From Betaproteobacteria bacterium (GTDB taxonomy: Bacteria > Pseudomonadota > Gammaproteobacteria > Burkholderiales > SG8-39), in contig SCTY01000056.1 of assembly GCA_004297625.1 (NCBI GenBank), positions 71,843 through 135,842 of the forward strand: DNA of 64,000 nucleotides, in the 5' to 3' direction. Made by a program: the position numbers and the translations under genes. Under the pieces are notes generated by a model. It searched no databases, was not told where the DNA came from, and saw only the letters and a list, made by a program, of their open reading frames with translations. Below are positions 1-64,000 of this stretch, in pieces. Positions within the stretch are counted from its first letter, which is position 1. The number at the start of each line of letters is the position of its first letter.

Positions 1-142
1 GCCGGCGTTCTACGCCATGCCGAAGTCGATCGACGAGGTGGTCGCGCACACGGTGGGCCGCGTGCTCGACCTCTTCGGCGTGCACTCCGCTAAGCTCGCG
101 CGCTGGCAGGGGATGAAAGGAAGTCCCCAAGAGCGCGACTGA
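1..142 (+). CDS. ubiX: UbiX-family flavin prenyltransferase, C-terminal fragment (5' end lies outside the window)
   Basis: The frame starting at nt 2 reads PAFYAMPKSIDEVVAHTVGRVLDLFGVHSAKLARWQGMKGSPQERD, then TGA at 140-142. The PAFY..P....D.V..TVGRVLDLFG block is the conserved UbiX/Pad1 C-terminus. It is absent from the ORF track because it is open at the window edge. Confidence 0.6.
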   Translation, partial: PAFYAMPKSIDEVVAHTVGRVLDLFGVHSAKLARWQGMKGSPQERD

Positions 143-893
143 AGGCCTCGGGCTGCTCCACGTTGGAGAGATGCGCCGCCTGCGGGATGAGCGCGAGCTT
201 CGCGCCCGGCAGGTTCTCCTGGATCACGCGCGCCATGGCCGGCGGCGTCGCCGGATCGTCCGCGCCGCAAATCACGAGCGCCCGCGTCTTGATTTCCTTC
301 AGGCGCGCCGTCAGGTCGATCTTCGGGATCGCGGCGCAGCAGCCGACGTAGCCCGGCACGGGAGTGCTGCGGATCAACCCGGCCACGCGGTTCACCTTGT
401 CGGGCTGGTGCTTCCTGAAGCCCGGCGTGAACCAGCGCTCGAGGGTGGGCTGCACGAGCGGCTCCATGCCCTGGGACTCGGCGATGCGGATGCGCTCCTG
501 CCACATCGGCGCGGCTTCCGGCGGATAGCTGCTCGTGGTATCGCAAAGCGTGAGCGTGTCGAAGATTCCCGGGTACTTGAGCGCGCAAGTCTGGCCGATC
601 ATGCCGCCCATCGACAGGCCGCAGAAATGCGCCTTGCGCACGCCGAGCTTCTCGAGCAGCGCGTGCAGGTCGTCGGCGAGCATCTCGAGCGTGTACGGGC
701 CCTTCGGCGCGGCGCTTTGCCCGTGTCCGCGCGTGTCGTACGCGAGCACGCGATAGCGGTCCTTGAATTTCGCCGCTTCGCCGTCCCACATGCGCACGCT
801 GCACGCGAGCGAGTGGCTGAACACCAGCCAGGGCGCGCCTTCTTTTCCGCTCACCTCGTAATAGGTCTCGATGCCGTTGACGATCGCTTTCAT
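90..893 (-). CDS. alpha/beta hydrolase (3-oxoadipate enol-lactonase-like)
   Basis: 267-aa ORF. It has the HS oxyanion region LVFSHSL and the nucleophile elbow GLSMGG. The ATG overlaps the stop of the upstream gene (ATGA at 890-893). Confidence 0.85.
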   Translation of the reverse strand: MKAIVNGIETYYEVSGKEGAPWLVFSHSLACSVRMWDGEAAKFKDRYRVLAYDTRGHGQSAAPKGPYTLEMLADDLHALLEKLGVRKAHFCGLSMGGMIGQTCALKYPGIFDTLTLCDTTSSYPPEAAPMWQERIRIAESQGMEPLVQPTLERWFTPGFRKHQPDKVNRVAGLIRSTPVPGYVGCCAAIPKIDLTARLKEIKTRALVICGADDPATPPAMARVIQENLPGAKLALIPQAAHLSNVEQPEAFSRALGDFLSSPASARA

Positions 894-2029
894 GCGTTCT
901 CCACTATGAGGGGGATCAACATTTCGTCTTCGCTCGAGCCGCCGTGGTTGCCGATGTGCAGGTGCCGCGGCTCGCCCGGGGTCCAGTCTTTCACGCTGGC
1001 GCGGCCGCGCATCACGAGCGCCACGTCGCCGATGCGCTCGGCGAAGCGCGGGTGCGGCTCGCCCGGCCCGAACCAGCCTTCTTCCACGAGCTCCGAGCTG
1101 CGGCGAACATCGGCGCGGCCGCCGAGCCAGTCTTTAGCCTTCTGTAGAAAATCATCAACCGAGTGCACGTGGCAGTACGCGACGCGCCGCTCGCCGCACA
1201 ATGGAAACCTCAGCATCGAGGCGAGATCCGGGGCCAGCTCGAGCGACTCTTCCCGCGGCACGTCGATGAACCCGTGATCCGCGGTGGCCACGATCAGGCT
1301 GTCGGTCCCTGAAAGGCGCGTGCGCAGCCTGCCGAACGCTGCGTCGATGCGCGTGAATTCCGCAGCGGCCTCGGGGCCGAGCGAGCCTTGGCGATGGGAG
1401 ATGGCGTCGTATTCCGGCCAGTAGGCGTAGACGAACTTCGGCGCGGCGTCGGACTTCACCACGCTCTCGACCTGGTCGACGAGCTCGTCGAGGGACTTGT
1501 GGGCGCGCCGTTCCGCGCCGGCGCAATGGCGCAGGTTGTACTCGGAATCGACGATTTGCCGGTGCGTCACGACCCACGAGCGCCTGCCGAGCGAAGCAAA
1601 CAGCGGCTCTGCGGGAAACGCGCGCTGCGGCGAGAAGCCTTTCTCGCGCAGCGGGATGTTGTCTCCGCGCGTGCGGAACGGCAGCGGCGCGGCGACATAG
1701 CCCGCTTCGCCGAAATAGGTAAACCACCCTGTCAGCCCGTGCTCGAGCGGCGTGCAGCCGGTGTAAGTAGTGGTAATGGCCGAGGCCGTGGTCGAGGGAA
1801 ACACCGAGGTAATGGCGGCGCGCCTGCGCCGCGCCAGCTCGCCGCTCGCCTGCCGCATCAGGTAGTTGTCCCCCAGGCCGTCGATCACGAACAGCACCAC
1901 GTTGCGCGCGGCCGCCACCTCGCCGGCGGGGAGTTTCGCAAGCGGCTCATGGCGCGGCCGCCCGCCGCAGCCTTCGACGATCGAGGCAATGAGATTGACG
2001 AGGCTGCCGCCCTGGTAGTCAGGAAGCAT
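890..2029 (-). CDS. alkaline phosphatase superfamily protein (nucleotide pyrophosphatase/phosphodiesterase-like)
   Basis: 379-aa ORF with metal-site-like motifs FVIDGLGDNY, ATADHGF and GNHGG. Its composition is not that of a GC shadow ORF. Confidence 0.8.
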   Translation of the reverse strand: MLPDYQGGSLVNLIASIVEGCGGRPRHEPLAKLPAGEVAAARNVVLFVIDGLGDNYLMRQASGELARRRRAAITSVFPSTTASAITTTYTGCTPLEHGLTGWFTYFGEAGYVAAPLPFRTRGDNIPLREKGFSPQRAFPAEPLFASLGRRSWVVTHRQIVDSEYNLRHCAGAERRAHKSLDELVDQVESVVKSDAAPKFVYAYWPEYDAISHRQGSLGPEAAAEFTRIDAAFGRLRTRLSGTDSLIVATADHGFIDVPREESLELAPDLASMLRFPLCGERRVAYCHVHSVDDFLQKAKDWLGGRADVRRSSELVEEGWFGPGEPHPRFAERIGDVALVMRGRASVKDWTPGEPRHLHIGNHGGSSEDEMLIPLIVENA

Positions 2030-2041
2030 CGGGTCGCGGGC

Positions 2042-2057
2042 ATTTTAGCGGTAGAAT
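2042..2057. promoter_or_regulatory. pair of divergent -10-like hexamers: TAAAAT on the minus strand (2047..2042) and TAGAAT on the plus strand (2052..2057)
   Basis: These are AT-rich hexamers in the 56-bp divergent intergenic region between the ATG at 2029 (-) and the ATG at 2086 (+). No convincing -35 box was seen. Confidence 0.3.
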
Positions 2058-2085
2058 CCGGCGATCCCCTCCTGAGGTTTGCGCG

Positions 2086-2640
2086 ATGCGGCTCGAAGTC
2101 CACGTCCATGCGGACATTCCCATTCTCGAAGGTGTCTCCAAGCGCCAGCTCGAGCAGGCGTTCGCGCCGGTGCTCGAATATCTGGACGCCGACGGCCTCT
2201 CCGACGTCAAAAGCCTCGAGCCCGACGAGCCGGGCATCAAGTACGACGAGAAAGACCTGATGCTCTACGTATGCTGGACGGGCGAGATCGGCCGCAGCTT
2301 CCACGGCGCGCTCGAAGCCGCGCTCGAGAACCTCGGCCCCTACTGCTACGAGGCGGTCGAGGTCGACGTCACGCTGTACCTGGAAAACGGCGAGCAGGAG
2401 TCCCGGCTGCTCTTCGTCGGGCCGACGGCGCACGCGATCCACGAGGCGCAGCGCCGCTGCATGATCGAGGACGTCGCGGCGATCCTCGGGCGCCAGTTCG
2501 ACAAGACCGAGGTAGCGCAGGTGACGGCGCTGGTCAACGAGCTTTTCGACCGCGACTGGAAGGAAAAGGCTTCGCAGCAGAAAAAGCCCGAGCGCGCGTT
2601 CGAGAACTACACCCGGCCTTCGAGGAAAAACCTGCACTAA
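2086..2640 (+). CDS. hypothetical protein (acidic, about 184 aa; no family recognised with confidence)
   Basis: 184-aa ORF with normal, non Arg/Ala/Pro-rich composition (MRLEVHVHADIPILEGVSKRQLEQAF...). It lies downstream of a TAGAAT box. Confidence 0.7.
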   Translation: MRLEVHVHADIPILEGVSKRQLEQAFAPVLEYLDADGLSDVKSLEPDEPGIKYDEKDLMLYVCWTGEIGRSFHGALEAALENLGPYCYEAVEVDVTLYLENGEQESRLLFVGPTAHAIHEAQRRCMIEDVAAILGRQFDKTEVAQVTALVNELFDRDWKEKASQQKKPERAFENYTRPSRKNLH

Positions 2641-2653
2641 GTGGCTGGACCAA

Positions 2654-2728
2654 GGACAATTCGGGGTCAGAGTCCTAATTCCGGTAACGCGCAGCTATCG
2701 GAATTAGGGCTCTGACCCCGAATTGTCC
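2654..2728. repeat. near-perfect inverted repeat with 30-bp arms and a 15-nt loop (REP/MITE-like palindrome or RNA hairpin)
   Basis: The left arm is GGACAATTCGGGGTCAGAGTCCTAATTCCG (2654-2683). The right arm is CGGAATTAGGGCTCTGACCCCGAATTGTCC (2699-2728). The single mismatch is T opposite G, which is a G-U pair in RNA. The repeat ends 5 nt before the metY ATG. Confidence 0.9.
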
Positions 2729-2733
2729 TCACC

Positions 2734-4029
2734 ATGGCGGGACCGAAATACCCCGGTTTTGACACGCTCGCGCTGCACGCCGGCCAGTCGCCCGACCCGG
2801 CGACCGGCAGCCGCGCGGTGCCGATCTACCAGACCACTTCGTACGTCTTTCGCGACACCGAGCACGCGGCGTCGCTGTTCAACATGGAGCGCGCGGGACA
2901 CGTCTATTCGCGCATCTCCAACCCCACCGTCGCCGTCCTGGAAGAAAGAATTTCCGCCCTGGAAGGCGGCGTAGGCGCGATCGCCACCGCCTCCGGGCAG
3001 GCCGCGCTGCATCTCGCGGTCGCGACCCTCATGGGCGCGGGCGGCCATATCGTCGCCTCGAGCTCGCTCTACGGCGGCTCGCACAACCTGCTCGGCTACA
3101 CGCTGAAGCGCTTCGGCGTCGAGACCACGTTCGTCAACCCGCGCAATCTCGGCGAGTGGAAAAAAGCGATAACAGAAAACACGCGTCTGCTGTTCGGCGA
3201 AACGCTCGGCAATCCCGGCCTCGACGTTCTGGATATCCCGTCGGTCGCGGCGATCGCGCACGAGGCGAAAGTCCCGCTCCTCGTGGACGCGACGTTCACC
3301 ACGCCGTACCTCATGCAGCACTTCGAGCTCGGCGCCGATCTGCTTTACCACTCGGCGACGAAGTTTCTCGGCGGTCACGGCGTCGCGATCGCCGGCGTGC
3401 TGGTCGACTCGGGCCGCTTCGACTGGGAGGCCGCGGGCAAGTTCGCGACGCTTACGGCGCCCTACGAGGGCTTCCACGACATGGATTTCGAGGAGGAGTC
3501 CGGCACCCGGGCGTTCCTCCTGCGCGCGCGCCGCGAAGGTTTGCGCGACTTCGGCGCCTGCATGGCGCCGATGACCGCGTTCCACATCCTCCAGGGCATC
3601 GAGACGCTGCACCTGCGCATGCCGCGGCACGTCGAGAACACGCGCAAGGTCGTCGCGTTTCTGAAAAGCAATCCTACCGTTGAAAAGGTCATCTATCCCG
3701 AGCTGCCGGAACACCCGGACTACGCGCTGGCGAAGAAGCTGCTGCCGCGCGGCTGCGGCGCGGTGTTCTCGTTCGAGCTGAAGGGCGGGCGGGCGGCGGG
3801 GCGCAAATTCATCGAGTCGCTGCGCGTTTTTTCGCACCTCGCCAACGTCGGCGACGCCAAGTCGCTCGTCATCCATCCGGCCACCACCACGCACTACCGC
3901 ATGAGCGACGCCGATCTCGCGCGCTCCGGGATCACGGCGGGAACCGTGCGTCTTTCGATCGGCCTCGAGGACAACGCCGATCTCGTCGAAGACCTGGAGC
4001 GTGCGCTAAAGGCCGCGGCGCGGGCCTGA
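2734..4029 (+). CDS. metY: O-acetylhomoserine aminocarboxypropyltransferase/sulfhydrylase
   Basis: 431 aa. It carries the N-terminal signature GFDTLALHAGQ...PIYQTTSY and the PLP-lysine region SATKFLGGHG. Length and layout are typical of MetY/MetZ-class Cys/Met PLP enzymes. Confidence 0.93.
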   Translation: MAGPKYPGFDTLALHAGQSPDPATGSRAVPIYQTTSYVFRDTEHAASLFNMERAGHVYSRISNPTVAVLEERISALEGGVGAIATASGQAALHLAVATLMGAGGHIVASSSLYGGSHNLLGYTLKRFGVETTFVNPRNLGEWKKAITENTRLLFGETLGNPGLDVLDIPSVAAIAHEAKVPLLVDATFTTPYLMQHFELGADLLYHSATKFLGGHGVAIAGVLVDSGRFDWEAAGKFATLTAPYEGFHDMDFEEESGTRAFLLRARREGLRDFGACMAPMTAFHILQGIETLHLRMPRHVENTRKVVAFLKSNPTVEKVIYPELPEHPDYALAKKLLPRGCGAVFSFELKGGRAAGRKFIESLRVFSHLANVGDAKSLVIHPATTTHYRMSDADLARSGITAGTVRLSIGLEDNADLVEDLERALKAAARA

Positions 4030-4814
4030 TGGAGCTTGCGGCCAACGACAGAAAGGTTTTCGCCTACACCGCGTCGCGCCCTGTCGATGCGCGCAAGCCG
4101 ACCCTGGTATTCGTGCACGGCGCGGGCCTCGATCATTCGTGGTTCGGCCTGCAAAGCCGCTACTTCGGCTACCACGGGCGCAACGTGCTCGCGGTCGACC
4201 TGCCGGGCCACGGGCGCTCGGACGGGCCGCCGATCGCCGCGGTGGGCGCAATGGCGGACTGGGTTTTTTCCCTGCTTGATGAATTGAAAATTCAAAAGGC
4301 GGGTATCGTTGGCCATTCTCTCGGCTCGCTCGTCGCCCTGGAATGCGCGAACCGTCAGCCCGCGCGCGTGGAGCGCATTGCGCTGATCGGCACGGCGTAC
4401 CCGATGAAGGTCTCCGAGGCGTTTCTCGACGCGGCACGCCGCAACGACCCCAGCGCCTTCGACATGGAGACCATCTGGGGTCATGCGGCGCAAGTTCCGC
4501 TCGGGGGCAACCCGAATCCGGGGATGTGGATGTACGGCGATACGCTCGCGCGCCTTCGGCGCCTCGCGCCCGGCGTGCTCCACAACGACCTCGAGGCCTG
4601 CAACGACTACGTGTCGGACTTCGCCAACGTCAAATGCCCGGTGCTCCTCATCCTCGGCAAGCGCGACGTCATGACGCCGCCCCGAAATGCAAAGGGTTTG
4701 CAAGGCAAGCTTCCCCATTGCGAAACGGTCTTGATCGATCTCTCCGGGCATTCGCTCATGGCCGAGGCGCCCGACGCGACGCTCGACACGCTGATCTCGT
4801 TCTTCAGCGGCTGA
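4029..4814 (+). CDS. alpha/beta hydrolase
   Basis: 261 aa with VFVHGAG and the nucleophile elbow GHSLGS. The ATG overlaps the metY stop (TGATG). Confidence 0.85.
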   Translation: MELAANDRKVFAYTASRPVDARKPTLVFVHGAGLDHSWFGLQSRYFGYHGRNVLAVDLPGHGRSDGPPIAAVGAMADWVFSLLDELKIQKAGIVGHSLGSLVALECANRQPARVERIALIGTAYPMKVSEAFLDAARRNDPSAFDMETIWGHAAQVPLGGNPNPGMWMYGDTLARLRRLAPGVLHNDLEACNDYVSDFANVKCPVLLILGKRDVMTPPRNAKGLQGKLPHCETVLIDLSGHSLMAEAPDATLDTLISFFSG

Positions 4815-5154
4815 GCCGCGGCAGGGACTTGGGAAACGCGAGCGCGAGCGCCCAGCCGAGCAGCACGCCCGCGCTGTCGGCGAACATGTCGAAAACCTCG
4901 AAGGTGCGGTAGCCGAGCCAGCGTTGCATGAACTCGAGGCCAACGCCCATGGCGATGAAAAGCGCGGCGTAGGCGATCCGCGGGGCTCTGGCGGCGTAGA
5001 GCTGGGCGAACCAGAACATGACGAGGCCGTAGGCGAAGAGGTGCCCCGCCTTGTCGCTCTGCTCGACATCGATCGTCGGCGGCGAGGGCGTTAGCGACAG
5101 CCAGGCAATGGCTGCCACCAGCAGCCATCCCACCGCTATATAGGCGCGGCGCAT
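4804..5154 (-). CDS. VanZ-like membrane protein
   Basis: 116 aa with 3-4 hydrophobic helices and the KAGHLFAYG motif. The ATG overlaps the stop of the radical SAM gene by 1 nt (TGATG), so the two are probably co-transcribed. Confidence 0.7.
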   Translation of the reverse strand: MRRAYIAVGWLLVAAIAWLSLTPSPPTIDVEQSDKAGHLFAYGLVMFWFAQLYAARAPRIAYAALFIAMGVGLEFMQRWLGYRTFEVFDMFADSAGVLLGWALALAFPKSLPRLSR

Positions 5155-7259
5155 CAGAACAGGTTGAGTTGCCCGCCGCGCGGCGGGCGAAAGCGCGAGC
5201 AGTCGAGCTCGGCGCGGCAGCGTGCGGCGCCGTGGTCGTTCAGTCCGAACTTGCGGCAGGCGAGCTCGAAGCGCCGCTCGATCAGCTCGGCGTAGTTGCC
5301 GGTACCGCTCATGCGCGTGCCGAAGCGCGGGTCATTGTCGCGTCCGCCCCGGATCTGCCGCACGATGCTGACGACATGCTCGGCGCGCTGCGGGTAGTGC
5401 GCGACGAGCCATTCCTTGAAGATGTCCTTGAGCTCGTTGGGCAGGCGCAGGATGACGTAGGCCGCTTCGGCCGCGCCGGCCGCGGCGGCGGATTCGAGCA
5501 CCTGCTCCAGCGTCTTGTCGTTGAGCGCCGGAATCAGCGCCGCCACCATCACCCCGCAGGGTATTTGCTTTTCGGATAACGCTTTCAAGACCTGCAGACG
5601 CCGTTGCGGGCTGGCGGCGCGCGGCTCGAGCTTGCGCGCGAGCTCGCGCTCGAGGGTGCCGATCGAGACGAACACCTTGACGAGATTCTTCTTCGCCATG
5701 GGCGCAAGGATATCGAGATCGCGCTCGACGAGCGCCGACTTCGTGACCACCGTGAAGGGATGCTCGCATTCGGCCAGCACTTCCAGGATCTGCCGGGTAA
5801 TGCGGAACTTGCGCTCGATCGGCTGGTAGCAGTCGGTGTTCGCGCCGAGCGCGATGGGCTGCGGCGTGTAACCGGGCTTGGCGAGCGTCTCGCGCAACAG
5901 CTCGGCGGCGTTCGTCTTGGCGAAAAGCTTCGTCTCGAAATCGAGTCCCGGCGAGAGCTCGAGATAGGAATGACTGGGCCGGGCGTAGCAATTATGGCTG
6001 ACTATGCCATTTGCGATGAAGTCCTCGGTCTCGGTTGTGATGTCGAACAAGCGTTCGGCCCTCCCGAGCGGTTCGATCGCGGTGATGGCAAGGCGGGCGC
6101 TGCTCTTCACGGCCTGACCGGAAATGTCACGCTTGCGCACGATCGCCGGATCGACCGTATGGAAGAAGCGCAGGTGCTCGCGCAGGCCGCCGGTAATGCG
6201 CAGATAGACGATCGGCTCGACTGCAAACCGAAAATCGAGCTGTTGCAGACAGCGCTGAATCCAGTCGATGATGGTGGGATCGGTATTGCAGATGCGCAGG
6301 CAGCCGTCGTTGTAACTGCCCTCTGCATCGAAAATCCCTGCGAGGAAGCCCGCGGCCCATTCGCGCGACGCAGCGAGCGGCCAGGCGATCAGCATCCGAA
6401 TCTCGTCGACACTGGGTCGACTCTGAGCACCGATGGCGTGCAACAGGCGTCTGCCGGTCGCTGCTTTCTGAAAAACGAAATGACGGGTGTGTATCCGCCA
6501 TTCGTCGAGATATTGCTGGACGCGCAAAAGCGCCTCTACGTCGCAAAGCGCCAGACGAAATTGATGCGCCGTGGCCGATCGGCCGTTCGCTCGCCGGTAC
6601 GGGTGCGACCCCAGGTGAGCGTCTCCCCGAATCACACCGCACAGGTAGCCTAGCCGGTAGTCGTCGTTCTTGTTCGGCCCGGCTGCAAAGGCGCCGACGC
6701 CCATCATCTTGTTGCCGGTCGTGAGGTGCGGCCGTCGCCCGCGTCCCTGTTCAGTGCCGGTAACGAACTTCCAGCCCCGTTCAGTGAGGAACCGGTGGTC
6801 ACCGCCGGCGACGAGCTGCGAGCCGTCTTCGAGAGTAACTCGGTATGCTGGCTTGATGACGCTCCAGTGCGCGAGGACGCGCTGCTTCACGTAGCGCCTG
6901 TACCAGCCTTCGCGCCGGGTGCCGTAGATGGCATCGCCGACCCTGATGTCGGCGATGGGCTTCGTGGTGCCGTCGGCCATGAGGACCAGCGTGTCGCCCC
7001 GTACGCAGTAAACGCAACCATGCTCGCATCCTCTATACGGATTGATCGACGTCGTAAAGCCGACGTCCGGCGAATCGGTGTGCGACACGATCGAGCGCGC
7101 GCGCTCGATCGCCACTTCCGTTTTGAGCTCGCTTTGGGCCTTTTCTTCCGGCGTCCAGCCGTCGTCGAGCGCTTCGCGCGCGACGCTCTCAAAACGTCCC
7201 TGAGTGAACGAGCGCGCGCCGCGCAAGTGAAGCGTTTCTCTATGCCGGTCCCGGCTCAT
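5154..7259 (-). CDS. radical SAM protein of the PA0069/SplB-like (COG1533) type, interrupted by an intein (701-aa precursor; 362-aa spliced product predicted)
   Basis: The ATG at 7259 gives MSRDRHRETLHLRGARSFTQGRFES..., which resembles the KGRGA..N...RFE family N-terminus. The radical SAM motif reads NPYRGCEHGCVY-[339 aa]-CYARPSHSYLE. The rest of the protein (TDCYQPIERKFRITRQILEVL...) is colinear with the family. The upstream 416 codons of the 1117-aa track ORF are antisense to the MFS gene and were discarded. Confidence 0.9.
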   Translation of the reverse strand: MSRDRHRETLHLRGARSFTQGRFESVAREALDDGWTPEEKAQSELKTEVAIERARSIVSHTDSPDVGFTTSINPYRGCEHGCVYCVRGDTLVLMADGTTKPIADIRVGDAIYGTRREGWYRRYVKQRVLAHWSVIKPAYRVTLEDGSQLVAGGDHRFLTERGWKFVTGTEQGRGRRPHLTTGNKMMGVGAFAAGPNKNDDYRLGYLCGVIRGDAHLGSHPYRRANGRSATAHQFRLALCDVEALLRVQQYLDEWRIHTRHFVFQKAATGRRLLHAIGAQSRPSVDEIRMLIAWPLAASREWAAGFLAGIFDAEGSYNDGCLRICNTDPTIIDWIQRCLQQLDFRFAVEPIVYLRITGGLREHLRFFHTVDPAIVRKRDISGQAVKSSARLAITAIEPLGRAERLFDITTETEDFIANGIVSHNCYARPSHSYLELSPGLDFETKLFAKTNAAELLRETLAKPGYTPQPIALGANTDCYQPIERKFRITRQILEVLAECEHPFTVVTKSALVERDLDILAPMAKKNLVKVFVSIGTLERELARKLEPRAASPQRRLQVLKALSEKQIPCGVMVAALIPALNDKTLEQVLESAAAAGAAEAAYVILRLPNELKDIFKEWLVAHYPQRAEHVVSIVRQIRGGRDNDPRFGTRMSGTGNYAELIERRFELACRKFGLNDHGAARCRAELDCSRFRPPRGGQLNLF
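5991..7007 (-). mobile_element. intein (339 aa) with a LAGLIDADG homing-endonuclease domain
   Basis: Cys1 starts block A (CVRGDTLVLMADG). Block B is GGDHRFLTERGW. The two LAGLIDADG motifs are LGYLCGVIRGDAHLG and WAAGFLAGIFDAEGSY. The C-terminal blocks read LFDITTETEDFIANGIVSHN, followed by Cys+1. I checked the codons by hand: 7005-7007 is TGC, 5991-5993 is AAT, 5988-5990 is TGC. A sampled 60-nt stretch inside the element is about 55% GC, against about 75% in the 3' extein (hand count). Confidence 0.9.
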
Positions 7260-7271
7260 GTTGCGCCGCAG

Positions 7272-7277
7272 TAGAAT
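7272..7277 (+). promoter_or_regulatory. -10-like hexamer TAGAAT, 9 nt upstream of the MFS ATG
   Basis: GTAGAATGCCG (7271-7281) is identical to the 11-mer at 26206-26216. It sits in a 27-bp divergent intergenic region with no Shine-Dalgarno sequence. Confidence 0.35.
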
Positions 7278-7286
7278 GCCGATGGA

Positions 7287-8489
7287 ATGACCACTACTGT
7301 ATATAAGAACAGTACCAGGCGCAACGTCGGTTTGCTGGCCGCCTGCCAGGCGCTGCTCTTCACGAACAACTCGACGCTCATCGCCATCAACGGGCTCGTC
7401 GGCCTGTCGCTCGCGCCCTACGCCGCCCTCGCCACGCTTCCCGTGACGTGCTGGGTTCTCGGCGGAGCGGCCGCCACCATGCCCGCGTCGTTTCACATGA
7501 AGCGCGTCGGCCGGCAGCGGGGGCTGACCACCGGAACGTTCTTCGGCATCGTCGGGGCGCTGATCTGCGCGGCTGCGATCTGGCTGCAGAATTTCTGGCT
7601 GGTGTGCCTCGGCACGTTCGTCTGGGGCACCTACAACGCGTACGGCCAGTACTATCGCTTCGCGGCGGCCGATATCGCCTCGCCGGACTTCCGTGCCACC
7701 GCGATCTCGCTCGTGCTCGCGGGCGGCCTGGTCGGCGGAATCCTCGGGCCCACGGCGAGCCGCGTCACCGTGGGCCTCGTCGGTCCGAAATTCATGGGGG
7801 CGTATCTCGTGCTCATTCTCTTCGCCCTCGCCACCATGATCATCCTGCGCTTCATCCGCATCCCGACGCCCAGCGCGGCCGAGCGCTCCTCGTCCGGGCG
7901 GCCGTTGCGCGAAATCGCCGCGCAGCCGCGCTTCATCGTGGCGGTGCTTTCGGCTGCGATCGGCTATGGGGTGATGAACTTCCTCATGACTTCGACGCCG
8001 ATCGCGATGCAGGTCTGCGGCCATCCCTACGGCGCCGCCGCCTTCGTCATCTCCTCGCACGTGGTGGCGATGTTCGCGCCCTCGTTCGTGACCGGACGCC
8101 TGATCCGCGCCATCGGCGTGCTGCCGCTCATGTTCGTCGGCGCGGCTCTCAACCTCGTCTGCATCGGCATTGCGCTCGCCGGCGTGGCGGTGGCGAATTT
8201 CTGGTGGTCGCTGGTGCTGCTCGGCGTCGGCTGGAACTTCCTCTACATCGGCGCCACGACGCTGCTCACCGAAACCTACCGGCCGGAAGAGCGCGCCAAG
8301 GCGCAGGGGCTGAACGACCAGTCGATCTTCATTGTCATGGCGATCTCCTCGTTCACCTCGGGCATGACGGTCACGGCCGCGGGCTGGGCGCGCGTCAATC
8401 TGCTCGCGCTGCCGCTCGTCGCGGCGATCGCGGCGACCATCGTCTGGTACGGCTGGCGCAGCCGCGCGCGCAAGGCGGCCGCCGCGTGA
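7287..8489 (+). CDS. MFS transporter
   Basis: 400 aa with about 12 hydrophobic segments and MFS-type loops. Confidence 0.9.
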   Translation: MTTTVYKNSTRRNVGLLAACQALLFTNNSTLIAINGLVGLSLAPYAALATLPVTCWVLGGAAATMPASFHMKRVGRQRGLTTGTFFGIVGALICAAAIWLQNFWLVCLGTFVWGTYNAYGQYYRFAAADIASPDFRATAISLVLAGGLVGGILGPTASRVTVGLVGPKFMGAYLVLILFALATMIILRFIRIPTPSAAERSSSGRPLREIAAQPRFIVAVLSAAIGYGVMNFLMTSTPIAMQVCGHPYGAAAFVISSHVVAMFAPSFVTGRLIRAIGVLPLMFVGAALNLVCIGIALAGVAVANFWWSLVLLGVGWNFLYIGATTLLTETYRPEERAKAQGLNDQSIFIVMAISSFTSGMTVTAAGWARVNLLALPLVAAIAATIVWYGWRSRARKAAAA

Positions 8490-9574
8490 TCCAGAAGCCG
8501 CCGGCATCGGTCGGCCAGCGCCTCGACGAGGTGGACACGCCGGCGCTCGTGCTCGATCTCGACGCCTTCGAACGCAATCTTGCCGCGCTTCAGCGTTCCG
8601 CCGGCGGCCGGGTGCGCGTGCGCGCGCACGCCAAGACGCACAAGTGCCCGGAGATCGCCAGGCGCCAGATCGCCTTCGGCGCGATCGGCGTGTGCTGCCA
8701 GAAAGTGTCCGAAGCCGAGGCCATGGTGGAGGGCGGAATCCAGGACGTGCTCGTCAGCAACGAGATCGTCGGCGCGCAGAAGATCGCGCGCCTCGCGGCG
8801 CTCGCCGAGCGCGCGCGCATCGGCGTGTGCGTCGACAACGCCGAGAACCTCAAAGACCTGAGGGATTCAAAGGCGAAGCTCGACGTCTATATCGAGCTCG
8901 AGGTCGGCATGCGCCGCTGCGGCGTGCCGCCGGGCGAGGCGGTCGTAGCGCTCGCGCGCGAGGTGTCGGGAAACCTGCGCTTCGCGGGCTTGCAGGCCTA
9001 CCACGGCCGCGCTCAGCACGTGCGCTCGCTCGCCGAACGGAAAGCCGCAATTGAAAGGGCCGCTTCCGCAGTTCGCGAGACGAAAGAGCTTCTAAAAAGA
9101 AACGCCATCGACTGCCCGATCGTCACCGGCGCGGGTAGCGGTACCTACATGTTCGAAGTCGAATCGGGCGCCTGGGACGAGATCCAGCCCGGCTCGTACG
9201 TCTTCATGGATGCCGACTACGCGCGCAACGAATGGGCGGCGCCGCTGCCGCGCTTCGAGCACGCGCTGTTCGTGCTGTCCACGGTCATGAGCCGGCCCGC
9301 GGCGGGCGTCGCGATCGTGGACGCGGGACTGAAGGCCTCGAGCGTCGATTCCGGCATGCCCTCGGTGTGGCAAAGGCCCGGGCTCGCCTATACGCGCACT
9401 TCGGACGAGCACGGCTGCATCGAAGGAGCGCCGCCGCCGGCGCTCGGCGAGAAAATTCTCCTCGTGCCGGGGCACTGCGATCCGACGGTGAATCTCTACG
9501 ACTGGTACGTCTGCGTGCGCAACGGCAAAGTCGAGGCGCTGTGGCCGATTACGGCGAGGGGGGCGGTGTATTAG
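8486..9574 (+). CDS. DSD1-family PLP enzyme (D-serine dehydratase-like / D-threonine aldolase-like, alanine racemase N-terminal fold)
   Basis: The GTG at 8486 overlaps the MFS stop (GTGA). 362 aa with DTPALVLDLDAFERN and the PLP-lysine context RAHAKTHKCPEI. The upstream part of the 708-aa track ORF is an out-of-frame shadow of the MFS gene. Confidence 0.85.
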   Translation: MIQKPPASVGQRLDEVDTPALVLDLDAFERNLAALQRSAGGRVRVRAHAKTHKCPEIARRQIAFGAIGVCCQKVSEAEAMVEGGIQDVLVSNEIVGAQKIARLAALAERARIGVCVDNAENLKDLRDSKAKLDVYIELEVGMRRCGVPPGEAVVALAREVSGNLRFAGLQAYHGRAQHVRSLAERKAAIERAASAVRETKELLKRNAIDCPIVTGAGSGTYMFEVESGAWDEIQPGSYVFMDADYARNEWAAPLPRFEHALFVLSTVMSRPAAGVAIVDAGLKASSVDSGMPSVWQRPGLAYTRTSDEHGCIEGAPPPALGEKILLVPGHCDPTVNLYDWYVCVRNGKVEALWPITARGAVY

Positions 9575-9743
9575 GAGCCGCGCCGCGCGTTTCGCGCGCG
9601 AGGTCGCTGTAGATCATTTCGTTGCCGCAATGCGCGCATATAAGCACGTCCCGACGCGAAGCCGGCAAGGGGTAGGCCGGTATGAAGTCTTCGCCTTGGC
9701 AGGAGCGGCAGCGCGCGTAGGTTCCACCGAAGTTCAATCTCAT
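9549..9743 (-). CDS. putative small 4-Cys zinc-ribbon protein (64 aa)
   Basis: MRLNFGGTYARCRSCQGEDF...LICAHCGNEMIY carries two CxxC pairs. It lies in a locally low-GC pocket. No Shine-Dalgarno sequence is present and several codons are rare for this genome (AGA, TTG, ATA), so coding status is uncertain. Confidence 0.4.
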   Translation of the reverse strand: MRLNFGGTYARCRSCQGEDFIPAYPLPASRRDVLICAHCGNEMIYSDLARETRGAAPNTPPPSP

Positions 9744-9798
9744 GGGGCTGCAGAGTAGTCGGCGCGCGAGCGCGGCGTCGATGAAAAAATTCTCACCG

Positions 9799-9804
9799 TA
9801 TAAT
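9799..9804 (+). promoter_or_regulatory. -10 consensus hexamer TATAAT upstream of the MFS gene at 9873
   Basis: A perfect TATAAT in an AT-rich pocket, 68 nt upstream of the first canonical start codon. Confidence 0.35.
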
Positions 9805-9872
9805 CGTCCGGCCGGCGGGGGATCGAAATAACGAACGTAATAATTGGTGAGGCGCGCGCGGGCTACGGCTGG

Positions 9873-11021
9873 GTGGTGGTCGCCGCCGCGTTCACGCTGA
9901 TGTTCGTCGGCTTCGGCGCGGCATATTCCTTCGCCGCGTTCTTCACCGCGTTTGAATCGGAGTTCGGCGCCTCGCGCGGGCATATCGCGCTCGTGTTCTC
10001 GGTCGCCGCTTTCACGTGGTTCCTGCTCGGCGCGCCCGGCGGCGTGGCGGCCGACCGCTTCGGGCCGCGGCGCGTGGCGCTCGTCGGCGTCGCCTGCCTC
10101 GCCGGGGGGCTCGCGCTCGCCAGCCTCGCCGATTCGGTTGCGGTGCTCTACGCCACCTACAGCATCGGCATGGGCCTCGGCGTGGGCCTCGTCTACGTGC
10201 CTTCGGTGGGCGCGGTGCAGCCGTGGTTCGGCGCCAACCGCGCCTTTGCCTCCGGGCTCGCGGTCGCCGGCATCGGCGCCGGCAATATCGCCGGGCCGCT
10301 GCTCGCCGCATGGTGGATCGAGCTGCTCGGCTGGCGCGGCGCTTATCTCGCGTTTTCGATTTTCGTGCTGATGCTCGGCGGCGCCGCGGCGCTGGCGATC
10401 AAGCAAAAGCCGGTGGAGCGAAAAGCGCAAATGGACGGGACGGCGTTGCGCTCCGCATTACGCAGCGGCGCTTTCTGGCTGCTCTATGCGTCACTGGTCC
10501 TTACCTGCATCGGCTTGTTCGTGCCGATGGTGCACCTGGGACCGTACGCGCAGGACATGGGCCTCACCGCCGCGCAGGGCGTGACGCTGGTAAGCCTCAT
10601 CGGGGTGGGAAGCCTGCTCGGCCGCTTCACCGTCGGCGGCTTCGCCGACCGGCTCGGCCGGCAGCGCTCGCTCGCGGCGATGTACTTCGGCCTCGGCGCC
10701 ATGCTGCTCGTGTGGCTCGCCGCGCAAAGCTACTGGCTGCTCGCGCTGTTCGCGATCGTGTTCGGCATGTGCTATGGAGCGTACGTCGCGCTGCTTCCGA
10801 CGATCGTCATCGATCTCTACGGGGCGCGCGCAGTCTCGGGCATTATCGGGTTTCTCTATACCGGCGCAGGCGTCGGCACGCTGCTCGGGCCCTGGCTCGC
10901 CGGCGCGGCCTACGACGCGCTCGGCGCCTACGACGTTCCGATCATAGCCGGCGCGGGGTTCTCGTTTGCGGCATCGGCGTGCATCCTCTTTCTCCATGAA
11001 AAAACCCGCCATCGCCGTTAG
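9873..11021 (+). CDS. MFS transporter (oxalate/formate antiporter-like)
   Basis: 382 aa with 12 predicted TM segments. The in-frame upstream codons encode ..ARAGYGW, which looks like part of the family N-terminus, but there is no canonical start upstream of GTG 9873. The exact start is therefore uncertain. Confidence 0.85.
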   Translation: MVVAAAFTLMFVGFGAAYSFAAFFTAFESEFGASRGHIALVFSVAAFTWFLLGAPGGVAADRFGPRRVALVGVACLAGGLALASLADSVAVLYATYSIGMGLGVGLVYVPSVGAVQPWFGANRAFASGLAVAGIGAGNIAGPLLAAWWIELLGWRGAYLAFSIFVLMLGGAAALAIKQKPVERKAQMDGTALRSALRSGAFWLLYASLVLTCIGLFVPMVHLGPYAQDMGLTAAQGVTLVSLIGVGSLLGRFTVGGFADRLGRQRSLAAMYFGLGAMLLVWLAAQSYWLLALFAIVFGMCYGAYVALLPTIVIDLYGARAVSGIIGFLYTGAGVGTLLGPWLAGAAYDALGAYDVPIIAGAGFSFAASACILFLHEKTRHRR

Positions 11022-11745
11022 CGACGCGCGTGGAGTGCGCTCGCTGCACATCGGCGGCGAGGCGATCCAGAGCTCGATGAAGATCGGCGAACCTTTCGCC
11101 CTCGCGCTCGACTACACGAGATGCATGATGGGCTTCCTGCTCTTCTATCCCGAGCCGCGCGAAGTGCTGATGATCGGCCTGGGCGGCGGCTCCCTGGCGA
11201 AGTTTTTCTTCAGGCAATTCAGGAAAACTGCCGTGCGCGTGATCGAGGTCGACGAGCGGATCGTCACCACGGCGCGCACCCATTTCGCGCTCCCGCCGGA
11301 CGACGGGCGGCTGCGCGTCGAGGTGGCCGACGGCGCCGAAGCGCTCTCGCCGGAGTGCTGCGACGTGCTCGTCGTCGACGCGTATCACGACGAAGCGCAC
11401 GTGCCGAAGCTCGCGAGCGCCGAGTTCTACGCCGCCGCTTATCTCGCGCTGCAGGACAAAGGCGCGATGGTGGTGAATTTCATGGACGACGATCCGCTCT
11501 TCGACCAGTACCTGCAGCGCCTGGAGGCGGCCTTCGGCGGGGCGGTGCTCGTCCTGCGCGCGCTATATGACCCGAACATCATCGCGTTCGCCTTCAAGGG
11601 CCTGCCGGCGCGCGTCTCGTGGGACGAGCTGCGCCGGCGCGCCGCCCGGCTCGAGTCGCGCCTCGATCTGCCGTTCAGCAAATACGTCAGGCGCCTGCGG
11701 CCGATGAATCGCTCGAACGGCGGAGAGCTTCTCCTCGGGCCATGA
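10996..11745 (+). CDS. spermidine synthase-like SAM-dependent methyltransferase-fold protein
   Basis: The start was chosen at ATG 10996 (MKKPAIAVSD...). Motifs include LMIGLGGGSL, VIEVDERIV and DVLVVDAY. It overlaps the end of the MFS gene. Confidence 0.8.
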   Translation: MKKPAIAVSDARGVRSLHIGGEAIQSSMKIGEPFALALDYTRCMMGFLLFYPEPREVLMIGLGGGSLAKFFFRQFRKTAVRVIEVDERIVTTARTHFALPPDDGRLRVEVADGAEALSPECCDVLVVDAYHDEAHVPKLASAEFYAAAYLALQDKGAMVVNFMDDDPLFDQYLQRLEAAFGGAVLVLRALYDPNIIAFAFKGLPARVSWDELRRRAARLESRLDLPFSKYVRRLRPMNRSNGGELLLGP

Positions 11746-12482
11746 TGATCGACCCGGGCGTAGTGGTGGCGCTTGCGGCGCTCGCATTCCTCGGCGCCCT
11801 GATATTCGGCATCACCGGATTCGGCTCGGCGCTGGTGACGATCCCGCTCGCCACGCATCTCGTGCCGCTGCAGTTCGCCCTGCCGCTTTTCGCGCTGAGC
11901 GACGTGGTGGGGTCGTACCGCGTCGGCCTGGAGAATCCGAAGAACGCCGTGCGCAGCGAATGGATCCGCCTCGTGCCGACGATTCTCGCCGGCACCGCGC
12001 TCGGCGCGACGCTGCTCGTCAACCTGCCGCGCGCCGCGGCAATGCTGCTTCTCGGCGCCTTTGTGCTGAGCTACGCGACCTACAGCCTTTTTCGGCATCC
12101 GTCGGGGCGCATCATTTCATCCCGCTGGGCATGGGTTGCCGGGCTTGCCGGCGGAATCACCAGCACGCTTTTCGGCGCGGGCGGTCCGCCGTACGCGATC
12201 TACCTGTCGCAGCGCGGCCTGTCGAAGGAGCAGTTCCGCGCCACGCTCGCCTTCGCCACCATGACGAGCATCACGCTGCGCGTGGCTGCGTTCCTGATCA
12301 CGGGCCTGCTCCTCGACGTGCGCGTATGGATCGCCGGTGCGGCCGTGGTGCCGGCCGCCTTCATCGGCATCGCGGTAGCGCGCCGGGTGTTTATGAAAAT
12401 CTCCAGGGAAACGTTGCTGCGCGCGGTGACCCTGATGCTGCTCGCCTCAGGCGGCTCGCTTGTCTACCGCGCGCTCGGCTGA
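11742..12482 (+). CDS. TauE/SafE family sulfite exporter-like membrane protein
   Basis: The ATG at 11742 overlaps the upstream stop (ATGA). 246 aa, multi-TM, with GITGFGSALV and FGAGGPP motifs. Confidence 0.85.
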   Translation: MMIDPGVVVALAALAFLGALIFGITGFGSALVTIPLATHLVPLQFALPLFALSDVVGSYRVGLENPKNAVRSEWIRLVPTILAGTALGATLLVNLPRAAAMLLLGAFVLSYATYSLFRHPSGRIISSRWAWVAGLAGGITSTLFGAGGPPYAIYLSQRGLSKEQFRATLAFATMTSITLRVAAFLITGLLLDVRVWIAGAAVVPAAFIGIAVARRVFMKISRETLLRAVTLMLLASGGSLVYRALG

Positions 12483-13881
12483 CGCGAGGTCGCGGTTCGC
12501 CGGCCCGTTCATCACCTTGCCGTACGGGTCGAAGCGCGAGCCGTGGCAGGGGCAGTCCCAGGTGCTCTCCGAGCGGTTCCAGTGCACGATGCAGCCCAGA
12601 TGCGGGCAGGCGGCGGAGCACTGGTGCAGCACGCCGCTCTCGTCGCGGTACGCGGCGATTTTCTGCAGCCCGCGGCGCATGAGCGCGCCGCTGCCTTTCG
12701 CGATCTCGCCGGCCGACTTCACTTCCCCGCCGGTCAGCCAGTCGGCGTACTGGCGGGCGACGTTGAGATTTTCGGAGGTGTAGTCGCGCGCCGCGCCGAC
12801 CGTCTTGCGCGACGGATCGTAGAGCGCGGCCCAAGGGTTGCTGCGGTGGAGGATGAGGTCGCAAATAAGCATTCCGCCGATCGTGCCGTGCGTGAGGCCC
12901 ATTCCCGAATCGCCGGTATGGATGTACACGTTGTCCGCGCCGCCCGGGTTGCGGCCGCTGAACGACAGGTAATCCACCGTTTCCATGATCAGGCCGCCCC
13001 AGCGGAAGGCGATCTCGCGCACCATGGGAAAGCGCGCGCGCGTCCAGGCTTCGAGCCGGGCGTGCCGCTCGCCGGTATCGTCCGCCTGGCCGCTCTTGTG
13101 GTCCTCGCCGCCGACGATGAGGACATCCTCTTCGGCGCCCGGCGCCACCCGAATGTAGTGGTACGGGTCGCCCGTATCCCAGGAAAGAACGCTCGGCACC
13201 GAGCCGCGCGGCACGCGGGCGCCGATGACGTACGTCATGTATGGCGCCTGCTTGGTGTGAATCGCCACCCGATCGTTGACCGGCGCGTTGGTCGCGACCA
13301 CCACGGCATCGGCCGTGACGACTCAGCGGATGGAACTGTCCCTGCTGCGGGAAGCGCAGGCACGGGCCGCTATCGAAGGAGCTGAACGGCGCGCGCGGCA
13401 GCTTCGCCACGCCCTGCAGTCCTGCGCGCTGCGCGGCCTCGATCTCCTTATCGAGCGTCTCGAGCTTGTCGCCCTCGGCAAGGAACAGGTAGCCATCCAC
13501 CCGCGCGAAGTCGCAGTCGATGTCTTCCTCGCGCGCGATCTCCTCGATGCGCTCGATCGCCGCGGTATGGCTTTCCGCCGCCAGCCGGGCGCCTTTCGCG
13601 CCGTGCAGCCGCTCCAGCTCGAAGTAGCGGTCGTCCAGCATGTTGCTGAGATGCGCCGAGGCCATCTGCGTCATCCCGCCGCCAAGCGGCCCGTCGTCGA
13701 GCAGCGCTACGCTGCGGCCCGCCTTCGCCAGCAGGTAGGCCGTCGAAAGTCCGGCGATGCCGCCGCCCACGACGCACACCTGCACATGGACGTTTTCGGC
13801 GAGCGCCGGGCACGCTGGCATTTCGGCGGTCGCTTGCCATACGGATTCATGGAGGCTCATGCCCTGCCTAATGCAATGCAC
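12447..13881 (-). pseudogene. FAD-dependent oxidoreductase with a C-terminal Rieske [2Fe-2S] domain, disrupted by an internal deletion plus frameshift
   Basis: The N-terminal frame carries VCVVGGGIAGLSTAYLLA and family similarity ends at ..QGQFHPL. The C-terminal frame resumes at VVTADAVVVATNAPVNDR and ends with the Rieske motif CPHLGC..x..CPCHGS. The frames meet at 13320-13326, where the C-terminal frame has a TGA at 13323-13325. About 40 residues that normally lie between FHPL and VTADAVVVATN appear to be missing. Confidence 0.75.
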
Positions 13882-13885
13882 GTGC

Positions 13886-14008
13886 CTAAAGCGTCACTTC
13901 AGCTTGCGCAGCGCTCCCAGTCCCTGCCGGATCTCGGCCGCCAAACTGACGGCTGACGGCGCGTGGCAGGTAGTTTCAGGCCACGCAGTAGGTGATGGTG
14001 ATTTTCAT
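13886..14008 (-). other. SelW/SelT/SelH (Rdx)-like mini-ORF or gene relic with an in-frame TGA at the CxxU position
   Basis: The minus strand reads ATG AAA ATC ACC ATC ACC TAC TGC GTG GCC TGA AAC TAC CTG CCA CGC GCC, giving MKITITYCVA-(TGA)-NYLPRA. The bacterial Rdx pattern as I recall it is I.I.YC..C.W.LRA. The ATG overlaps the stop of the LMW-PTP gene (ATGA). A stem-loop lies directly 3' of the TGA. Only about 50 codons of space remain before the next gene. Confidence 0.35.
13946..13959. repeat. 7-nt tandem duplication (CTGACGG x2 on the plus strand, CCGTCAG x2 on the minus strand)
   Basis: Read directly from the sequence. It lies inside the SelW-like ORF and shifts its frame by +1. Confidence 0.9.
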
Positions 14009-14502
14009 GCGGAGCGCACGATGGAGTCGCGATTCAGCAGGGCGTCGAGCCGGCCGGCCAGCCGGGAGGCGAGCGCAATGATGCGGTCGATGGTCGCGTG
14101 CACATGCGCATCCACCGCGGCAGGGTTGGTCTGATAGTCGAGCACTGCCTCCTCGATATCCGGCAGCGCGGCCGCCCCGTCGCCGCTTGCCTCGAGAAAC
14201 AGCGGCACCGCGAGGCCATAGCGCTCGAGGATGTGCGCGTGATGATCGGTGCTCATGGCGATCACCAGGTGCGACTCTTCGAGAATCTCGCGCGTGAGCG
14301 TGCGCCTTTGATGGCCGCCGACGTCGAAGCCCTTGGCGCGCAGGTAATCGCGCACATTGGGGCGCACGACGTACGGGTAGTCCGCCGTACCGGCCGAGGA
14401 AACGTGGACGCCGCTGCGGCCGTTCAGCGCGCGGCGCAGCGCGTGCTCGGCAGTCAGGCTGCGAAAGATGTTGCCGGTGCACACGAACAGGACGCGGTGC
14501 AT
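14005..14502 (-). CDS. low-molecular-weight protein-tyrosine phosphatase / ArsC-like phosphatase
   Basis: 165 aa with the P-loop VLFVCTGNIFRS (CX5R-S). The ATG overlaps the gor stop by 1 nt (TGATG). Confidence 0.85.
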   Translation of the reverse strand: MHRVLFVCTGNIFRSLTAEHALRRALNGRSGVHVSSAGTADYPYVVRPNVRDYLRAKGFDVGGHQRRTLTREILEESHLVIAMSTDHHAHILERYGLAVPLFLEASGDGAAALPDIEEAVLDYQTNPAAVDAHVHATIDRIIALASRLAGRLDALLNRDSIVRSA

Positions 14503-15857
14503 CAGACGGAAATCTTCTCGCGCAGCGTGACGAACTCCTCGGCCGCGGTCGGATGGATGCCGATCGTGGCATCGAACTGCGCCTTCGTGGCGCCCAGCTT
14601 CACCGCGATGGCCATGCCCTGGATGATCTCGCCCGCGTCCGGGCCGATCATGTGCGCGCCGACGACTTTCTGGCTCGCGCGCTCGACCACGAGCTTCATG
14701 AAGGTGCGCTCGGTCTTCGGGGTGAGCGTGAGCTTGAGCGCGCGGAACGTGGTCTTGTACACATCGATCGCGCCGAAGCGCTCGCGCGCCTGGTCCTCCG
14801 CCAGGCCTACGGTGGCGAGATTCGGATCGCTGAACACCGCGGTCGGCACGTTTTCGTGGTCGACCGGCGTCGGCTCGTTGCGAAACAGCGTGCGCGCGAG
14901 CCACATCGCCTCGGCCGTCGCCACCGGCGTCAGGTTGATCCGGTTGGTGACATCCCCGATCGCGTGGATCGAGTCCACAGAGCTGTTGGAATATTTGTCG
15001 ACGAGCACCGCGCCGTCCTCGGCGAGCTTCACGCCGGCCGCCTCGAGCCCGAGGTTTGCGGTGTTCGGACGCCGCCCGGTCGCGAAAAGCACCCGGTCGA
15101 CTTCCCGCCTGGACCCGTCGCCGCAAGTCACCTCGAGCGCGCCGCTCGCCTGCCTGGCAATCGCGGTCGGCTCGGCTGCGTAGCGGATCTTGACGCCCTT
15201 GCCGGTCATTTCCTCGCCGAGGCGCTCGCCGAGCTCGGCGTCGAAGCCGCGCAACAGGCGCTTGCGCCGGTAGGCGAGCGTCGTGTCGACGCCAAGGCCG
15301 TTGAAGATCGACGCGAACTCCACCGCGATGTAGCCGCCGCCGACCACTATGGCGCGCGCGGGGAGCCGCTCGAGCGAGAACACCTCGTTCGAGGTGATGG
15401 CATGCTCGCGCCCCGGGATCTGCGGCACCTGCGGCCACGAGCCCGTGGCGATCAGGATGTGCTTCGCGGAATACGTTTTGCCGCCGATCGTCACCGCGTG
15501 CGGCCCGGCGACGGTTGCGCGCCCGCGCAGGATCTCGACCCCGGCAAGCGACAGCACGCGCTCGTAGACGGCGTTGAGGCGCGCGATCTCGCGGTCCTTG
15601 TTCGCGAGCAGCGTCGGCCAGTCGAAGCGCGGCTCGCCCACGGCCCAGCCGAATCCGGCCGCGATCTCGAACTCCTCGCGGAAATGCGCCGCATAGGAGA
15701 ACAGCTTCTTCGGGATGCAGCCCACGTTCACGCAAGTGCCGCCGAAGCGATTCGACTCGGCGATCGCCACCTTCGCGCCGTAGGTTGCGGAGACGCGGCT
15801 TGCGCGCACTCCGCCCGAGCCGCCGCCGATGGTGAAAAGGTCGAAATCGAAGCTCAT
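14502..15857 (-). CDS. gor: glutathione-disulfide reductase
   Basis: 451 aa with FDLFTIGGGSGG and the redox-active disulfide GGTCVNVGCIPKK. It also has the C-terminal dimerisation/His-Glu region IGIHPTAAEEF. Confidence 0.93.
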   Translation of the reverse strand: MSFDFDLFTIGGGSGGVRASRVSATYGAKVAIAESNRFGGTCVNVGCIPKKLFSYAAHFREEFEIAAGFGWAVGEPRFDWPTLLANKDREIARLNAVYERVLSLAGVEILRGRATVAGPHAVTIGGKTYSAKHILIATGSWPQVPQIPGREHAITSNEVFSLERLPARAIVVGGGYIAVEFASIFNGLGVDTTLAYRRKRLLRGFDAELGERLGEEMTGKGVKIRYAAEPTAIARQASGALEVTCGDGSRREVDRVLFATGRRPNTANLGLEAAGVKLAEDGAVLVDKYSNSSVDSIHAIGDVTNRINLTPVATAEAMWLARTLFRNEPTPVDHENVPTAVFSDPNLATVGLAEDQARERFGAIDVYKTTFRALKLTLTPKTERTFMKLVVERASQKVVGAHMIGPDAGEIIQGMAIAVKLGATKAQFDATIGIHPTAAEEFVTLREKISV

Positions 15858-17458
15858 GTCAGGCTGTAGCGCCCGCTCCTCGCGCGCGCCGCGCCATCGG
15901 CCACGAGCTTGTCGAGATGCGCGGTCAGCGAGCGCGCGGCCACCGGGTGCAGGCGCGGCGGCACGTCGTCGTACACGAGCGGCAGCATTTCTTCGAGCCG
16001 CGGCGTGCCGAGCTTGGCGATCGCCGCGCGCACTTTCGCCTCGCGCATGAGGCGGTGCTGGATCAGGCGCCGCAGCTCCTTGTGCGGATCGCCGATCAGA
16101 TAGCCGTGTCCCGGCGCAAAGATGGCGACGTCCTCCTGAAGCAGGATCTCGAGCGAGCGCAGGTAGGCGCGCATGTTCCCGTCCGGCGGATTGATGACCA
16201 CGGTGGAGCCCTGCATGACGTGGTCGCCGGTGAAGAGCATGCGCGTCTGCTCGAGCAGGTAGCAGAGGTGGTTCGAGGCGTGACCGGGCGTGTGAATGGC
16301 TCTCAAAGATAAAGAGCCCAGTTGAAGGCGGTCGTTGTGCGAAAGCACTTCATCGGGCGCGAAGCTCGCGTCCTGGCCCGCCGGCGGCGGGCGCCCAAAG
16401 ACCGTGGCGCCGGTGGCCGCCTTGATCGCCGCCGCGGCCGGGGAATGGTCGAGGTGCGTGTGCGTGCACAGAATCCAGCGGATCTTGCCGTGCGAAAGGA
16501 TGCGCTCGATGTGCGAATCGAGCGCCGGTCCCGGGTCGATCACGGCCAGCTCTTCCTCGCCGACGAGGTAGGTGTTGGTGCCGGGCCCGGTCATCATGCC
16601 GGGGTTCGGCGCGGTAAGCCGCGTCACGAAACGATCGAGCCGCTTCGGCACGCCGGCGACCAGGTCGTAGGAGGTTTGGCCGGTCTCCTCCGGATCGCTC
16701 CAGTGAATCTCGAAGTACTGCGGATCGGCGCGGCGAAAGAGCCGAGGCCCCTCGGCGCCTTGTGCCCAGCACGCGCGATTGGTCGGAATCTCGGGCAGGC
16801 CGGCCGCGTGCTGGAAGGCGGCACGCGGCTCGGAGAACCGCCCAAGATCGGTGAGCGTGTGCTTCGTAGCGAACACCAGCTCGATTTCGCCGCGCTTGCC
16901 GCGCTCGAGCGCCTCGCGCGGGCTGATCCACACGTCGTGCACGGTCTCGTTCGCGTCGTGCGCGCCCTGCTGCCCTTCGGGCGCCAGCGCGACGAAGAAC
17001 CGCGTATCGAAGCGCCGCGGGCGTCCCGCCGCGGTGATCCAGTGCCCATAGTAGGCAAGCGCGTTCGCCGGTATGTAGAGGTCCTCGGCGTCGAGCAGCT
17101 CGAGAAACGGACGATGGCGGTACGCCATGAGCTTTTGCGCCCGGCCGGCAGAAACCGGCTCTCCGCGCGCGTCGCGGGCGAGCAGAACGCCCGCTTCCTC
17201 GAAGCACTCGCGCACCGCGGCGACGTAGTACGCGAGGCCGCCGGAAGCGAGGCCGAGCCGCTCGCTCGCCTGCGCGTCCGTAAGGCCGACAACGCGCCGC
17301 GCTTCGGCGTCGGGGGCGTCGATCGCCCCGCCGGGGAAAACGTACGCGCCGCCGAGGAATACGGCGTTCTTCGTGCGCTGCAGAAGCAGCGTTTCCAGGC
17401 CGCCCGGGCCGGAGCGCAGCAGAATGAGGGTTGCTGCCGGGCGCGGCGCCAGGGCCAT
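15854..17458 (-). CDS. fusion protein: N-terminal Nudix-like domain plus C-terminal MBL-fold metallo-hydrolase (glyoxalase II-like)
   Basis: 534 aa starting at ATG 17458. The Nudix-box remnant is AAVRECFEEAGVLL. The MBL motifs are ILCTHTHLDH and HTPGHASNH. Both ends overlap the neighbouring genes (TGATG, ATGA). Confidence 0.85.
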   Translation of the reverse strand: MALAPRPAATLILLRSGPGGLETLLLQRTKNAVFLGGAYVFPGGAIDAPDAEARRVVGLTDAQASERLGLASGGLAYYVAAVRECFEEAGVLLARDARGEPVSAGRAQKLMAYRHRPFLELLDAEDLYIPANALAYYGHWITAAGRPRRFDTRFFVALAPEGQQGAHDANETVHDVWISPREALERGKRGEIELVFATKHTLTDLGRFSEPRAAFQHAAGLPEIPTNRACWAQGAEGPRLFRRADPQYFEIHWSDPEETGQTSYDLVAGVPKRLDRFVTRLTAPNPGMMTGPGTNTYLVGEEELAVIDPGPALDSHIERILSHGKIRWILCTHTHLDHSPAAAAIKAATGATVFGRPPPAGQDASFAPDEVLSHNDRLQLGSLSLRAIHTPGHASNHLCYLLEQTRMLFTGDHVMQGSTVVINPPDGNMRAYLRSLEILLQEDVAIFAPGHGYLIGDPHKELRRLIQHRLMREAKVRAAIAKLGTPRLEEMLPLVYDDVPPRLHPVAARSLTAHLDKLVADGAARARSGRYSLT

Positions 17459-18363
17459 CAGCGGCAGATGCGCTCGACGATCGCGCGCGCGGGCAGCACC
17501 GAGTCGATGCGGTCGACCGCCTCGCCGGCGAAGAGCACGGCGGTGTCGTAGTCGCGCTTCTCCGCTGCGATCTGATACCGAGATCGCTCTTCGGACAGGC
17601 GGTTCTTCAGCAAATCTTCTTTGCCATGCCAGCTGTCCGAGAAGCGGTTGCGCAGCGCGCGCCCGGTAATGTGCGCCGGCCAGTCGTAGCCGCGCACGAT
17701 GTCGAACACGGTGGTGCGCAGCGTGGCGTCGCCCTGCGCCTGCACGAGCCGCTGTTTCGCCTGAGGCGCGGCGAGCGCTTCGTCGGCGGCGATGAAGCGC
17801 GTGCCGACCAGCACGCCATCGGCGCCGAGCGCACGCGCCGCTTCGAAGCCCGCGGCGTCGACGATGCCGCCGGCAGCGAGCACCGGAATCTTGCCGGCAA
17901 GCGCTTTGACGGCCGGGAGCAGCGCAAAGAGCGAACGCTGGCCGCCGTGGCCGCCGGCTTCGGTGCCCTGCGCGACGAGAACATCGGGCTTCGCGGCGAG
18001 CGCTTCGCGCGTCGTCTCGACGTCCTGCACCTGCAGCACGAGCTTTGCGCCGGAGCGGCGGATCTTTTCGGCGTACGGCCGCGGGTCGCCGAACGAAAGC
18101 ATCACCGCCGCGGGCTTGTGCTCGAGCGCGACGTCGAGGAGCTGCGGCTGGCGCGCGAGGCTCCAGGTGATGAAGCCGATGCCGGCGCGCGCCGGGCCGG
18201 CGAGGCGGAATTGCTCGCGGATCCACGCCGCGTCGCCATATCCGGCACCGAGAAGACCGAGCCCTCCGGCCGCGGATACGGCGGCGGCGAGCGCGCCGCC
18301 CGACACGAAGCCCATCGGCGCGAGCAGCAGCGGTTTTGGGATGTTCAGGATCCGCAGGCTCAT
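17458..18363 (-). CDS. nitronate monooxygenase (NMO / 2-nitropropane dioxygenase-like FMN enzyme)
   Basis: 301 aa starting at ATG 18363 (MSLRILNIPKPLLLAPMG...). Motifs include VAQGTEAGGH and LAAGGI. The start overlaps the SDR stop (ATGA). Confidence 0.85.
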   Translation of the reverse strand: MSLRILNIPKPLLLAPMGFVSGGALAAAVSAAGGLGLLGAGYGDAAWIREQFRLAGPARAGIGFITWSLARQPQLLDVALEHKPAAVMLSFGDPRPYAEKIRRSGAKLVLQVQDVETTREALAAKPDVLVAQGTEAGGHGGQRSLFALLPAVKALAGKIPVLAAGGIVDAAGFEAARALGADGVLVGTRFIAADEALAAPQAKQRLVQAQGDATLRTTVFDIVRGYDWPAHITGRALRNRFSDSWHGKEDLLKNRLSEERSRYQIAAEKRDYDTAVLFAGEAVDRIDSVLPARAIVERICR

Positions 18364-19241
18364 CCGGTCCTTCCCGCACGGTCCTTGTCGTTCTGCGTCC
18401 TGATCATGGCGCGCATCTTTTCCCAATCGGCGTCCGAGAGCTTGTCGAGCTGCGTGAAGTAGGCGCCCGAGCCGCTCGCGAGGTAGCCCGCTCCGTCGAT
18501 CGCCACCGTCTCGCCGGTAAGCCACTCGCAGCCTTCGGCCATCAGGAAAGTGGCAAGGTTCTGCAGCTCTTCCATGCGCCCGACGCGATGCATCGGATTC
18601 AAGCCGATCGACTCTTCGAAGCCGCCGCCGGGACGCAGGCGCTTGGTCGCGCCCTCGGTGGGGAACGGGCCGGGCGCGATCGCGTTGAGGCGGATGCCGT
18701 AGCGTCCCCACTCGACGGCGAGCGACTTGGTCATGACGTGCAGGCCCGCCTTGGACATCGCCGAGGGCACCACGTACGGCGAGCCGGTGTGCACCCAGGT
18801 GACCAGGATGCTGACCACCGAGCCCTTGTGCCCGCCGGCGATCCAGCGCTTGCCCACCGCGTGCGTCACGTAGAACGTGCCGTGAAAGACGGTGTTCGCG
18901 ATGGCGTTGAAGCCGTTCGGCGAAAGATCCTTGGTGGGGCTGATGAAGTTGCCGGCGGCGTTGTTGACGAGGCCCGTCAATGGGCCGGTTTCGTCCCAGA
19001 TCCGCTGCACCATTGCGTCGACGGCAGCCGCGTCGCGGATGTCGACGGAAAGGGTTTTGACTGACCCTCCGTATTTGCCCGTGAGCTCCTTGGCGGTGCT
19101 TTCGAGCACGCTGCCGCGCCGGCCCGCAAGCCAGAGCTCGGCGCCGAGTTCGAGATACCTGGCGGCGATTTCCTTCCCGAGCCCGGTGCCGCCGCCGGTG
19201 ATGAGTATGCGCTTACCCCGGAGCAGGCCGTCTTTGAACAT
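18360..19241 (-). CDS. SDR family oxidoreductase (2,4-dienoyl-CoA reductase-like)
   Basis: 293 aa with the ITGGGTGLG cofactor site, NNAAGNF, and the catalytic region SAMSKAG. Confidence 0.9.
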   Translation of the reverse strand: MFKDGLLRGKRILITGGGTGLGKEIAARYLELGAELWLAGRRGSVLESTAKELTGKYGGSVKTLSVDIRDAAAVDAMVQRIWDETGPLTGLVNNAAGNFISPTKDLSPNGFNAIANTVFHGTFYVTHAVGKRWIAGGHKGSVVSILVTWVHTGSPYVVPSAMSKAGLHVMTKSLAVEWGRYGIRLNAIAPGPFPTEGATKRLRPGGGFEESIGLNPMHRVGRMEELQNLATFLMAEGCEWLTGETVAIDGAGYLASGSGAYFTQLDKLSDADWEKMRAMIRTQNDKDRAGRTG

Positions 19242-19247
19242 GCCCCG

Positions 19248-19253
19248 ATTTTA
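19248..19253 (-). promoter_or_regulatory. -10-like hexamer TAAAAT exactly 6 nt upstream of the SDR operon ATG (putative leaderless transcript)
   Basis: The minus strand reads TTAAAAT CGGGGC ATG. No Shine-Dalgarno sequence is present. Confidence 0.4.
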
Positions 19254-19325
19254 AGGGGGCGAACAGCCTCGCGACCGGTGCGATGAGATAACGATAGACC
19301 GCCTCGTCAGCGGCGTCATGCGCTG

Positions 19326-19559
19326 CTAGGCGAACGCGACGGAAGCTTCGCCGGCGAGCGGGTTCAGCACCGCCGTGCCGTGGCGCTTGAGCTGGTAGCT
19401 ATGGCCTTGCTCGAGGACGATATCGTTCGGGTCGTTTTCCTCGGTAATCCAAACGCATCCCTCGATAGCGGATACGGTATGGCCGAACCCATCGACGACC
19501 TTCAGGGTCTGGTTCGGACCGAGCTTGACGGAGGCGCCGGATTTGAATTCGATTTGCAT
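19326..19559 (-). CDS. DUF2917-like small protein
   Basis: 77 aa from ATG 19559, preceded by AAGGAG with a 5-nt spacer. It is divergent from a LysR gene, as is typical for this family in Burkholderiales. The longer 88-aa start would run through the operator palindrome and was rejected. Confidence 0.7.
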   Translation of the reverse strand: MQIEFKSGASVKLGPNQTLKVVDGFGHTVSAIEGCVWITEENDPNDIVLEQGHSYQLKRHGTAVLNPLAGEASVAFA

Positions 19560-19581
19560 ACAGGCTCCTTGTTTGGTATGA

Positions 19582-19597
19582 CAAGGATGCATCCTTG
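19582..19597. promoter_or_regulatory. perfect 16-bp palindrome CAAGGATGCATCCTTG, a candidate LysR operator
   Basis: It lies in the 75-bp divergent region between the DUF2917 gene and the LysR gene. A third CCTTG half-site sits at 19568-19572. Confidence 0.5.
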
Positions 19598-19634
19598 CTG
19601 CACTGCACTCAAACGGTAAATTTTCAAGTCATAC

Positions 19635-20543
19635 ATGAGAAATAGGAATGCTTTGCCGCCCATGGACCTGCTCGTCGGGTTCGAGGCGGCGGCACGCCAT
19701 CTCTCGTTCACCAAGGCGGGCGAGGAGCTTTTTCTGACCCAGTCGGCGGTGAGCCGCCAAATCAAGGATTTGGAAGACGAGCTGGGCGTCGCGCTGTTCC
19801 ACCGGCGCCACCGGGCGCTGCTCCTCACCGAAGCGGGCAAGCAGTTCTACGCCGCCACCGCGCAAGTGCTCACGACCATGCGTTCGGCCACCGAGCGCCT
19901 GCGCAGCCAGGCGGGCAAGAAGGCGCTGTCGGTCACGACGACGCACTCGTTTGCGGCGCTGTGGCTGATCCCGCGCCTCGCCGGCTTTACGCGCATGCAT
20001 CCGGGCGTGGATGTGCGCATTACCGCCGACACGCGGGTGCAGGATCTCGAGCGCGATGGGCTCGACCTCGCGATTCGCCACGGCCCCGCGTCGCTGGCGG
20101 GTTCGCACGCCATCCGCCTGTTCGGCGAGCGCGTGTTCCCGGTGTGCAGCCCGGACCTGCTCAAGAGCAACCCGTTGAAGAAGCCCGCGGACCTCGTTCG
20201 TCATGTGCTGCTGCAGTACGACGATCCGGAGGGGCGCCATCCGTGGCTGCACTGGAAGGCGTGGCTGGAGGTGGCCGGCATTCCCGAGCTGCGCCCGGCG
20301 CGCACGCTCTCTTTCTCGGGGTACGAGCAGATCATTCCCGCCGCCCTCGCCGGACATGGCATTGCGCTCGGGCGCACGCCGCTCGTGAAGGACTTGCTCG
20401 CCTCCGGCGAGCTCGTAGCCCCGTTTTCCAGCAGCGCCGACCCGGCGCGCGCCTACTACGTGATCATGTCGCAGCGCGCCGCCGCGAGGGCCGAAGTGGC
20501 CGGCTTCGTCGCCTGGCTGCGGCAGGAAGCCGCTCAAGGTTAA
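19635..20543 (+). CDS. LysR family transcriptional regulator (GcvA-like)
   Basis: 302 aa with the N-terminal HTH LSFTKAGEELFLTQSAVSRQIKDLE. Confidence 0.93.
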   Translation: MRNRNALPPMDLLVGFEAAARHLSFTKAGEELFLTQSAVSRQIKDLEDELGVALFHRRHRALLLTEAGKQFYAATAQVLTTMRSATERLRSQAGKKALSVTTTHSFAALWLIPRLAGFTRMHPGVDVRITADTRVQDLERDGLDLAIRHGPASLAGSHAIRLFGERVFPVCSPDLLKSNPLKKPADLVRHVLLQYDDPEGRHPWLHWKAWLEVAGIPELRPARTLSFSGYEQIIPAALAGHGIALGRTPLVKDLLASGELVAPFSSSADPARAYYVIMSQRAAARAEVAGFVAWLRQEAAQG

Positions 20544-20623
20544 TAAATCTTCAACCTCCTGTTTACGCGCGGGTGCGGCGCCGTTAGGGTCTTTCCCGGT
20601 TTCCGGCAAAAAGGAGGGGAGAG

Positions 20624-20998
20624 ATGAACGACACGCTGGCGGTCGGCGCCGCATCCGCCATAGAGGTTTTCGACCTGAAGGGCCTGCAGGAATTCGCGGC
20701 CGACAAGCGCGTGCGCAAGGCGCTCGTCAAAGGCGGGCAGATCGACGTCGAGATGGCCTGCTACGAGCCCGGCCAGTCGACGGTCATGCACGCGCATCCG
20801 CGCCAGGACGAGATCTTCTACGTCGTGGAAGGGCGGGTGAACATGTGCATCGGCGGCACCGAGCACGCTTTCGATGCGGGCGCCATGGTGCACGTCCACC
20901 ATGGCACCACGCACGACGTGCGCAACGCCGGCGCGGCGCGCTCCTCGATCATATTTTTCAAGCTCGCGATCGGCCTGCTCGGCGCGATCAAATCGTAA
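20624..20998 (+). CDS. cupin domain protein
   Basis: 124 aa with cupin motifs MHAHPRQDEIFYVVEG and VHVHHGTTH. A strong RBS (AAAGGAGGGG) lies upstream. Confidence 0.85.
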   Translation: MNDTLAVGAASAIEVFDLKGLQEFAADKRVRKALVKGGQIDVEMACYEPGQSTVMHAHPRQDEIFYVVEGRVNMCIGGTEHAFDAGAMVHVHHGTTHDVRNAGAARSSIIFFKLAIGLLGAIKS

Positions 20999-21992
20999 GC
21001 ACGATCTTGCCGATGTGCTGCGAGCTTTCCATCAAGCGGTGCGCATCGGCCGCCTGCTCGAGCGGGAAGGTCTTGTAGATCTCGGGCTTGATGCGGCCGG
21101 CCTCGATGAGCGGCCAGATTTTCTCGCGCAGGTTGCGCGCGAGATAGCCCTTGAATTCCACGGGGCGCGGGCGCAGCGTCGAGCCGGTAAGGGTGAGGCG
21201 CCGGCGCATGAGCTCGTTGATGTCGAGCTCGGTCTTCGGCCCGCGCAGGAACGCGATGAACACGAGGCGGCCGTCGTCGGCGAGGCACTTCAGCTCCTTG
21301 GGAACGTAGTCGCCGCCCACCATGTCGAGGATGACGTTCACCCCCTTGCCGCCGGTCGCCGCCTTGATCTCTGCAGCGAAGTCCTGCGTGCGGTAGTTGA
21401 TCGCCTTCTCGGCGCCCAGGCGCAGGCACGCGGCGCACTTCTCGTCCGAGCCCGCGGTGGCGAACACGCGGTTGCCGGTGGCCGCCGCCATCTGGATCGC
21501 CGTCACGCCGATCCCCGAGGTGCCGCCCTGCACGAGCAGCGACTCTCCGGGAGCGAGCCGCCCGCGATCGTAGACGTTGCCCCAGACGGTGAAGAAGGTC
21601 TCCGGCAGCGACGCGGCCTCGGTGAGCGAAAGACCTTTCGGCACGGGGAGCGCCTGCACTTCCGGTGCGACGCAATATTCGGCGTAGCCGCCGCCGTGCA
21701 CCAAGGCGCAGACCTTGTCGCCGAGCCTGAAGTTTTTTGCGGAAGAACCTGATTGCACCACTTCACCGGCGACCTCGAGGCCCGGCAGATCGGACGCATC
21801 CGGCGGCACGGGATAGTTGCCCGAGCGTTGCAGCACGTCGGGCCGGTTCACGCCCGCGGCGGCGACCTTGATCAGGATCTCATTCGCTTTCGGCGCCGGC
21901 ACCGGGCGCTCGGTGGGCTCGAGCACGTCGGGGCCGCCCGGCTGGCGAATCTGCACGGCTTTCATGTTTTTCGGCAATGTCATCTGTGCCAT
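20988..21992 (-). CDS. NAD(P)H:quinone oxidoreductase (MDR superfamily, PIG3-like)
   Basis: 334 aa with the GGTSGIG cofactor motif and the typical zeta-crystallin-like layout. Confidence 0.9.
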   Translation of the reverse strand: MAQMTLPKNMKAVQIRQPGGPDVLEPTERPVPAPKANEILIKVAAAGVNRPDVLQRSGNYPVPPDASDLPGLEVAGEVVQSGSSAKNFRLGDKVCALVHGGGYAEYCVAPEVQALPVPKGLSLTEAASLPETFFTVWGNVYDRGRLAPGESLLVQGGTSGIGVTAIQMAAATGNRVFATAGSDEKCAACLRLGAEKAINYRTQDFAAEIKAATGGKGVNVILDMVGGDYVPKELKCLADDGRLVFIAFLRGPKTELDINELMRRRLTLTGSTLRPRPVEFKGYLARNLREKIWPLIEAGRIKPEIYKTFPLEQAADAHRLMESSQHIGKIVLTI

Positions 21993-22027
21993 GATAGCCG
22001 CTGGCTCAAGGGGGAGCGGAGGCCCGC

Positions 22028-22288
22028 GTGGCTCAATTTCGCGTTGAATTCGTGCTCGATCAGGAGACCGGCAAGTATCTTGCCGAGCTCTATCACCCGG
22101 ACCGGCAGAGCGAGCTTGTCGCGCGCACCGAGGCGCTGTACCCGTCGCAGGAAGCCGCGGTGCTCGGGGTGGTGCAGCTTTTCAAGAACGCCGTTCTCAC
22201 TTTCCCCAAAAAGGCGAGAAAGCCGAAGAAAAAGGCCGCGAAAGCCAGGAAAGCAAAACGTAAACCGACGCGCAGAAGGAGGAAATAG
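22028..22288 (+). CDS. small protein with a Lys/Arg-rich histone H1-like C-terminal tail
   Basis: The GTG at 22028 is preceded by GGAGG with a 5-nt spacer. 86 aa: a 55-aa globular-looking N-terminus followed by PKKARKPKKKAAKARKAKRKPTRRRRK. The stop lies 3 nt before the TAXI gene, whose RBS (AAGGAGG) sits inside the tail-coding region. Confidence 0.6.
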   Translation: MAQFRVEFVLDQETGKYLAELYHPDRQSELVARTEALYPSQEAAVLGVVQLFKNAVLTFPKKARKPKKKAAKARKAKRKPTRRRRK

Positions 22289-22291
22289 CCC

Positions 22292-23302
22292 ATGGCATTT
22301 GCACGAGCAGCGCTCGCTGCCGCCCTGCTGGCCGCCACGCCGGCCATGGCGGACTTCAACGACAAGCAGCCGATCACCGCGACGGTGACCGGCGCCACTC
22401 CCAGCGGTTATCCGCGCACGATGGTCGAGGGCCTGAATGCCGTGGTGCGCGACGCCTATCCCGGCTCCGCGGTTTCGTTCAAGCCGAATTCGCCCGGCGG
22501 CGGCGTGCAGGCCATCGCCACCAAGCAAGCGGATTTCACCGCCACGGCGACGGGCACCGAGGTCAGGCTCGCGAACGAGGGGCAGTTCCCCTTCAAGGAA
22601 TCGCTGAAGGGCAGGTTCAGCTACGTGATGGAGCTCTACGACAACCAGTTCATCCACTTCATCATGACCAAGGAGTGGGCGGACGCGAACGGCATCAAGT
22701 CGTGGGCCGACATCGCGAAGAAGAAGCCGCGCATGCGCCTCGCCATCAACCGGCCGGACAACCCGCAGACCACGATCGGCGCGCCCTACGAGGTGATGAA
22801 GGCCTACGGCTTCACCATCAACGATATCGAGAAGTGGGGCGGCAGCTACGTGCTCGGCAACAGCGCGATCGGCCTGAGCGCGATCACCGACGGCAAGGCC
22901 GACGTGTTCATGAACGCGCGCAACCTCGGCGACTCCCTCATCAAGGACATCGCCGGCAAGCGCGCGCTGCTGTGGATCGACGGCGACCAGGCGACGGTGC
23001 AGAAGGCGGCCGATACCTTCAACAACAAGGCCGACATGGTGCCGGCGGGCACCTACCCTTTCATGGAGAAGCCGTACCCGGCGGTGCGCCAGTGGGTGGC
23101 GTTGCTTGCGGGCAGCCATGTGCCCGACGAGGTGGTGTACAAGTACGTGAAGGCGATCGCCGAGAATGAGGCGCGCGTGCACGCGATCGGCGGCTCGCTG
23201 AAGACCGGCTTCGCCGCGGCCAAGATGGCGACCAATCCGGCGAATCTGCCCTACCACCCCGGCGCGCTGCGCTATTACAGGGAAAAGGGGCTAGTTAAGT
23301 AG
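22292..23302 (+). CDS. TAXI-family TRAP transporter solute-binding protein
   Basis: 336 aa with a signal peptide (MAFARAALAAALLAATPAMA). The layout is TAXI-like, and a fused TRAP permease gene follows directly. Confidence 0.8.
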   Translation: MAFARAALAAALLAATPAMADFNDKQPITATVTGATPSGYPRTMVEGLNAVVRDAYPGSAVSFKPNSPGGGVQAIATKQADFTATATGTEVRLANEGQFPFKESLKGRFSYVMELYDNQFIHFIMTKEWADANGIKSWADIAKKKPRMRLAINRPDNPQTTIGAPYEVMKAYGFTINDIEKWGGSYVLGNSAIGLSAITDGKADVFMNARNLGDSLIKDIAGKRALLWIDGDQATVQKAADTFNNKADMVPAGTYPFMEKPYPAVRQWVALLAGSHVPDEVVYKYVKAIAENEARVHAIGGSLKTGFAAAKMATNPANLPYHPGALRYYREKGLVK

Positions 23303-23303
23303 T

Positions 23304-25295
23304 TTGAGTTTCCTCAACTGGGAAGGAAGGCGGCATCGCCCGGGCGGCGCCTGGGCGGTGCTGATCCGCATCGGTTCGGTCATCGCTACGGTCTACGTCC
23401 TGTGGATCGGCGCGCTGGCGCAGATCGTCGGCAATGCGGCGCTGTGGCTTGTGCCCTACCTCCCGTTCGAGTCCGTGTCGACGTTTGCGGCCTGGGCACG
23501 CGCCTACACCGCGAACTGGCACCTCGACATTTCGATCTTCATCGCGATCACCTTTCCGATCGCGTTCCTCACCACCACGGGACGCCGCGGGCGCGAGCGC
23601 CTTGCCTGGACCGACATCGCGCTGGCGGCGCTCTCCTTTGCCGTGGCGCTCTACTACATCGTCCTCGACGACAGGTTCCTCAACTGGAGCCGCGGCTTCT
23701 CGCAGCCGACCCATGCCGATATAGCGGTCGGCCTGCTGCTCGTCGCGCTGGTCGTCGAGCTGTGCCGCCGCAGCACCGGCTGGGGGCTTACGACGCTCGT
23801 GATTCTCCTGCTCGGCTTCACGGTCTTCGGCGCATGGATGCCGGGGGCGCTCAAGCACGAGAATTTCGGCATCAACTACTTCATCGAGATGATGACCATC
23901 ACGGAGAACGGGATCTACGGCGCGCCGCTCGAGGTCGCGGCCACCTATGCGTTCCTCTTCGTGCTCTTCGGCAGCTTCTACGAGAAGTCGGGCGGCGGGC
24001 AGCTTTTCTTCGAGCTGGCGGGCGCGGTGACCGGGCGCATGCGGGGCGGCGCGGCGAAGGCCTGCGTCACGGCGAGCGGTCTCTACGGCTCGGTTTCCGG
24101 GAGCCCGACCGCCGACGTCGCGACCACCGGCCCGCTCACCATCCCGATCATGACAAGGATGGGCATCCCGGCGGCGCGCGCCGCGGCCATCGAGGCCACC
24201 GCCTCGAGCGGCGGGGCGATGCTGCCCCCGGTGATGGGCGCCGTCGCGTTCATCATGTCGGACCTCACCAACATTCCGTACCAGAGCATCGCCTGGGCCT
24301 CGGTGCTTCCGGCGCTGCTCTACTACTACTCGATCTTTCTCCTGGTTCACAACGAGGCGGTGCGCCACGACGAGCCGAGGATGCCCGATGACCAGATCGT
24401 CCCGCTCGCGAAGGCGCTCGCCGGCGGCTGGCGCCACCTGCTGCCGCTCGCCGCGCTGATCGGCCTGCTCGTCGCCGGCTACACGCCGGTGTACGTCGCG
24501 GCCGGCGCGACGGCCGCGGTGATCGTGCTTTCGTGGTTCCACCGGCCGACGGCGATCGGCCCGCGGCGCTTCGTCGAATGCTGTACAGCGACGATCACGC
24601 AGCTCGTACCGCTGGTCGGCGCGGTAGCGGCTGCCGGCGTGGTGATCGGCGCGATCGAAATCAGCGCGCTCGCCGGCAAGTTCACGCTCCTCATCAGCAC
24701 CATCTCCGGCGGGCTGCTGATCCCGACGCTGCTGCTCTCGGCGGTGTTCCTCATCCTGCTCGGCATGGGCATGCCGACGCCTGCGGTGTACATCATGGGG
24801 GCGGCGCTCCTCGCGCCGGTGCTGCGCGGCGTGTTCAACCTGCCGGAGATGCAGGTGCACCTCTTCATGCTGTACTTCTCCTGCCTGTCGGCGATTACGC
24901 CGCCGGTGGCGGTCGCGAACTTTGCCGCCGGCGCCATTGCCGGCGTGAACCCGATGGCGCTGGGCCCCTACACCGTGAAGCTCGCGATCGGCGGCTTCAT
25001 CCTGCCGTTCTACTTCATCTTCAATCCCGGATTGAACATGCAGGGCGGGCTCTGGTACATCGTCGAGTGCACGGTCTTCGCCGTCGCCATGGTCAGCTTC
25101 GCCTCGTTCGCGATGCAGGGCCACCTCGGGCTGCGGCCGATTCCCCGCGCGGGGCGCTTGCTGCTCTTCGCCTGCGGCGTGGCCACCGTTTCGCCGCGCT
25201 TCGACGTGACGCTCGGCGCGGTGGTGCTCGGCGCGCTCGCGCTAGTTCTTGTTCAGCTGCGCGGCCGCCCAGCGAAGATCGACGTTTCCGCCTGA
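23304..25295 (+). CDS. TRAP transporter fused permease (DctQ/DctM-like, TAXI-associated)
   Basis: 663 aa and highly hydrophobic throughout. The track start is a TTG at 23304, so the exact start is uncertain. Confidence 0.88.
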   Translation: MSFLNWEGRRHRPGGAWAVLIRIGSVIATVYVLWIGALAQIVGNAALWLVPYLPFESVSTFAAWARAYTANWHLDISIFIAITFPIAFLTTTGRRGRERLAWTDIALAALSFAVALYYIVLDDRFLNWSRGFSQPTHADIAVGLLLVALVVELCRRSTGWGLTTLVILLLGFTVFGAWMPGALKHENFGINYFIEMMTITENGIYGAPLEVAATYAFLFVLFGSFYEKSGGGQLFFELAGAVTGRMRGGAAKACVTASGLYGSVSGSPTADVATTGPLTIPIMTRMGIPAARAAAIEATASSGGAMLPPVMGAVAFIMSDLTNIPYQSIAWASVLPALLYYYSIFLLVHNEAVRHDEPRMPDDQIVPLAKALAGGWRHLLPLAALIGLLVAGYTPVYVAAGATAAVIVLSWFHRPTAIGPRRFVECCTATITQLVPLVGAVAAAGVVIGAIEISALAGKFTLLISTISGGLLIPTLLLSAVFLILLGMGMPTPAVYIMGAALLAPVLRGVFNLPEMQVHLFMLYFSCLSAITPPVAVANFAAGAIAGVNPMALGPYTVKLAIGGFILPFYFIFNPGLNMQGGLWYIVECTVFAVAMVSFASFAMQGHLGLRPIPRAGRLLLFACGVATVSPRFDVTLGAVVLGALALVLVQLRGRPAKIDVSA

Positions 25296-26195
25296 CAGCA
25301 CCACGCCGACCCGCAGTTTCTCCAGATTCAGTTTTTTTTCAAGAACTGCGCAAGCCGCCAATGCTCCCGTGGGCTCCACCACGATCTTCATGCGCTCCCA
25401 CAGGAAGAACATCGAGCGCAGGAGCTCCTCGTCGGTGACCGTGAGCATGTCCGCGACGTAGCTCAGCACGAGCGGAAACGTCAGCTTGCCCAGCGAGGTG
25501 GTGCGCGCGCCGTCGGCGATGGTGTCGGGCGTTTCGATTTTCACCAGCTTTTTTTCTTTGAAAGAACGCGTCGCGTCATCGCCGGCGGCAGGCTCGACGC
25601 CGATCACGCGGCAGTCGGGCGCGAGCCGCCGCGCGGCCACCGCGCAGCCGGAAATCAGTCCGCCGCCGCCGCACGGCACGAGAAGGGCATCGATCGGCCC
25701 CGCGTCCTCGATCAGCTCCTTCGCCGCGGTTCCCTGGCCGGCGATGATGTGCGGATGGTCGAAGGGCGGAATCAGCGTGAGGTTGCGCTGCGCGCACAAT
25801 CGTGCCGCCAGCTCTTCGCGGTTCTCGCCTTTTTGGTACAGGACGACCTCGCCGCCGTAGCCGCGCGTAGCGTCCAGTTTCACCTTCGGCGCGTCCGCCG
25901 GCATGACGATCACGGTGGAGATATTTAATATTTTTCCAGCGAGGGCGACGGCCTGCGCGTGATTGCCCGAGGAGAAGGCGAGCACGCCGAGCTTCTTTTC
26001 CTCGTCGGTGAGCTGCGAGAGCGCGTTGTAGGCGCCGCGGAACTTGAACGCGCCCATGCGTTGGAAGTTCTCGCATTTGAAGAACACGCGCGCGCCCGTG
26101 ATGGCATCGACGGTGGCGGAGGTCAGCACCGGCGTGCGCCGCGCGACCGGCTTGAGCCGCTCGTGCGCGGCCGCGATGTCGTCGTAGGTCACCAT
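25242..26195 (-). CDS. PLP-dependent threonine/serine dehydratase family (serine racemase / threo-3-hydroxyaspartate ammonia-lyase-like)
   Basis: 317 aa with the PLP-lysine motif FFKCENFQRMGAFKFRGA and the glycine loop GGGGLISG. Confidence 0.9.
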   Translation of the reverse strand: MVTYDDIAAAHERLKPVARRTPVLTSATVDAITGARVFFKCENFQRMGAFKFRGAYNALSQLTDEEKKLGVLAFSSGNHAQAVALAGKILNISTVIVMPADAPKVKLDATRGYGGEVVLYQKGENREELAARLCAQRNLTLIPPFDHPHIIAGQGTAAKELIEDAGPIDALLVPCGGGGLISGCAVAARRLAPDCRVIGVEPAAGDDATRSFKEKKLVKIETPDTIADGARTTSLGKLTFPLVLSYVADMLTVTDEELLRSMFFLWERMKIVVEPTGALAACAVLEKKLNLEKLRVGVVLSGGNVDLRWAAAQLNKN

Positions 26196-26202
26196 TGGCG
26201 CG

Positions 26203-26212
26203 ATTGTAGAAT
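26203..26212. promoter_or_regulatory. back-to-back overlapping -10 boxes in ATTGTAGAAT: TACAAT on the minus strand and TAGAAT on the plus strand, sharing the central TA
   Basis: The whole divergent intergenic region is 23 bp. TAGAAT lies 6 nt upstream of ATG 26219 (+). TACAAT lies 7 nt upstream of ATG 26195 (-). The 12-mer ATTGTAGAATGC recurs at 53604-53615. Confidence 0.45.
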
Positions 26213-26218
26213 GCCGCG

Positions 26219-27025
26219 ATGAACTATTCCGCGTACCAGGACCTGAAGGTCCGCAGCCTCGAACCGGGCATTCTCGAAATCGTGATGGGCGAGGAGGGCA
26301 GGCTCGCGGTCGCCACCGCCAACGCGCACGCCGAAATGGCGCGCATCTGGCTCGACGTGGATCGCGACCCGGACTGCCGCGTCGCCATCCTGCGCGGCGC
26401 GGGAAAGGGCTTCTCGGCGGGCGGCGACCTCGCGATGGTGGAGGAAGTGACGCGCGACTTCGCCGTGCGCGCCCGGGTGTGGCGCGAGGCGCGCGATCTC
26501 GTCTACAACATGATCAACTGCTCGAAGATCGTCGTTTCGGCGATGCATGGCCCGGCGGTGGGCGCGGGCCTCGTCGCCGGGCTGCTCGCCGACATCTCCA
26601 TCGCGGCGCGCAACGCGCGCCTCATCGACGGCCACACGCGCCTCGGAGTCGCCGCCGGAGACCACGCGGCGATCGTCTGGCCGCTGCTTTGCGGGATGGC
26701 AAAGGCGAAGTACTACCTGCTGACTTGCGAGCAGATGAGCGGCGAAGAGGCCGAACGCCTCGGGCTGGTGTCGCTCACCTGCGACGAAGCGGAGCTGCAG
26801 GCAAAGGCGCTGGACGTGGCGCGCAGGATTGCGGCCGGGGCGCAGACCGCGATTCGCTGGACCAAGTACTCGCTCAACAACTGGCTGCGCATGGCGGGGC
26901 CGACGTTCGACGCTTCGCTCGCCTTCGAGATGCTCGGCTTTACCGGGCCGGAGGTGAAAGAAGGCATCGCCTCGCACCGCGAGAAGAGGAAGCCCGTCTT
27001 CCCGCCGGAGCCGAAGGACTTCTAG
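26219..27025 (+). CDS. enoyl-CoA hydratase/isomerase family protein
   Basis: 268 aa with a crotonase fold and the oxyanion-hole motif [12 protein letters not shown]. Confidence 0.9.
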
Positions 27026-27026
27026 C

Positions 27027-27359
27027 TTAGGGCGGCGGCGCGCTGAAGTCGAGGTCCGAGCCCGGGCCGCCGTCGGGCGTGCGCGGCGCCGGGCCGGCGC
27101 AAAGCCGCTGCAGGTCTTTCACGATCGCCGCGGCATCCGCGCCGGTGCGCCCGCCCATCGTGGTGAGCAGGACGCGGATCGGGAGATCGGTGAGGGTCGG
27201 CTGCGGGTGATCGCGCAAATGCGCGACGTTCTGCAGCGCCGGCATGGCGCGCGTGCTGCGGAAGCCGCCCATTTCGTTCTCCATCGCCTGCACGATCGCC
27301 GCCTGCGCGCGCGCGATGCCGATCAGCAACTGCGCGAGATGCTGCGCCGAGATCTCCAT
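27027..27359 (-). CDS. hypothetical protein (110 aa)
   Basis: ATG 27359 is preceded by GGAAGGGGG. The sequence starts MEISAQHLAQLLIGIARAQAAIVQAMENE.... No family was recognised. The upstream part of the track ORF was rejected. Confidence 0.5.
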   Translation of the reverse strand: MEISAQHLAQLLIGIARAQAAIVQAMENEMGGFRSTRAMPALQNVAHLRDHPQPTLTDLPIRVLLTTMGGRTGADAAAIVKDLQRLCAGPAPRTPDGGPGSDLDFSAPPP

Positions 27360-27385
27360 GCGAGCCCCCTTCCGTGGTTGGGGCG

Positions 27386-27395
27386 ATGTTAGCAT
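27386..27395. promoter_or_regulatory. back-to-back overlapping -10 boxes in ATGTTAGCAT: TAACAT on the minus strand and TAGCAT on the plus strand, sharing the central TA
   Basis: TAGCAT lies 7 nt upstream of ATG 27403 (+). TAACAT lies 26 nt upstream of ATG 27359 (-), whose leader contains a Shine-Dalgarno sequence. Confidence 0.35.
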
Positions 27396-27402
27396 CCCCC
27401 CG

Positions 27403-27774
27403 ATGTTTTCCTGGAAGCGCCCGGACAACCTGGGCGTGCGCGGCGGGCAGCTCGCGCCGTGCAAGCGCTCGCCGAACTGCGTCTCCTCGCAGGCGAATCC
27501 CTCCGACGTCGAGCACTGCATCGCGCCGCTCCGCGGCAGCATGGAAGCGATTCGAAAAGTACTCCACGGTATGAAACGCGTCAGAGTGATCGCCGAGGAG
27601 GAGAACTACGTCTATGCCGAGTTCCGCACGCCGCTCATGCGCTACGTGGACGACGTCGAGTTCTATTTCGACGGTACCGTCATTCAGGTGCGCTCGTGCT
27701 CGCGCCTGGGACGGCGCGATTTCGGAGCGAACCGCAAGCGCGTCGAGCGCCTGCGTGCTCTCATAGAGCGGTAA
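27403..27774 (+). CDS. DUF1499 domain protein
   Basis: 123 aa from ATG 27403. The features PCKRSPNCVSSQA and VDDVEFYF...RSCSRLGRRDFGANRKRVE are characteristic of DUF1499. Confidence 0.8.
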   Translation: MFSWKRPDNLGVRGGQLAPCKRSPNCVSSQANPSDVEHCIAPLRGSMEAIRKVLHGMKRVRVIAEEENYVYAEFRTPLMRYVDDVEFYFDGTVIQVRSCSRLGRRDFGANRKRVERLRALIER

Positions 27775-29095
27775 CGTCTCGCGAAGTTTCCAGGCGCCAC
27801 AGGCGCTCGAGCAGCGCCGACGCCCGCTGCGCGCCGATCACGGGCACGGCGAGCTCCAGATACTTGGCGCGCAATTGCGCATCGGACAGCGGCGCCTCGG
27901 GGTCGCCGACGCGCGTCGGCTGCAGCCACTCGTCGTGCCGCCCGTCGCGGCTCCCGATGGCGACCCGCGCCGCGCGCTGCCTGGGAAAAGACGCGTCGAG
28001 CTCCGGGTCCACGGCGAGTTCGATCTTGCGCATCAAAGCGCGCGTGCCGGCATCGCCGAGCCGCGCCGGCTCGAAGGCCGCGAGCCGCACGCTGCCGTGT
28101 CGCAGCGCGTTCGCGACGACGTATTTGAGCGAGAAGCGGGCCTCGGCGGGCGTCGCCGGCGTCTCGTAGCAGGCGACCTCGAGCGCCGTCTTGTAAGTCG
28201 CGATGCGCACGCGCTCGATCTCCTCGGCGGGCAGCTTCATCTTCGCCTGCAGCGCGAGCGCGCCGTCGATGGCGGCGAAGGTATGCCCGCAGCAGGCATG
28301 GTTCTTGAAGGTCATGCGCGTGATGTGGAAGTCTTTGCCGAGCGCGGCGAGCGCGCGCTCCCAGTCCGGGCCGTCACTCATGGCGCGCCCGTAGCCCGAC
28401 TCGCCCTCGATCACGTCGAGCGAGCCGGTGACGCCTTCGGCCGCGGCAAGGGCCGCCGTGACGCCGGCTTCGGCGGCGTGCCCCGCGTGCAGCGGCTTCG
28501 ACATCGAGTCCATGCGAAACGCCTGCTGCAGGCCCGCCGAAAACGTAGCGGCGGTGGCGAGCGCGTGCGCGAAGCGCTCCGGCTCCAGCGCGAGGATCTC
28601 GGCTGCGGCCGCGCAGGCGCCGAAGACGCCGATGGTGCCGGTGTTGTGCCAATAGCGGTAATGCGCGCGGCCCATCGCGGCGCCGATGCGCGTGGAGATC
28701 TCGTAGCCGACGACGACCGCGCGCAGGAACCTTTCGCCGGTCACCTTTCCCGCTTGTGCCAGCGCGAGCGTGGCGGCAATCGTGGGCGCGCCGGGATGGA
28801 AGATGCCGTCGCGGAAGATGTCGTCGACTTCGGCGCTGTGCGCGGCGGTGCCGTTGATCAGCGCGGCGGCGCGCACCGTCGCAGCGCGGCCGAGCGCGAG
28901 CCGCGCGTCGCCGCGGTCGAGCTCTTCGGCGAGGGCCTTCTCGAGCAACGTCGCCGGCGCCGTCACCGCGCCAGGCAAGAGCGCGGCATGCCAGTCGATG
29001 ACCGCGCGCTTGGCGTGGTGCAGCACTTCGGACGCGAGAGGCTCGGAGCGGTAGTGGCTCGCCCAGGCGGCACAGCGCTCGACCACGTGCATCAT
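27761..29095 (-). CDS. MmgE/PrpD family protein
   Basis: 444 aa from ATG 29095, which overlaps the upstream stop by 1 nt. PrpD-type segments include LINGTAAHSAEVDD and HNTGTIGVFGA. Confidence 0.9.
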   Translation of the reverse strand: MMHVVERCAAWASHYRSEPLASEVLHHAKRAVIDWHAALLPGAVTAPATLLEKALAEELDRGDARLALGRAATVRAAALINGTAAHSAEVDDIFRDGIFHPGAPTIAATLALAQAGKVTGERFLRAVVVGYEISTRIGAAMGRAHYRYWHNTGTIGVFGACAAAAEILALEPERFAHALATAATFSAGLQQAFRMDSMSKPLHAGHAAEAGVTAALAAAEGVTGSLDVIEGESGYGRAMSDGPDWERALAALGKDFHITRMTFKNHACCGHTFAAIDGALALQAKMKLPAEEIERVRIATYKTALEVACYETPATPAEARFSLKYVVANALRHGSVRLAAFEPARLGDAGTRALMRKIELAVDPELDASFPRQRAARVAIGSRDGRHDEWLQPTRVGDPEAPLSDAQLRAKYLELAVPVIGAQRASALLERLWRLETSRDVTAL

Positions 29096-30684
29096 CAGAA
29101 CTGCGCTGCGTACTGCGCGGGGTCGATCACCGCGCCGATGACGAGCGGACGCTCGGGCGAACGCCGGCCGAGCGCCTCTTGCAAGGTTTTTTCGTCGCTT
29201 GCCATGACGCCGTCGCAGCCCATGGCGGGTGCCAGCCGCTCGAGGTCGACGGGCTCGATAAGCGTCCCCCAGCTCGGGTACTTGCGTTGCGCCTGCTTCA
29301 GCTCGATGCGGTTGAGGCTGTTGTCGCAGAAGACGATCACAACCAGGCCGAGCTTGAGCGCCGCAGCGAGCCCGAGCTCGCCTTGCACCATGGCGAAGCC
29401 GCCGTCGCCGACGAAGCTCACCACCGCTTTCCCGGGATGGACCAGCTTCGCCGCGATGCCGGCCGGCAGCGAATAGCCCATCGAGGAAAGCCCGTTGGTC
29501 ATCAGCATCGCGCGCGGCTGGTACGTGGCCCAGCCCTGGCCCACGAGCAGCTTGTGCGAGCCCACGTCGGTGGAGGCGATGGCGTCGCGCGGCATGGCGG
29601 CGCGTACCACGTCGATGACGTCGGTGGGGTTCAGCTTGCCCGACACGCGCCCCGCGTAGTACGCCTGCTTCAAGCCCTCGCGGTGGGCGGCGAGTTGCGC
29701 TTGACTCCAGCGCTCGAGGGTCCCGCACGCAGAAGCCAGCGCTTCCAGAATGCCGGGGATGGAGCCCACGAGCTCCACCTCGGCCGGATAGATCTGGTCG
29801 GTGTTCGGCGTGCTGTCGATGTGGATCGTCGGCACGGCGAGCGTCCAGGGCTTGATGAGCTCGACCGCGTCGAAGCCGGCGCACAGCAGCAGGTCTGCGC
29901 CTCTCAGGAATTCCCAGACGTACTGGTTGCACGCCATGTCGAGCGTGCCCGCGTAGTACGCGTGGTCCTCCGGCATCACGCCCTTCGCCATCGGCGATAC
30001 CACCACCGGGCAGCCGATCGTCTCGGCAAAATGGACCAAGGCGGCGCTCGCGCCGGCGCGCAGCGCCGAGATGCCGGCGAGCACCATGGGGCGCCGGGCG
30101 CCTTTGAGGCGCTTGATCGAGTCGGTATCGCCGAACACCTGCGTCGATTGCCGGCTCTCGAGCGGCGGCAGCACGACGCGGTCGTCCGTGGCTTCGGCGC
30201 GTACGACGTCCGCGTGGGTCGTGATGTGCACCGAGCCGGGGCGCTCGGCCATCGCCGTGCGCAGCGCCTTGCGCATCACGCCGCCCACGGTATCGGGCGC
30301 AACATGCGCCGCCCATTTGCTGACCGGCGAGAAGATCAGGTTGTGGTTCAGCACCTGGTGCGTAAATGTCTGCTCGCGCTTGCGCTCGATCTGCCCCGAG
30401 AGCGCGATGAGCGGAACGCGATCGAGCAGGGCGCCCGCCACCGCGTTCACCAGGTTCGAGGAGCCCGGGCCGAGCGTGGACATGCACACGCCGGGGCGAG
30501 CGGTCAGGAAGCCGTAGGCCTCGGCCATCAGCCCCGCGGTTCCCTCGCGCCGGCCGAGCACGAACTGCATGCCGGCGCGCCGCGCGGCTTCCATGAAGTC
30601 GATGTTCGGATCGCCCGGATAGCCGAAGATGTAGCCGATCCCCGCCGCCTTCAGGTATTGCGCCATCACTTCGGAAACGTTCAT
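29095..30684 (-). CDS. thiamine pyrophosphate-dependent enzyme (acetolactate synthase large subunit-like)
   Basis: 529 aa with the N-terminal IFGYPGDPN and the TPP-binding motif SFVGDGGFAMVQGELG...N. Confidence 0.9.
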   Translation of the reverse strand: MNVSEVMAQYLKAAGIGYIFGYPGDPNIDFMEAARRAGMQFVLGRREGTAGLMAEAYGFLTARPGVCMSTLGPGSSNLVNAVAGALLDRVPLIALSGQIERKREQTFTHQVLNHNLIFSPVSKWAAHVAPDTVGGVMRKALRTAMAERPGSVHITTHADVVRAEATDDRVVLPPLESRQSTQVFGDTDSIKRLKGARRPMVLAGISALRAGASAALVHFAETIGCPVVVSPMAKGVMPEDHAYYAGTLDMACNQYVWEFLRGADLLLCAGFDAVELIKPWTLAVPTIHIDSTPNTDQIYPAEVELVGSIPGILEALASACGTLERWSQAQLAAHREGLKQAYYAGRVSGKLNPTDVIDVVRAAMPRDAIASTDVGSHKLLVGQGWATYQPRAMLMTNGLSSMGYSLPAGIAAKLVHPGKAVVSFVGDGGFAMVQGELGLAAALKLGLVVIVFCDNSLNRIELKQAQRKYPSWGTLIEPVDLERLAPAMGCDGVMASDEKTLQEALGRRSPERPLVIGAVIDPAQYAAQF

Positions 30685-31559
30685 GCCTTTTTCCCCAGCG
30701 CCTTGCGGATGGCGCCGATCAGCTCAGCCCGGTTTTCGGTCTTGCGTGCGCCCAGTTGCTCCTTCACGTGCAGGTCGGCGAGCCATTGCTGGCGCGCCGC
30801 GGTGGCTGCGGCCATGAGCGGCTCGATGCCGATGCCCTGCAGCGTCTCGGCGACCTCGCGCATCTCGGCGGCGCGCCGCTTGCCATGGCTCACGACGCGC
30901 TCGAGCATGTAGCCCGAGAGCTTCTCCCAGTCGAGCGCCGGAAACGTTTCCTCGAGCGAGGCGAGCACGCGCTCCTCTACGCGGTACTCGCTGGCCGCGA
31001 GCATCGACTCGAGCACCAGCGCCTCCAGGCCCTTGATCATGATCGAGCGGAACATCTTGATCGCCGAGGCCTGACCCACCTCGTCCGCCACCCGGTCCAT
31101 CTTCATCCCCATCGCCCGGGCGCGCGGCAGGAGCTCGGCCGCCCCCGGGCCGCCGATGAGGCAGGGCATCTTGTGCTGATAAGGCGCGACCGGAGCCATT
31201 ACCGCGACATCGACATAAGCGGCCCCGGTGGGCGCGACGCGGGCGGCGGTCTCCCTCTTTCGCTGCGGCGACACTGAATTGATGTCGAGGAAGAGCTGGC
31301 CCTTGCGCAGGCCCGGCAGGCACGAGATCGCGGCGTCCAGGCTCGAGCTCGCGGTAACGGCGAGGAACACCATGTCCGCCTCGCGTACCGCGTCGACGTG
31401 ATCGTGCGCGACTTCGACGTCGAGCGCACGCGCTGCGTCAACCAGCCGTCCGGGGAAAAGAATGTCGTAGGCGCGGATGCGGGCCGCCTTTGCCGATACC
31501 AATCCGCGGCTGATCGTCTGCCCGGCCTCGCCGAAGCCGATGAATGCGATGCGCTCCAT
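30681..31559 (-). CDS. NAD(P)-dependent oxidoreductase (6-phosphogluconate/3-hydroxyisobutyrate dehydrogenase-like with a DUF1932-type C-terminus)
   Basis: 292 aa with the Rossmann motif IAFIGFGEAG. Its stop overlaps the TPP gene start (ATGA). Confidence 0.85.
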   Translation of the reverse strand: MERIAFIGFGEAGQTISRGLVSAKAARIRAYDILFPGRLVDAARALDVEVAHDHVDAVREADMVFLAVTASSSLDAAISCLPGLRKGQLFLDINSVSPQRKRETAARVAPTGAAYVDVAVMAPVAPYQHKMPCLIGGPGAAELLPRARAMGMKMDRVADEVGQASAIKMFRSIMIKGLEALVLESMLAASEYRVEERVLASLEETFPALDWEKLSGYMLERVVSHGKRRAAEMREVAETLQGIGIEPLMAAATAARQQWLADLHVKEQLGARKTENRAELIGAIRKALGKKA

Positions 31560-31624
31560 GCCCTATTGTTGCGGAATCGAGCCTTCCCGGCTATTAATGC
31601 CGCGTCCAGGGGAGGAGCCGATGA

Positions 31625-31690
31625 ACAGATCGCGCCGGAATCCTTACGAATCCGCGCAACCTCGTCTGGGGCACCGACTGGCCGCACCCG
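31625..31690 (+). pseudogene. relic of an amidohydrolase_2 (PF04909-type) gene: only the near-C-terminal motif survives
   Basis: A short open stretch after a TGA reads TDRAGILTNPRNLVWGTDWPHP. VWG(T/S)DWPHP is the signature C-terminal metal-ligand motif of this family. No similarity was seen on either side. Confidence 0.4.
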
Positions 31691-31691
31691 C

Positions 31692-31943
31692 GGCCGGCTC
31701 TTCGTCTCGCGCTTGTCGCCCGACGGCCCCGGCGAACGCGCGGGCCTGCGGGAGAACGACATCGTTCTCGCGGTGGGCGCCGACGAGGTGGCGACGCTTG
31801 CGGATTTCTATCGCCGGATCTGGAGCCGGGGCGCTGCCGGCGTGGGCGTGCCGCTCAAGATTCTGCGCGGCGCGCAGATCAAGGACGTTAACGTGCCCTC
31901 GATCGAGCGCGCGCGCTACTTCAGCGCCTCAAAGACCTATTAG
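31692..31943 (+). pseudogene. relic of a trypsin-like (S1C-type) serine protease: only the C-terminal PDZ-like part survives
   Basis: GRLFVSRLSPDGPGERAGLRENDIVLAVGADEVATLADFYRRIWSRGAAGVGVPLKILRGAQIKDVNVPSIERARYF matches the C-terminal ~85 aa of small PDZ-bearing proteases. The ~200-aa catalytic domain is absent. There is no ATG/GTG start; only TTG codons at 31566 and 31569 are available. It abuts the amidohydrolase relic in a different frame. Confidence 0.55.
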
Positions 31944-32894
31944 GTCTTTCGGATAAGGCTCCACTCCGGGTGAGAGCGTGTGCGGCGGCTGGCGGCGCAG
32001 GAGCTCGGCGCTCGAGCCGCGCGCCAACGCCTGCGCGTAGCGCACGTTCTTCTGCATTTCCTGGAGATAGGGATTCGTGCCGCCGAAATACCGGGCGGCG
32101 TATTCGTAGGCGCGCGCGAGCGGCAGCTCGAGGCGCCTCGTTGCGCCCGCGTAGAAGTTCGGCGTCTTGGACACCAGGTCTTCGCCGGAAGCGAACACCG
32201 GCAGGCGCCGCATGCCCGGGCGCCGGCGCCCGGCGAGGCCGCCCAGCACGAATTCCGGGTACAGCCGGTCGCGGCATTTCTCGAGGTAACAGCGATCGGA
32301 CATCTGCGCGATGATGTCCGCCGTGCCGAGCATGTGGCCCACGCGGCGTAGCAGCATGTCGCCCAGGCGAATGCTCTCCGCGGGCCGCTCATAGCCGGTG
32401 TAGTGCACGAGCACCGACGCGGCACGCGCGTATTTTTCTTCCATGCCGAGCTCGCGCAGATAGCTGCGCAGGAACGCGGAGCTGCGCGATACGTGGGTGA
32501 GCGTGTATTCGGCGCCGTAGCGGTGCTTGCGGTCGTTGCGCCGGCGCAGATAGCCGAAGTCGTGGAACAGCGCCGTCAGCACGCCGACCCGGAAGGCCTC
32601 GGGCGTGAGCACGGGCTCGCCGCGGCTGCGGCCGCATTGGTAGCCGCGCAGCAGCCGCGCCATGGCGAGCGTCACGTCGAGAACGTGCTGCATGTCGTGG
32701 TACTCGGTATCGCAGGCGCTGTATTCGGGGTGCTTGCCGCGGTACAAGGCAGCGGCATGTCCGAATGCCCGCTCGAGCTGGGCGGCTGCTGCGTCGGTGT
32801 AGAGCGATTGGTAGAGCCCGATGACCTCTGAGGCGACCGCGGCCGGGTCGGTGGTTCGGACGGAATCGGTGACGTCGTAGTCGTTGCGCCGCAT
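31929..32894 (-). CDS. HD-domain protein (predicted metal-dependent phosphohydrolase)
   Basis: 321 aa with H...HD signatures [10 protein letters not shown] and ALFHDFGY. Confidence 0.75.
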
Positions 32895-32973
32895 GCGCGT
32901 TGCAGCTTCGAGGCCTTTCGCGCGAGCGAGTATAGGGATAGGATTCCAGGCCCGAGTGGAACTTTGTCACAGC

Positions 32974-33195
32974 GTGACGGACCTCCCTCTGACCGAAGAC
33001 GAGAAGGCGCAGATCCAGCAGCGCCTTCAGGTGCTCGAGATCGAGCACCACGATCTCGACGAGGTCATTCAGCGCCTCGACGGCACTCCGGGGCAGGACC
33101 GGCTGCAGCTGCAGCGCCTCAAGAAACGCAAGCTCCTGCTGAAGGACCAGATCCAGAAGCTGCGCGACCGCCTGATTCCCGACATCATCGCGTGA
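32974..33195 (+). CDS. DUF465 (YdcH-like) small protein
   Basis: The GTG at 32974 gives 73 aa. The pattern [12 protein letters not shown]...[15 protein letters not shown]...LIPDIIA is the DUF465 pattern. The longer track start is not supported. Confidence 0.75.
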
Positions 33196-33629
33196 TCGCG
33201 CTCATCCAGCGCGTCGCCGAGGCGCGCGTGTCGGTCGGCGAGGAAACCGTGGGCGCGATCGGCAAAGGCATCCTGGCCCTCGTCGGCGTCGAGCGCGCCG
33301 ACGCCGACGCGCAGGCCGCGCGCCTCGCGCAGAAAGTGCTCGCTTACCGCATCTTTCCCGACCCGGCGGGCAAGATGAACCTTTCCTTGCAGGACATCGG
33401 CGGCGAGCTGCTGGCGGTGCCGCAGTTCACGCTGGTGGCCGATACCAACAGCGGCACCCGGCCGAGCTTCTCCACTGGCGCCTCGCCGGAAGACGGCGAG
33501 CGGCTGTTTGAGAAATTCGTGGAATTTTCGAGGGCAAAAGCGCGCGGGCGCTTCGGCGCCCATATGCGCGTCAGCCTCGTGAACGACGGGCCGGTGACTT
33601 TCTGGCTGCGGGTTGCGCCCGGGTCTTGA
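33192..33629 (+). CDS. dtd: D-aminoacyl-tRNA deacylase
   Basis: The GTG at 33192 overlaps the DUF465 stop (GTGA). 145 aa with [18 protein letters not shown] and SF..A.P motifs. Confidence 0.9.
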
Positions 33630-33659
33630 AGGGAGAATCTGCGGTAAGCTTGGCCGCGC

Positions 33660-34711
33660 ATGTTCGAGGAGTTCATCGGCACCAAGCCCGTGGAGGAGCG
33701 CCACCGCATCGAGGTCGCGGCGCTCGAGAAATTCCTCGATTTCCGCATCAGCGCCGTCGAGCAGTTCAAGGGCGGGCAATCGAACCCGACTTACCGTCTC
33801 ACGGCCGCAAACGGAAAGAAGTATGTTCTGCGGCGAAAGCCGCCGGGCAAGCTCCTGCCTTCCGCGCATGCGGTCGACCGCGAGTACCGCGTGATCAGCG
33901 CGCTGCATGCGACCGGCTTTCCGGTCGCGCGCCCGCATGCGCTCTGCGAAGACGAGACGGTGATCGGGACGGCCTTCTACGTCATGGATTACGTCGACGG
34001 CCGCGTGCTGTGGGACCAGGCGCTTCCCGGCATGACGCGCGCCGAGCGAGCCGCGATCTGGGATGAGTTGAACCGCGTCATCGCCTGGCTTCACAGCATC
34101 GATTACCGCGCGGTCGGGCTCGAGGGCTTCGGCAAGCCGGGGAACTACATCGAGCGCCAGATCGCGCGCTGGACCAAGCAGTACCAGGCCTCGGAGACCG
34201 AGCCCATCGAGGCGATGAACAATCTCATCGCCTGGCTGCCGAAGAACATTCCGCCGGAAACCGGCACCGCGGTGGTGCACGGCGACTTCCGCCTCGACAA
34301 CGTGATTTATCACCCGAGCGCGCCGCGCATCCTCGCGGTCCTCGACTGGGAGCTCTCGACGCTCGGCGATCCGCTCGCCGACTTCGCCTACCACTGCATG
34401 AGCTGGCACATCCCGCCGGGGGAATTCCGCGGGATTTCCGGATTGGATTTCAAGGGGTTGGGCATTCCGGAGGAGGCGGAATACGTCGCGAAGTACTGCC
34501 AAAGGACGGGACGCGGCGCCATCAACCCTTCGCACTGGGATTTCTACCTCGCCTACAACCTGTTCCGCATCGCCGCGATCCTGCAGGGCATCATGAAGCG
34601 CGTGGTCGACGGCACCGCGGCGAGCGCGCATGCGCGCGACGCCGGCATGCGCGCCCGGCCGATGGCCGAGCTCGGCTGGAAGCAGGCCGAGAAGATACTA
34701 AGGAGAGCCGC

Positions 34712-34715
<4 letters not shown>
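33660..34715 (+). CDS. phosphotransferase family protein (APH/ACAD10-11 N-terminal kinase-like)
   Basis: 351 aa with GGQSNPTY, the catalytic HGDFRLDN, and DWE. Confidence 0.9.
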
Positions 34716-35958
<1,243 letters not shown>

Positions 35959-35962
<4 letters not shown>

Positions 35963-37068
35963 AGGTCGGCGTTCCGGGCGAGGTCAAGACGCACGAGTAC
36001 CGCGTCGGCCTGACGCCCACCTCGGTGCGCGAGCTGGTGGCGCACGGGCACGAGGTGCTGGTCGAGAAGAACGCGGGGATCGGAATCGGCGCCGCGGACC
36101 CCGCGTACGAGAAGGCCGGCGCACGCATCGTGGCCGATGTCTTCGCCGAGGCGGATCTCATCGTCAAGGTGAAAGAGCCGCAGCCGCAGGAGCGCGAGAA
36201 GCTGCGCCAGGGGCAGGTGCTCTTCACCTACTTGCACCTCGCGCCCGATCCGCAGCAGGCGCAGGACCTCCTTGCGAGCAAGGCCGTTTGCATCGCCTAC
36301 GAGACCGTGACGCGCGCCAGTGGCGGGCTGCCGCTGCTCGCACCGATGTCCGAGGTGGCAGGCCGCATGTCGATCCAGGTCGGCGCGAGCTGCCTGGAGA
36401 AGGAGCGCGGCGGCATGGGGATTCTCCTCGGCGGCGTGCCGGGCGTCGCGCCGGCGAAGATCACGGTGCTCGGCGCCGGCGTCGCCGGCTCGAGCGCGAT
36501 CCGCATCGCCGTGGGCTCCGGCGCCCGGGTCTTTGCCCTCGATCGCTCGATCGAAGTGTTGCGAAGTATTGAAAAAGAGTTCGGCGCGCGGGTCGTCACC
36601 GTCTATTCGAGCCGCGATGCGGTCGAGCAGCACGTACTCTCGGCCGACCTCGTGATCGGCGCGGTGCTGGTGCCGGGCGCGGCGGCGCCGAGGCTCGTCT
36701 CGCGCCAGATGGTGAAGGACATGAAAAGCGGCGCGGTGGTGGTCGACATCGCCATCGACCAGGGCGGCTGCTTCGAGACCTCGCGCCCGACCACGCACGC
36801 CGACCCGACTTATGTGGTCGACGGCGTGGTGCACTACTGCGTCACCAACATGCCGGGCGCCGTGCCGAGGACTTCCACGTACGCGCTGAATAACGCGACG
36901 CTTCCGTTCGTGCTCGCGTTAGCGGATAAGGGTTGGAGGCGCGCGCTCGCCGATGACGTGCACCTGCGCAACGGCCTCAACGTGGCGCACGGCAAAGTGA
37001 CGCACGCCGAGGTCGCCGCGGCGCTTAAGCTCCCGTACGTTCCGGCCGAAGAAGCGATCCGAGCGTAG
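35959..37068 (+). CDS. ald: alanine dehydrogenase
   Basis: 369 aa with [20 protein letters not shown] and the NAD site [11 protein letters not shown]. The GTG start overlaps the upstream stop. Confidence 0.93.
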
Positions 37069-38155
37069 CCGCCGCGCGCGCGAGCTCTTCGCGCGCATTC
37101 AGGTAGTCGGGGCAGATGCGCAGATACTCGCCGCGCGCGTCGGTCTTCACCCCTTGTTTTTCCAGCTCCTCGGCGATGCCCGTGGCGTTGTCGTGCTTCA
37201 GCGTGACGAACGCGCCGTACGAAGCATCTTCTCCGCTGACGGGCAGCAGAGATCTCAAGAACGCTTTCTGCGCGAGGTTGTATTCGCGGATGCGCTCGAC
37301 GCCGACCTCGAGGGTGATTTCCAGACCGGCGAGCGCCTGGAACGGCGCGAGCACGGGCGGCGTGGACTCGAGCCACGCGTCGCCGCCGGGGGCGAACTGC
37401 GGCGGCTCGGGGCGTGCATAGGAAAACACGTCCTTCTTCGCGAACCAGCCGGTGTCCAGCGTGACGAGCGCGTGGTGGCGCGGATGCACGTACAGCCAGC
37501 AGGCCCCCGGCCCGCCGCGCAAATACTTGTAGGAGCCCCCAACCGCGAAGTCCGCGTCGAGCGCGCCAAGGTCGAGCGGCAGCACGCCCGCGTGGTGATA
37601 GACATCGAGCAGCACCTTTGCCCCTTGGGAATGAGCGTGGGCGATCAGCTTTTCCACTTCAGGAAGAATCTTTCCGGTGCGGAACGCCACGCTGGAAGCG
37701 ACGACAAGGTCGCAAGGCTCGTACTCGAAGCGGTCAAAAGGCACGATCTTCAGCTCGATGCGCCCCCTGTCGCGATAGACGCGGAGGATGAAGTCGAGCG
37801 AATCGAACTCGGCGTCCGTTGCGAGGACGCGCGGCTTGCCGGGAAGCGCGTTCAGGACCGCGCGCAGGCCCTGCCCGGCGCTCGTCTTCGGCACGATACA
37901 GTCGGGTGTTGGGGCGTTAACCAGCCTGGCGGTCAGGCTGCGAAAGCCCTCTCTTCCCTGCATCCAGAGATCCCAGGCGCCGGCCATGTCGCGATACCAC
38001 GCGTCGAGCGCGGCGCGCACGTCGTAGGCGGTGCGGTCGGGCGGCCGGCCGAGCGAGTGGTTGGCGAGGTAGATCTCGCGGCGCTGCAGGACGCGCGAAA
38101 AGCGCGGCCAGACGCGGCTCCTCAGCCAGGCTTCATCCAAGCTCGGTGCGGACAT
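37025..38155 (-). CDS. kynU: kynureninase-like class V aminotransferase-fold PLP enzyme
   Basis: 376 aa with YLANHSLG and the PLP-lysine region [12 protein letters not shown] (the kynureninase motif, as I recall it, is G.TYKYLNGGPG). It lies directly downstream of kynA. It is shorter than the canonical ~416-aa KynU, so the symbol is tentative. Confidence 0.7.
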
Positions 38156-38960
38156 CGATAAGCTCCGGGAAGAGGGCGAGCTCGAGCGTCTTGCGCAGGA
38201 ACGCGACGCCCGCCGTGCCGCCCGTGCCCCGCTTGTAGCCGATGATGCGCTCGACCGTCTTCACGTGGCGGAAGCGCCAGAGCAGGAAGTTCTCCTCCAC
38301 GTCGACGAGCTTCTCGCACATGTCGTACTCGGCCCAATGGCGCTCGGTGTCTTCGTAGATCGTCTTGAAGACCGCGACCACGCCGGGATGGCGCTCGTAA
38401 GGCTGCGACCAGTCGCGCTGCACGCGCTCCGCGGGCACCGGCATGCCGCGGCGCGCGAGGTAGCGAAGGAACTCGTCGTAGAGACTCGGCGACTCCAGAA
38501 GCTTTTTCAGGTACGGGTAAGCAACTTCGTCATGGCGTTGCAGCTCGATGAGCCTCACGTTCTTGTTGCCGAGAAGGAACTCGACGGCGCGGAACTGGTG
38601 CGACTGCAAGCCCGAGGCCGGGCCGAGCACCGCGCGGAACTGCGCGTATTCCGAGGGGGTGAGCGTCTCGAGCACCGCCCATTGCTCGAAGAGCTGGCGC
38701 TGGATTTGCTTCACACGCGCGAGAATCTTGAAGCAGGGCGCGAGGCGGTCGGCCTGCACGTGCGCGATCGCCGCGGTGAGCTCGTGGATCAGGAGCTTCA
38801 TCCACAGCTCGGAGGTCTGGTGCTGGATGATGAACAGCATCTCGTCGTGGTGCGACGAGCGCGGCCGCTGCGCGGCGAGCAGCTCCGCGAGGCGCAGATA
38901 CCCGCCGTACGAGGTCTCGGCGGCCAGCTCGGTGATGTAGCCCGGGTCGTCCTTGCTCAT
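38133..38960 (-). CDS. kynA: tryptophan 2,3-dioxygenase
   Basis: 275 aa with [27 protein letters not shown] and the C-terminal GTGGT region. Confidence 0.9.
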
Positions 38961-38966
38961 TGGCGT

Positions 38967-38972
38967 ATTCTG
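38967..38972 (-). promoter_or_regulatory. -10-like hexamer CAGAAT exactly 6 nt upstream of the kynA ATG
   Basis: The minus strand reads CAGAAT ACGCCA ATG. No Shine-Dalgarno sequence is present. Confidence 0.3.
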
Positions 38973-39002
38973 GACCGCCTGTTAAGGGGGTCGCGAGTGA
39001 AA

Positions 39003-39044
39003 CGAGCGGGGGGTTGTTTTTTTGAAAAGCAAACCCCCCGCTCG
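39003..39044. repeat. GC-rich hairpin: 13-bp stem CGAGCGGGGGGTT / AACCCCCCGCTCG with a 16-nt AT-rich loop
   Basis: Read directly from the sequence. An outer GCGAG/CTCGC extension (about 38992-39060) and a second CCCCCC-TTGTCA-GGGGGG hairpin (39063-39080) follow. It lies between divergent genes, so it is not a terminator for either. Confidence 0.8.
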
Positions 39045-39105
39045 CGAAAAGCACGCTCGCTTCCCCCCTTGTCAGGGGGGCATAAAAGGTGGCTCATGCG
39101 CTGAC

Positions 39106-39111
39106 TATAAT
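39106..39111 (+). promoter_or_regulatory. consensus -10 hexamer TATAAT exactly 6 nt upstream of the GST ATG (putative leaderless transcript)
   Basis: The sequence reads TATAAT CCGCTC ATG. No Shine-Dalgarno sequence is present. Confidence 0.45.
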
Positions 39112-39117
39112 CCGCTC

Positions 39118-39771
39118 ATGCTCAAACTTTGCGGCTTCCGGATCAGCAACTACCACAACAAAGTGCGCCTCGTCTTGCTCGAGAGAGGCATCCCTTTCGA
39201 CGAGGACGCGACGTGCACGCCGAAGCAGTCGGACGAGTTCCTCGCCCGCACGCCGATGGGCAAGGTGCCGTTCCTCGAGATCGACGGCGGCCGGCGCCTG
39301 TCCGAGTCGCAGGTGATCTGCGAGTACCTGGAGGAGGTGTATCCGGAGAAGCGGCTGCTTCCCAAGGATCCGTGGGAACGCGCCAAGGTGCGCGAGCTCG
39401 TCATGCACGTGGAGCTCCACATGGAGCTTGTCGCGCGCCGGCTTTACGGACCGATATTCTTCAAGCGCGGAACGCTTTCCGAGGAGACGGGCAAGGCGAT
39501 CGAAAAGGACCTTGCCAAGGGCGTGCGCGCATTCAAGGCGCTCGCGCGCTTCGATCCGTTCATCGCCGGAAGCGCGCTCACGCTCGCCGACTGCGCGGCT
39601 TTCGTGCACCTGCCGCTCGTCTCGCTCGCCACGAAGCTCGCTTTCGGAGGCGACTGCCTGGAAGAGGTTGCGCAACTGAAGCCGTATCTCAAGATGCTCG
39701 GCGAGCGGCCCGCGTTCAGGAAGGTCAGCGACGATCGCAAGGCGGCGCAAGCGGCGGCGCAGGCGAAGTGA
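39118..39771 (+). CDS. glutathione S-transferase
   Basis: 217 aa from ATG 39118 (MLKLCGFRISNYHNKVRLVL...). It has the GST N-terminal motif GKVPFLEIDG..LSESQVICEYL. The 32 upstream codons of the track ORF run through the hairpins and were rejected. Confidence 0.9.
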   Translation: MLKLCGFRISNYHNKVRLVLLERGIPFDEDATCTPKQSDEFLARTPMGKVPFLEIDGGRRLSESQVICEYLEEVYPEKRLLPKDPWERAKVRELVMHVELHMELVARRLYGPIFFKRGTLSEETGKAIEKDLAKGVRAFKALARFDPFIAGSALTLADCAAFVHLPLVSLATKLAFGGDCLEEVAQLKPYLKMLGERPAFRKVSDDRKAAQAAAQAK

Positions 39772-40397
39772 GCGCCTATCAGGAGTACTTGCGCTATATC
39801 GTCACGCTGATGGCGGTGCTGGATCCCTTCCTCGCGGTGCCGATCTTTCTCAGCGTCACCGCGCTGAGCGACGAGGGCTCGCGCCACCGGCTCGCGAATG
39901 TGGTGACCCTGACGGTATTCGTGGTGCTGGGCGGGGCGGCGATCTTCGGCGAGAGCCTGCTCAAGATCGTCGGCACGAGCATCCCTGCTTTCCAGGTGGG
40001 GGGGGGCCTGGTGTTGCTGCTCATGGCGCTCGCGATGCTCAACGCCCAGGCGGGCGGCATGCGCCAGTCGCGCGCCGAAGCGGAAGAGCTGGAGTCGGGC
40101 GCGCTTTCCGGAGTGGTGCCGCTCGCGGTGCCGCTGCTGGCGGGGCCCGGCGCCATCAGCACCACCATCATCGCCGCGCAGGCGGGCGGCATTGCGCACG
40201 TCGGAGTGCTGCTCCTCTGCATCGCCATCGTCTGCCTGATCCTGTGGTGGGTGCTGCGCATCGCCGATGCCGTGGCGCCGCGCATGGGCACCACCGGCCT
40301 CAACATCGCCACCCGGCTGCTCGGCTTGCTGCTCGCCGCCATCGCCATCGAAACGATGTCCGACGGCCTGAAAGAGCTCTTCCCCGGGTTGACCTAG
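39768..40397 (+). CDS. MarC family (NAAT) membrane protein
   Basis: The GTG at 39768 overlaps the GST stop (GTGA). 209 aa, 6 TM, with the MAVLDPFLAVPIFLS motif. Confidence 0.85.
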   Translation: MSAYQEYLRYIVTLMAVLDPFLAVPIFLSVTALSDEGSRHRLANVVTLTVFVVLGGAAIFGESLLKIVGTSIPAFQVGGGLVLLLMALAMLNAQAGGMRQSRAEAEELESGALSGVVPLAVPLLAGPGAISTTIIAAQAGGIAHVGVLLLCIAIVCLILWWVLRIADAVAPRMGTTGLNIATRLLGLLLAAIAIETMSDGLKELFPGLT

Positions 40398-41239
40398 AGC
40401 TTGAGCGGATCGCGCGGCGCTCGGCCGTCGAGGAGGTCCTCGAAGCGCGCGCGGATCGCGCCCGTGATGGCGGGGTGGGTGAGGACGTAGAAGCGGTTTT
40501 CCTTCACTGCCGCGACGACCGCCTTGGCGACCTCTGTGGCGCTGATCTTGCCCGCCGCGACGGCCTTTTTCAGTATGGCTTCTTTCGCCAGTGCTTCAGC
40601 GGATTTTTCTCCTGCTCGAAGCTCGCGCGGCCGGTTGCGCTCGGAGTCCGCGATGTTCGTAGGCACGTAGGCCGGGCAAAGCACCGAGACGCCGACCGCG
40701 GAGCCGCGCTCGCGCAAGTCATGGTGCAGCGACTCGGAGAGCGCGACCACCGCGTGCTTGGTGACGTTGTAGGCGCCCATGCCGGGCGGAGAAATCAGGC
40801 CGGCGACCGACGCCGTGTTCACGACATGGCCGGCATTCTGCGCGATCAGGTGCGGCACGAACGCGCGCACGCCGTGGATCACACCCCACAGATTCACGCC
40901 CAGGATCCATTGCCAGTCCGCCTCGGTGGCCTCCCACGCCGGTCCCGACAGAGCGACGCCGGCGTTGTTGCATACCACGTGCACGCCGCCGAGCTCGGCG
41001 ACGGTGCGCTCGGCGAAGGCGTCGACGTCGGCGGCCTTCGAAACATCGACGTGCATGGAAAAAGCATCAACACCCTGCGCGCGGATGACCTTTTCCACCG
41101 ATTCTAAATTCGTGGTATCGACGTCGGCGAGCGCCACGTGCATGCCTTCGCCGGCGAAGGCGAATGCCATTGCGCGCCCCAAGCCACTTGCTGCGCCGGT
41201 CACCGCGGCGACCCTGCCCGCGAGCTCGCTCATCGCCAT
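40394..41239 (-). CDS. SDR family oxidoreductase
   Basis: About 281 aa with VTGAASGLG, NNAG and YNVTKHA (YxxxK). The start is either ATG 41239 or ATG 41233; the latter forms an ATGA overlap with the upstream stop. Confidence 0.9.
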   Translation of the reverse strand: MAMSELAGRVAAVTGAASGLGRAMAFAFAGEGMHVALADVDTTNLESVEKVIRAQGVDAFSMHVDVSKAADVDAFAERTVAELGGVHVVCNNAGVALSGPAWEATEADWQWILGVNLWGVIHGVRAFVPHLIAQNAGHVVNTASVAGLISPPGMGAYNVTKHAVVALSESLHHDLRERGSAVGVSVLCPAYVPTNIADSERNRPRELRAGEKSAEALAKEAILKKAVAAGKISATEVAKAVVAAVKENRFYVLTHPAITGAIRARFEDLLDGRAPRDPLKL

Positions 41240-41967
41240 GAGTGCCACAGCATGAAGGCGCCGCCTGCGAGGATCAAGCTCTCCATGAAAAGCACGTGCA
41301 GCGTCGCGCCCAGGCGCGTGACGAGCCACGCGGCGATTGCGCTTCCCGGAATCGAGGCCGCGCCGATGACCACGCCCGTGACGAAGGCCTGCTCGTCGAG
41401 AAGATCGAAGCGCTGGAAGAGCGCTGCCTTGCACACGTCGAGCACGATGGTCGCGAGCGCGTCGGTCGCGAGCACGGCGGGCCCGGAAAGCCCGGCGCCG
41501 AGGAGCAGCGACACGAGAATCACCCCGGTGCCGGTCGCCACGCCGCTCGAGAGCCCGAACACGCCTGCGCCGAGCGCGAGGCCGCCGTTTCCGAGCGTGA
41601 CGGCGTGCTTCTTCAGGAACCGCCGCACCGGCACGGAGGCCATGACCGCGATGCCGAGAATCGTGCCGATGGCGCGCGCATCGAGGACGCTGTAGAGCCA
41701 GGCGCCGAGCACGAGAAAGGGCAGCGAGCCGGCGAGCACCACGCCAAGCGGGCCGCGCTGCAGGCTCGCGCGGTAGAACCAGAAGCGCCCCGCGTTGATG
41801 ACCACTCCGGCGACCGCGAGCACCGGGACGACCGCCTTTGCGCCGATGAGCGGCAGGAGCACCGCGGTCAGGATGACGCCGGTGCCGAAGCCGCCGATGC
41901 CGCCGACGATCGCGCCGCCGAGGGCGAGCAGCGCTACGGCCGCGAGCGTCGGCGCGTCGAGCAGCAA
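41230..41967 (-). CDS. TauE/SafE family sulfite exporter-like membrane protein
   Basis: 245 aa, multi-TM, with GGIGGFGTGVI. It is the second paralog in the window. Confidence 0.85.
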   Translation of the reverse strand: MLLDAPTLAAVALLALGGAIVGGIGGFGTGVILTAVLLPLIGAKAVVPVLAVAGVVINAGRFWFYRASLQRGPLGVVLAGSLPFLVLGAWLYSVLDARAIGTILGIAVMASVPVRRFLKKHAVTLGNGGLALGAGVFGLSSGVATGTGVILVSLLLGAGLSGPAVLATDALATIVLDVCKAALFQRFDLLDEQAFVTGVVIGAASIPGSAIAAWLVTRLGATLHVLFMESLILAGGAFMLWHSWR

Positions 41968-41968
41968 G

Positions 41969-42355
41969 CTAGGCGCGCGGCACGGGGCGCGGCCGGCCGT
42001 TCGCGTCGATCGCGACGTAGGTGAGCGTCGCCTCGGTCACCTTCACGACGTGCGGGTCCGTCGGCCTGCGCTCGGCGTAGACCTCGACGTTCACCGTGAT
42101 CGAGGTCGTGCCGATGCGCACCAGGTCCACGTAGAAGGACAAGAGATCGCCGATCTGCACCGGCTGCTTGAAGACGAATTCCTTCACCGCGACCGTCGCT
42201 ACGCGGCCGCGCGCGATCCTGCCGGCCGCGGTGCCGCCGGCGAGGTCGACCTGCGCCATGATCCAGCCGCCGAAGATGTCGCCGTTCTGGTTCGCGTCGG
42301 CGGGCATCGGCAGGACGCGAAGCGCGGGCTGTTTTCCTTCAGGAAGTTTTTCCAA
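41969..42355 (-). CDS. acyl-CoA thioesterase (hotdog fold, YciA-like)
   Basis: 128 aa with a TTG start, and the segments P.DAN.NG.IFGG.IM..VD and TSITV.VEV. Confidence 0.85.
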   Translation of the reverse strand: MEKLPEGKQPALRVLPMPADANQNGDIFGGWIMAQVDLAGGTAAGRIARGRVATVAVKEFVFKQPVQIGDLLSFYVDLVRIGTTSITVNVEVYAERRPTDPHVVKVTEATLTYVAIDANGRPRPVPRA

Positions 42356-44282
42356 GTGACCTCAGGTAACGAAGCGGTCCCCCGCGGAAAGGGGCAAACC
42401 CCGTGCCGAAGATGAGCCCCGCGTCGACGAGATCGGCGTCCGCGACGACCCCTTCGGCCGCCACTGCCTGCGCCTCGAGAAGGTAGGGCTCGATCAGCGC
42501 CTCGATCAGATCCTTGTCGTACGCGTCGGGCTGGCCTTTGACCGGTTTTCCGTCGCGGTACGCATAGATGCCCTGGCCGGCCTTCTTGCCGAGGTGCCCG
42601 AGCGCCACCTTGTTGGCGAGGATCTCGGGCACCTCCGACGTCTTGCCGAGCGACTTGCCGGCGGCGAGGCAGATATCGAGGCCTACGGTATCGGCGAGCT
42701 CGGCCGGGCCCATCGGCATGCCGAACTGCTCCATCGCCGCGTCGAGGGTTTCGGGCTTGTAGCCCTCGTCGAGCATGCGAAACGCGTTCAGCATGTAGGG
42801 CCCGAGCACGCGGTTCACCAGGAACCCGGGCGAGTCCTTCACCGGCAGCGGGAGCTTGTCGATGCGGCGCACGAACGCCGCCGCCTTGCGCGCAAGCTCG
42901 GGCTCGGTGGCCTCGCCCGTAACTACCTCGACGAGCTGCAGCTGCGGCACCGGGTTGAAGAAATGGATGCCGACGAGGCGCGCCGGTGCCTTCAGCGCCG
43001 CGGCGATGTCGGCAAGCCGCAGGCTCGAGGTATTCGTGGCGAGGATCGCATCGGGCCGCGCGATGGATTCGATGTGGGCAAAGAGCTTGCGCTTCGCATC
43101 GAGGTTCTCGTAGATCGCCTCGAGGACCACGTCGGCATGGCGCGCGCCCTCGCCGCTCACGTCGGGCACCACGCGGTCGAGCGCGTCGCGCACGCGGCGC
43201 TCGTCGCGCAACCTGCGCCGGAAGAGCTGCGCCGCGCGCTGGATGGCCGGCGCGATGCGCTCGGGGGAGGTGTCCTGCAGCGTCACGGTGAGCCCCCGCA
43301 TGGAGCACACCGCGGCAATGTCGCCCCCCATCGCGCCGGCGCCGACCACGTGCACGCGGCGCGGCTCGAAGCGCACGCCCTTCGCCGTGGCCTTCATGCG
43401 CTCCTGCAGGAAGAAGATGCGGATCAGGTTCTGGGTCGTCGGGTGCGCGAACAGCCCGTCGATGGAGCATGCCGGGTCGTGCGCGCCGAGGAACGGGTCG
43501 CCGTCGTACTTGCGCCACAGCTCGAGGATCGCGTAAGGCGCCGGGTAGTGCTCGCGCCGCGCCCTTTTTGCGACCTGTTTTCTCGCTTGCGAGACCACCA
43601 GGCCGCGCAACGGCCCGAGGAGAATTCTCTGCATCCAAGGAAGCGCTTTACGGCGCGGCGCTTCCAACGTGACCATGCGCGCCGTGTTCTCGAGGATGCG
43701 CAGCGGCACCGCCTGGTCGACGAGCCCGATGCGCTTCGCGCGCCGTGCATCCACCGACTTGCCGGTGAGGAGCATATCGAGCGCGGCCGCCGGCCCGAGG
43801 AGCTTCGGCAGCCATTGCACGCCGTGCCATGCGGGCAGGATGCCGAGCATCACCTCCGGCAGGGCAAAGCGCGTTTTCGGATCGTCGAGCGCCACGCGGT
43901 AGCGGCAGGCGAGCGACATTTCGACCCCGCCGCCCATGCAGAAGCCGTTCACCATCGCGGTGGTCGGGAAGGGAAGATCGCGGATTTCCTGGAACCGATC
44001 CCAGCCGAGCTTCACGAAGGCGAGCGCTTCTTCGGAGGACTGGAAGCGCGTGAATTCCTCGACGTCGGCCCCGGCGATGAAATTGTCCTTCGCCGAGCGG
44101 ATCACCAGGCCTTTGGGATTTTCGAGGCGGATCGCCGCGAGCGCGCGCGCCAGCTCCTCGAGCGCATCGCGCGAGAACGTGTTCGCCGATTCTCCCTGCT
44201 TGTCGAACGTGAGCCAGGCGAGCCCGTCCCGGTCGATGTCCCAGCGCCAGTGCCGGGCGGCCGTCAGCGTGCCCCGGTCCAT
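42339..44282 (-). CDS. fatty-acid oxidation multifunctional protein (enoyl-CoA hydratase plus 3-hydroxyacyl-CoA dehydrogenase)
   Basis: 647 aa from ATG 44282, which overlaps the thiolase stop by 1 nt. It has an N-terminal crotonase fold (FIAGADVEEF) and the NAD site VHVVGAGAMGGDIA. Confidence 0.9.
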   Translation of the reverse strand: MDRGTLTAARHWRWDIDRDGLAWLTFDKQGESANTFSRDALEELARALAAIRLENPKGLVIRSAKDNFIAGADVEEFTRFQSSEEALAFVKLGWDRFQEIRDLPFPTTAMVNGFCMGGGVEMSLACRYRVALDDPKTRFALPEVMLGILPAWHGVQWLPKLLGPAAALDMLLTGKSVDARRAKRIGLVDQAVPLRILENTARMVTLEAPRRKALPWMQRILLGPLRGLVVSQARKQVAKRARREHYPAPYAILELWRKYDGDPFLGAHDPACSIDGLFAHPTTQNLIRIFFLQERMKATAKGVRFEPRRVHVVGAGAMGGDIAAVCSMRGLTVTLQDTSPERIAPAIQRAAQLFRRRLRDERRVRDALDRVVPDVSGEGARHADVVLEAIYENLDAKRKLFAHIESIARPDAILATNTSSLRLADIAAALKAPARLVGIHFFNPVPQLQLVEVVTGEATEPELARKAAAFVRRIDKLPLPVKDSPGFLVNRVLGPYMLNAFRMLDEGYKPETLDAAMEQFGMPMGPAELADTVGLDICLAAGKSLGKTSEVPEILANKVALGHLGKKAGQGIYAYRDGKPVKGQPDAYDKDLIEALIEPYLLEAQAVAAEGVVADADLVDAGLIFGTGFAPFRGGPLRYLRSLGKTS

Positions 44283-45580
44283 TACGCGGCCTCCACGAGC
44301 ATCGCGCCGCCAAGACCGCCGCCGATGCAGATGGAGGCGATGCCGCGCTTCGCGTTGTTCCTCTTCAGCGTCTTCAACAGATGCAGCACGATGCGCGCTC
44401 CCGAGGCGCCGACCGGATGGCCGAGCGCGATCGCGCCGCCGTCGACGTTCAGCTTTTCCGGGTTCAATTCGCCGAGCGGCGCGTCGAGGCCCAGCTCCTC
44501 GCGGCACACTTTGGGGTCCTTCCACGCGGCCAGGCAGGCGAGCACCTGCGCGGCGAACGCCTCGTTGATTTCCCAGTAATCGAGATCGTCGAGGCGCAGC
44601 CCATGGCGCTTGAGGATGGGGGTTGCCGCGTACACCGGGCCGAGGCCCATCTGCGCAGGGTCGAGCCCCGCCCATTGCGAGTCGACGATGCGCCCGATCG
44701 GCTCGAGCCCGTGGCGTTGCACCGCCTCCTCGGAGGCGAGCAGCATCCACGCGGCGCCGTCGGTGATCTGCGAGCTGTTGCCCGGCGTCACGCTGCCGTA
44801 CTTGCGGTCGAAGAACGGCCGCAGCTTCTTCAGGTTGTCGATCGAAGCGTCGCGACGCACGCCGTCGTCGAGCGTGTACGTGTTGCCGTCGCGGTCGTAG
44901 AGCGCCTCGAGCTCGCCGCCGCCGGGAGCGAGCCGGCCTTCGTCCTGTGCACGGCTCACCCGCTCGTGGCTTCTTACGGAGAACGCATCCTGCTGCTCGC
45001 GCGTGATGCCGAAGCGGTGCGCGAGGTTCTCCGCGGTCTGCCCCATGAGGAGCCCGACGATCGGATCGGTGAGGCCCTTCATGATGCCGATCACCGGAGC
45101 GAGCAGCGCCTTGACCGGCAACCTGCCGAACAACATGGCTTTTTGAGAAGCCGTTTTCGCCGCCGCCATGTCGGAGAACCACAGCACCATCTTCTCGCTG
45201 TAGAGAAGCGGCGCGCGCGACAGCGCATCGACGCCCCCTGCGAGCACGAGCTGCGAGCGGCCGGCGAGGATGTTCGCGATCGCGGAATCGAGCGCCTGCA
45301 TGCCGGAAGCGCAATTGCGCATCACCGTCCAGCCGGGCACTTTCTGCCCGCAGCCCATGCGCAGTGCCGCCACGCGCCCGATGTTCACCTCGTCGACCGA
45401 GGGCGCGGCGCAGCCGAGAATCGCCTCGTCGAGCTCGTCGGGAGCGAATTTCTGGCGCATGAGCAACGCGCGCCCCGCCTGCGTGGCGAGGTCGCTCGCC
45501 GCGAACGGCCCCGGCCGGTTCTTCGATTTCAGGAAGGGCGTGCGCGCCCCGTCCACCACGTAAATCGCTTGGGAGGCCAT
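44282..45580 (-). CDS. acetyl-CoA C-acyltransferase (thiolase)
   Basis: 432 aa from ATG 45580. The active-site Cys context is VMRNCASGMQA. The C-terminal motifs are NVDGGAIALGHPVGASG and CIGGGLG. Confidence 0.93.
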   Translation of the reverse strand: MASQAIYVVDGARTPFLKSKNRPGPFAASDLATQAGRALLMRQKFAPDELDEAILGCAAPSVDEVNIGRVAALRMGCGQKVPGWTVMRNCASGMQALDSAIANILAGRSQLVLAGGVDALSRAPLLYSEKMVLWFSDMAAAKTASQKAMLFGRLPVKALLAPVIGIMKGLTDPIVGLLMGQTAENLAHRFGITREQQDAFSVRSHERVSRAQDEGRLAPGGGELEALYDRDGNTYTLDDGVRRDASIDNLKKLRPFFDRKYGSVTPGNSSQITDGAAWMLLASEEAVQRHGLEPIGRIVDSQWAGLDPAQMGLGPVYAATPILKRHGLRLDDLDYWEINEAFAAQVLACLAAWKDPKVCREELGLDAPLGELNPEKLNVDGGAIALGHPVGASGARIVLHLLKTLKRNNAKRGIASICIGGGLGGAMLVEAA

Positions 45581-45582
45581 GG

Positions 45583-48021
45583 CTATGCTGCGGCCTTCGC
45601 CGCCGGTTGGGACGCTTGCTCGAGGACCAGCTCCGCGCGCCCGAAATCGGGCGGGAAATCGTCCACCTTGATCACTTCCTTGCGCAGCGTCTCTTTGCGC
45701 TGCCATTGCTGGCGTTCTTCGGGCGTAAGGACCGAAAGCGGGTCGGCGAGGCCGCGTTTCTGCGCCTCCCGCAGCTTCTTGTCGATCGGCTCGCAGGCGA
45801 CCGTGGCGAGGAAGGCGGCCTCCAGCGTGCCGGTCGCATCGTTGCCCCTGGGCACGTACATGCCGGCGGTCAGCCGGTCGCGCGCCGTGCCCGGCTCGAG
45901 CAGGATCCGCGCGCATTCGCGGTTGCGTGAATCGAGCGGCGGGCGCAGCGACTTCCCGGTCGGGAACACGAGCCAGCGCAGCAGCGTAGCGAGCGCCTTG
46001 ATCGGGAAGTTGGACAGCACGCCCTCGATCGCCTGCTGCGCGCGGTAGAGCGCGTCGCGTACCGACCAGCGCACCAGCGGCAGGTCCTCGCGCATGCGGC
46101 CCTCGTCCTCGTAGCGCTTCAGCGTCGCCGAGACCAGGTACATCATCGACAGCACGTCGCCCAGGCGCCCGGAAATCTTCTCTTTGCGCTTCAGCGCGCC
46201 GCCCATCGCGAGCATCGAGATGTCGGCGAGGAAGGCGAACACGGCGGAGAGCCGCCCGACGTGGCGATAGTAGTGCTGCGTTTCGCGCGCTGCCCCGCTC
46301 GGCGCGGGCGCGATGCTGCCGCGCGTAAGGCCGTAGGCGAACGTGCGGATCGCGTTGCGCAGCACGTGCCCGATGTGCGACGTAAATGCGTCGTCGAACT
46401 CGCGCGACGCTTCGGCGCCGCTCATCTCCTTGGCGGCGCGCATCTCGCGCAGCACGTAAGGATGGCAGCGGATCGCGCCCTGGCCGAAGACGATGAGCGT
46501 GCGCGTGAGGATGTTCGCGCCCTCGACGGTGATCGCCACCGGGGCGATCTGGTAGCCGCGGCCGATCCAGTTGCTGGGCCCGAGGCAGATGCCCTTGCCG
46601 CCGACGATGTCCATGCCGTCGTTCACGACCTGGCGGCCGCGCTCGGTCATGTGGTATTTGGCGATCGCGGAGATGACCGCGGGCTTCTCGCCGAGGTCGA
46701 CCGCCCCGGCGGTCATGATGCGCGTCGCGTCCATCATGTAGCAGTGCGCCGCGATGCGCCCGAGCGCTTCTTCCACGCCCTCGAGCCGGCCGATCGGCGT
46801 CTTGAACTGGCTGCGCACGCGCGCGTACGCGCCCACGAAACGCGCGGCCGCCTTGGCGCCGCCGACGGCGGAGGTCGGCAGCGAGATCGAGCGCCCGGCC
46901 GCAAGGCAGCTCATGAGCATCATCCAGCCTTTGCCCGCGTACTCGCGCCCGCCGACGATCCATTCGATCGGCATGAACACGTCCTTGCCGGAGGTCGGGC
47001 CGTTCTGGAACACCGCGTTCAGCGGCAGATGCCGCCGGCCGATGTTCACGCCCGGAGTATTGGTCGGCACGAGCGCACAAGTGATGCCGAGGTCTTTTTC
47101 CTTACCCAAAAGACCTTCTGGGTCGTAGAGCCGGAAGGCGAGGCCGACCAGCGTGGCGATGGGTCCAAGCGTGATGTAGCGCTTGTCCCAGGTGACGCGC
47201 ATGCCGAGGACTTCCTTGCCCTGCCACACGCCTTTGCACACCACGCCCGAGTCGGGAATCGAGGCGGCATCCGAGCCGGCCTCCGGGCTCGTCAGCGCAA
47301 AGCACGGGATCTCGAGGCCTTTCGCGAGCCGCGGCAGGTAATGGTTTTTCTGCTCGTCGGTGCCGTAATGCAGGAGGAGCTCGGCGGGCCCGAGCGAGTT
47401 CGGCACCATCACCGAGATCGCCGCGGTGCTCGAGCGCGTGGCGAGCTTCTGGACCACGGCCGAATGCGCGATCGCGCTGAACCCGAGCCCGCCGTATTGC
47501 TTCGGGATGATCATGCCGAGGAAGCCCTTGTCCTTGACGTACTGCCAGGCTTGCGGCGCCAGATCCTGGCGCTCGTGCGTGATTTCCCAGTCGTCGCACA
47601 TGGCGCACAGCTCCTCGACCGGGCCGGCGAGGAAGGCTTGCTCTTCGGCCGAGACGCGGGGCTGCGGAATGCGCAGGAGCTTCTCCCAGTCCGGCTTGCC
47701 CGAGAAGAGATCCGCGTCCCACCATACGGTGCCGGCGTCGATCGCTTCCTTTTCGGTCTGCGACATGTCGGGAACGATCTGCCGGTAGACGGCGAGAATG
47801 CGGTCGGTGACGATCTTGCGTCGCAGCCACGGAACATTGAGAGCTGCGGCGGCAATCGCGAAAACAACAAAAAGAACTGTAGTCGTCAAAGCAGAAAACT
47901 GCGCGGCGATGCTCAGGTACGCGAGCAGCAGTCCCGCGGCGAGCGTCCACCATCCGATCGCCAGCCCGAAATAGCCGAAGACGAAGAAGACGGCGAGCGC
48001 ACCGAGCACGAATGCGAGCAT
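45583..48021 (-). CDS. fadE: large membrane-anchored acyl-CoA dehydrogenase (FadE-type)
   Basis: 812 aa with N-terminal TM helices, then an ACAD core and a long C-terminal extension, as in FadE. Confidence 0.88.
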   Translation of the reverse strand: MLAFVLGALAVFFVFGYFGLAIGWWTLAAGLLLAYLSIAAQFSALTTTVLFVVFAIAAAALNVPWLRRKIVTDRILAVYRQIVPDMSQTEKEAIDAGTVWWDADLFSGKPDWEKLLRIPQPRVSAEEQAFLAGPVEELCAMCDDWEITHERQDLAPQAWQYVKDKGFLGMIIPKQYGGLGFSAIAHSAVVQKLATRSSTAAISVMVPNSLGPAELLLHYGTDEQKNHYLPRLAKGLEIPCFALTSPEAGSDAASIPDSGVVCKGVWQGKEVLGMRVTWDKRYITLGPIATLVGLAFRLYDPEGLLGKEKDLGITCALVPTNTPGVNIGRRHLPLNAVFQNGPTSGKDVFMPIEWIVGGREYAGKGWMMLMSCLAAGRSISLPTSAVGGAKAAARFVGAYARVRSQFKTPIGRLEGVEEALGRIAAHCYMMDATRIMTAGAVDLGEKPAVISAIAKYHMTERGRQVVNDGMDIVGGKGICLGPSNWIGRGYQIAPVAITVEGANILTRTLIVFGQGAIRCHPYVLREMRAAKEMSGAEASREFDDAFTSHIGHVLRNAIRTFAYGLTRGSIAPAPSGAARETQHYYRHVGRLSAVFAFLADISMLAMGGALKRKEKISGRLGDVLSMMYLVSATLKRYEDEGRMREDLPLVRWSVRDALYRAQQAIEGVLSNFPIKALATLLRWLVFPTGKSLRPPLDSRNRECARILLEPGTARDRLTAGMYVPRGNDATGTLEAAFLATVACEPIDKKLREAQKRGLADPLSVLTPEERQQWQRKETLRKEVIKVDDFPPDFGRAELVLEQASQPAAKAAA

Positions 48022-48030
48022 GGAAGCCTC

Positions 48031-48702
48031 CTAGGCGGCCTTGCGCACGGCGTTCTTCAGCGCAGCCGTGAGCCCCGCGGCGAGGAAAGCGGCGAGCCGG
48101 TCCTCGAGCAGCCGGGCGTCGTAGCGGTCTTCCGGCTTGCATCCGGCGATGAGCTGCACGGTGTCGGTCGCCGCAAGCGTGTACGAGAGCGTGCCGAACA
48201 TGAAGTGCATGCGCCAGACGAGCTCTTCCTTCGGCATCTGCGGCAGCGCCTGCTCGAGCGCTGCCTTGAAGCGCGCCATCACCGGCGCGTAGAGCTGGCC
48301 GATGAGCGCGCGGATAGGCTTCGCCGGCTCGGTGTAGGTGCGGCCAAGAAGCCGGCTGAAGTTGCGCCCGCCGCCTTTCGCGTCTTCGACCATGCGCAGG
48401 CTTTCGCCGATGAAGGCGCGGATGATCGCTTCGGGCGCGAGCGGCCGGCCCGCGCTCTCGAGCGCGTCCAGCGCCGCCAGCCGCGCCGCGTTCATCGGAT
48501 CCAGCCGGCGCCGGAACACCGCTTCGATGAGCGCATCCTTCGAGCCGAAGTGATAGTTCACCGCGGCGAGGTTCACGCCGGCTTTGCTGGTCAGCTGGCG
48601 CATCGACGTGCCTTCGAAGCCATGGAGCATGAACAGCTCCTCGGCGGCGTCCAGGATGCGGGTGCGGGTTTCGTGCTGGGGCTTCACTGCGCGCAGGGTC
48701 AT
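48031..48702 (-). CDS. TetR/AcrR family transcriptional regulator
   Basis: 223 aa with the N-terminal HTH FEGTSMRQLTSKAGVNLAAVNYHFGSKD. It is the first gene of the fad operon, with a 9-nt gap to fadE. Confidence 0.9.
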   Translation of the reverse strand: MTLRAVKPQHETRTRILDAAEELFMLHGFEGTSMRQLTSKAGVNLAAVNYHFGSKDALIEAVFRRRLDPMNAARLAALDALESAGRPLAPEAIIRAFIGESLRMVEDAKGGGRNFSRLLGRTYTEPAKPIRALIGQLYAPVMARFKAALEQALPQMPKEELVWRMHFMFGTLSYTLAATDTVQLIAGCKPEDRYDARLLEDRLAAFLAAGLTAALKNAVRKAA

Positions 48703-48714
48703 GGCGGTCTCGGT

Positions 48715-48744
48715 TTCAAACGGCGGTTCAAACGAACGTTTGAA
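48715..48744. promoter_or_regulatory. candidate TetR operator with three TTCAAACG half-sites: a direct repeat plus an 8-2-8 inverted repeat TTCAAACG AA CGTTTGAA
   Basis: Half-sites lie at 48715-48722, 48727-48734 and 48737-48744 (inverted). The region sits 13-42 nt upstream of the tetR ATG (48702) in the divergent region. Confidence 0.55.
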
Positions 48745-49058
48745 TGCTAGTCCGCGGAGCGCGGGTGCGTCAAGCTACCTGCGTGACTGGCAGCGGTCTT
48801 TTGGGGCTCGTCCTGTTGTCGATGGCGTGGCTCTTCTTCCTCCTCGGCCTCGCGATCAACTACCGGCTCTTGCACCCGAGCGTGACGCTCGGTTTTCTGC
48901 CCGGCGTGGTCGGTTCGCTCGCGGCGTTCTTCAGCATCCCCGCGCTCGGCAAGTACGGCGTCGACGTGCCGTGGCCGTGGCTGTGGATCTTTCTGCCGCT
49001 GGCGCTCGACCCGGGCGGCCTCGGCGGCTTCGTCGCGCGGCTCTTCCAGAAGCGATAA
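48744..49058 (+). CDS. small hydrophobic membrane protein (start uncertain)
   Basis: 104-aa ORF with 2-3 TM segments (MAWLFFLLGLAINY..., WPWLWIFLPLAL). The track ATG overlaps the operator, so a downstream start (GTG, or ATG at MAWLFF) is plausible. Confidence 0.5.
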   Translation: MLVRGARVRQATCVTGSGLLGLVLLSMAWLFFLLGLAINYRLLHPSVTLGFLPGVVGSLAAFFSIPALGKYGVDVPWPWLWIFLPLALDPGGLGGFVARLFQKR

Positions 49059-49065
49059 TCGCCGG

Positions 49066-50886
49066 ATGCAGGCAAGAAGTGCCGGCGCGCCGGCGCGCCG
49101 GCTGACCGGCAACGAATGGCGCGTGCTGCTGACGCTCGCCCCGTACATCTGGGAATACAAGTGGCGCGTGGTGGGCGCGCTTACTTTCCTCGTGGTGGCG
49201 AAGCTCGCGAACGTCGGCGTGCCGCTCGTCATGAAGCAGGTGGTCGACGGGCTGGACGCGCCGGTCGCGATGGTCGCGGTGCCGGTGGCGCTGCTCGCGA
49301 TCTACGGCATCCTGCGCTTCTCGACGACGCTGTTCCAGGAGCTGCGCGACGCCGTGTTCGTGCGCGTCACGCAGCGCGCCATGCGGCGCGTCGCGCTCGG
49401 CGTGTTCCGCCACCTGCACAGCCTTTCGCTGCGCTTCCATCTCGACCGCCAGACGGGCGGCATGACGCGCGACATCGAGCGCGGCACGCGCGGCATCTCG
49501 ACGCTGCTCTCGTATGCGCTGTTCTCGATCCTTCCCGTCATCCTCGAGTTCGCGCTGGTGGCGGCGGTGCTTCTAAGCCGCTTCGACTGGCGCTTTGCCG
49601 CCATCACCTTCGGCGCGGTCGCGGTGTACATCACTTTCACCGTGACCGTGACCGAGTGGCGCATGGAGATCCGGCGGCGCGCGAACGAGCTCGATTCCAA
49701 GGCGAACACGCGCGCGATCGATAGTCTCCTCAACTACGAGACGGTCAAGTACTTCGGCAACGAGGAGTTCGAGGCCGGGCGCTACGACGAGCACCTGAGA
49801 AAGTACGAGGACGCGGCGACCACGAACGAGGTCTCGCTCGGCATCCTGAACATCGGGCAGAGCTTCATCATCGCCGCGGCGGTCACTGCGCTGATGCTGC
49901 TCGCCGCGCAGGGCGTGGCGAACAAGAGTTTCACGCTCGGCGACCTGGTGCTGGTGAACGGGCTGCTCATCCAGCTCTACATCCCGCTCAACTTCCTCGG
50001 CATGGTGTACCGCGAAATCAAGCAGGCGCTGCTCGACATGGACCGCATGTTCCGCCTGCTCTCGGAGGGCCGCGAGATCGACGATCGTCCCGATGCCACC
50101 GCGCTGCCGCCGGGGCCGGCGACCGTGGAGTTCCGCGACGTGGATTTCTTCTACGAGCCGGCGCGCCAGATCCTCTTCGGCGTGAGCTTCGCGATCGGCG
50201 CGGGCCAGCGCGTCGCCGTCGTCGGGCATTCGGGCTCGGGCAAGTCGACGCTCGCCCGGCTGCTCTACCGGTTTTACGACGTCTCGTCGGGCGGTATTTT
50301 CATCGACGGGAAAGACCTGCGCGCGCTCAGGCAGACGAGCCTGCGCGCGGCGATCGGCATCGTCCCGCAGGACACGGTGCTGTTCAACGACACGATCCTT
50401 TACAACATCCGCTATGGCCGGCCGGACGCAAGCGATGCGGAAGTGATCGAAGCGGCGCGCGCCGCGCATATCCACGAGTTCATCGAAACGCTTCCGGCGA
50501 AATACGAGGCGACGGTGGGCGAGCGCGGACTGAAGTTATCGGGCGGCGAGAAGCAGCGCGTCGCGATTGCGCGCGCGCTCCTCAAGAATCCGCGCATCCT
50601 GATCTTCGACGAAGCCACCTCCGCGCTCGACTCCCGCTCCGAGAAAGCGATCCAGGCCGAGCTCGAGCGCATCTCCGAAGGACGCACGACGTTGGTGATC
50701 GCTCACCGCCTTTCCACGGTGATGGATGCGGACCAGATCCTGGTGCTCAGCCACGGCCGCATCGTCGAGCGCGGAACGCATGCGCAACTCATTGAACTAG
50801 AAGGCGAATACGCCAGGATGTGGGCGCTCCAGCAGCAGGCCGCGCAAGCCCAGGCGGTCCTCGAAAACGCCGAAGAAGCACTGTAG
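49066..50886 (+). CDS. ABC transporter permease/ATPase fusion (ATM1/HMT1-type exporter)
   Basis: 606 aa: six TM segments, then Walker A GHSGSGKST, the signature LSGGEKQRVAIARA, and Walker B ILIFDEATSALD. Confidence 0.9.
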   Translation: MQARSAGAPARRLTGNEWRVLLTLAPYIWEYKWRVVGALTFLVVAKLANVGVPLVMKQVVDGLDAPVAMVAVPVALLAIYGILRFSTTLFQELRDAVFVRVTQRAMRRVALGVFRHLHSLSLRFHLDRQTGGMTRDIERGTRGISTLLSYALFSILPVILEFALVAAVLLSRFDWRFAAITFGAVAVYITFTVTVTEWRMEIRRRANELDSKANTRAIDSLLNYETVKYFGNEEFEAGRYDEHLRKYEDAATTNEVSLGILNIGQSFIIAAAVTALMLLAAQGVANKSFTLGDLVLVNGLLIQLYIPLNFLGMVYREIKQALLDMDRMFRLLSEGREIDDRPDATALPPGPATVEFRDVDFFYEPARQILFGVSFAIGAGQRVAVVGHSGSGKSTLARLLYRFYDVSSGGIFIDGKDLRALRQTSLRAAIGIVPQDTVLFNDTILYNIRYGRPDASDAEVIEAARAAHIHEFIETLPAKYEATVGERGLKLSGGEKQRVAIARALLKNPRILIFDEATSALDSRSEKAIQAELERISEGRTTLVIAHRLSTVMDADQILVLSHGRIVERGTHAQLIELEGEYARMWALQQQAAQAQAVLENAEEAL

Positions 50887-50914
50887 CCTCAGCCCGACAG
50901 CGGCAGTTTTTCAC

Positions 50915-50967
50915 GGGGATTAGGAGGAAAAACTTCCTACCCCATGATTTTCCTTGATTTTCTTTTT
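50915..50967 (+). terminator. candidate intrinsic terminator of the ABC transporter gene
   Basis: The stem is GGGG-(AT bulge)-TAGGAGG / CTTCCTA-CCCC with loop AAAAA (50915-50943). It is followed by the T-rich tract ATGATTTTCCTTGATTTTCTTTTT. Confidence 0.45.
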
Positions 50968-51010
50968 GGACGTCGCGTAAACTGCGACATCCCCATGAGC
51001 CGTTTAGGGG

Positions 51011-51922
51011 ATGGGCAAACCACAAAGAAAACCAGCACCGTACGAAAAGATTCGTCTCATGGCGACACCGCAAAGGAAGCTCCACCCCCTCGAAGGCATT
51101 GTTGCCGTCTTCGCCCTGTTCTTCGTTCTCGCCTTGACTGTCGGCTTCGCCCAGGCTCAGACCCGCAAGGTCGTGCTGCGCTCGGCCTCCGCGCTCGTGC
51201 AGGACGCGCAGACCGGCGAGATCGTCTTCGACAAGAACAGCGACGCCGTCGTCCCGATCGCGTCGATCACCAAGCTGATGAGCGCCATGGTCATCCTCGA
51301 CCGCGGGCTCGATCTCGACCAGCGCATCGTGCTCAGCCGCGACGACGTCGACACGCTGAAGGGCACGCGCTCGCGTCTTCGGACCGGAGCAGCCCTCACG
51401 CGCAGCGAATTGCTGCTGCTCGCGCTGATGGCTTCCGAGAACCGCGCGGCGGCGGCCCTGGGCCGCACTTATCCCGGCGGAACGGAAGCCTTCGTCGTCT
51501 CGATGAACGCCAAGGCCGAGCAGCTCGGCATGACGGACAGCCGTTTCGTGGAGCCGACCGGGCTGTCGCCGGCCAACGTCTCCAGCGCACGCGACCTGGC
51601 GAAGCTCGTCGCGGCGGCGCACCGCTATCCGCTCATCCGCGAATATTCGACCACCGAGAAGGCGACGGTCAGCGCCTTCGGCCGGCGCCTTCACTTCCGC
51701 AACACCAACGGCCTGGTGCGCAGCTCGCAGTGGGAAATCGGGCTTTCGAAGACCGGCTATATCAGCGAGGCCGGCCGCGGCCTCGTGATGCGCGTGCGCG
51801 TTGCCTCCAAGGACCTCATCGTCGTGCTGCTCGATTCGTGGGGCAGGTACTCGCGGATCGGCGACGCCAACCGCATCAAGCGGTGGCTCGAGAGCAGCGC
51901 GAGCCTCAAGCGCAGCAGCTAG
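51011..51922 (+). CDS. D-alanyl-D-alanine endopeptidase/carboxypeptidase (peptidase S11, PbpG-like)
   Basis: 303 aa with a signal peptide and the active-site motif ASITKLM (SxxK). An alternative start is ATG 51059. Confidence 0.85.
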   Translation: MGKPQRKPAPYEKIRLMATPQRKLHPLEGIVAVFALFFVLALTVGFAQAQTRKVVLRSASALVQDAQTGEIVFDKNSDAVVPIASITKLMSAMVILDRGLDLDQRIVLSRDDVDTLKGTRSRLRTGAALTRSELLLLALMASENRAAAALGRTYPGGTEAFVVSMNAKAEQLGMTDSRFVEPTGLSPANVSSARDLAKLVAAAHRYPLIREYSTTEKATVSAFGRRLHFRNTNGLVRSSQWEIGLSKTGYISEAGRGLVMRVRVASKDLIVVLLDSWGRYSRIGDANRIKRWLESSASLKRSS

Positions 51923-52812
51923 TTCAACGCGTGGAGGGCGAAGAGCCCTCTGCGGTCCAGCCAGACTTTGTTCGGCGCAAATCCCGCGCGCATTGCCAGC
52001 GCGCGAAATCCTTCGATCGAGTACTTGTAGGAATTTTCGGTGTGTATCGACTCGCCCGCGTCGAAGGCGAAGCGATGCCGGCCGATGCGCACGCTCTGGC
52101 GCGCGAGCGACACCAGGTGCATCTCGATACGCCCCAGCGGAGCGTTGTAGAAGGCGTAGTGCGCGAACCGGTCGAGGTCGAAATCCGCGCCCAGCTCGCG
52201 GTTGATGCGCGCGAGCAGGTTGAGATTGAAGGCGGCAGTCACGCCCCGCGAGTCGTTGTACGCCGCGTGCAGGACATTCGCGTCCTTCCGGAGATCGACG
52301 CCGACGAGCATGCGCGTCGCCTGGCCGCGCGTCATGGAAAGGAACGCGTGCGCTTCCTCGGGCGTCAGGTTGCCGATCGTCGAGCCCGGAAAGTAAACCA
52401 CGCGGCGCGACCGGGACGCGGGCAGCTCGATCGGGCGCGAAAAATCGCCGTTTACCGTGACGATGTGCAGCCAAGGGAATTCGCGCGCCAGGCGGCGCTG
52501 GGCTGCGCGCAGCGCGGACTCCGAGATGTCCACCGGAAGATAGGCCGAGGGCCGCAGCGCGCGGATGAGCAGCCGCGTCTTCAGGCTTTCGCCGCTGCCG
52601 TATTCGACGAGCTCGCAGCCCTTTCCCGCGAAGCGGGCGATCGACGCGAGGTGCGCGCGCGTGAGCGAGAGCTCGGCGCGCGTCAGGTAGTACTCGGGCA
52701 GCCGGCAGATGCGCTCGAAAAGGCGGCTGCCCGCGCCATCGTAGAAGTACTTCGGCGGCAGCGTCTTTTGCGGCAGCGACAGCCCCGCGATGACATCTTC
52801 CCTAAGCGACAC
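51919..52812 (-). CDS. egtD: EgtD-like L-histidine N-alpha-methyltransferase
   Basis: 297 aa. It is colinear, from my recall of M. smegmatis EgtD, at KYFYD, LPEYYLTR, VEYGSG, GSTIGN, GVTAAFNLN and TENSYKY. Confidence 0.8.
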   Translation of the reverse strand: MSLREDVIAGLSLPQKTLPPKYFYDGAGSRLFERICRLPEYYLTRAELSLTRAHLASIARFAGKGCELVEYGSGESLKTRLLIRALRPSAYLPVDISESALRAAQRRLAREFPWLHIVTVNGDFSRPIELPASRSRRVVYFPGSTIGNLTPEEAHAFLSMTRGQATRMLVGVDLRKDANVLHAAYNDSRGVTAAFNLNLLARINRELGADFDLDRFAHYAFYNAPLGRIEMHLVSLARQSVRIGRHRFAFDAGESIHTENSYKYSIEGFRALAMRAGFAPNKVWLDRRGLFALHALN

Positions 52813-53593
52813 CGATTCGGGATGCCGGCTGATGCCCGATCTCGCGCGAGATGCGATCGGCGGTTTCCTTGATGAGCGGCCCCCACTGCGGCTTCATGCG
52901 CTCGGCCGGGCACGAGAGCGACAGCGCGGCCACCAGCGCGCCGCTGTCGTCGCGGATTCCGGCGGCGACGCAGCGCACGCCCACCTCGACCTCCTCGTTG
53001 TCGGTGGCCCAGCCCTGGCGCTGCGTGCGGTCGAGCTCGCGCTCGAGAGCGGCGACGGCCGCGATGCTGTTTTTCGTCCTGGGCGCGAGGCCGGTGCGCC
53101 TCGCGTAATCGCGCAGCCGCGTGAAGCCCTCCTCGAGCAGGAACAACTTCCCGGCGGCGGTGACGTGCAGCGGGGCGCGCGCGCCGATCACGTGCACCAC
53201 GCGCATCGCCGAGCGCCCGGAAGCGGTGCGCTCGACGTACACGATCTCGTCGTCATGCCGCACCGAGAGGTTGACCGTCTCGCCGGTGTGCGCGTGCAGC
53301 TCGCGCATGAGCGGCAGGGCGAGCTCGCGCACGCTGATGCGCGACTTCACCAGATTGCCGAGCTCGAGCAGCCGCATGCCCAGGCGATAGGAGCCGGGCT
53401 CGACCCGGTCGACCAGCCGATCCGCGGACATTGCGGCGAGGATGCGGTGCGCGGTGGAGGGATGCAGCCCCGTGTACTGGGAAATCTGCTTCAGCCCGAG
53501 CGGCTCGGGGTGCTTTTCCAGCACGTCGAGCAGCCGCATCATGCGCTCGACGACCTGGATGGGATTCTTCTGCTCGTCCTTGGCGGCGCTCAT
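52802..53593 (-). CDS. IclR family transcriptional regulator
   Basis: The HTH is LGLKQISQYTGLHPSTAHRIL, followed by an IclR effector domain. I chose ATG 53593 (MSAAKDEQ...). The longest ORF start (53623) would overlap the divergent gene's ATG and leave no promoter. The 3' end overlaps the egtD-like start by 11 nt. Confidence 0.85.
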   Translation of the reverse strand: MSAAKDEQKNPIQVVERMMRLLDVLEKHPEPLGLKQISQYTGLHPSTAHRILAAMSADRLVDRVEPGSYRLGMRLLELGNLVKSRISVRELALPLMRELHAHTGETVNLSVRHDDEIVYVERTASGRSAMRVVHVIGARAPLHVTAAGKLFLLEEGFTRLRDYARRTGLAPRTKNSIAAVAALERELDRTQRQGWATDNEEVEVGVRCVAAGIRDDSGALVAALSLSCPAERMKPQWGPLIKETADRISREIGHQPASRIGVA

Positions 53594-53603
53594 GCTTGCC
53601 GTC

Positions 53604-53613
53604 ATTGTAGAAT
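53604..53613. promoter_or_regulatory. second copy of ATTGTAGAAT: back-to-back overlapping -10 boxes (TACAAT on the minus strand, TAGAAT on the plus strand)
   Basis: TAGAAT lies 8 nt upstream of ATG 53622 (+). TACAAT lies 10 nt upstream of ATG 53593 (-). The 12-mer ATTGTAGAATGC is shared with 26203-26214. Confidence 0.4.
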
Positions 53614-53621
53614 GCTGCGCC

Positions 53622-54761
53622 ATGGCCGTGGTGACCTGCGTCGAGGATCTGCGCCAGATGTCGAAGAAGCGCGTGGCGCGCGCGATCTTCGAGTACGTCG
53701 ACTGCGGCTCCTACGATCAGTGCACGCTGCGCGCCAATCGGGCCGACCTCGAGAAAATCGCCCTGCGCCAGCGCGTGGGCATCGACGTCGATAATCGCTC
53801 CACCCGCTCGACGATGCTCGGCGAGCCGGTGACCATGCCGGTGGCGCTCGCGCCCACGGGGCTCACCGGGCTCAACTGGGCCGACGGCGAGGTCCTCGCG
53901 GCGCGCGCCGCCGAGCGCTTCGGCGTGCCCTTCACGCTGTCGACGATGTCCATCTGCTCCATCGAGGACGTCGCCGAGGCGGTCGAGAAGCCGTTCTGGT
54001 TCCAGCTCTACGTGATGCGCGACCGCGGCTTCGCGGCATCGCTCATCGAGCGCGCCAAGGCCGCGCGCTGCTCGGCGCTCATGCTGACGCTCGACCTGCA
54101 GATCCAGGGGCAGCGCCACCGCGACCTGAAAAACGGCCTTACCGTGCCGCCGCGGCTCACGCTCGCCACGGCGCTCGACGTGCTCTCCAAGCCCTCGTGG
54201 GCGCTCAACGTGCTGCGCTCCAAGCGCCGCTCCTTCGGCAACCTCGAGGGCCGCATTCCGAACGCAGACAACCTCACGACGCTCTCGCACTGGATCGCCG
54301 GCCAGTTCGACCCGACGCTCTCCTGGAAAGACGTCGAGTGGGTGAAGAAGCTCTGGGGCGGGAAGCTCGTTCTCAAGGGCATCCTCGACGCGGCGGACGC
54401 GAAGATCGCGGCCGACAGCGGCGTCGATGCCATCGTGGTCTCCAATCATGGCGGCCGCCAGCTCGACGGCGCCATGTCGTCGATCCGCGCGCTCCCGGAA
54501 GTGGTCGAGGCGGCCGGGGGGAAATACGAGGTGTGGTTCGACGGCGGCATCCGCAGCGGCCAGGACGTGCTCAAGGCCCTCGGCCTTGGCGCAAACGCCA
54601 CGCTCATCGGCCGCGCCTTCCTCTACGGCCTGGGCGCGATGGGCGAGGCCGGGGTGAGACAAGTGCTGGAGATCATCCAGCGCGAGCTCGACGTCAGCAT
54701 GGCCCTGTGCGGCCTGCGCGACGTGCGCGACGCGAATCCCTCGATCCTGCGGCCGCTCTGA
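53622..54761 (+). CDS. FMN-dependent alpha-hydroxy acid dehydrogenase/oxidase (L-lactate dehydrogenase LldD-like)
   Basis: 379 aa from ATG 53622. The N-terminal ..DLR..A.KR....FEYVD.GS pattern is present, along with the motifs WFQLY, SNHGGRQLD and GGIRSG. Confidence 0.9.
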   Translation: MAVVTCVEDLRQMSKKRVARAIFEYVDCGSYDQCTLRANRADLEKIALRQRVGIDVDNRSTRSTMLGEPVTMPVALAPTGLTGLNWADGEVLAARAAERFGVPFTLSTMSICSIEDVAEAVEKPFWFQLYVMRDRGFAASLIERAKAARCSALMLTLDLQIQGQRHRDLKNGLTVPPRLTLATALDVLSKPSWALNVLRSKRRSFGNLEGRIPNADNLTTLSHWIAGQFDPTLSWKDVEWVKKLWGGKLVLKGILDAADAKIAADSGVDAIVVSNHGGRQLDGAMSSIRALPEVVEAAGGKYEVWFDGGIRSGQDVLKALGLGANATLIGRAFLYGLGAMGEAGVRQVLEIIQRELDVSMALCGLRDVRDANPSILRPL

Positions 54762-54838
54762 GCCACCCGTTTTTGCGCTAAAGCCCGCCAGGGCTTATCC
54801 TGCGCACGCAGCGACAAAAGAAGAAGCAGAAGAAGAAT

Positions 54839-56341
54839 ATGAAGTGGAAGCGCTTCGCGTGCACGCTCGCCGCTCTGGCGTGGGCCACCTTTACTTCCGT
54901 AGGTCTCGCGGAAACGTCGCTCTATGAACGTAGTTCGCGCGAAGGCCTGCGCGAGCTGCGGCGCGGCAACTACCCCGACGCGGTGCGAAACCTGGAGGCG
55001 GCAGCGCGCGCGGCGCAGTCCTTCGGCGGGGGTGATGCGCGCTATTCCGAGGCCTCAGCCAGCCTCGCTCAGGCTTACTTCGCGCAGGGGCGCTACCGCG
55101 AGGCCGAGGTGTATTACCGCCGCGCGCTCGCCGCGACCGAGAAGCGCTTGCCTCCCGAGCACCCGGAGGTCGCCACCGCGGTCAGCAATCTCGCCGAGCT
55201 GTATCGTTACCTCGGGCGCACGGAGGACGCGGCGCCGTTGCACCGGCGCGCGCTGCGCATACGCGAGAGCAACTACGGCACCGAGCATCTGTCGGTCGCA
55301 GAAAGCCTTTACTACCTCGCCGAAGTCCTGCGCGCGCAGCGGCGCTACGCCGAGGCCGAGCGGCTTTACTGGCGCTCGGTGATGGTCCGCAGCTACCTGC
55401 AGGGGCGCGATTCGCCCGCGCTGTGGCCCTCGCTCAACGGGCTCGCGGAGGTGAACCGGGCGCTCGGCCGCGCGTCAGAAGCCGGCGAGCTCTACCGGCG
55501 TGCGACGGCGCTCGCCGAGAAAGCGCTTCCCGCCGCACGCCTGCGTACTCCGCTGCAGGACTTCGCGCTCGGCGACACCGAAATGATCGCCACCTCGCGC
55601 GGCAACAGCGCTTCGCTCCAGCTCATGCCGGTCACGCCGCTTTCGGATCGCGAGCGGCTGCTTGCCGCCGAGCATCCGGACCTCGCGCGGCAGCTCGAGG
55701 GGCTCGCCGACGTGTACGCCGCGCAGGGCCGCTTCGCCGCCGCGCTCGAGCTGGTGCGCCGCGTGCTCAGCATGCGCGAGGGCGCGCTTGGCGCGCAGCA
55801 TCCCGAGGTCGCGGAGGCCTATGGCAGCCTTGCGCGCGTGCTCGCCGCCCTCGGGCAGCGCGACGCCGCCCTGACCGCCGCGCGCGCCGCGACGCGCCAG
55901 CTTTCGAGGCAGGCCGAAAAGCGCCGCTGGCAGGACAACTTCGTATTGCATGTCGCGCTGCTTGCCGAGCGCGCGGGCGCCGATCGCGCGGCGCTCGCCG
56001 AATCGTTCTACGCCGTGCAGCAGCTTGCGCGCCTGCCGTACGCGCTCGAGCTTTTCGAAGCGCAGAAGCTGATACGACCGGGGGAGACGCTGCTCGCCAC
56101 GCTCGCCACCGACGAGGCGGTGTACGCCTGGGTCGTGCATTCGCGCGACGCCGTGTTCCTGCAGGACGAGGCGGACGAGAAGCTGCGCGCGCGCCTCGCG
56201 CCGCTGCTCGAGGGCTCCAAGCGCGTGCTTTTCGTCGCCCACGGGGAACGCCAGGCGCTCCGGCCGGCGCTGCTAGCGAAGAGTCACGCGCTGACCGTGC
56301 TGCCCGCGGTCGGCTACCTCGCCGAGCGGCCGCCGCGCTGA
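54839..56341 (+). CDS. secreted TPR-repeat protein with a short CHAT-like C-terminal remnant
   Basis: 500 aa with a signal peptide (MKWKRFACTLAALAWATFTSVGLA). It has several TPR_10/12-like repeats (A.SL..LA.LY...GRY.EAE.LY.RAL). The C-terminal ..AWVVHSRDAVFL....RVLFVAHGERQALRPALL resembles the start of a CHAT domain but ends before any catalytic His/Cys. Confidence 0.75.
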   Translation: MKWKRFACTLAALAWATFTSVGLAETSLYERSSREGLRELRRGNYPDAVRNLEAAARAAQSFGGGDARYSEASASLAQAYFAQGRYREAEVYYRRALAATEKRLPPEHPEVATAVSNLAELYRYLGRTEDAAPLHRRALRIRESNYGTEHLSVAESLYYLAEVLRAQRRYAEAERLYWRSVMVRSYLQGRDSPALWPSLNGLAEVNRALGRASEAGELYRRATALAEKALPAARLRTPLQDFALGDTEMIATSRGNSASLQLMPVTPLSDRERLLAAEHPDLARQLEGLADVYAAQGRFAAALELVRRVLSMREGALGAQHPEVAEAYGSLARVLAALGQRDAALTAARAATRQLSRQAEKRRWQDNFVLHVALLAERAGADRAALAESFYAVQQLARLPYALELFEAQKLIRPGETLLATLATDEAVYAWVVHSRDAVFLQDEADEKLRARLAPLLEGSKRVLFVAHGERQALRPALLAKSHALTVLPAVGYLAERPPR

Positions 56342-58125
56342 GGGCCGGCGCGGCGCTCGGCGCGCAGCGCGAAGCGCTGCGGCGCGAGCGCCTCGACCAG
56401 CGCGCCTTCGAGCGGCAAAGGCTCGCCTTCGAGCCCGGCGGCAATGAGCTCTGCGGCGAGCGCGCCCCAGAGCAGCCCGCGAGAGCCGAAGGCGAACGCG
56501 CCATGGCAACCGTCGCCCAGCTTGCCAGCCACTGGAATGCGGTCGGGCACCACCGCGCGAAAGCCGACGCGCCCCTCGAGCGCCTGCTCGGGCGCCGGAA
56601 TGCTCAGGATTCGAGCGAGCCGCTCCAGGTTGCCGCGCTGGCTTTCCGCGCGCAGCGACGCGTCGTCGTCATCGAGATCGAAGGACGCGCCCACCAGGCA
56701 AATGCCGTCGAGCGCCGGCAGCACGAGCCCGCCGCGCAGCACGCAGACGTGCGGCGGCTCGATCGCCTCGGCCGGCACATGGGTGACCTGACCGCGCACC
56801 CGCCTCAGCCGAAGATGCGGCACCGGACACATCTTCGGCGCTCCGAACGAATTGGCGAGGATCACTACGGGAGCCTCGGCCTCTTCGAGCGAGCGCAGCT
56901 CATGGCCGAAGCGCCGCTCGAGGCGCGCGCCGCACGCGTCGAGCTCGGCTTCTGCCAGCGAGCGCGGCTGCACCCAGCCGCCTTGCGGAAACCACAAGCC
57001 CTCGCCGCTCACCGGCACGCCGGCGTGCGCGCTCGCTTCCTCGCGCGTCACGTACTGCGCGTATTGGGCTGGCAGCGCGAGCGCGGCAAGCGCTTTCTGC
57101 TGCGACGCCTGCTCTCTCGCGTCGCGCGCGAGCTGCAGCACCCCGCACGGGTCCCAGCGCAGCCGCTCGAAGCGCGGCCAGCGGTTAAGGCAGAGCAGGA
57201 ACGCCGCGCGCGTAAGGCGCGCGAAGAGGCTGTCGTCCGGCGTGACGATCGGATGAAAAGTGCCCGCGTGGTTTCCCGAGGCCTCCTGCGCCGGCGCCGC
57301 GTGGCGCTCGAAGAGCCTCACGCGCCAGCCGCGCGCGCACAGGCGCTCGCACAGCGCCGCGCCGGCGAGTCCTGCGCCGACGACCGCCGCGGTTCTTTCT
57401 CTCGGGTAAATGACTTCGTTTCCGGCCTTTACGTACTGCGCGCGCAGCATTTCCTTCTTGTCGCCGAAGCCGGGCCGCTTTTCCGCGGCAAAGCCGGTCG
57501 CCTCGAGCGCGGCGCGCACCTCGGAGGCCACGCTCCAGGTCGCCGCGGTCGCGCCGGGCGCGGCGAGCCGCGAGAGCGCGCGCATCAGCGCGTGCGACCA
57601 CATGTCGGGATTCTTCGCCGGCGCGAACCCATCGAGGTAGAAGGCGTCGGCAGCGAGCCGCAGGTCGCGCGCGATCTTGATGTCGCCGAAAAACAGGCTC
57701 AAGACGACCTTTCCGCCATCGAGCTCGATGCGATGCGCGCCGGGAACGAGCATCGGCCAGCTCGCTTCGAGCTCCGCCGATTCGGTTTTCAGGTCTGAAT
57801 TTCTGGAAAAAATTTCCTTCAGGTCGGCAAGACGGAAGGGATGCTTTTCGATCGAGACGAAATGCAGCCGCGCGCAGCGCCGCGGGTCCTGACGCCAGGC
57901 TTGCCACGTGGCGAGGAAGTTGATGCCCGCACCGAAGCCCGTCTCGAGAATCACGAAGCGCTCGCGCCCCGCCCAGCGCGCAGGCAGGCCGTTTCCCGCG
58001 AGGAACACGTGCCGCGCCTGTGCCGGTCCGCCGGCGGCGCTGTGATAGACGTCGCCGAACGCTTCCGAATACGGCACGCCCTGCTCGGTGAAGGCGAGCC
58101 GCGCCGCGACAAGGGGTTCCGCCAT
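56314..58125 (-). CDS. mnmC: bifunctional tRNA (mnm5s2U34) methyltransferase / FAD-dependent cmnm5s2U34 oxidoreductase
   Basis: 603 aa from ATG 58125 (MAEPLVAARLAFTEQGVPYSEAFGDVYHS...). It has an N-terminal MnmD domain (ILETGFGAGINF) and a C-terminal DAO domain (VVGAGLAGA). Confidence 0.9.
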   Translation of the reverse strand: MAEPLVAARLAFTEQGVPYSEAFGDVYHSAAGGPAQARHVFLAGNGLPARWAGRERFVILETGFGAGINFLATWQAWRQDPRRCARLHFVSIEKHPFRLADLKEIFSRNSDLKTESAELEASWPMLVPGAHRIELDGGKVVLSLFFGDIKIARDLRLAADAFYLDGFAPAKNPDMWSHALMRALSRLAAPGATAATWSVASEVRAALEATGFAAEKRPGFGDKKEMLRAQYVKAGNEVIYPRERTAAVVGAGLAGAALCERLCARGWRVRLFERHAAPAQEASGNHAGTFHPIVTPDDSLFARLTRAAFLLCLNRWPRFERLRWDPCGVLQLARDAREQASQQKALAALALPAQYAQYVTREEASAHAGVPVSGEGLWFPQGGWVQPRSLAEAELDACGARLERRFGHELRSLEEAEAPVVILANSFGAPKMCPVPHLRLRRVRGQVTHVPAEAIEPPHVCVLRGGLVLPALDGICLVGASFDLDDDDASLRAESQRGNLERLARILSIPAPEQALEGRVGFRAVVPDRIPVAGKLGDGCHGAFAFGSRGLLWGALAAELIAAGLEGEPLPLEGALVEALAPQRFALRAERRAGPQRGGRSAR

Positions 58126-58131
58126 GCACCT

Positions 58132-58137
58132 ATTGTG
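58132..58137 (-). promoter_or_regulatory. -10-like hexamer CACAAT exactly 6 nt upstream of the mnmC ATG
   Basis: The minus strand reads CACAAT AGGTGC ATG. No Shine-Dalgarno sequence is present. Confidence 0.3.
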
Positions 58138-58223
58138 ACCCGTTGACCGATTGACGAGGATCAAACAGCGCGGGCGGGCAGGGTTATAGCCTGAGCCATC
58201 GCCCGTGCGGGGAGGGCACCGAG

Positions 58224-58553
58224 ATGGACATCTCGATCATTTCCATCCTCATCGTAGCGCTGCTCGCCCTGATGGCCGCCGCCGCGTCGCCCGCGATCTT
58301 TACCCTGTGGCGCAAGGGCGTCTCCGCGCGAACCGAGCTCGAGCTCTGGAGCGTCATGCAGCGCCGCGGGCTCGATCTCGCCGACACCGCCGGCAGGGAA
58401 CGCGAGCTCGGCGTTGCGGCCAGCCTGTGCGTCACGTGCCCCAGCCTCGAAGCGTGCCGCGACTGGCTCGCCAGGGAAAAGCCGGACGGGCTGGACGCGT
58501 TCTGTCCCAACGCGGCCTTCATCGCGAGCCTGGCACAAGCCCACGGCCAGTAG
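58224..58553 (+). CDS. small membrane-anchored Cys-rich protein (possibly DUF6455-like)
   Basis: 109 aa. The RBS is GGGAGGG. It has one N-terminal TM helix and the CVTCPSLEACRDWL motif. Confidence 0.55.
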   Translation: MDISIISILIVALLALMAAAASPAIFTLWRKGVSARTELELWSVMQRRGLDLADTAGRERELGVAASLCVTCPSLEACRDWLAREKPDGLDAFCPNAAFIASLAQAHGQ

Positions 58554-58565
58554 CGTTTAGGAGAA

Positions 58566-58600
58566 AAGACGCCGGCGCGAGCGCGCTTTCGCGGCGTCTT
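58566..58600 (+). terminator. GC-rich hairpin between the small Cys-rich gene and mmsA (weak terminator or attenuator candidate)
   Basis: The 9-bp outer stem is AAGACGCCG / CGGCGTCTT and encloses GC-rich inner pairing. The U-tract on the plus strand is poor. The A-tract before the stem would give a better U-tract on the minus strand. Confidence 0.3.
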
Positions 58601-58637
58601 GGATTACAGTATCGCCCTCGCTCGCAGGAACCGTCCG

Positions 58638-60146
58638 ATGAACAAACCCGCTGACCTGAAGCTCGAAACCGTTCCCGTTTGGATCAATGGCAAGCCGCTC
58701 GCGCCCGCCGGGCGCTCGGGCGAAGTATTCAATCCGGCGACCGGCCAGGTCACCCGGCGCGTGCCTTTCTGCGACGCGAGCCTCGTCGACAAGGCGGTGA
58801 AGGCCGCCGCCGCGGCGCTGCCCGCCTGGCGCGACACGCCGCCGCTGCGGCGGGCGCGCGTACTGCAGAATTTTCTGGAGTTGCTCAAGAAGAATCAAAG
58901 GGCTCTGGGGACGATCGTCACCCAGGAGCACGGCAAGACGCTGCCCGACGCCATGGGCTCGGTGCAGCGCGGCATCGAGGTGGTGGAGTTTGCCTGCGGC
59001 ATTCCGCACCTGTTGAAAGGCGAGTACGCCGAGAACGCCGGCACCCAGGTGGACACGCACTCGCTGCGCCAGCCGGTCGGCGTGTGCGCCGGCATCACGC
59101 CGTTCAATTTCCCGGTGATGGTGCCGCTGTGGATGTTCCCCATGGCCATCGCCTGCGGGAATACCTTCGTTCTCAAGCCCTCCGAAAAAGTGCCGTCGGC
59201 GTCGATCCGCATGGCCGAGCTGTTCAAGGAAGCCGGCCTGCCCGACGGCGTATTCAACGTCGTGCACGGAGACAAGGAAGCGGTAGACGCTTTGCTCCTT
59301 CATGAAGGAATAAGTGCGGTTTCCTTCGTGGGCTCTACCCCGATCGCCAAATACATCTACGAGACGTGCGCGAAAACCGGCAAGCGGGTGCAGGCGCTCG
59401 GCGGAGCGAAGAACCATGCGGTGGTGCTGCCCGATGCAGACCTCGAGTTCGCGGCCGACGCGCTCACCGGCGCGGCGTACGGCTCGGCGGGGGAGCGCTG
59501 CATGGCGATTTCCGCCGTCGTGGCGGTGGGGGCGGCAGGCGACCCATTGGTTAATTTGCTGGAGCGCAAGGCAAAAGCGATCAAGGTGGGCGCCGGCCAT
59601 ACCGAAGGCGTGGACATGGGGCCGCTCGTCACCGGCCCGCACCGCGAGAAGGTCGCCGGCCATATCGAAGCGGGCGTGAAAGAAGGCGCGAAGCTCGTCG
59701 TCGATGGAAGGGCTTCGAGCGTGCCCAAGCAGGGGTTCTTCCTCGGCACGACGCTCTTCGATCACGTGACGCCCGAGATGAGCATCTACAGGGACGAGAT
59801 CTTCGGTCCCGTTCTGGTGGTTCTACGGGCGAGCACGCTGGAAGAAGCGATCGCCCTGGTGAATCGCAACCCATACGCCAACGGCACGGCCATCTTCACC
59901 GAATCGGGCGGCGCGGCGCGGCGCTTCGGGAACGAGATCCAGGTCGGCATGGTGGGCATCAACGTGCCGATCCCGGTGCCGGTTGCCTACTTTTCTTTCG
60001 GCGGCTGGAAGAACTCGCTTTTCGGCGACCTGCACGTGCACGGCGTCGAGGCCGTCAAGTTCTACACGCGCACCAAGGTGATCACCACGCGCTGGCCGCA
60101 CCAGGACACGCCGGCGCCCGGCTTCAACATGCCGACGCTGGGTTGA
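58638..60146 (+). CDS. mmsA: CoA-acylating methylmalonate-semialdehyde dehydrogenase
   Basis: 502 aa from ATG 58638. The catalytic Cys context is GERCMA rather than the usual aldehyde dehydrogenase sequence. It has the FPVMVPLWMFP motif and an MmsA-type C-terminus. Confidence 0.9.
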   Translation: MNKPADLKLETVPVWINGKPLAPAGRSGEVFNPATGQVTRRVPFCDASLVDKAVKAAAAALPAWRDTPPLRRARVLQNFLELLKKNQRALGTIVTQEHGKTLPDAMGSVQRGIEVVEFACGIPHLLKGEYAENAGTQVDTHSLRQPVGVCAGITPFNFPVMVPLWMFPMAIACGNTFVLKPSEKVPSASIRMAELFKEAGLPDGVFNVVHGDKEAVDALLLHEGISAVSFVGSTPIAKYIYETCAKTGKRVQALGGAKNHAVVLPDADLEFAADALTGAAYGSAGERCMAISAVVAVGAAGDPLVNLLERKAKAIKVGAGHTEGVDMGPLVTGPHREKVAGHIEAGVKEGAKLVVDGRASSVPKQGFFLGTTLFDHVTPEMSIYRDEIFGPVLVVLRASTLEEAIALVNRNPYANGTAIFTESGGAARRFGNEIQVGMVGINVPIPVPVAYFSFGGWKNSLFGDLHVHGVEAVKFYTRTKVITTRWPHQDTPAPGFNMPTLG

Positions 60147-61207
60147 AGCTCGCCGACTGGTCGCTGCATTTTTATTCGTTGCCTTACGGCCGCGAAGTCG
60201 TCTGGTCGAATGCCGTAGAAACTGCGGGGCTTTTCGCGCTGCTGCGGATTGTTTCCGACGATGGCTTTACGGGCATCGCCGAAGGCACGGTAAAGAGCAC
60301 GTGGTCGGCCGTGTCGCCGCGCTCGCTGCAGGCGGCGCTCGAGGACCTGATCCTTCCTTTGGTGAAGGAGGTCGACCTTGGCGATGCCGTCGCTTTATCG
60401 AGGCGTTTTTCGAGAATCCCCGAAAACCGTCTCGCCAAGGGCCTGGTCGACAACGCGTGCTGGACGCTGCGCGCCGCCGCGGCAAAAAAGCCGCTGTGGA
60501 AATTGCTGAACGGCAAGCCGGCGGTCGACACCTGCTGGACCGTCACGCGCGCCAAGCCTTCCGTCATGGCAAAGGAAGCCGCCGAATACTGCGGCCGCTA
60601 TGGCTTTCGCACGCTCAAGGTGAAAGGCGGGCAGGGCGTGAAAACCGATCTGGAGGCGCTCGCCGCCGTTCGAGCGGCGGTCGGTCCTTCGGTCGAGTTC
60701 TACGTCGACGCGAACAGCGCATATCCGCGCGAGGAGGCGCTCGACTATGTGCGCCGCATGGCCGAAGCGGGCGCGACTGTCGCGGAAGATCCTTGTCCGC
60801 TCGCTCCCGACGCCGCGTTCGAAGCGCTGCAGAGGGAGTGCGGCATCCCGATCCTCGTCGACGCTTCGTGCACCTCGGTGCGCGAGGCCGAGCTCTACGC
60901 CGCGCGCGGCGCGCGCGCCGTCTCGCTCAAGCCCGGACGCATCGGAATATCCGAGTCGCTGGCCATAAGAAAGCTTTTCGACAAGACGGCGTTGGGCATT
61001 TACGCCGAGAGCGCGCTTGGGACGCTCGTCAACGCGCAGCTGCCGGCGACGCTTGCCGCCGAGCAGAGCTTTTTCCTCATGATGAAGAACCAGGTCGTCG
61101 ACGCGCTGCCGCAGATCCGCGGCGGAAGGCTCGAGCTCCCGGACGAGCCGGATCTTTCGCGCCTCGTCGACTGGAACGCAGTGAAAGACAATTCATGCCA
61201 GCCTTGA
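60143..61207 (+). CDS. enolase-superfamily protein (mandelate racemase/muconate lactonizing enzyme family)
   Basis: 354 aa. The TTG start overlaps the mmsA stop. It has the KVKGG segment and a metal-ligand region (YVDANSAY, EDP). Confidence 0.85.
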   Translation: MKLADWSLHFYSLPYGREVVWSNAVETAGLFALLRIVSDDGFTGIAEGTVKSTWSAVSPRSLQAALEDLILPLVKEVDLGDAVALSRRFSRIPENRLAKGLVDNACWTLRAAAAKKPLWKLLNGKPAVDTCWTVTRAKPSVMAKEAAEYCGRYGFRTLKVKGGQGVKTDLEALAAVRAAVGPSVEFYVDANSAYPREEALDYVRRMAEAGATVAEDPCPLAPDAAFEALQRECGIPILVDASCTSVREAELYAARGARAVSLKPGRIGISESLAIRKLFDKTALGIYAESALGTLVNAQLPATLAAEQSFFLMMKNQVVDALPQIRGGRLELPDEPDLSRLVDWNAVKDNSCQP

Positions 61208-62037
61208 AACGCTCCGGACAGCCAACGCTTCACTACGCCGTCGACGATTTCACCGATCCGTGGAAGAACGCGCCTTGTCTCATCCTGCAGCACGGCTACG
61301 GCCGCTCGGGGGAATTCTGGACGAGCTGGGTGCCCTACCTGAGCCGCTTCTATCGCGTGGTGCGCCCGGATCTGCGCGGGCTGGGGCAGTCCGAGGCGCC
61401 CGCGGACCTGGAGTCCGGCTTGAGCGTCGCCAATTACATCGCGGACCTCGTGGCGCTCATCGACGCGCTCGGAGGGCCCGTGCACTACTGTGGCGAATCG
61501 CTCGGCGGCATCCTCGGCATGATGCTCGCGGCGGAGCATCCGGAGAAGCTGAGGAGCCTGAGCCTTGTGGCCGCGCCGCTGCTCATCAACCGGGACACGC
61601 AGCGCACCTTCGCCTTCGGCCATCCGACCTGGCAGGAGGCGCTGCGCAAGATGGGCTCGCGCGGCTGGGCCGACGCGGCGAACTCGGCGACGCGCTTTCC
61701 CGAGGGAACCGATGCGGGGCTCCTCGCCTGGTACGCCGACGAGATGGGCAAGTCGCGCGTGGAAGTGTTGATTCGGATGTCGCGCATCGCCTCGAGCGTC
61801 GACGCGACACCCTACCTTGCGCGCATCCGCACGCCGGCGCTCGGGCTCTATCCTGCACAGGCGCCGGTAACGATCCAGGAGCAGGAGAAAACCATCCGCG
61901 CGGGGATCCGCGGCATCCGCATGGTGCACGTGCCCTCGCGGCACCACACCATCCAGAACATCATGCCGGCGACGCTCGCGCGCCAGGTGCTGCACTTCAT
62001 CGCGCAGCTCGACGGGATCCTCTGCGACGAGGCCTAG
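61195..62037 (+). CDS. alpha/beta hydrolase
   Basis: 280 aa from ATG 61195 with LILQHGYG and the nucleophile elbow GESLGG. It overlaps the enolase-family gene by 13 nt. Confidence 0.85.
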   Translation: MPALKRSGQPTLHYAVDDFTDPWKNAPCLILQHGYGRSGEFWTSWVPYLSRFYRVVRPDLRGLGQSEAPADLESGLSVANYIADLVALIDALGGPVHYCGESLGGILGMMLAAEHPEKLRSLSLVAAPLLINRDTQRTFAFGHPTWQEALRKMGSRGWADAANSATRFPEGTDAGLLAWYADEMGKSRVEVLIRMSRIASSVDATPYLARIRTPALGLYPAQAPVTIQEQEKTIRAGIRGIRMVHVPSRHHTIQNIMPATLARQVLHFIAQLDGILCDEA

Positions 62038-63563
62038 CGCCCGGCGGCGAGGCGCTCGAGCGCCATCTCGCGCAGCCTGGCGCGCTGGATCTTCACGCCG
62101 TTCGCGCTCTCGGTGACCGGGAAGCGCTCGACGAACCACGCGCGCGCCGGCACCTTGAATGAGGCGAGTCTTTTCTTCGCCGTCGAAATGATTTCGTCCT
62201 CGGACACGCCGGAACCGATGACGAAAGCGACGCATCTCGGCTGGCCGGAGATGTCGACGCCCACCACCTGCACGTCCGCCACGCCCGGAATGCGCTTCAG
62301 CGCGTCTTCGATCTCCAGAGGGCTCACGAGGTAGCCGGCGAGGCGGAAGGCGTCGCCGCGGCGCGCCTCGAAGACGAAGCTGCCATCGCTACGCAGCCGG
62401 CCGATGTCGCCGGTGCGGAAGAAACCCTCCGCGTCGATCGCCTTTGCGGTCGCCTCGGGGTTCGCCCAGTAGCCGGCGAAGTTGCCGGGCGAGCGGATCT
62501 CGAGCTCGCCGCTCGCTCCCGGCGGCAGCCGCTCGCCGGAGTCCACGTCGCGCACGCGCAGCGTCGAAAGCTCGCCGGCGGCGGGATAGCCGCCCGCCTC
62601 GATGCGCTCGGCGAGCGGCGCAGCCGGCTTTTGCGCGGAGAAGAGCGCCTGCACTTCGCTCGAGCCGTACAGGCCGATGAGCGGCACGCGCCGTTGCCAC
62701 GCCGACTCGGCGAACTCGGCGGCGCCGGCCTGGAACGCGGCAAAGCCGAAGAAGCGCGCCGAGGGGAAGGGGTCATGGCCGGGCGCCAACTCGAGCATGC
62801 GCCGGTACATTTCGTCGCCGCCGAAGGTATGCGTAACCGCATGGCGGCGAGCCAGCTCGACCGCGGCTTTGGGCTCGAAGGCCTCCATGACGACGATCGG
62901 CGCGCCGGCCGCGAATGCGCCGAGGGTGCTGCAAAAGCCGTACACGCCGCAGAAGGGAATCGCGCACAGAAGCCGCGCGCCGGGCTCGTGGAAGCCGTAC
63001 GCGCGCGAGGTCTGCAGCGCGTGAAAGGCGATGGTGCGCTGCAGGTGCATGACGAGCTTCGGATTGCTCGTCGTGCCCGAAGTCGTGAACATGGCGAGCA
63101 CCGCATCCGGCGACGCACGGTTCGGCGTCTCGCGCTCCGGCCATTCGCGCGCATCGAGATGCACGACGCGCTCGAGCGTGCGCATCGCCGCCTTGTCGAC
63201 GCCGGCGAGAATCGCGGCGAAGTCGAGGTTGCGGAACTGCGGCTGCAGAACCAGCATGCGCGCCCCGGAATGGGCGAGGATGTGCTCCAGCTCCGCCGCG
63301 CGATAGCGCGTATTGACCGAGACCGCCGCGGCGCCGAGGCGCGCCAGCCCGAAAAGCAGCGCGAGCCATTCGATGCGGTTCACGAGCCACAGCGCCACGC
63401 GATCGCCGGGGCCGATGCCGTTGGCGTGCAGCCAGGCGGCGGCGCGCCGGCTGAGCGCGTCGAATTCCGCATAGCGGTAAGCGCGCCCGTCGGCGATGAA
63501 CGCCGTGGCCGTGGGCCGCTCTGCGAGATGGCGGTCCAGAAAATCGGTAAGCACCGGTATCAT
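62034..63563 (-). CDS. AMP-dependent synthetase/ligase (acyl-CoA synthetase family)
   Basis: 509 aa from ATG 63563. The AMP-binding motif is FTTSGTTSNPK, followed by GYGSSE-like LYGSSE, TGD and the C-terminal K. Confidence 0.9.
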   Translation of the reverse strand: MIPVLTDFLDRHLAERPTATAFIADGRAYRYAEFDALSRRAAAWLHANGIGPGDRVALWLVNRIEWLALLFGLARLGAAAVSVNTRYRAAELEHILAHSGARMLVLQPQFRNLDFAAILAGVDKAAMRTLERVVHLDAREWPERETPNRASPDAVLAMFTTSGTTSNPKLVMHLQRTIAFHALQTSRAYGFHEPGARLLCAIPFCGVYGFCSTLGAFAAGAPIVVMEAFEPKAAVELARRHAVTHTFGGDEMYRRMLELAPGHDPFPSARFFGFAAFQAGAAEFAESAWQRRVPLIGLYGSSEVQALFSAQKPAAPLAERIEAGGYPAAGELSTLRVRDVDSGERLPPGASGELEIRSPGNFAGYWANPEATAKAIDAEGFFRTGDIGRLRSDGSFVFEARRGDAFRLAGYLVSPLEIEDALKRIPGVADVQVVGVDISGQPRCVAFVIGSGVSEDEIISTAKKRLASFKVPARAWFVERFPVTESANGVKIQRARLREMALERLAAGR

Positions 63564-63581
63564 GGCCGGAGGAGGAGCGAC

Positions 63582-64000
63582 ATGAAATCGATCTTCATCA
63601 TAGCGTGCGCGCTGCTTGCCGCTGTTGCCGTGCCGGCAAGCGCGCAGAACTTTCCCGCGAAACCGGTGCGCCTGGTGGTGCCCTTCCCGCCGGGCGGCCC
63701 GGCCGACAGCCTGGGGCGCCTCCTCGCCGAGAAGCTCAAGCAATCCTGGGGCGAATCGGTCATTGTCGAGAACCGCGGCGGCGCGGGCGGCAACATCGGA
63801 GCCGAGGCGGTCGCGAAAGCTGCGCCCGACGGCTACACGCTGCTCCTCAACGCTTCGAACCACGTCATCAACTCGGCGCTGCTCGACAAGATGCCGTTCG
63901 ATCCGATCAAGGATTTCACGCCGATCACCGAGGTTGCCTCGTACATGCTGGTGCTGGTCGTGCATCCCTCGGTCCAGGCCAATTCGCTGCGCGAGCTGGT
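63582..64000 (+). CDS. Bug-family (TctC-like) tripartite tricarboxylate transporter substrate-binding protein, N-terminal part (3' end lies outside the window)
   Basis: My own translation gives MKSIFIIACALLAAVAVPASAQNFPAKPVRLVVPFPPGGPADSLGRLLAEKLKQSWGESVIVENRGGAGGNIGAEAVAKAAPDGYTLLL... The RBS GGAGGAG lies 4 nt upstream. It is not in the ORF track because it is open-ended. Confidence 0.85.
   Translation, partial: MKSIFIIACALLAAVAVPASAQNFPAKPVRLVVPFPPGGPADSLGRLLAEKLKQSWGESVIVENRGGAGGNIGAEAVAKAAPDGYTLLLNASNHVINSALLDKMPFDPIKDFTPITEVASYMLVLVVHPSVQANSLREL

Follow-up and report, generated by a model that had tools for sequence, protein, structure and literature searches.

A PA0069-type radical SAM gene in a betaproteobacterial contig is interrupted by a segment of 339 codons placed between the second and third of its iron-sulfur-binding cysteines. 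Is the segment an intein, by what route did such elements reach this site, and can this copy still move? The gene lies in the window, by which we mean the whole stretch of 64,000 nucleotides that was analysed. It is organized, together with its downstream neighbour, as follows:

5154..7259, minus strand: radical SAM precursor gene, PA0069-family radical SAM plus intein; one continuous reading frame of 701 aa (78.7 kDa)
5154-5156, minus strand: stop codon of the precursor
7008..7259, minus strand: N-extein, precursor aa 1-84, its C-terminal end reading C78-E-H-G-C82-V-Y84
5991..7007, minus strand: intein, precursor aa 85-423 (339 aa, 38.1 kDa), assigned to class 1 with an embedded LAGLIDADG homing endonuclease
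5157..5990, minus strand: C-extein, precursor aa 424-701, first residue Cys+1 (5988-5990; precursor Cys424)
4804..5154, minus strand: VanZ-like gene (Pfam VanZ match), its start codon overlapping the radical SAM stop codon by one base

The mechanically called reading frame reaches 8507; the ATG at 7259 corresponds to the N-termini of homologues and was taken as the start. The N-extein holds the first two cysteines of the CX3CX2C motif, Cys82 being Cys-3 relative to the intein. Cys+1 serves both as splicing nucleophile and as the third cluster cysteine. The N-terminal junction reads ...NPYRGCEHGCVY|CVRGDTLVLMADG (residues GCEHGCVY|C) and the C-terminal junction DFIANGIVSHN|CYARPSH; splicing in silico yields a 362-aa protein (40.6 kDa) in which CEHGCVYCYARPSH is restored (CEHGCVYC). 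A sequence-only reading of this locus had already proposed the 701-aa frame, the 339-aa insertion within the motif with both junctions, and regeneration of the motif upon excision, together with Cys1, a block B with Gly in place of Thr, two LAGLIDADG motifs with their acidic residues, and a terminal His-Asn followed by Cys+1. All of this anatomy held.

The host protein was readily identified. The spliced product matched model NF033668 (rSAM_PA0069) at 505.1 bits (cutoff 360) in a single stretch that spans model positions 3-348 of 348, as compared with 485.7 bits in two stretches for the unspliced precursor; PF04055 (Radical_SAM) scored 59.3 bits (cutoff 29.5). A search for intein-free alleles returned sequences 87-91% identical to the spliced product. 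Two of them (P0241 and P0242) are 91% identical across all 362 aa with an identical junction, and the junction is the same throughout P0241-P0244. The 87% identical allele lies in a syntenic locus, L082 (MFS / rSAM / VanZ), to which the reconstituted 72-nt insertion site is 89% identical. The gene order and the 1-nt overlap between the radical SAM and VanZ-like genes are common to L082 and a second locus, L085, and the VanZ-like gene is a conserved downstream operon partner of the radical SAM gene. An assembly artefact or chimera was ruled out by the same architecture in more than 100 independent full-length contigs.

These observations bear on whether the segment might instead be a permanent internal domain, or else a dead insertion that stays in place, the product then being a two-domain protein of other function or a non-functional pseudogene. 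We regard this as very improbable. Alleles without the intein align with the exteins residue for residue, all 701 codons are open, the splicing residues are all invariant, and the exteins are under strong purifying selection (dN/dS 0.11 against L085). Furthermore, an unspliced protein, its cluster ligands parted by the insertion, could not form the canonical site, and the number of independent contigs speaks against an artefact. What favours a fixed or dead segment are two weak points: Pfam matches to the intein fall under threshold, and the exact protein is without a record in a large gene catalogue.

The splicing domain is split into two parts that flank the endonuclease:

6708..7007, minus strand: N-terminal splicing (Hint) region, intein aa 1-100
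7005-7007, minus strand: Cys1 (precursor Cys85), first intein residue, block A
6783-6806, minus strand: block B, GGDHRFLT, with Asp70 and His71
5991..6107, minus strand: C-terminal splicing region, intein aa 301-339, with block F Asp322 and block G ending in His338-Asn339

Cys1 was present in 200 of 200 homologues in one set and in 184 of 184 in another. Within the latter, His71, Asp322, His338, and Asn339 were each found in every sequence and Asp70 in 182. Across these 184-200 sequences the junction residues proved invariant. The block B position usually held by Thr is Gly in the window copy, and homologues carry either Gly (135/184) or Ser (49/184). Model searches supported the intein assignment: TIGR01445 (intein N-terminal region) scored 27.6 bits (cutoff 24.5), TIGR01443 (intein C-terminal region) 16.6-20.5 bits (cutoff 15.6), and NCBIfam NF038136, the model for the 'intein-containing Rv2578c family radical SAM protein', 240 bits (E 4.6e-71) with the intein segment alone. 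Matches of the segment to database proteins reached E values down to 4e-156, and the homology signal is far beyond chance. The Pfam models were below their gathering scores, with Intein_splicing at 28.7 against 35.8 bits and a Hom_end_hint match likewise present under its score.

Because sequence-only matches in the PDB were weak (DnaB mini-intein, 1.3e-4; I-DmoI, ~0.1; the DnaB intein 4o1r aligning with intein aa 3-82), a fold search was needed. The AlphaFold (AF2) model of the intein had a pLDDT of 90.6 and the topology of a Hint domain with a double LAGLIDADG domain, its beta-rich residues 1-100 and 301-339 flanking the endonuclease. The best Foldseek matches were 7qss, 1dq3, 1vde, and I-DmoI, with solved inteins at a probability of 1.00.

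We are thus confident that a true class 1 intein, with a double-motif LAGLIDADG endonuclease nested inside it, has been found. It is a member of the intein family known from actinobacterial SplB/COG1533 (Rv2578c-type) radical SAM proteins, and it resides in a betaproteobacterial (Burkholderiales-like) PA0069-family gene. The case is carried by the anatomy, homology, fold prediction, empty-site alleles, conservation, and divergence patterns; the splicing that we infer from them would take a conventional course. First, Cys1 would attack the Tyr84-Cys85 bond (an N-S acyl shift), with help from Asp70 and His71 of block B and from Asp322 of block F. Next, the N-extein would pass to Cys+1 by trans-thioesterification, after which Asn339, with the help of His338, would cyclise and free the 38-kDa intein. 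Finally, an S-N shift would leave a native Tyr-Cys bond. The CEHGCVYC of the resulting 362-aa product would be able to bind a [4Fe-4S] cluster. In the precursor the third cluster ligand is 339 residues away and is also the splicing nucleophile, and splicing would therefore be obligatory for enzyme activity. The conservation of Cys424 follows from its being the third cysteine of CX3CX2C.

The endonuclease occupies the middle of the intein:

6123..6695, minus strand: LAGLIDADG homing-endonuclease domain, intein aa ~105-295
6609-6653, minus strand: LAGLIDADG motif 1, LGYLCGVIRGDAHLG, intein aa 119-133, with catalytic Asp129
6312-6359, minus strand: LAGLIDADG motif 2, WAAGFLAGIFDAEGSY, intein aa 217-232, with catalytic Glu229
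6204..6227, minus strand: in-frame loss of 8 aa, at FAVE^PIVY (junction of intein aa 264 and 265)

Asp129 is kept in 178 and Glu229 in 183 of 184 homologues. The AF2 model gives two copies of the alpha-beta-beta-alpha-beta-beta-alpha order, and by Foldseek the endonuclease part matched I-DmoI with a TM-score of 0.64-0.73 (E ~1e-8). LAGLIDADG_3 (PF14528) fell short of its gathering cutoff (20.3 vs 22.5 bits), and a precomputed match to it is present in many homologues. The dN/dS of the endonuclease domain was 0.05-0.23, and that of the whole intein 0.08-0.20.

The deletion shortens the hairpin between beta3 and beta4 in the second LAGLIDADG half-domain, at a position where about 98% of 200 homologues have residues. 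Only the window copy shows the 8-column gap there among 184 sequences; as far as these sequences tell, the deletion is unique and new here. Relatives have lost 12-34 aa of the endonuclease domain, in frame and independently, with splicing residues intact, and three of these deletions remove the motif-1 Asp. Invariant splicing residues beside decaying endonuclease domains show, as judged from these patterns of conservation, that splicing is maintained by selection. In the window copy the predicted splicing module is intact and both catalytic acidic residues are kept. Eight residues of a DNA-contacting hairpin have been lost, however, and the mobility of this copy may therefore be reduced or lost, placing it at a late stage of the homing cycle.

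In its stronger form, this would mean that the window copy splices yet is immobile, the hairpin deletion having inactivated or retargeted the endonuclease, and that it is now a passenger inherited vertically, whose decay would end in a mini-intein or in loss. We hold this stronger form only tentatively, as somewhat short of probable. The deletion is unique among ~184-200 homologues and lies on the beta-sheet surface that LAGLIDADG enzymes use for reading DNA, and the independent deletions of relatives conform to the pattern of a homing cycle. Both motifs and their acidic residues remain intact, however; the shortened hairpin is itself modelled with confidence (block pLDDT 86-90); hairpin length varies among active LAGLIDADG enzymes; and across the family the endonuclease domain has a low dN/dS.

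Composition proved to be a poor guide to where the intein came from. The sequence-only reading had put the element at about 55% GC against about 75% for its host and argued from this for horizontal acquisition. When measured, the intein had 62.5% GC, between an N-extein at 61.5% and a C-extein at 66.1%, and the window as a whole had 67.2%; intein against exteins overall gave 62.5% against 65%. The GC3 of the intein was 0.76, as compared to 0.84 for the exteins and a median of 0.86 for the high-GC3 ORFs of the window, with the low values mainly within the endonuclease domain. A foreign origin on compositional grounds was rejected, the GC gap being 2-4 points and GC3 lying at the lower limit of what is normal for the window; composition carries almost no signal of recent foreign origin. 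The claim that the intein is the only mobile-type element in the window is consistent with what was sampled: no transposase or integrase was found among 30 sampled window ORFs, and tRNA and Rfam scans of the window were empty.

Horizontal spread itself, the conclusion for which GC had been the wrong argument, is visible in the mismatch between intein and extein divergence, a pattern read here from sequence comparison. At least 1960 homologues of the intein were found, and a relative was present in at least 563 GTDB species genomes, always inserted at C-x3-C-x2|C wherever the junctions could be parsed. Cultured carriers include Microbulbifer magnicolonia GG15 (L061) and Planosporangium sp. 12N6. 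Between the PA0069 and Rv2578c host families the exteins averaged 33% identity and the inteins 56%, close in value to the 59% within the Rv2578c group. Vertical descent since the split of PA0069 and Rv2578c, however ancient, was rejected because inteins at ~56% identity are borne by exteins at ~33%. At shorter range, comparison with the closest intein-bearing syntenic relative gave a dS of 1.31 for the intein against 0.46-0.48 for the extein (neighbouring genes: 0.49 for MFS, 0.59 for a D-Ser-dehydratase-like gene), an excess that may be partly methodological given saturation at dS >1 and the stronger codon bias of the exteins (GC3 0.84 vs 0.76).

The reach of the lineage extends beyond these two families. 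At 36-59% identity, related inteins interrupt CX3CX2C in PA0069/Rv2578c and DUF5131 proteins, in B12-binding proteins, and in further radical SAM proteins, hosts whose exteins average 14% identity. When 22 hosts of different radical SAM families were compared in spliced form, the three cysteines of the motif were invariant. Judging from these alignments, both the movement of the intein family between host families and its occupation of the same motif across DUF5131, B12-binding, and other radical SAM proteins are new here. As to how the spread came about, we infer that the family endonuclease would cut intein-free alleles at the sequence coding for the Cys motif, and that repair would copy the intein in. 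Such homing would account for the spread of the family across phyla, for its passage between PA0069 and Rv2578c hosts, and for its rarer entry into the same motif elsewhere among radical SAM families. Phage and plasmid collections contained no close copy, only relatives 26-29% identical in other hosts, and those collections yielded no vector for spread across phyla. Intein similarity can also pass the name 'radical SAM' to unrelated proteins, for example gene 024 of the virus Rctr197k.

A further question is whether the position of the intein serves its host. The element could be not just selfish but also a built-in redox or iron-sulfur gate: a disulfide between Cys-3 and Cys1, within the CXXC sequence C-V-Y-C, would block the first splicing step under oxidising conditions, and the oxygen-labile radical SAM enzyme would mature only in a reducing cell. 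Metal or cluster binding at Cys-7, Cys-3, Cys1, and Cys+1 might also modulate splicing. We consider such gating doubtful. Cysteines at -3 and -7, Cys1, and Cys+1 occur in every family member, the geometry being inherent to the site; PMC3922620 and PMC10663303 provide a direct precedent, a Cys-3/Cys1 disulfide in the Pyrococcus abyssi MoaA intein; and the contrast of invariant splicing residues with decaying endonuclease domains places splicing under selection. However, preserved splicing is expected of any intein in a needed gene and is no proof of regulation, and the CXXC follows automatically from the insertion site, selection not being required. Moreover, close relatives (91% identical) commonly have alleles that lack the intein, and the host therefore does well without the element.

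A broader reading, which we consider unlikely as a whole, is that the intein lineage is a dedicated colonist of the radical SAM CX3CX2C motif, with splicing gated by redox or iron-sulfur availability. Its motif-specialist part is well supported by the related inteins that share one motif. The lineage would have jumped repeatedly between otherwise unrelated radical SAM families, namely PA0069/Rv2578c, phage-type DUF5131, B12-binding methyltransferase-like, and 'mobile pair' proteins, and would always have inserted directly ahead of one of the cluster cysteines, in nearly all cases the third; the insertion site would thereby place a Cys-7/Cys-3/Cys1/Cys+1 cluster in every copy. If this reading is true, oxygen-labile radical SAM enzymes would mature only under permissive conditions.

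Whatever the fate of gating, the intein of the window is in itself ordinary, its family having been included in a 2016 census and modelled by NCBI. Its value lies in what it adds on the family. Beyond Actinobacteria, the 'SplB' intein occurs commonly in Beta- and Gammaproteobacteria of soil and in other phyla, where it resides in the PA0069 family; PGAP names these carriers without an intein flag. It also provides a clean natural example of motif-guided mobility, with homologous inteins in hosts that share only three cysteines. With a +1 nucleophile that is an iron-sulfur ligand and a Cys-3/Cys1 pair that forms a CXXC, these proteins would offer convenient tests for redox-conditional intein switches, for which the archaeal MoaA intein has been the test case until now.

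Among known systems, the nearest are the actinobacterial SplB inteins. The insertion site is already catalogued for this sister family, both as SplB/COG1533 in Table 1 of Novikova et al. (2016, Mol Biol Evol 33:783; PMC4760082), which lists 48 such inteins from Actinobacteria, and in NF038136. Literature searches on inteins in radical SAM, SplB, and Rv2578c proteins turned up no description of the site beyond that census table. The window intein belongs to the same intein family (55-61% identical to actinobacterial copies), occupies the same insertion point (C-x3-C-x2 | intein | C-[YF]-A-R), and has the same architecture of Hint plus double LAGLIDADG in ~340-348 aa. The host differs: it is of the PA0069 type (505 bits with NF033668), scoring 238 bits with the Rv2578c model (cutoff 430), and the two extein types are ~31-33% identical; the full window protein scored 496.3 bits with NF038136, under its cutoff of 700. 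It is also proteobacterial, whereas the 2016 survey gave actinobacterial SplB inteins only, and the 8-aa endonuclease deletion is found in the window copy and not in the actinobacterial SplB inteins.

In predicted fold, a Hint domain with a nested monomeric two-motif LAGLIDADG enzyme, the window intein resembles PI-SceI (VMA1), PI-PfuI, and the Tli VMA intein, with Foldseek E values against intein-endonucleases from 7.7e-14 (Tli VMA intein) to 1e-10. Sequence identity is only 12-22%, domain orientation differs (global TM ~0.35), and the window intein is shorter, at 339 aa against 430-540 aa. Hosts and target sites differ from those of PI-SceI, PI-PfuI, Tli VMA, and I-DmoI alike.

MoaA, like the host protein here, is a radical SAM enzyme. 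According to PMC3922620 and PMC10663303, which describe the work of Callahan et al. (2011), the native Cys-3/Cys1 disulfide of the P. abyssi MoaA intein blocks splicing until it is reduced and is read as protection of an oxygen-sensitive enzyme. The two inteins share an oxygen-sensitive host enzyme, a native extein Cys at -3, and the catalytic Cys1; the MoaA intein differs in its archaeal host and extein family, and redox control is demonstrated for it but hypothesised for the window intein.

Finally, inteins are known to cluster at the P-loop/ATP-binding motifs of unrelated ATPases (PMC4760082). As in the radical SAM proteins, the insertion is in the cofactor-binding motif that a large superfamily conserves most strongly. 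Inteins of the P-loop are largely described as independent acquisitions (PMC4760082), whereas those of the radical SAM motif are homologous to one another and form one family, which indicates motif-guided jumps between host families.

The minus-strand frame that ends in the stop codon at 5154-5156 was mechanically open to 8507; translation from the ATG at 7259 gave a 701-aa protein whose first residues (MSRDRHRETLHLRGARSF...) agree with the N-termini of homologues. The intein that the sequence-only reading had placed in this PA0069-type radical SAM (rSAM) precursor was borne out by translation, in both its coordinates and its junctions:

5991-7007, minus strand: intein insertion of 339 aa (38.1 kDa), exactly precursor residues 85-423

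Its borders read ...NPYRGCEHGCVY/CVRGDT... on the N side and ...FIANGIVSHN/CYARPSH... on the C side (slashes mark intein-extein junctions here and below), and block B (GGDHRFLT) and the two LAGLIDADG motifs lie where they had been reported. Deletion of the intein segment in silico left 362 aa with a canonical CEHGCVYC motif, the product foreseen for excision.

Profile searches agreed with both the host and the intein assignment. The spliced product aligned with the NCBIfam PA0069 model (NF033668) in one stretch, positions 3-348 of 348, at 505 bits (cutoff 360); for the unspliced precursor, the match was broken into two stretches. The generic NCBIfam models for intein N- and C-termini both scored above cutoff, and the Pfam intein and LAGLIDADG models matched the window protein under their gathering scores. 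The intein alone matched the intein portion of NF038136, an NCBIfam exception model for the intein-containing version of another rSAM family, Rv2578c, at 240 bits (E 4.6e-71). An AlphaFold2 model of the intein, with 20 diverse homologues as input (pLDDT 90.6), predicted two alpha-beta-beta-alpha-beta-beta-alpha units interrupting a beta-rich Hint domain. In Foldseek, this predicted fold matched solved intein-endonucleases (Tli VMA intein, 7.7e-14; PI-PfuI; PI-SceI) as well as I-DmoI (TM 0.64-0.73). Cys1, block B His71, block F Asp322, His338 and Asn339 were invariant in 184-200 homologous inteins; the LAGLIDADG acidic residues were kept in 178/184 (Asp129) and 183/184 (Glu229). The glycine noted at the usual threonine position of block B was confirmed, and since homologous inteins have Gly (135) or Ser (49) at this position, Gly there is a family trait.

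Intein-free alleles, for which the sequence-only reading had proposed a search, were found at 87-91% identity, one of them in the same gene neighbourhood. The spliced product was 91% identical, over its full length, to two intein-free proteins of 362 aa (P0241 and P0242) and 87% identical to the intein-free protein of the MAG Betaproteobacteria RIFCSPLOWO2_12_FULL_65_14 (locus L082); the GCEHGCVYCYARPSH junction is common to all four. The empty site of L082 reads AATCCGTACAGGGGCTGCGAGCATGGCTGCGTGTAC/TGCTACGCCCGTCCCAGCCATTCC..., and the 72 nt flanking the window intein were 89% identical to this uninterrupted site. The L082 neighbourhood is that of the window: upstream lie a divergent MFS transporter and a D-Ser-dehydratase-like gene, and downstream a VanZ gene that overlaps the rSAM stop codon. 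A second contig, L085, has the same neighbourhood but carries an intein-bearing rSAM allele (protein P0135). Presence and absence of the intein among close relatives is therefore demonstrated.

The start codon of the VanZ-like gene and the rSAM stop codon overlap by one base (window 5152-5156); conservation of this overlap in L082 and L085 suggests translational coupling of the PA0069 rSAM-VanZ pair. Farther downstream, VanZ is separated from an alpha/beta hydrolase in L082 (7427-12683) and in L085 (8417-13940, an interval with an additional MatE gene) by a TctC-TctB-TctA-MmgE/PrpD-SDR cassette of about 5 kb. In the window, the 3' end of VanZ (4804) overlaps that of the hydrolase (4814), with nothing between; the loci differ by insertion or deletion of this cassette of five transport and metabolism genes. 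No tRNA genes, and no Rfam families at gathering score, were found in the whole 64-kb window. Thirty sampled window ORFs, among which no transposase or integrase was seen, were ordinary metabolic, transport and regulatory genes, including LysR, IclR, TetR, TRAP and ABC transporters, acyl-CoA dehydrogenase, aldehyde dehydrogenase, tryptophan 2,3-dioxygenase and a TPR protein.

The low GC content claimed for the element (about 55% against about 75% in the host) did not survive measurement: the intein had 62.5% GC, against 61.5% for the N-extein, 66.1% for the C-extein and 67.2% for the window. At third codon positions (GC3), the intein had 0.76 versus 0.84 in the exteins, the drop falling mostly within the endonuclease domain. 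A further dip was observed in the host gene itself, in two extein flanks compared with L082:

7008-7070: low-GC3 extein flank, codons about 64-84
5930-5990: low-GC3 extein flank, codons about 424-434

GC3 was about 0.62 in some 20 extein codons on each side of the intein, and 0.86-0.90 in the same codons of intein-free L082; the last 12 N-extein codons end in G or C in 4 cases in the window and in 10 in L082. Speculatively, the dip may mark a tract co-converted during homing.

Among close relatives, divergence is quicker in the intein than in its host gene: P0135 and the window precursor were 90.6% identical in their exteins and only 71.7% in their inteins. Between the window and syntenic L085, dS was 1.31 for the intein and 0.46-0.48 for the exteins, with 0.49 for the neighbouring MFS gene, 0.59 for the D-Ser-dehydratase-like gene and 0.90 for VanZ (on 112 codons). 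This excess points to a relationship other than simple orthology between the two inteins, though saturation and codon bias weaken the inference. Between PA0069 and Rv2578c hosts, the intein is instead the slower-diverging part: exteins averaged 33% identity, against 56% for inteins. It follows that the intein family arose after these host families split, and that it must have moved from one to the other. Within the Rv2578c group, inteins were 59% identical, almost equal to the between-family value. Because the nearest intein neighbour belonged to the same host family in 180/181 cases, such crossings are rare, and spread within families dominates.

Values of dN/dS in the endonuclease domain (0.05-0.23) indicate purifying selection on the endonuclease in the intein family. 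The window copy is without 8 residues, between FAVE and PIVY, that about 98% of homologues have; the gap falls in the beta3-beta4 hairpin of the second LAGLIDADG half-domain. Other in-frame deletions in the endonuclease domain, of 12-34 aa, were observed in P0129, P0135, P0162, P0164, P0165, P0181, P0185, P0186, P0192 and P0194, mostly in the first half-domain; the catalytic Asp is gone in three sequences, and the splicing residues are kept in all. The deletions in these relatives look like independent decay events in one clade, and erosion of the endonuclease with splicing kept is what would be expected under the homing cycle, where decay follows fixation.

Exhaustive searching of 1.84 billion representative proteins with phmmer yielded 290 clusters at E<=1e-30, a number that rose to 978 at E<=1e-10. 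In full-length matches (36-59% identity), the intein was found between Cys 2 and Cys 3 of C-x3-C-x2-C, in host proteins of quite different kinds:

P0382, P0403, P0430, P0460, P0482: DUF5131 / phage Gp37-Gp68 hosts, some fused to ParB_N; WNPVTGCxHxCPY/CYARDIA
P0407, P0409, P0441: B12-binding rSAM hosts; SRGCPRRCRF/CFHY (for P0441, see below)
P0391, P0406, P0422, P0434 and others: further unrelated hosts in the radical SAM superfamily

Proteins resembling the rSAM 'mobile pair', and several more, were also hosts; in P0441 the intein sits one cysteine earlier (SRGCPYR/C...HN/CNFC). Once spliced, the hosts shared a mean identity of 14%, with essentially only the three cysteines invariant, and Pfam searches of 22 of them found Radical_SAM in 16, DUF5131 in 6 and B12-binding in 3. 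Since the same cysteine motif is occupied in hosts this dissimilar, the family behaves as a radical SAM cysteine-motif specialist.

Two more distant inteins were also observed. On a plasmid of Streptomyces sp. P9-2B-2 (NZ_CP129127.1, 81504-82508; L087), a 29%-identical intein lies in an unannotated ORF of about 615 codons (GCDRVSKGCDN/C...THN/CYALTLA), the host being a DUF5131-like protein with C-x6-C-x2-C; the ORF adjoins a 'three-Cys-motif partner protein TcmP' gene, and there was no PLSDB feature under the match. In Virus Rctr197k (KX853510.1; L086), gene Rctr197k_024 (19211-22480; 1090 aa) is annotated 'radical SAM protein-like protein' and has a 26%-identical LAGLIDADG intein at aa 404-754 (QRY/CLPGE...TKN/CEGH). 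Its host looks like a SNF2-type helicase (DEAQ box), and the rSAM name was probably transferred through similarity of the intein to those of intein-bearing rSAM proteins.

By standard class 1 chemistry, splicing would proceed through an N-S acyl shift at Cys1, trans-thioesterification to Cys+1, cyclisation of Asn339 and an S-N shift. As the third cluster ligand is Cys+1 itself, the canonical [4Fe-4S] site cannot form in the precursor, and activity requires splicing. Insertion at this position also leaves every copy with Cys-3-x-x-Cys1, the same arrangement as in the P. abyssi MoaA intein, where a Cys-3/Cys1 disulfide blocks splicing until reduction (PMC3922620; PMC10663303). Redox-conditional maturation is thus a reasonable hypothesis for the window intein family; the abundance of intein-free alleles argues that the host does not need such gating. 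This built-in cysteine arrangement and the motif-specialist behaviour are the parts worth follow-up.

The window intein alone retrieved at least 1960 database proteins, more than 100 of them full-length PA0069-type precursors (about 700 aa, 63-80% identity); some MAG precursors at NCBI are named simply 'PA0069 family radical SAM protein'. In a GTDB scan of one genome per species, at least 563 genomes had a relative, with an identical insertion site wherever junctions were parsable. The matches listed included Burkholderiales and Usitatibacter MAGs (best 75%), Steroidobacteraceae, many Actinomycetota, Gemmataceae, Gemmatimonadota, Omnitrophota and Armatimonadota, and two isolates, Microbulbifer magnicolonia GG15 and Planosporangium sp. 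12N6. The PA0069 family is labelled a hypothetical equivalog in NCBIfam, and the name 'DNA repair photolyase' comes from the COG1533 label. SplB (COG1533, 'DNA repair photolyase') is listed as one of the leading bacterial hosts of inteins, with 48 of them, all actinobacterial (Novikova et al. 2016, PMC4760082); in the published literature, we found no paper on the insertion point within the cluster motif or on proteobacterial PA0069 hosts. The identification of an intein in the sequence-only reading was correct and is well supported; its GC argument was wrong, and novelty is limited. The window element adds a new member to an already known intein family, and its kind of site is known as well. 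The actinobacterial Rv2578c/SplB inteins belong to the same family, whereas the host here is proteobacterial and of the PA0069 family.
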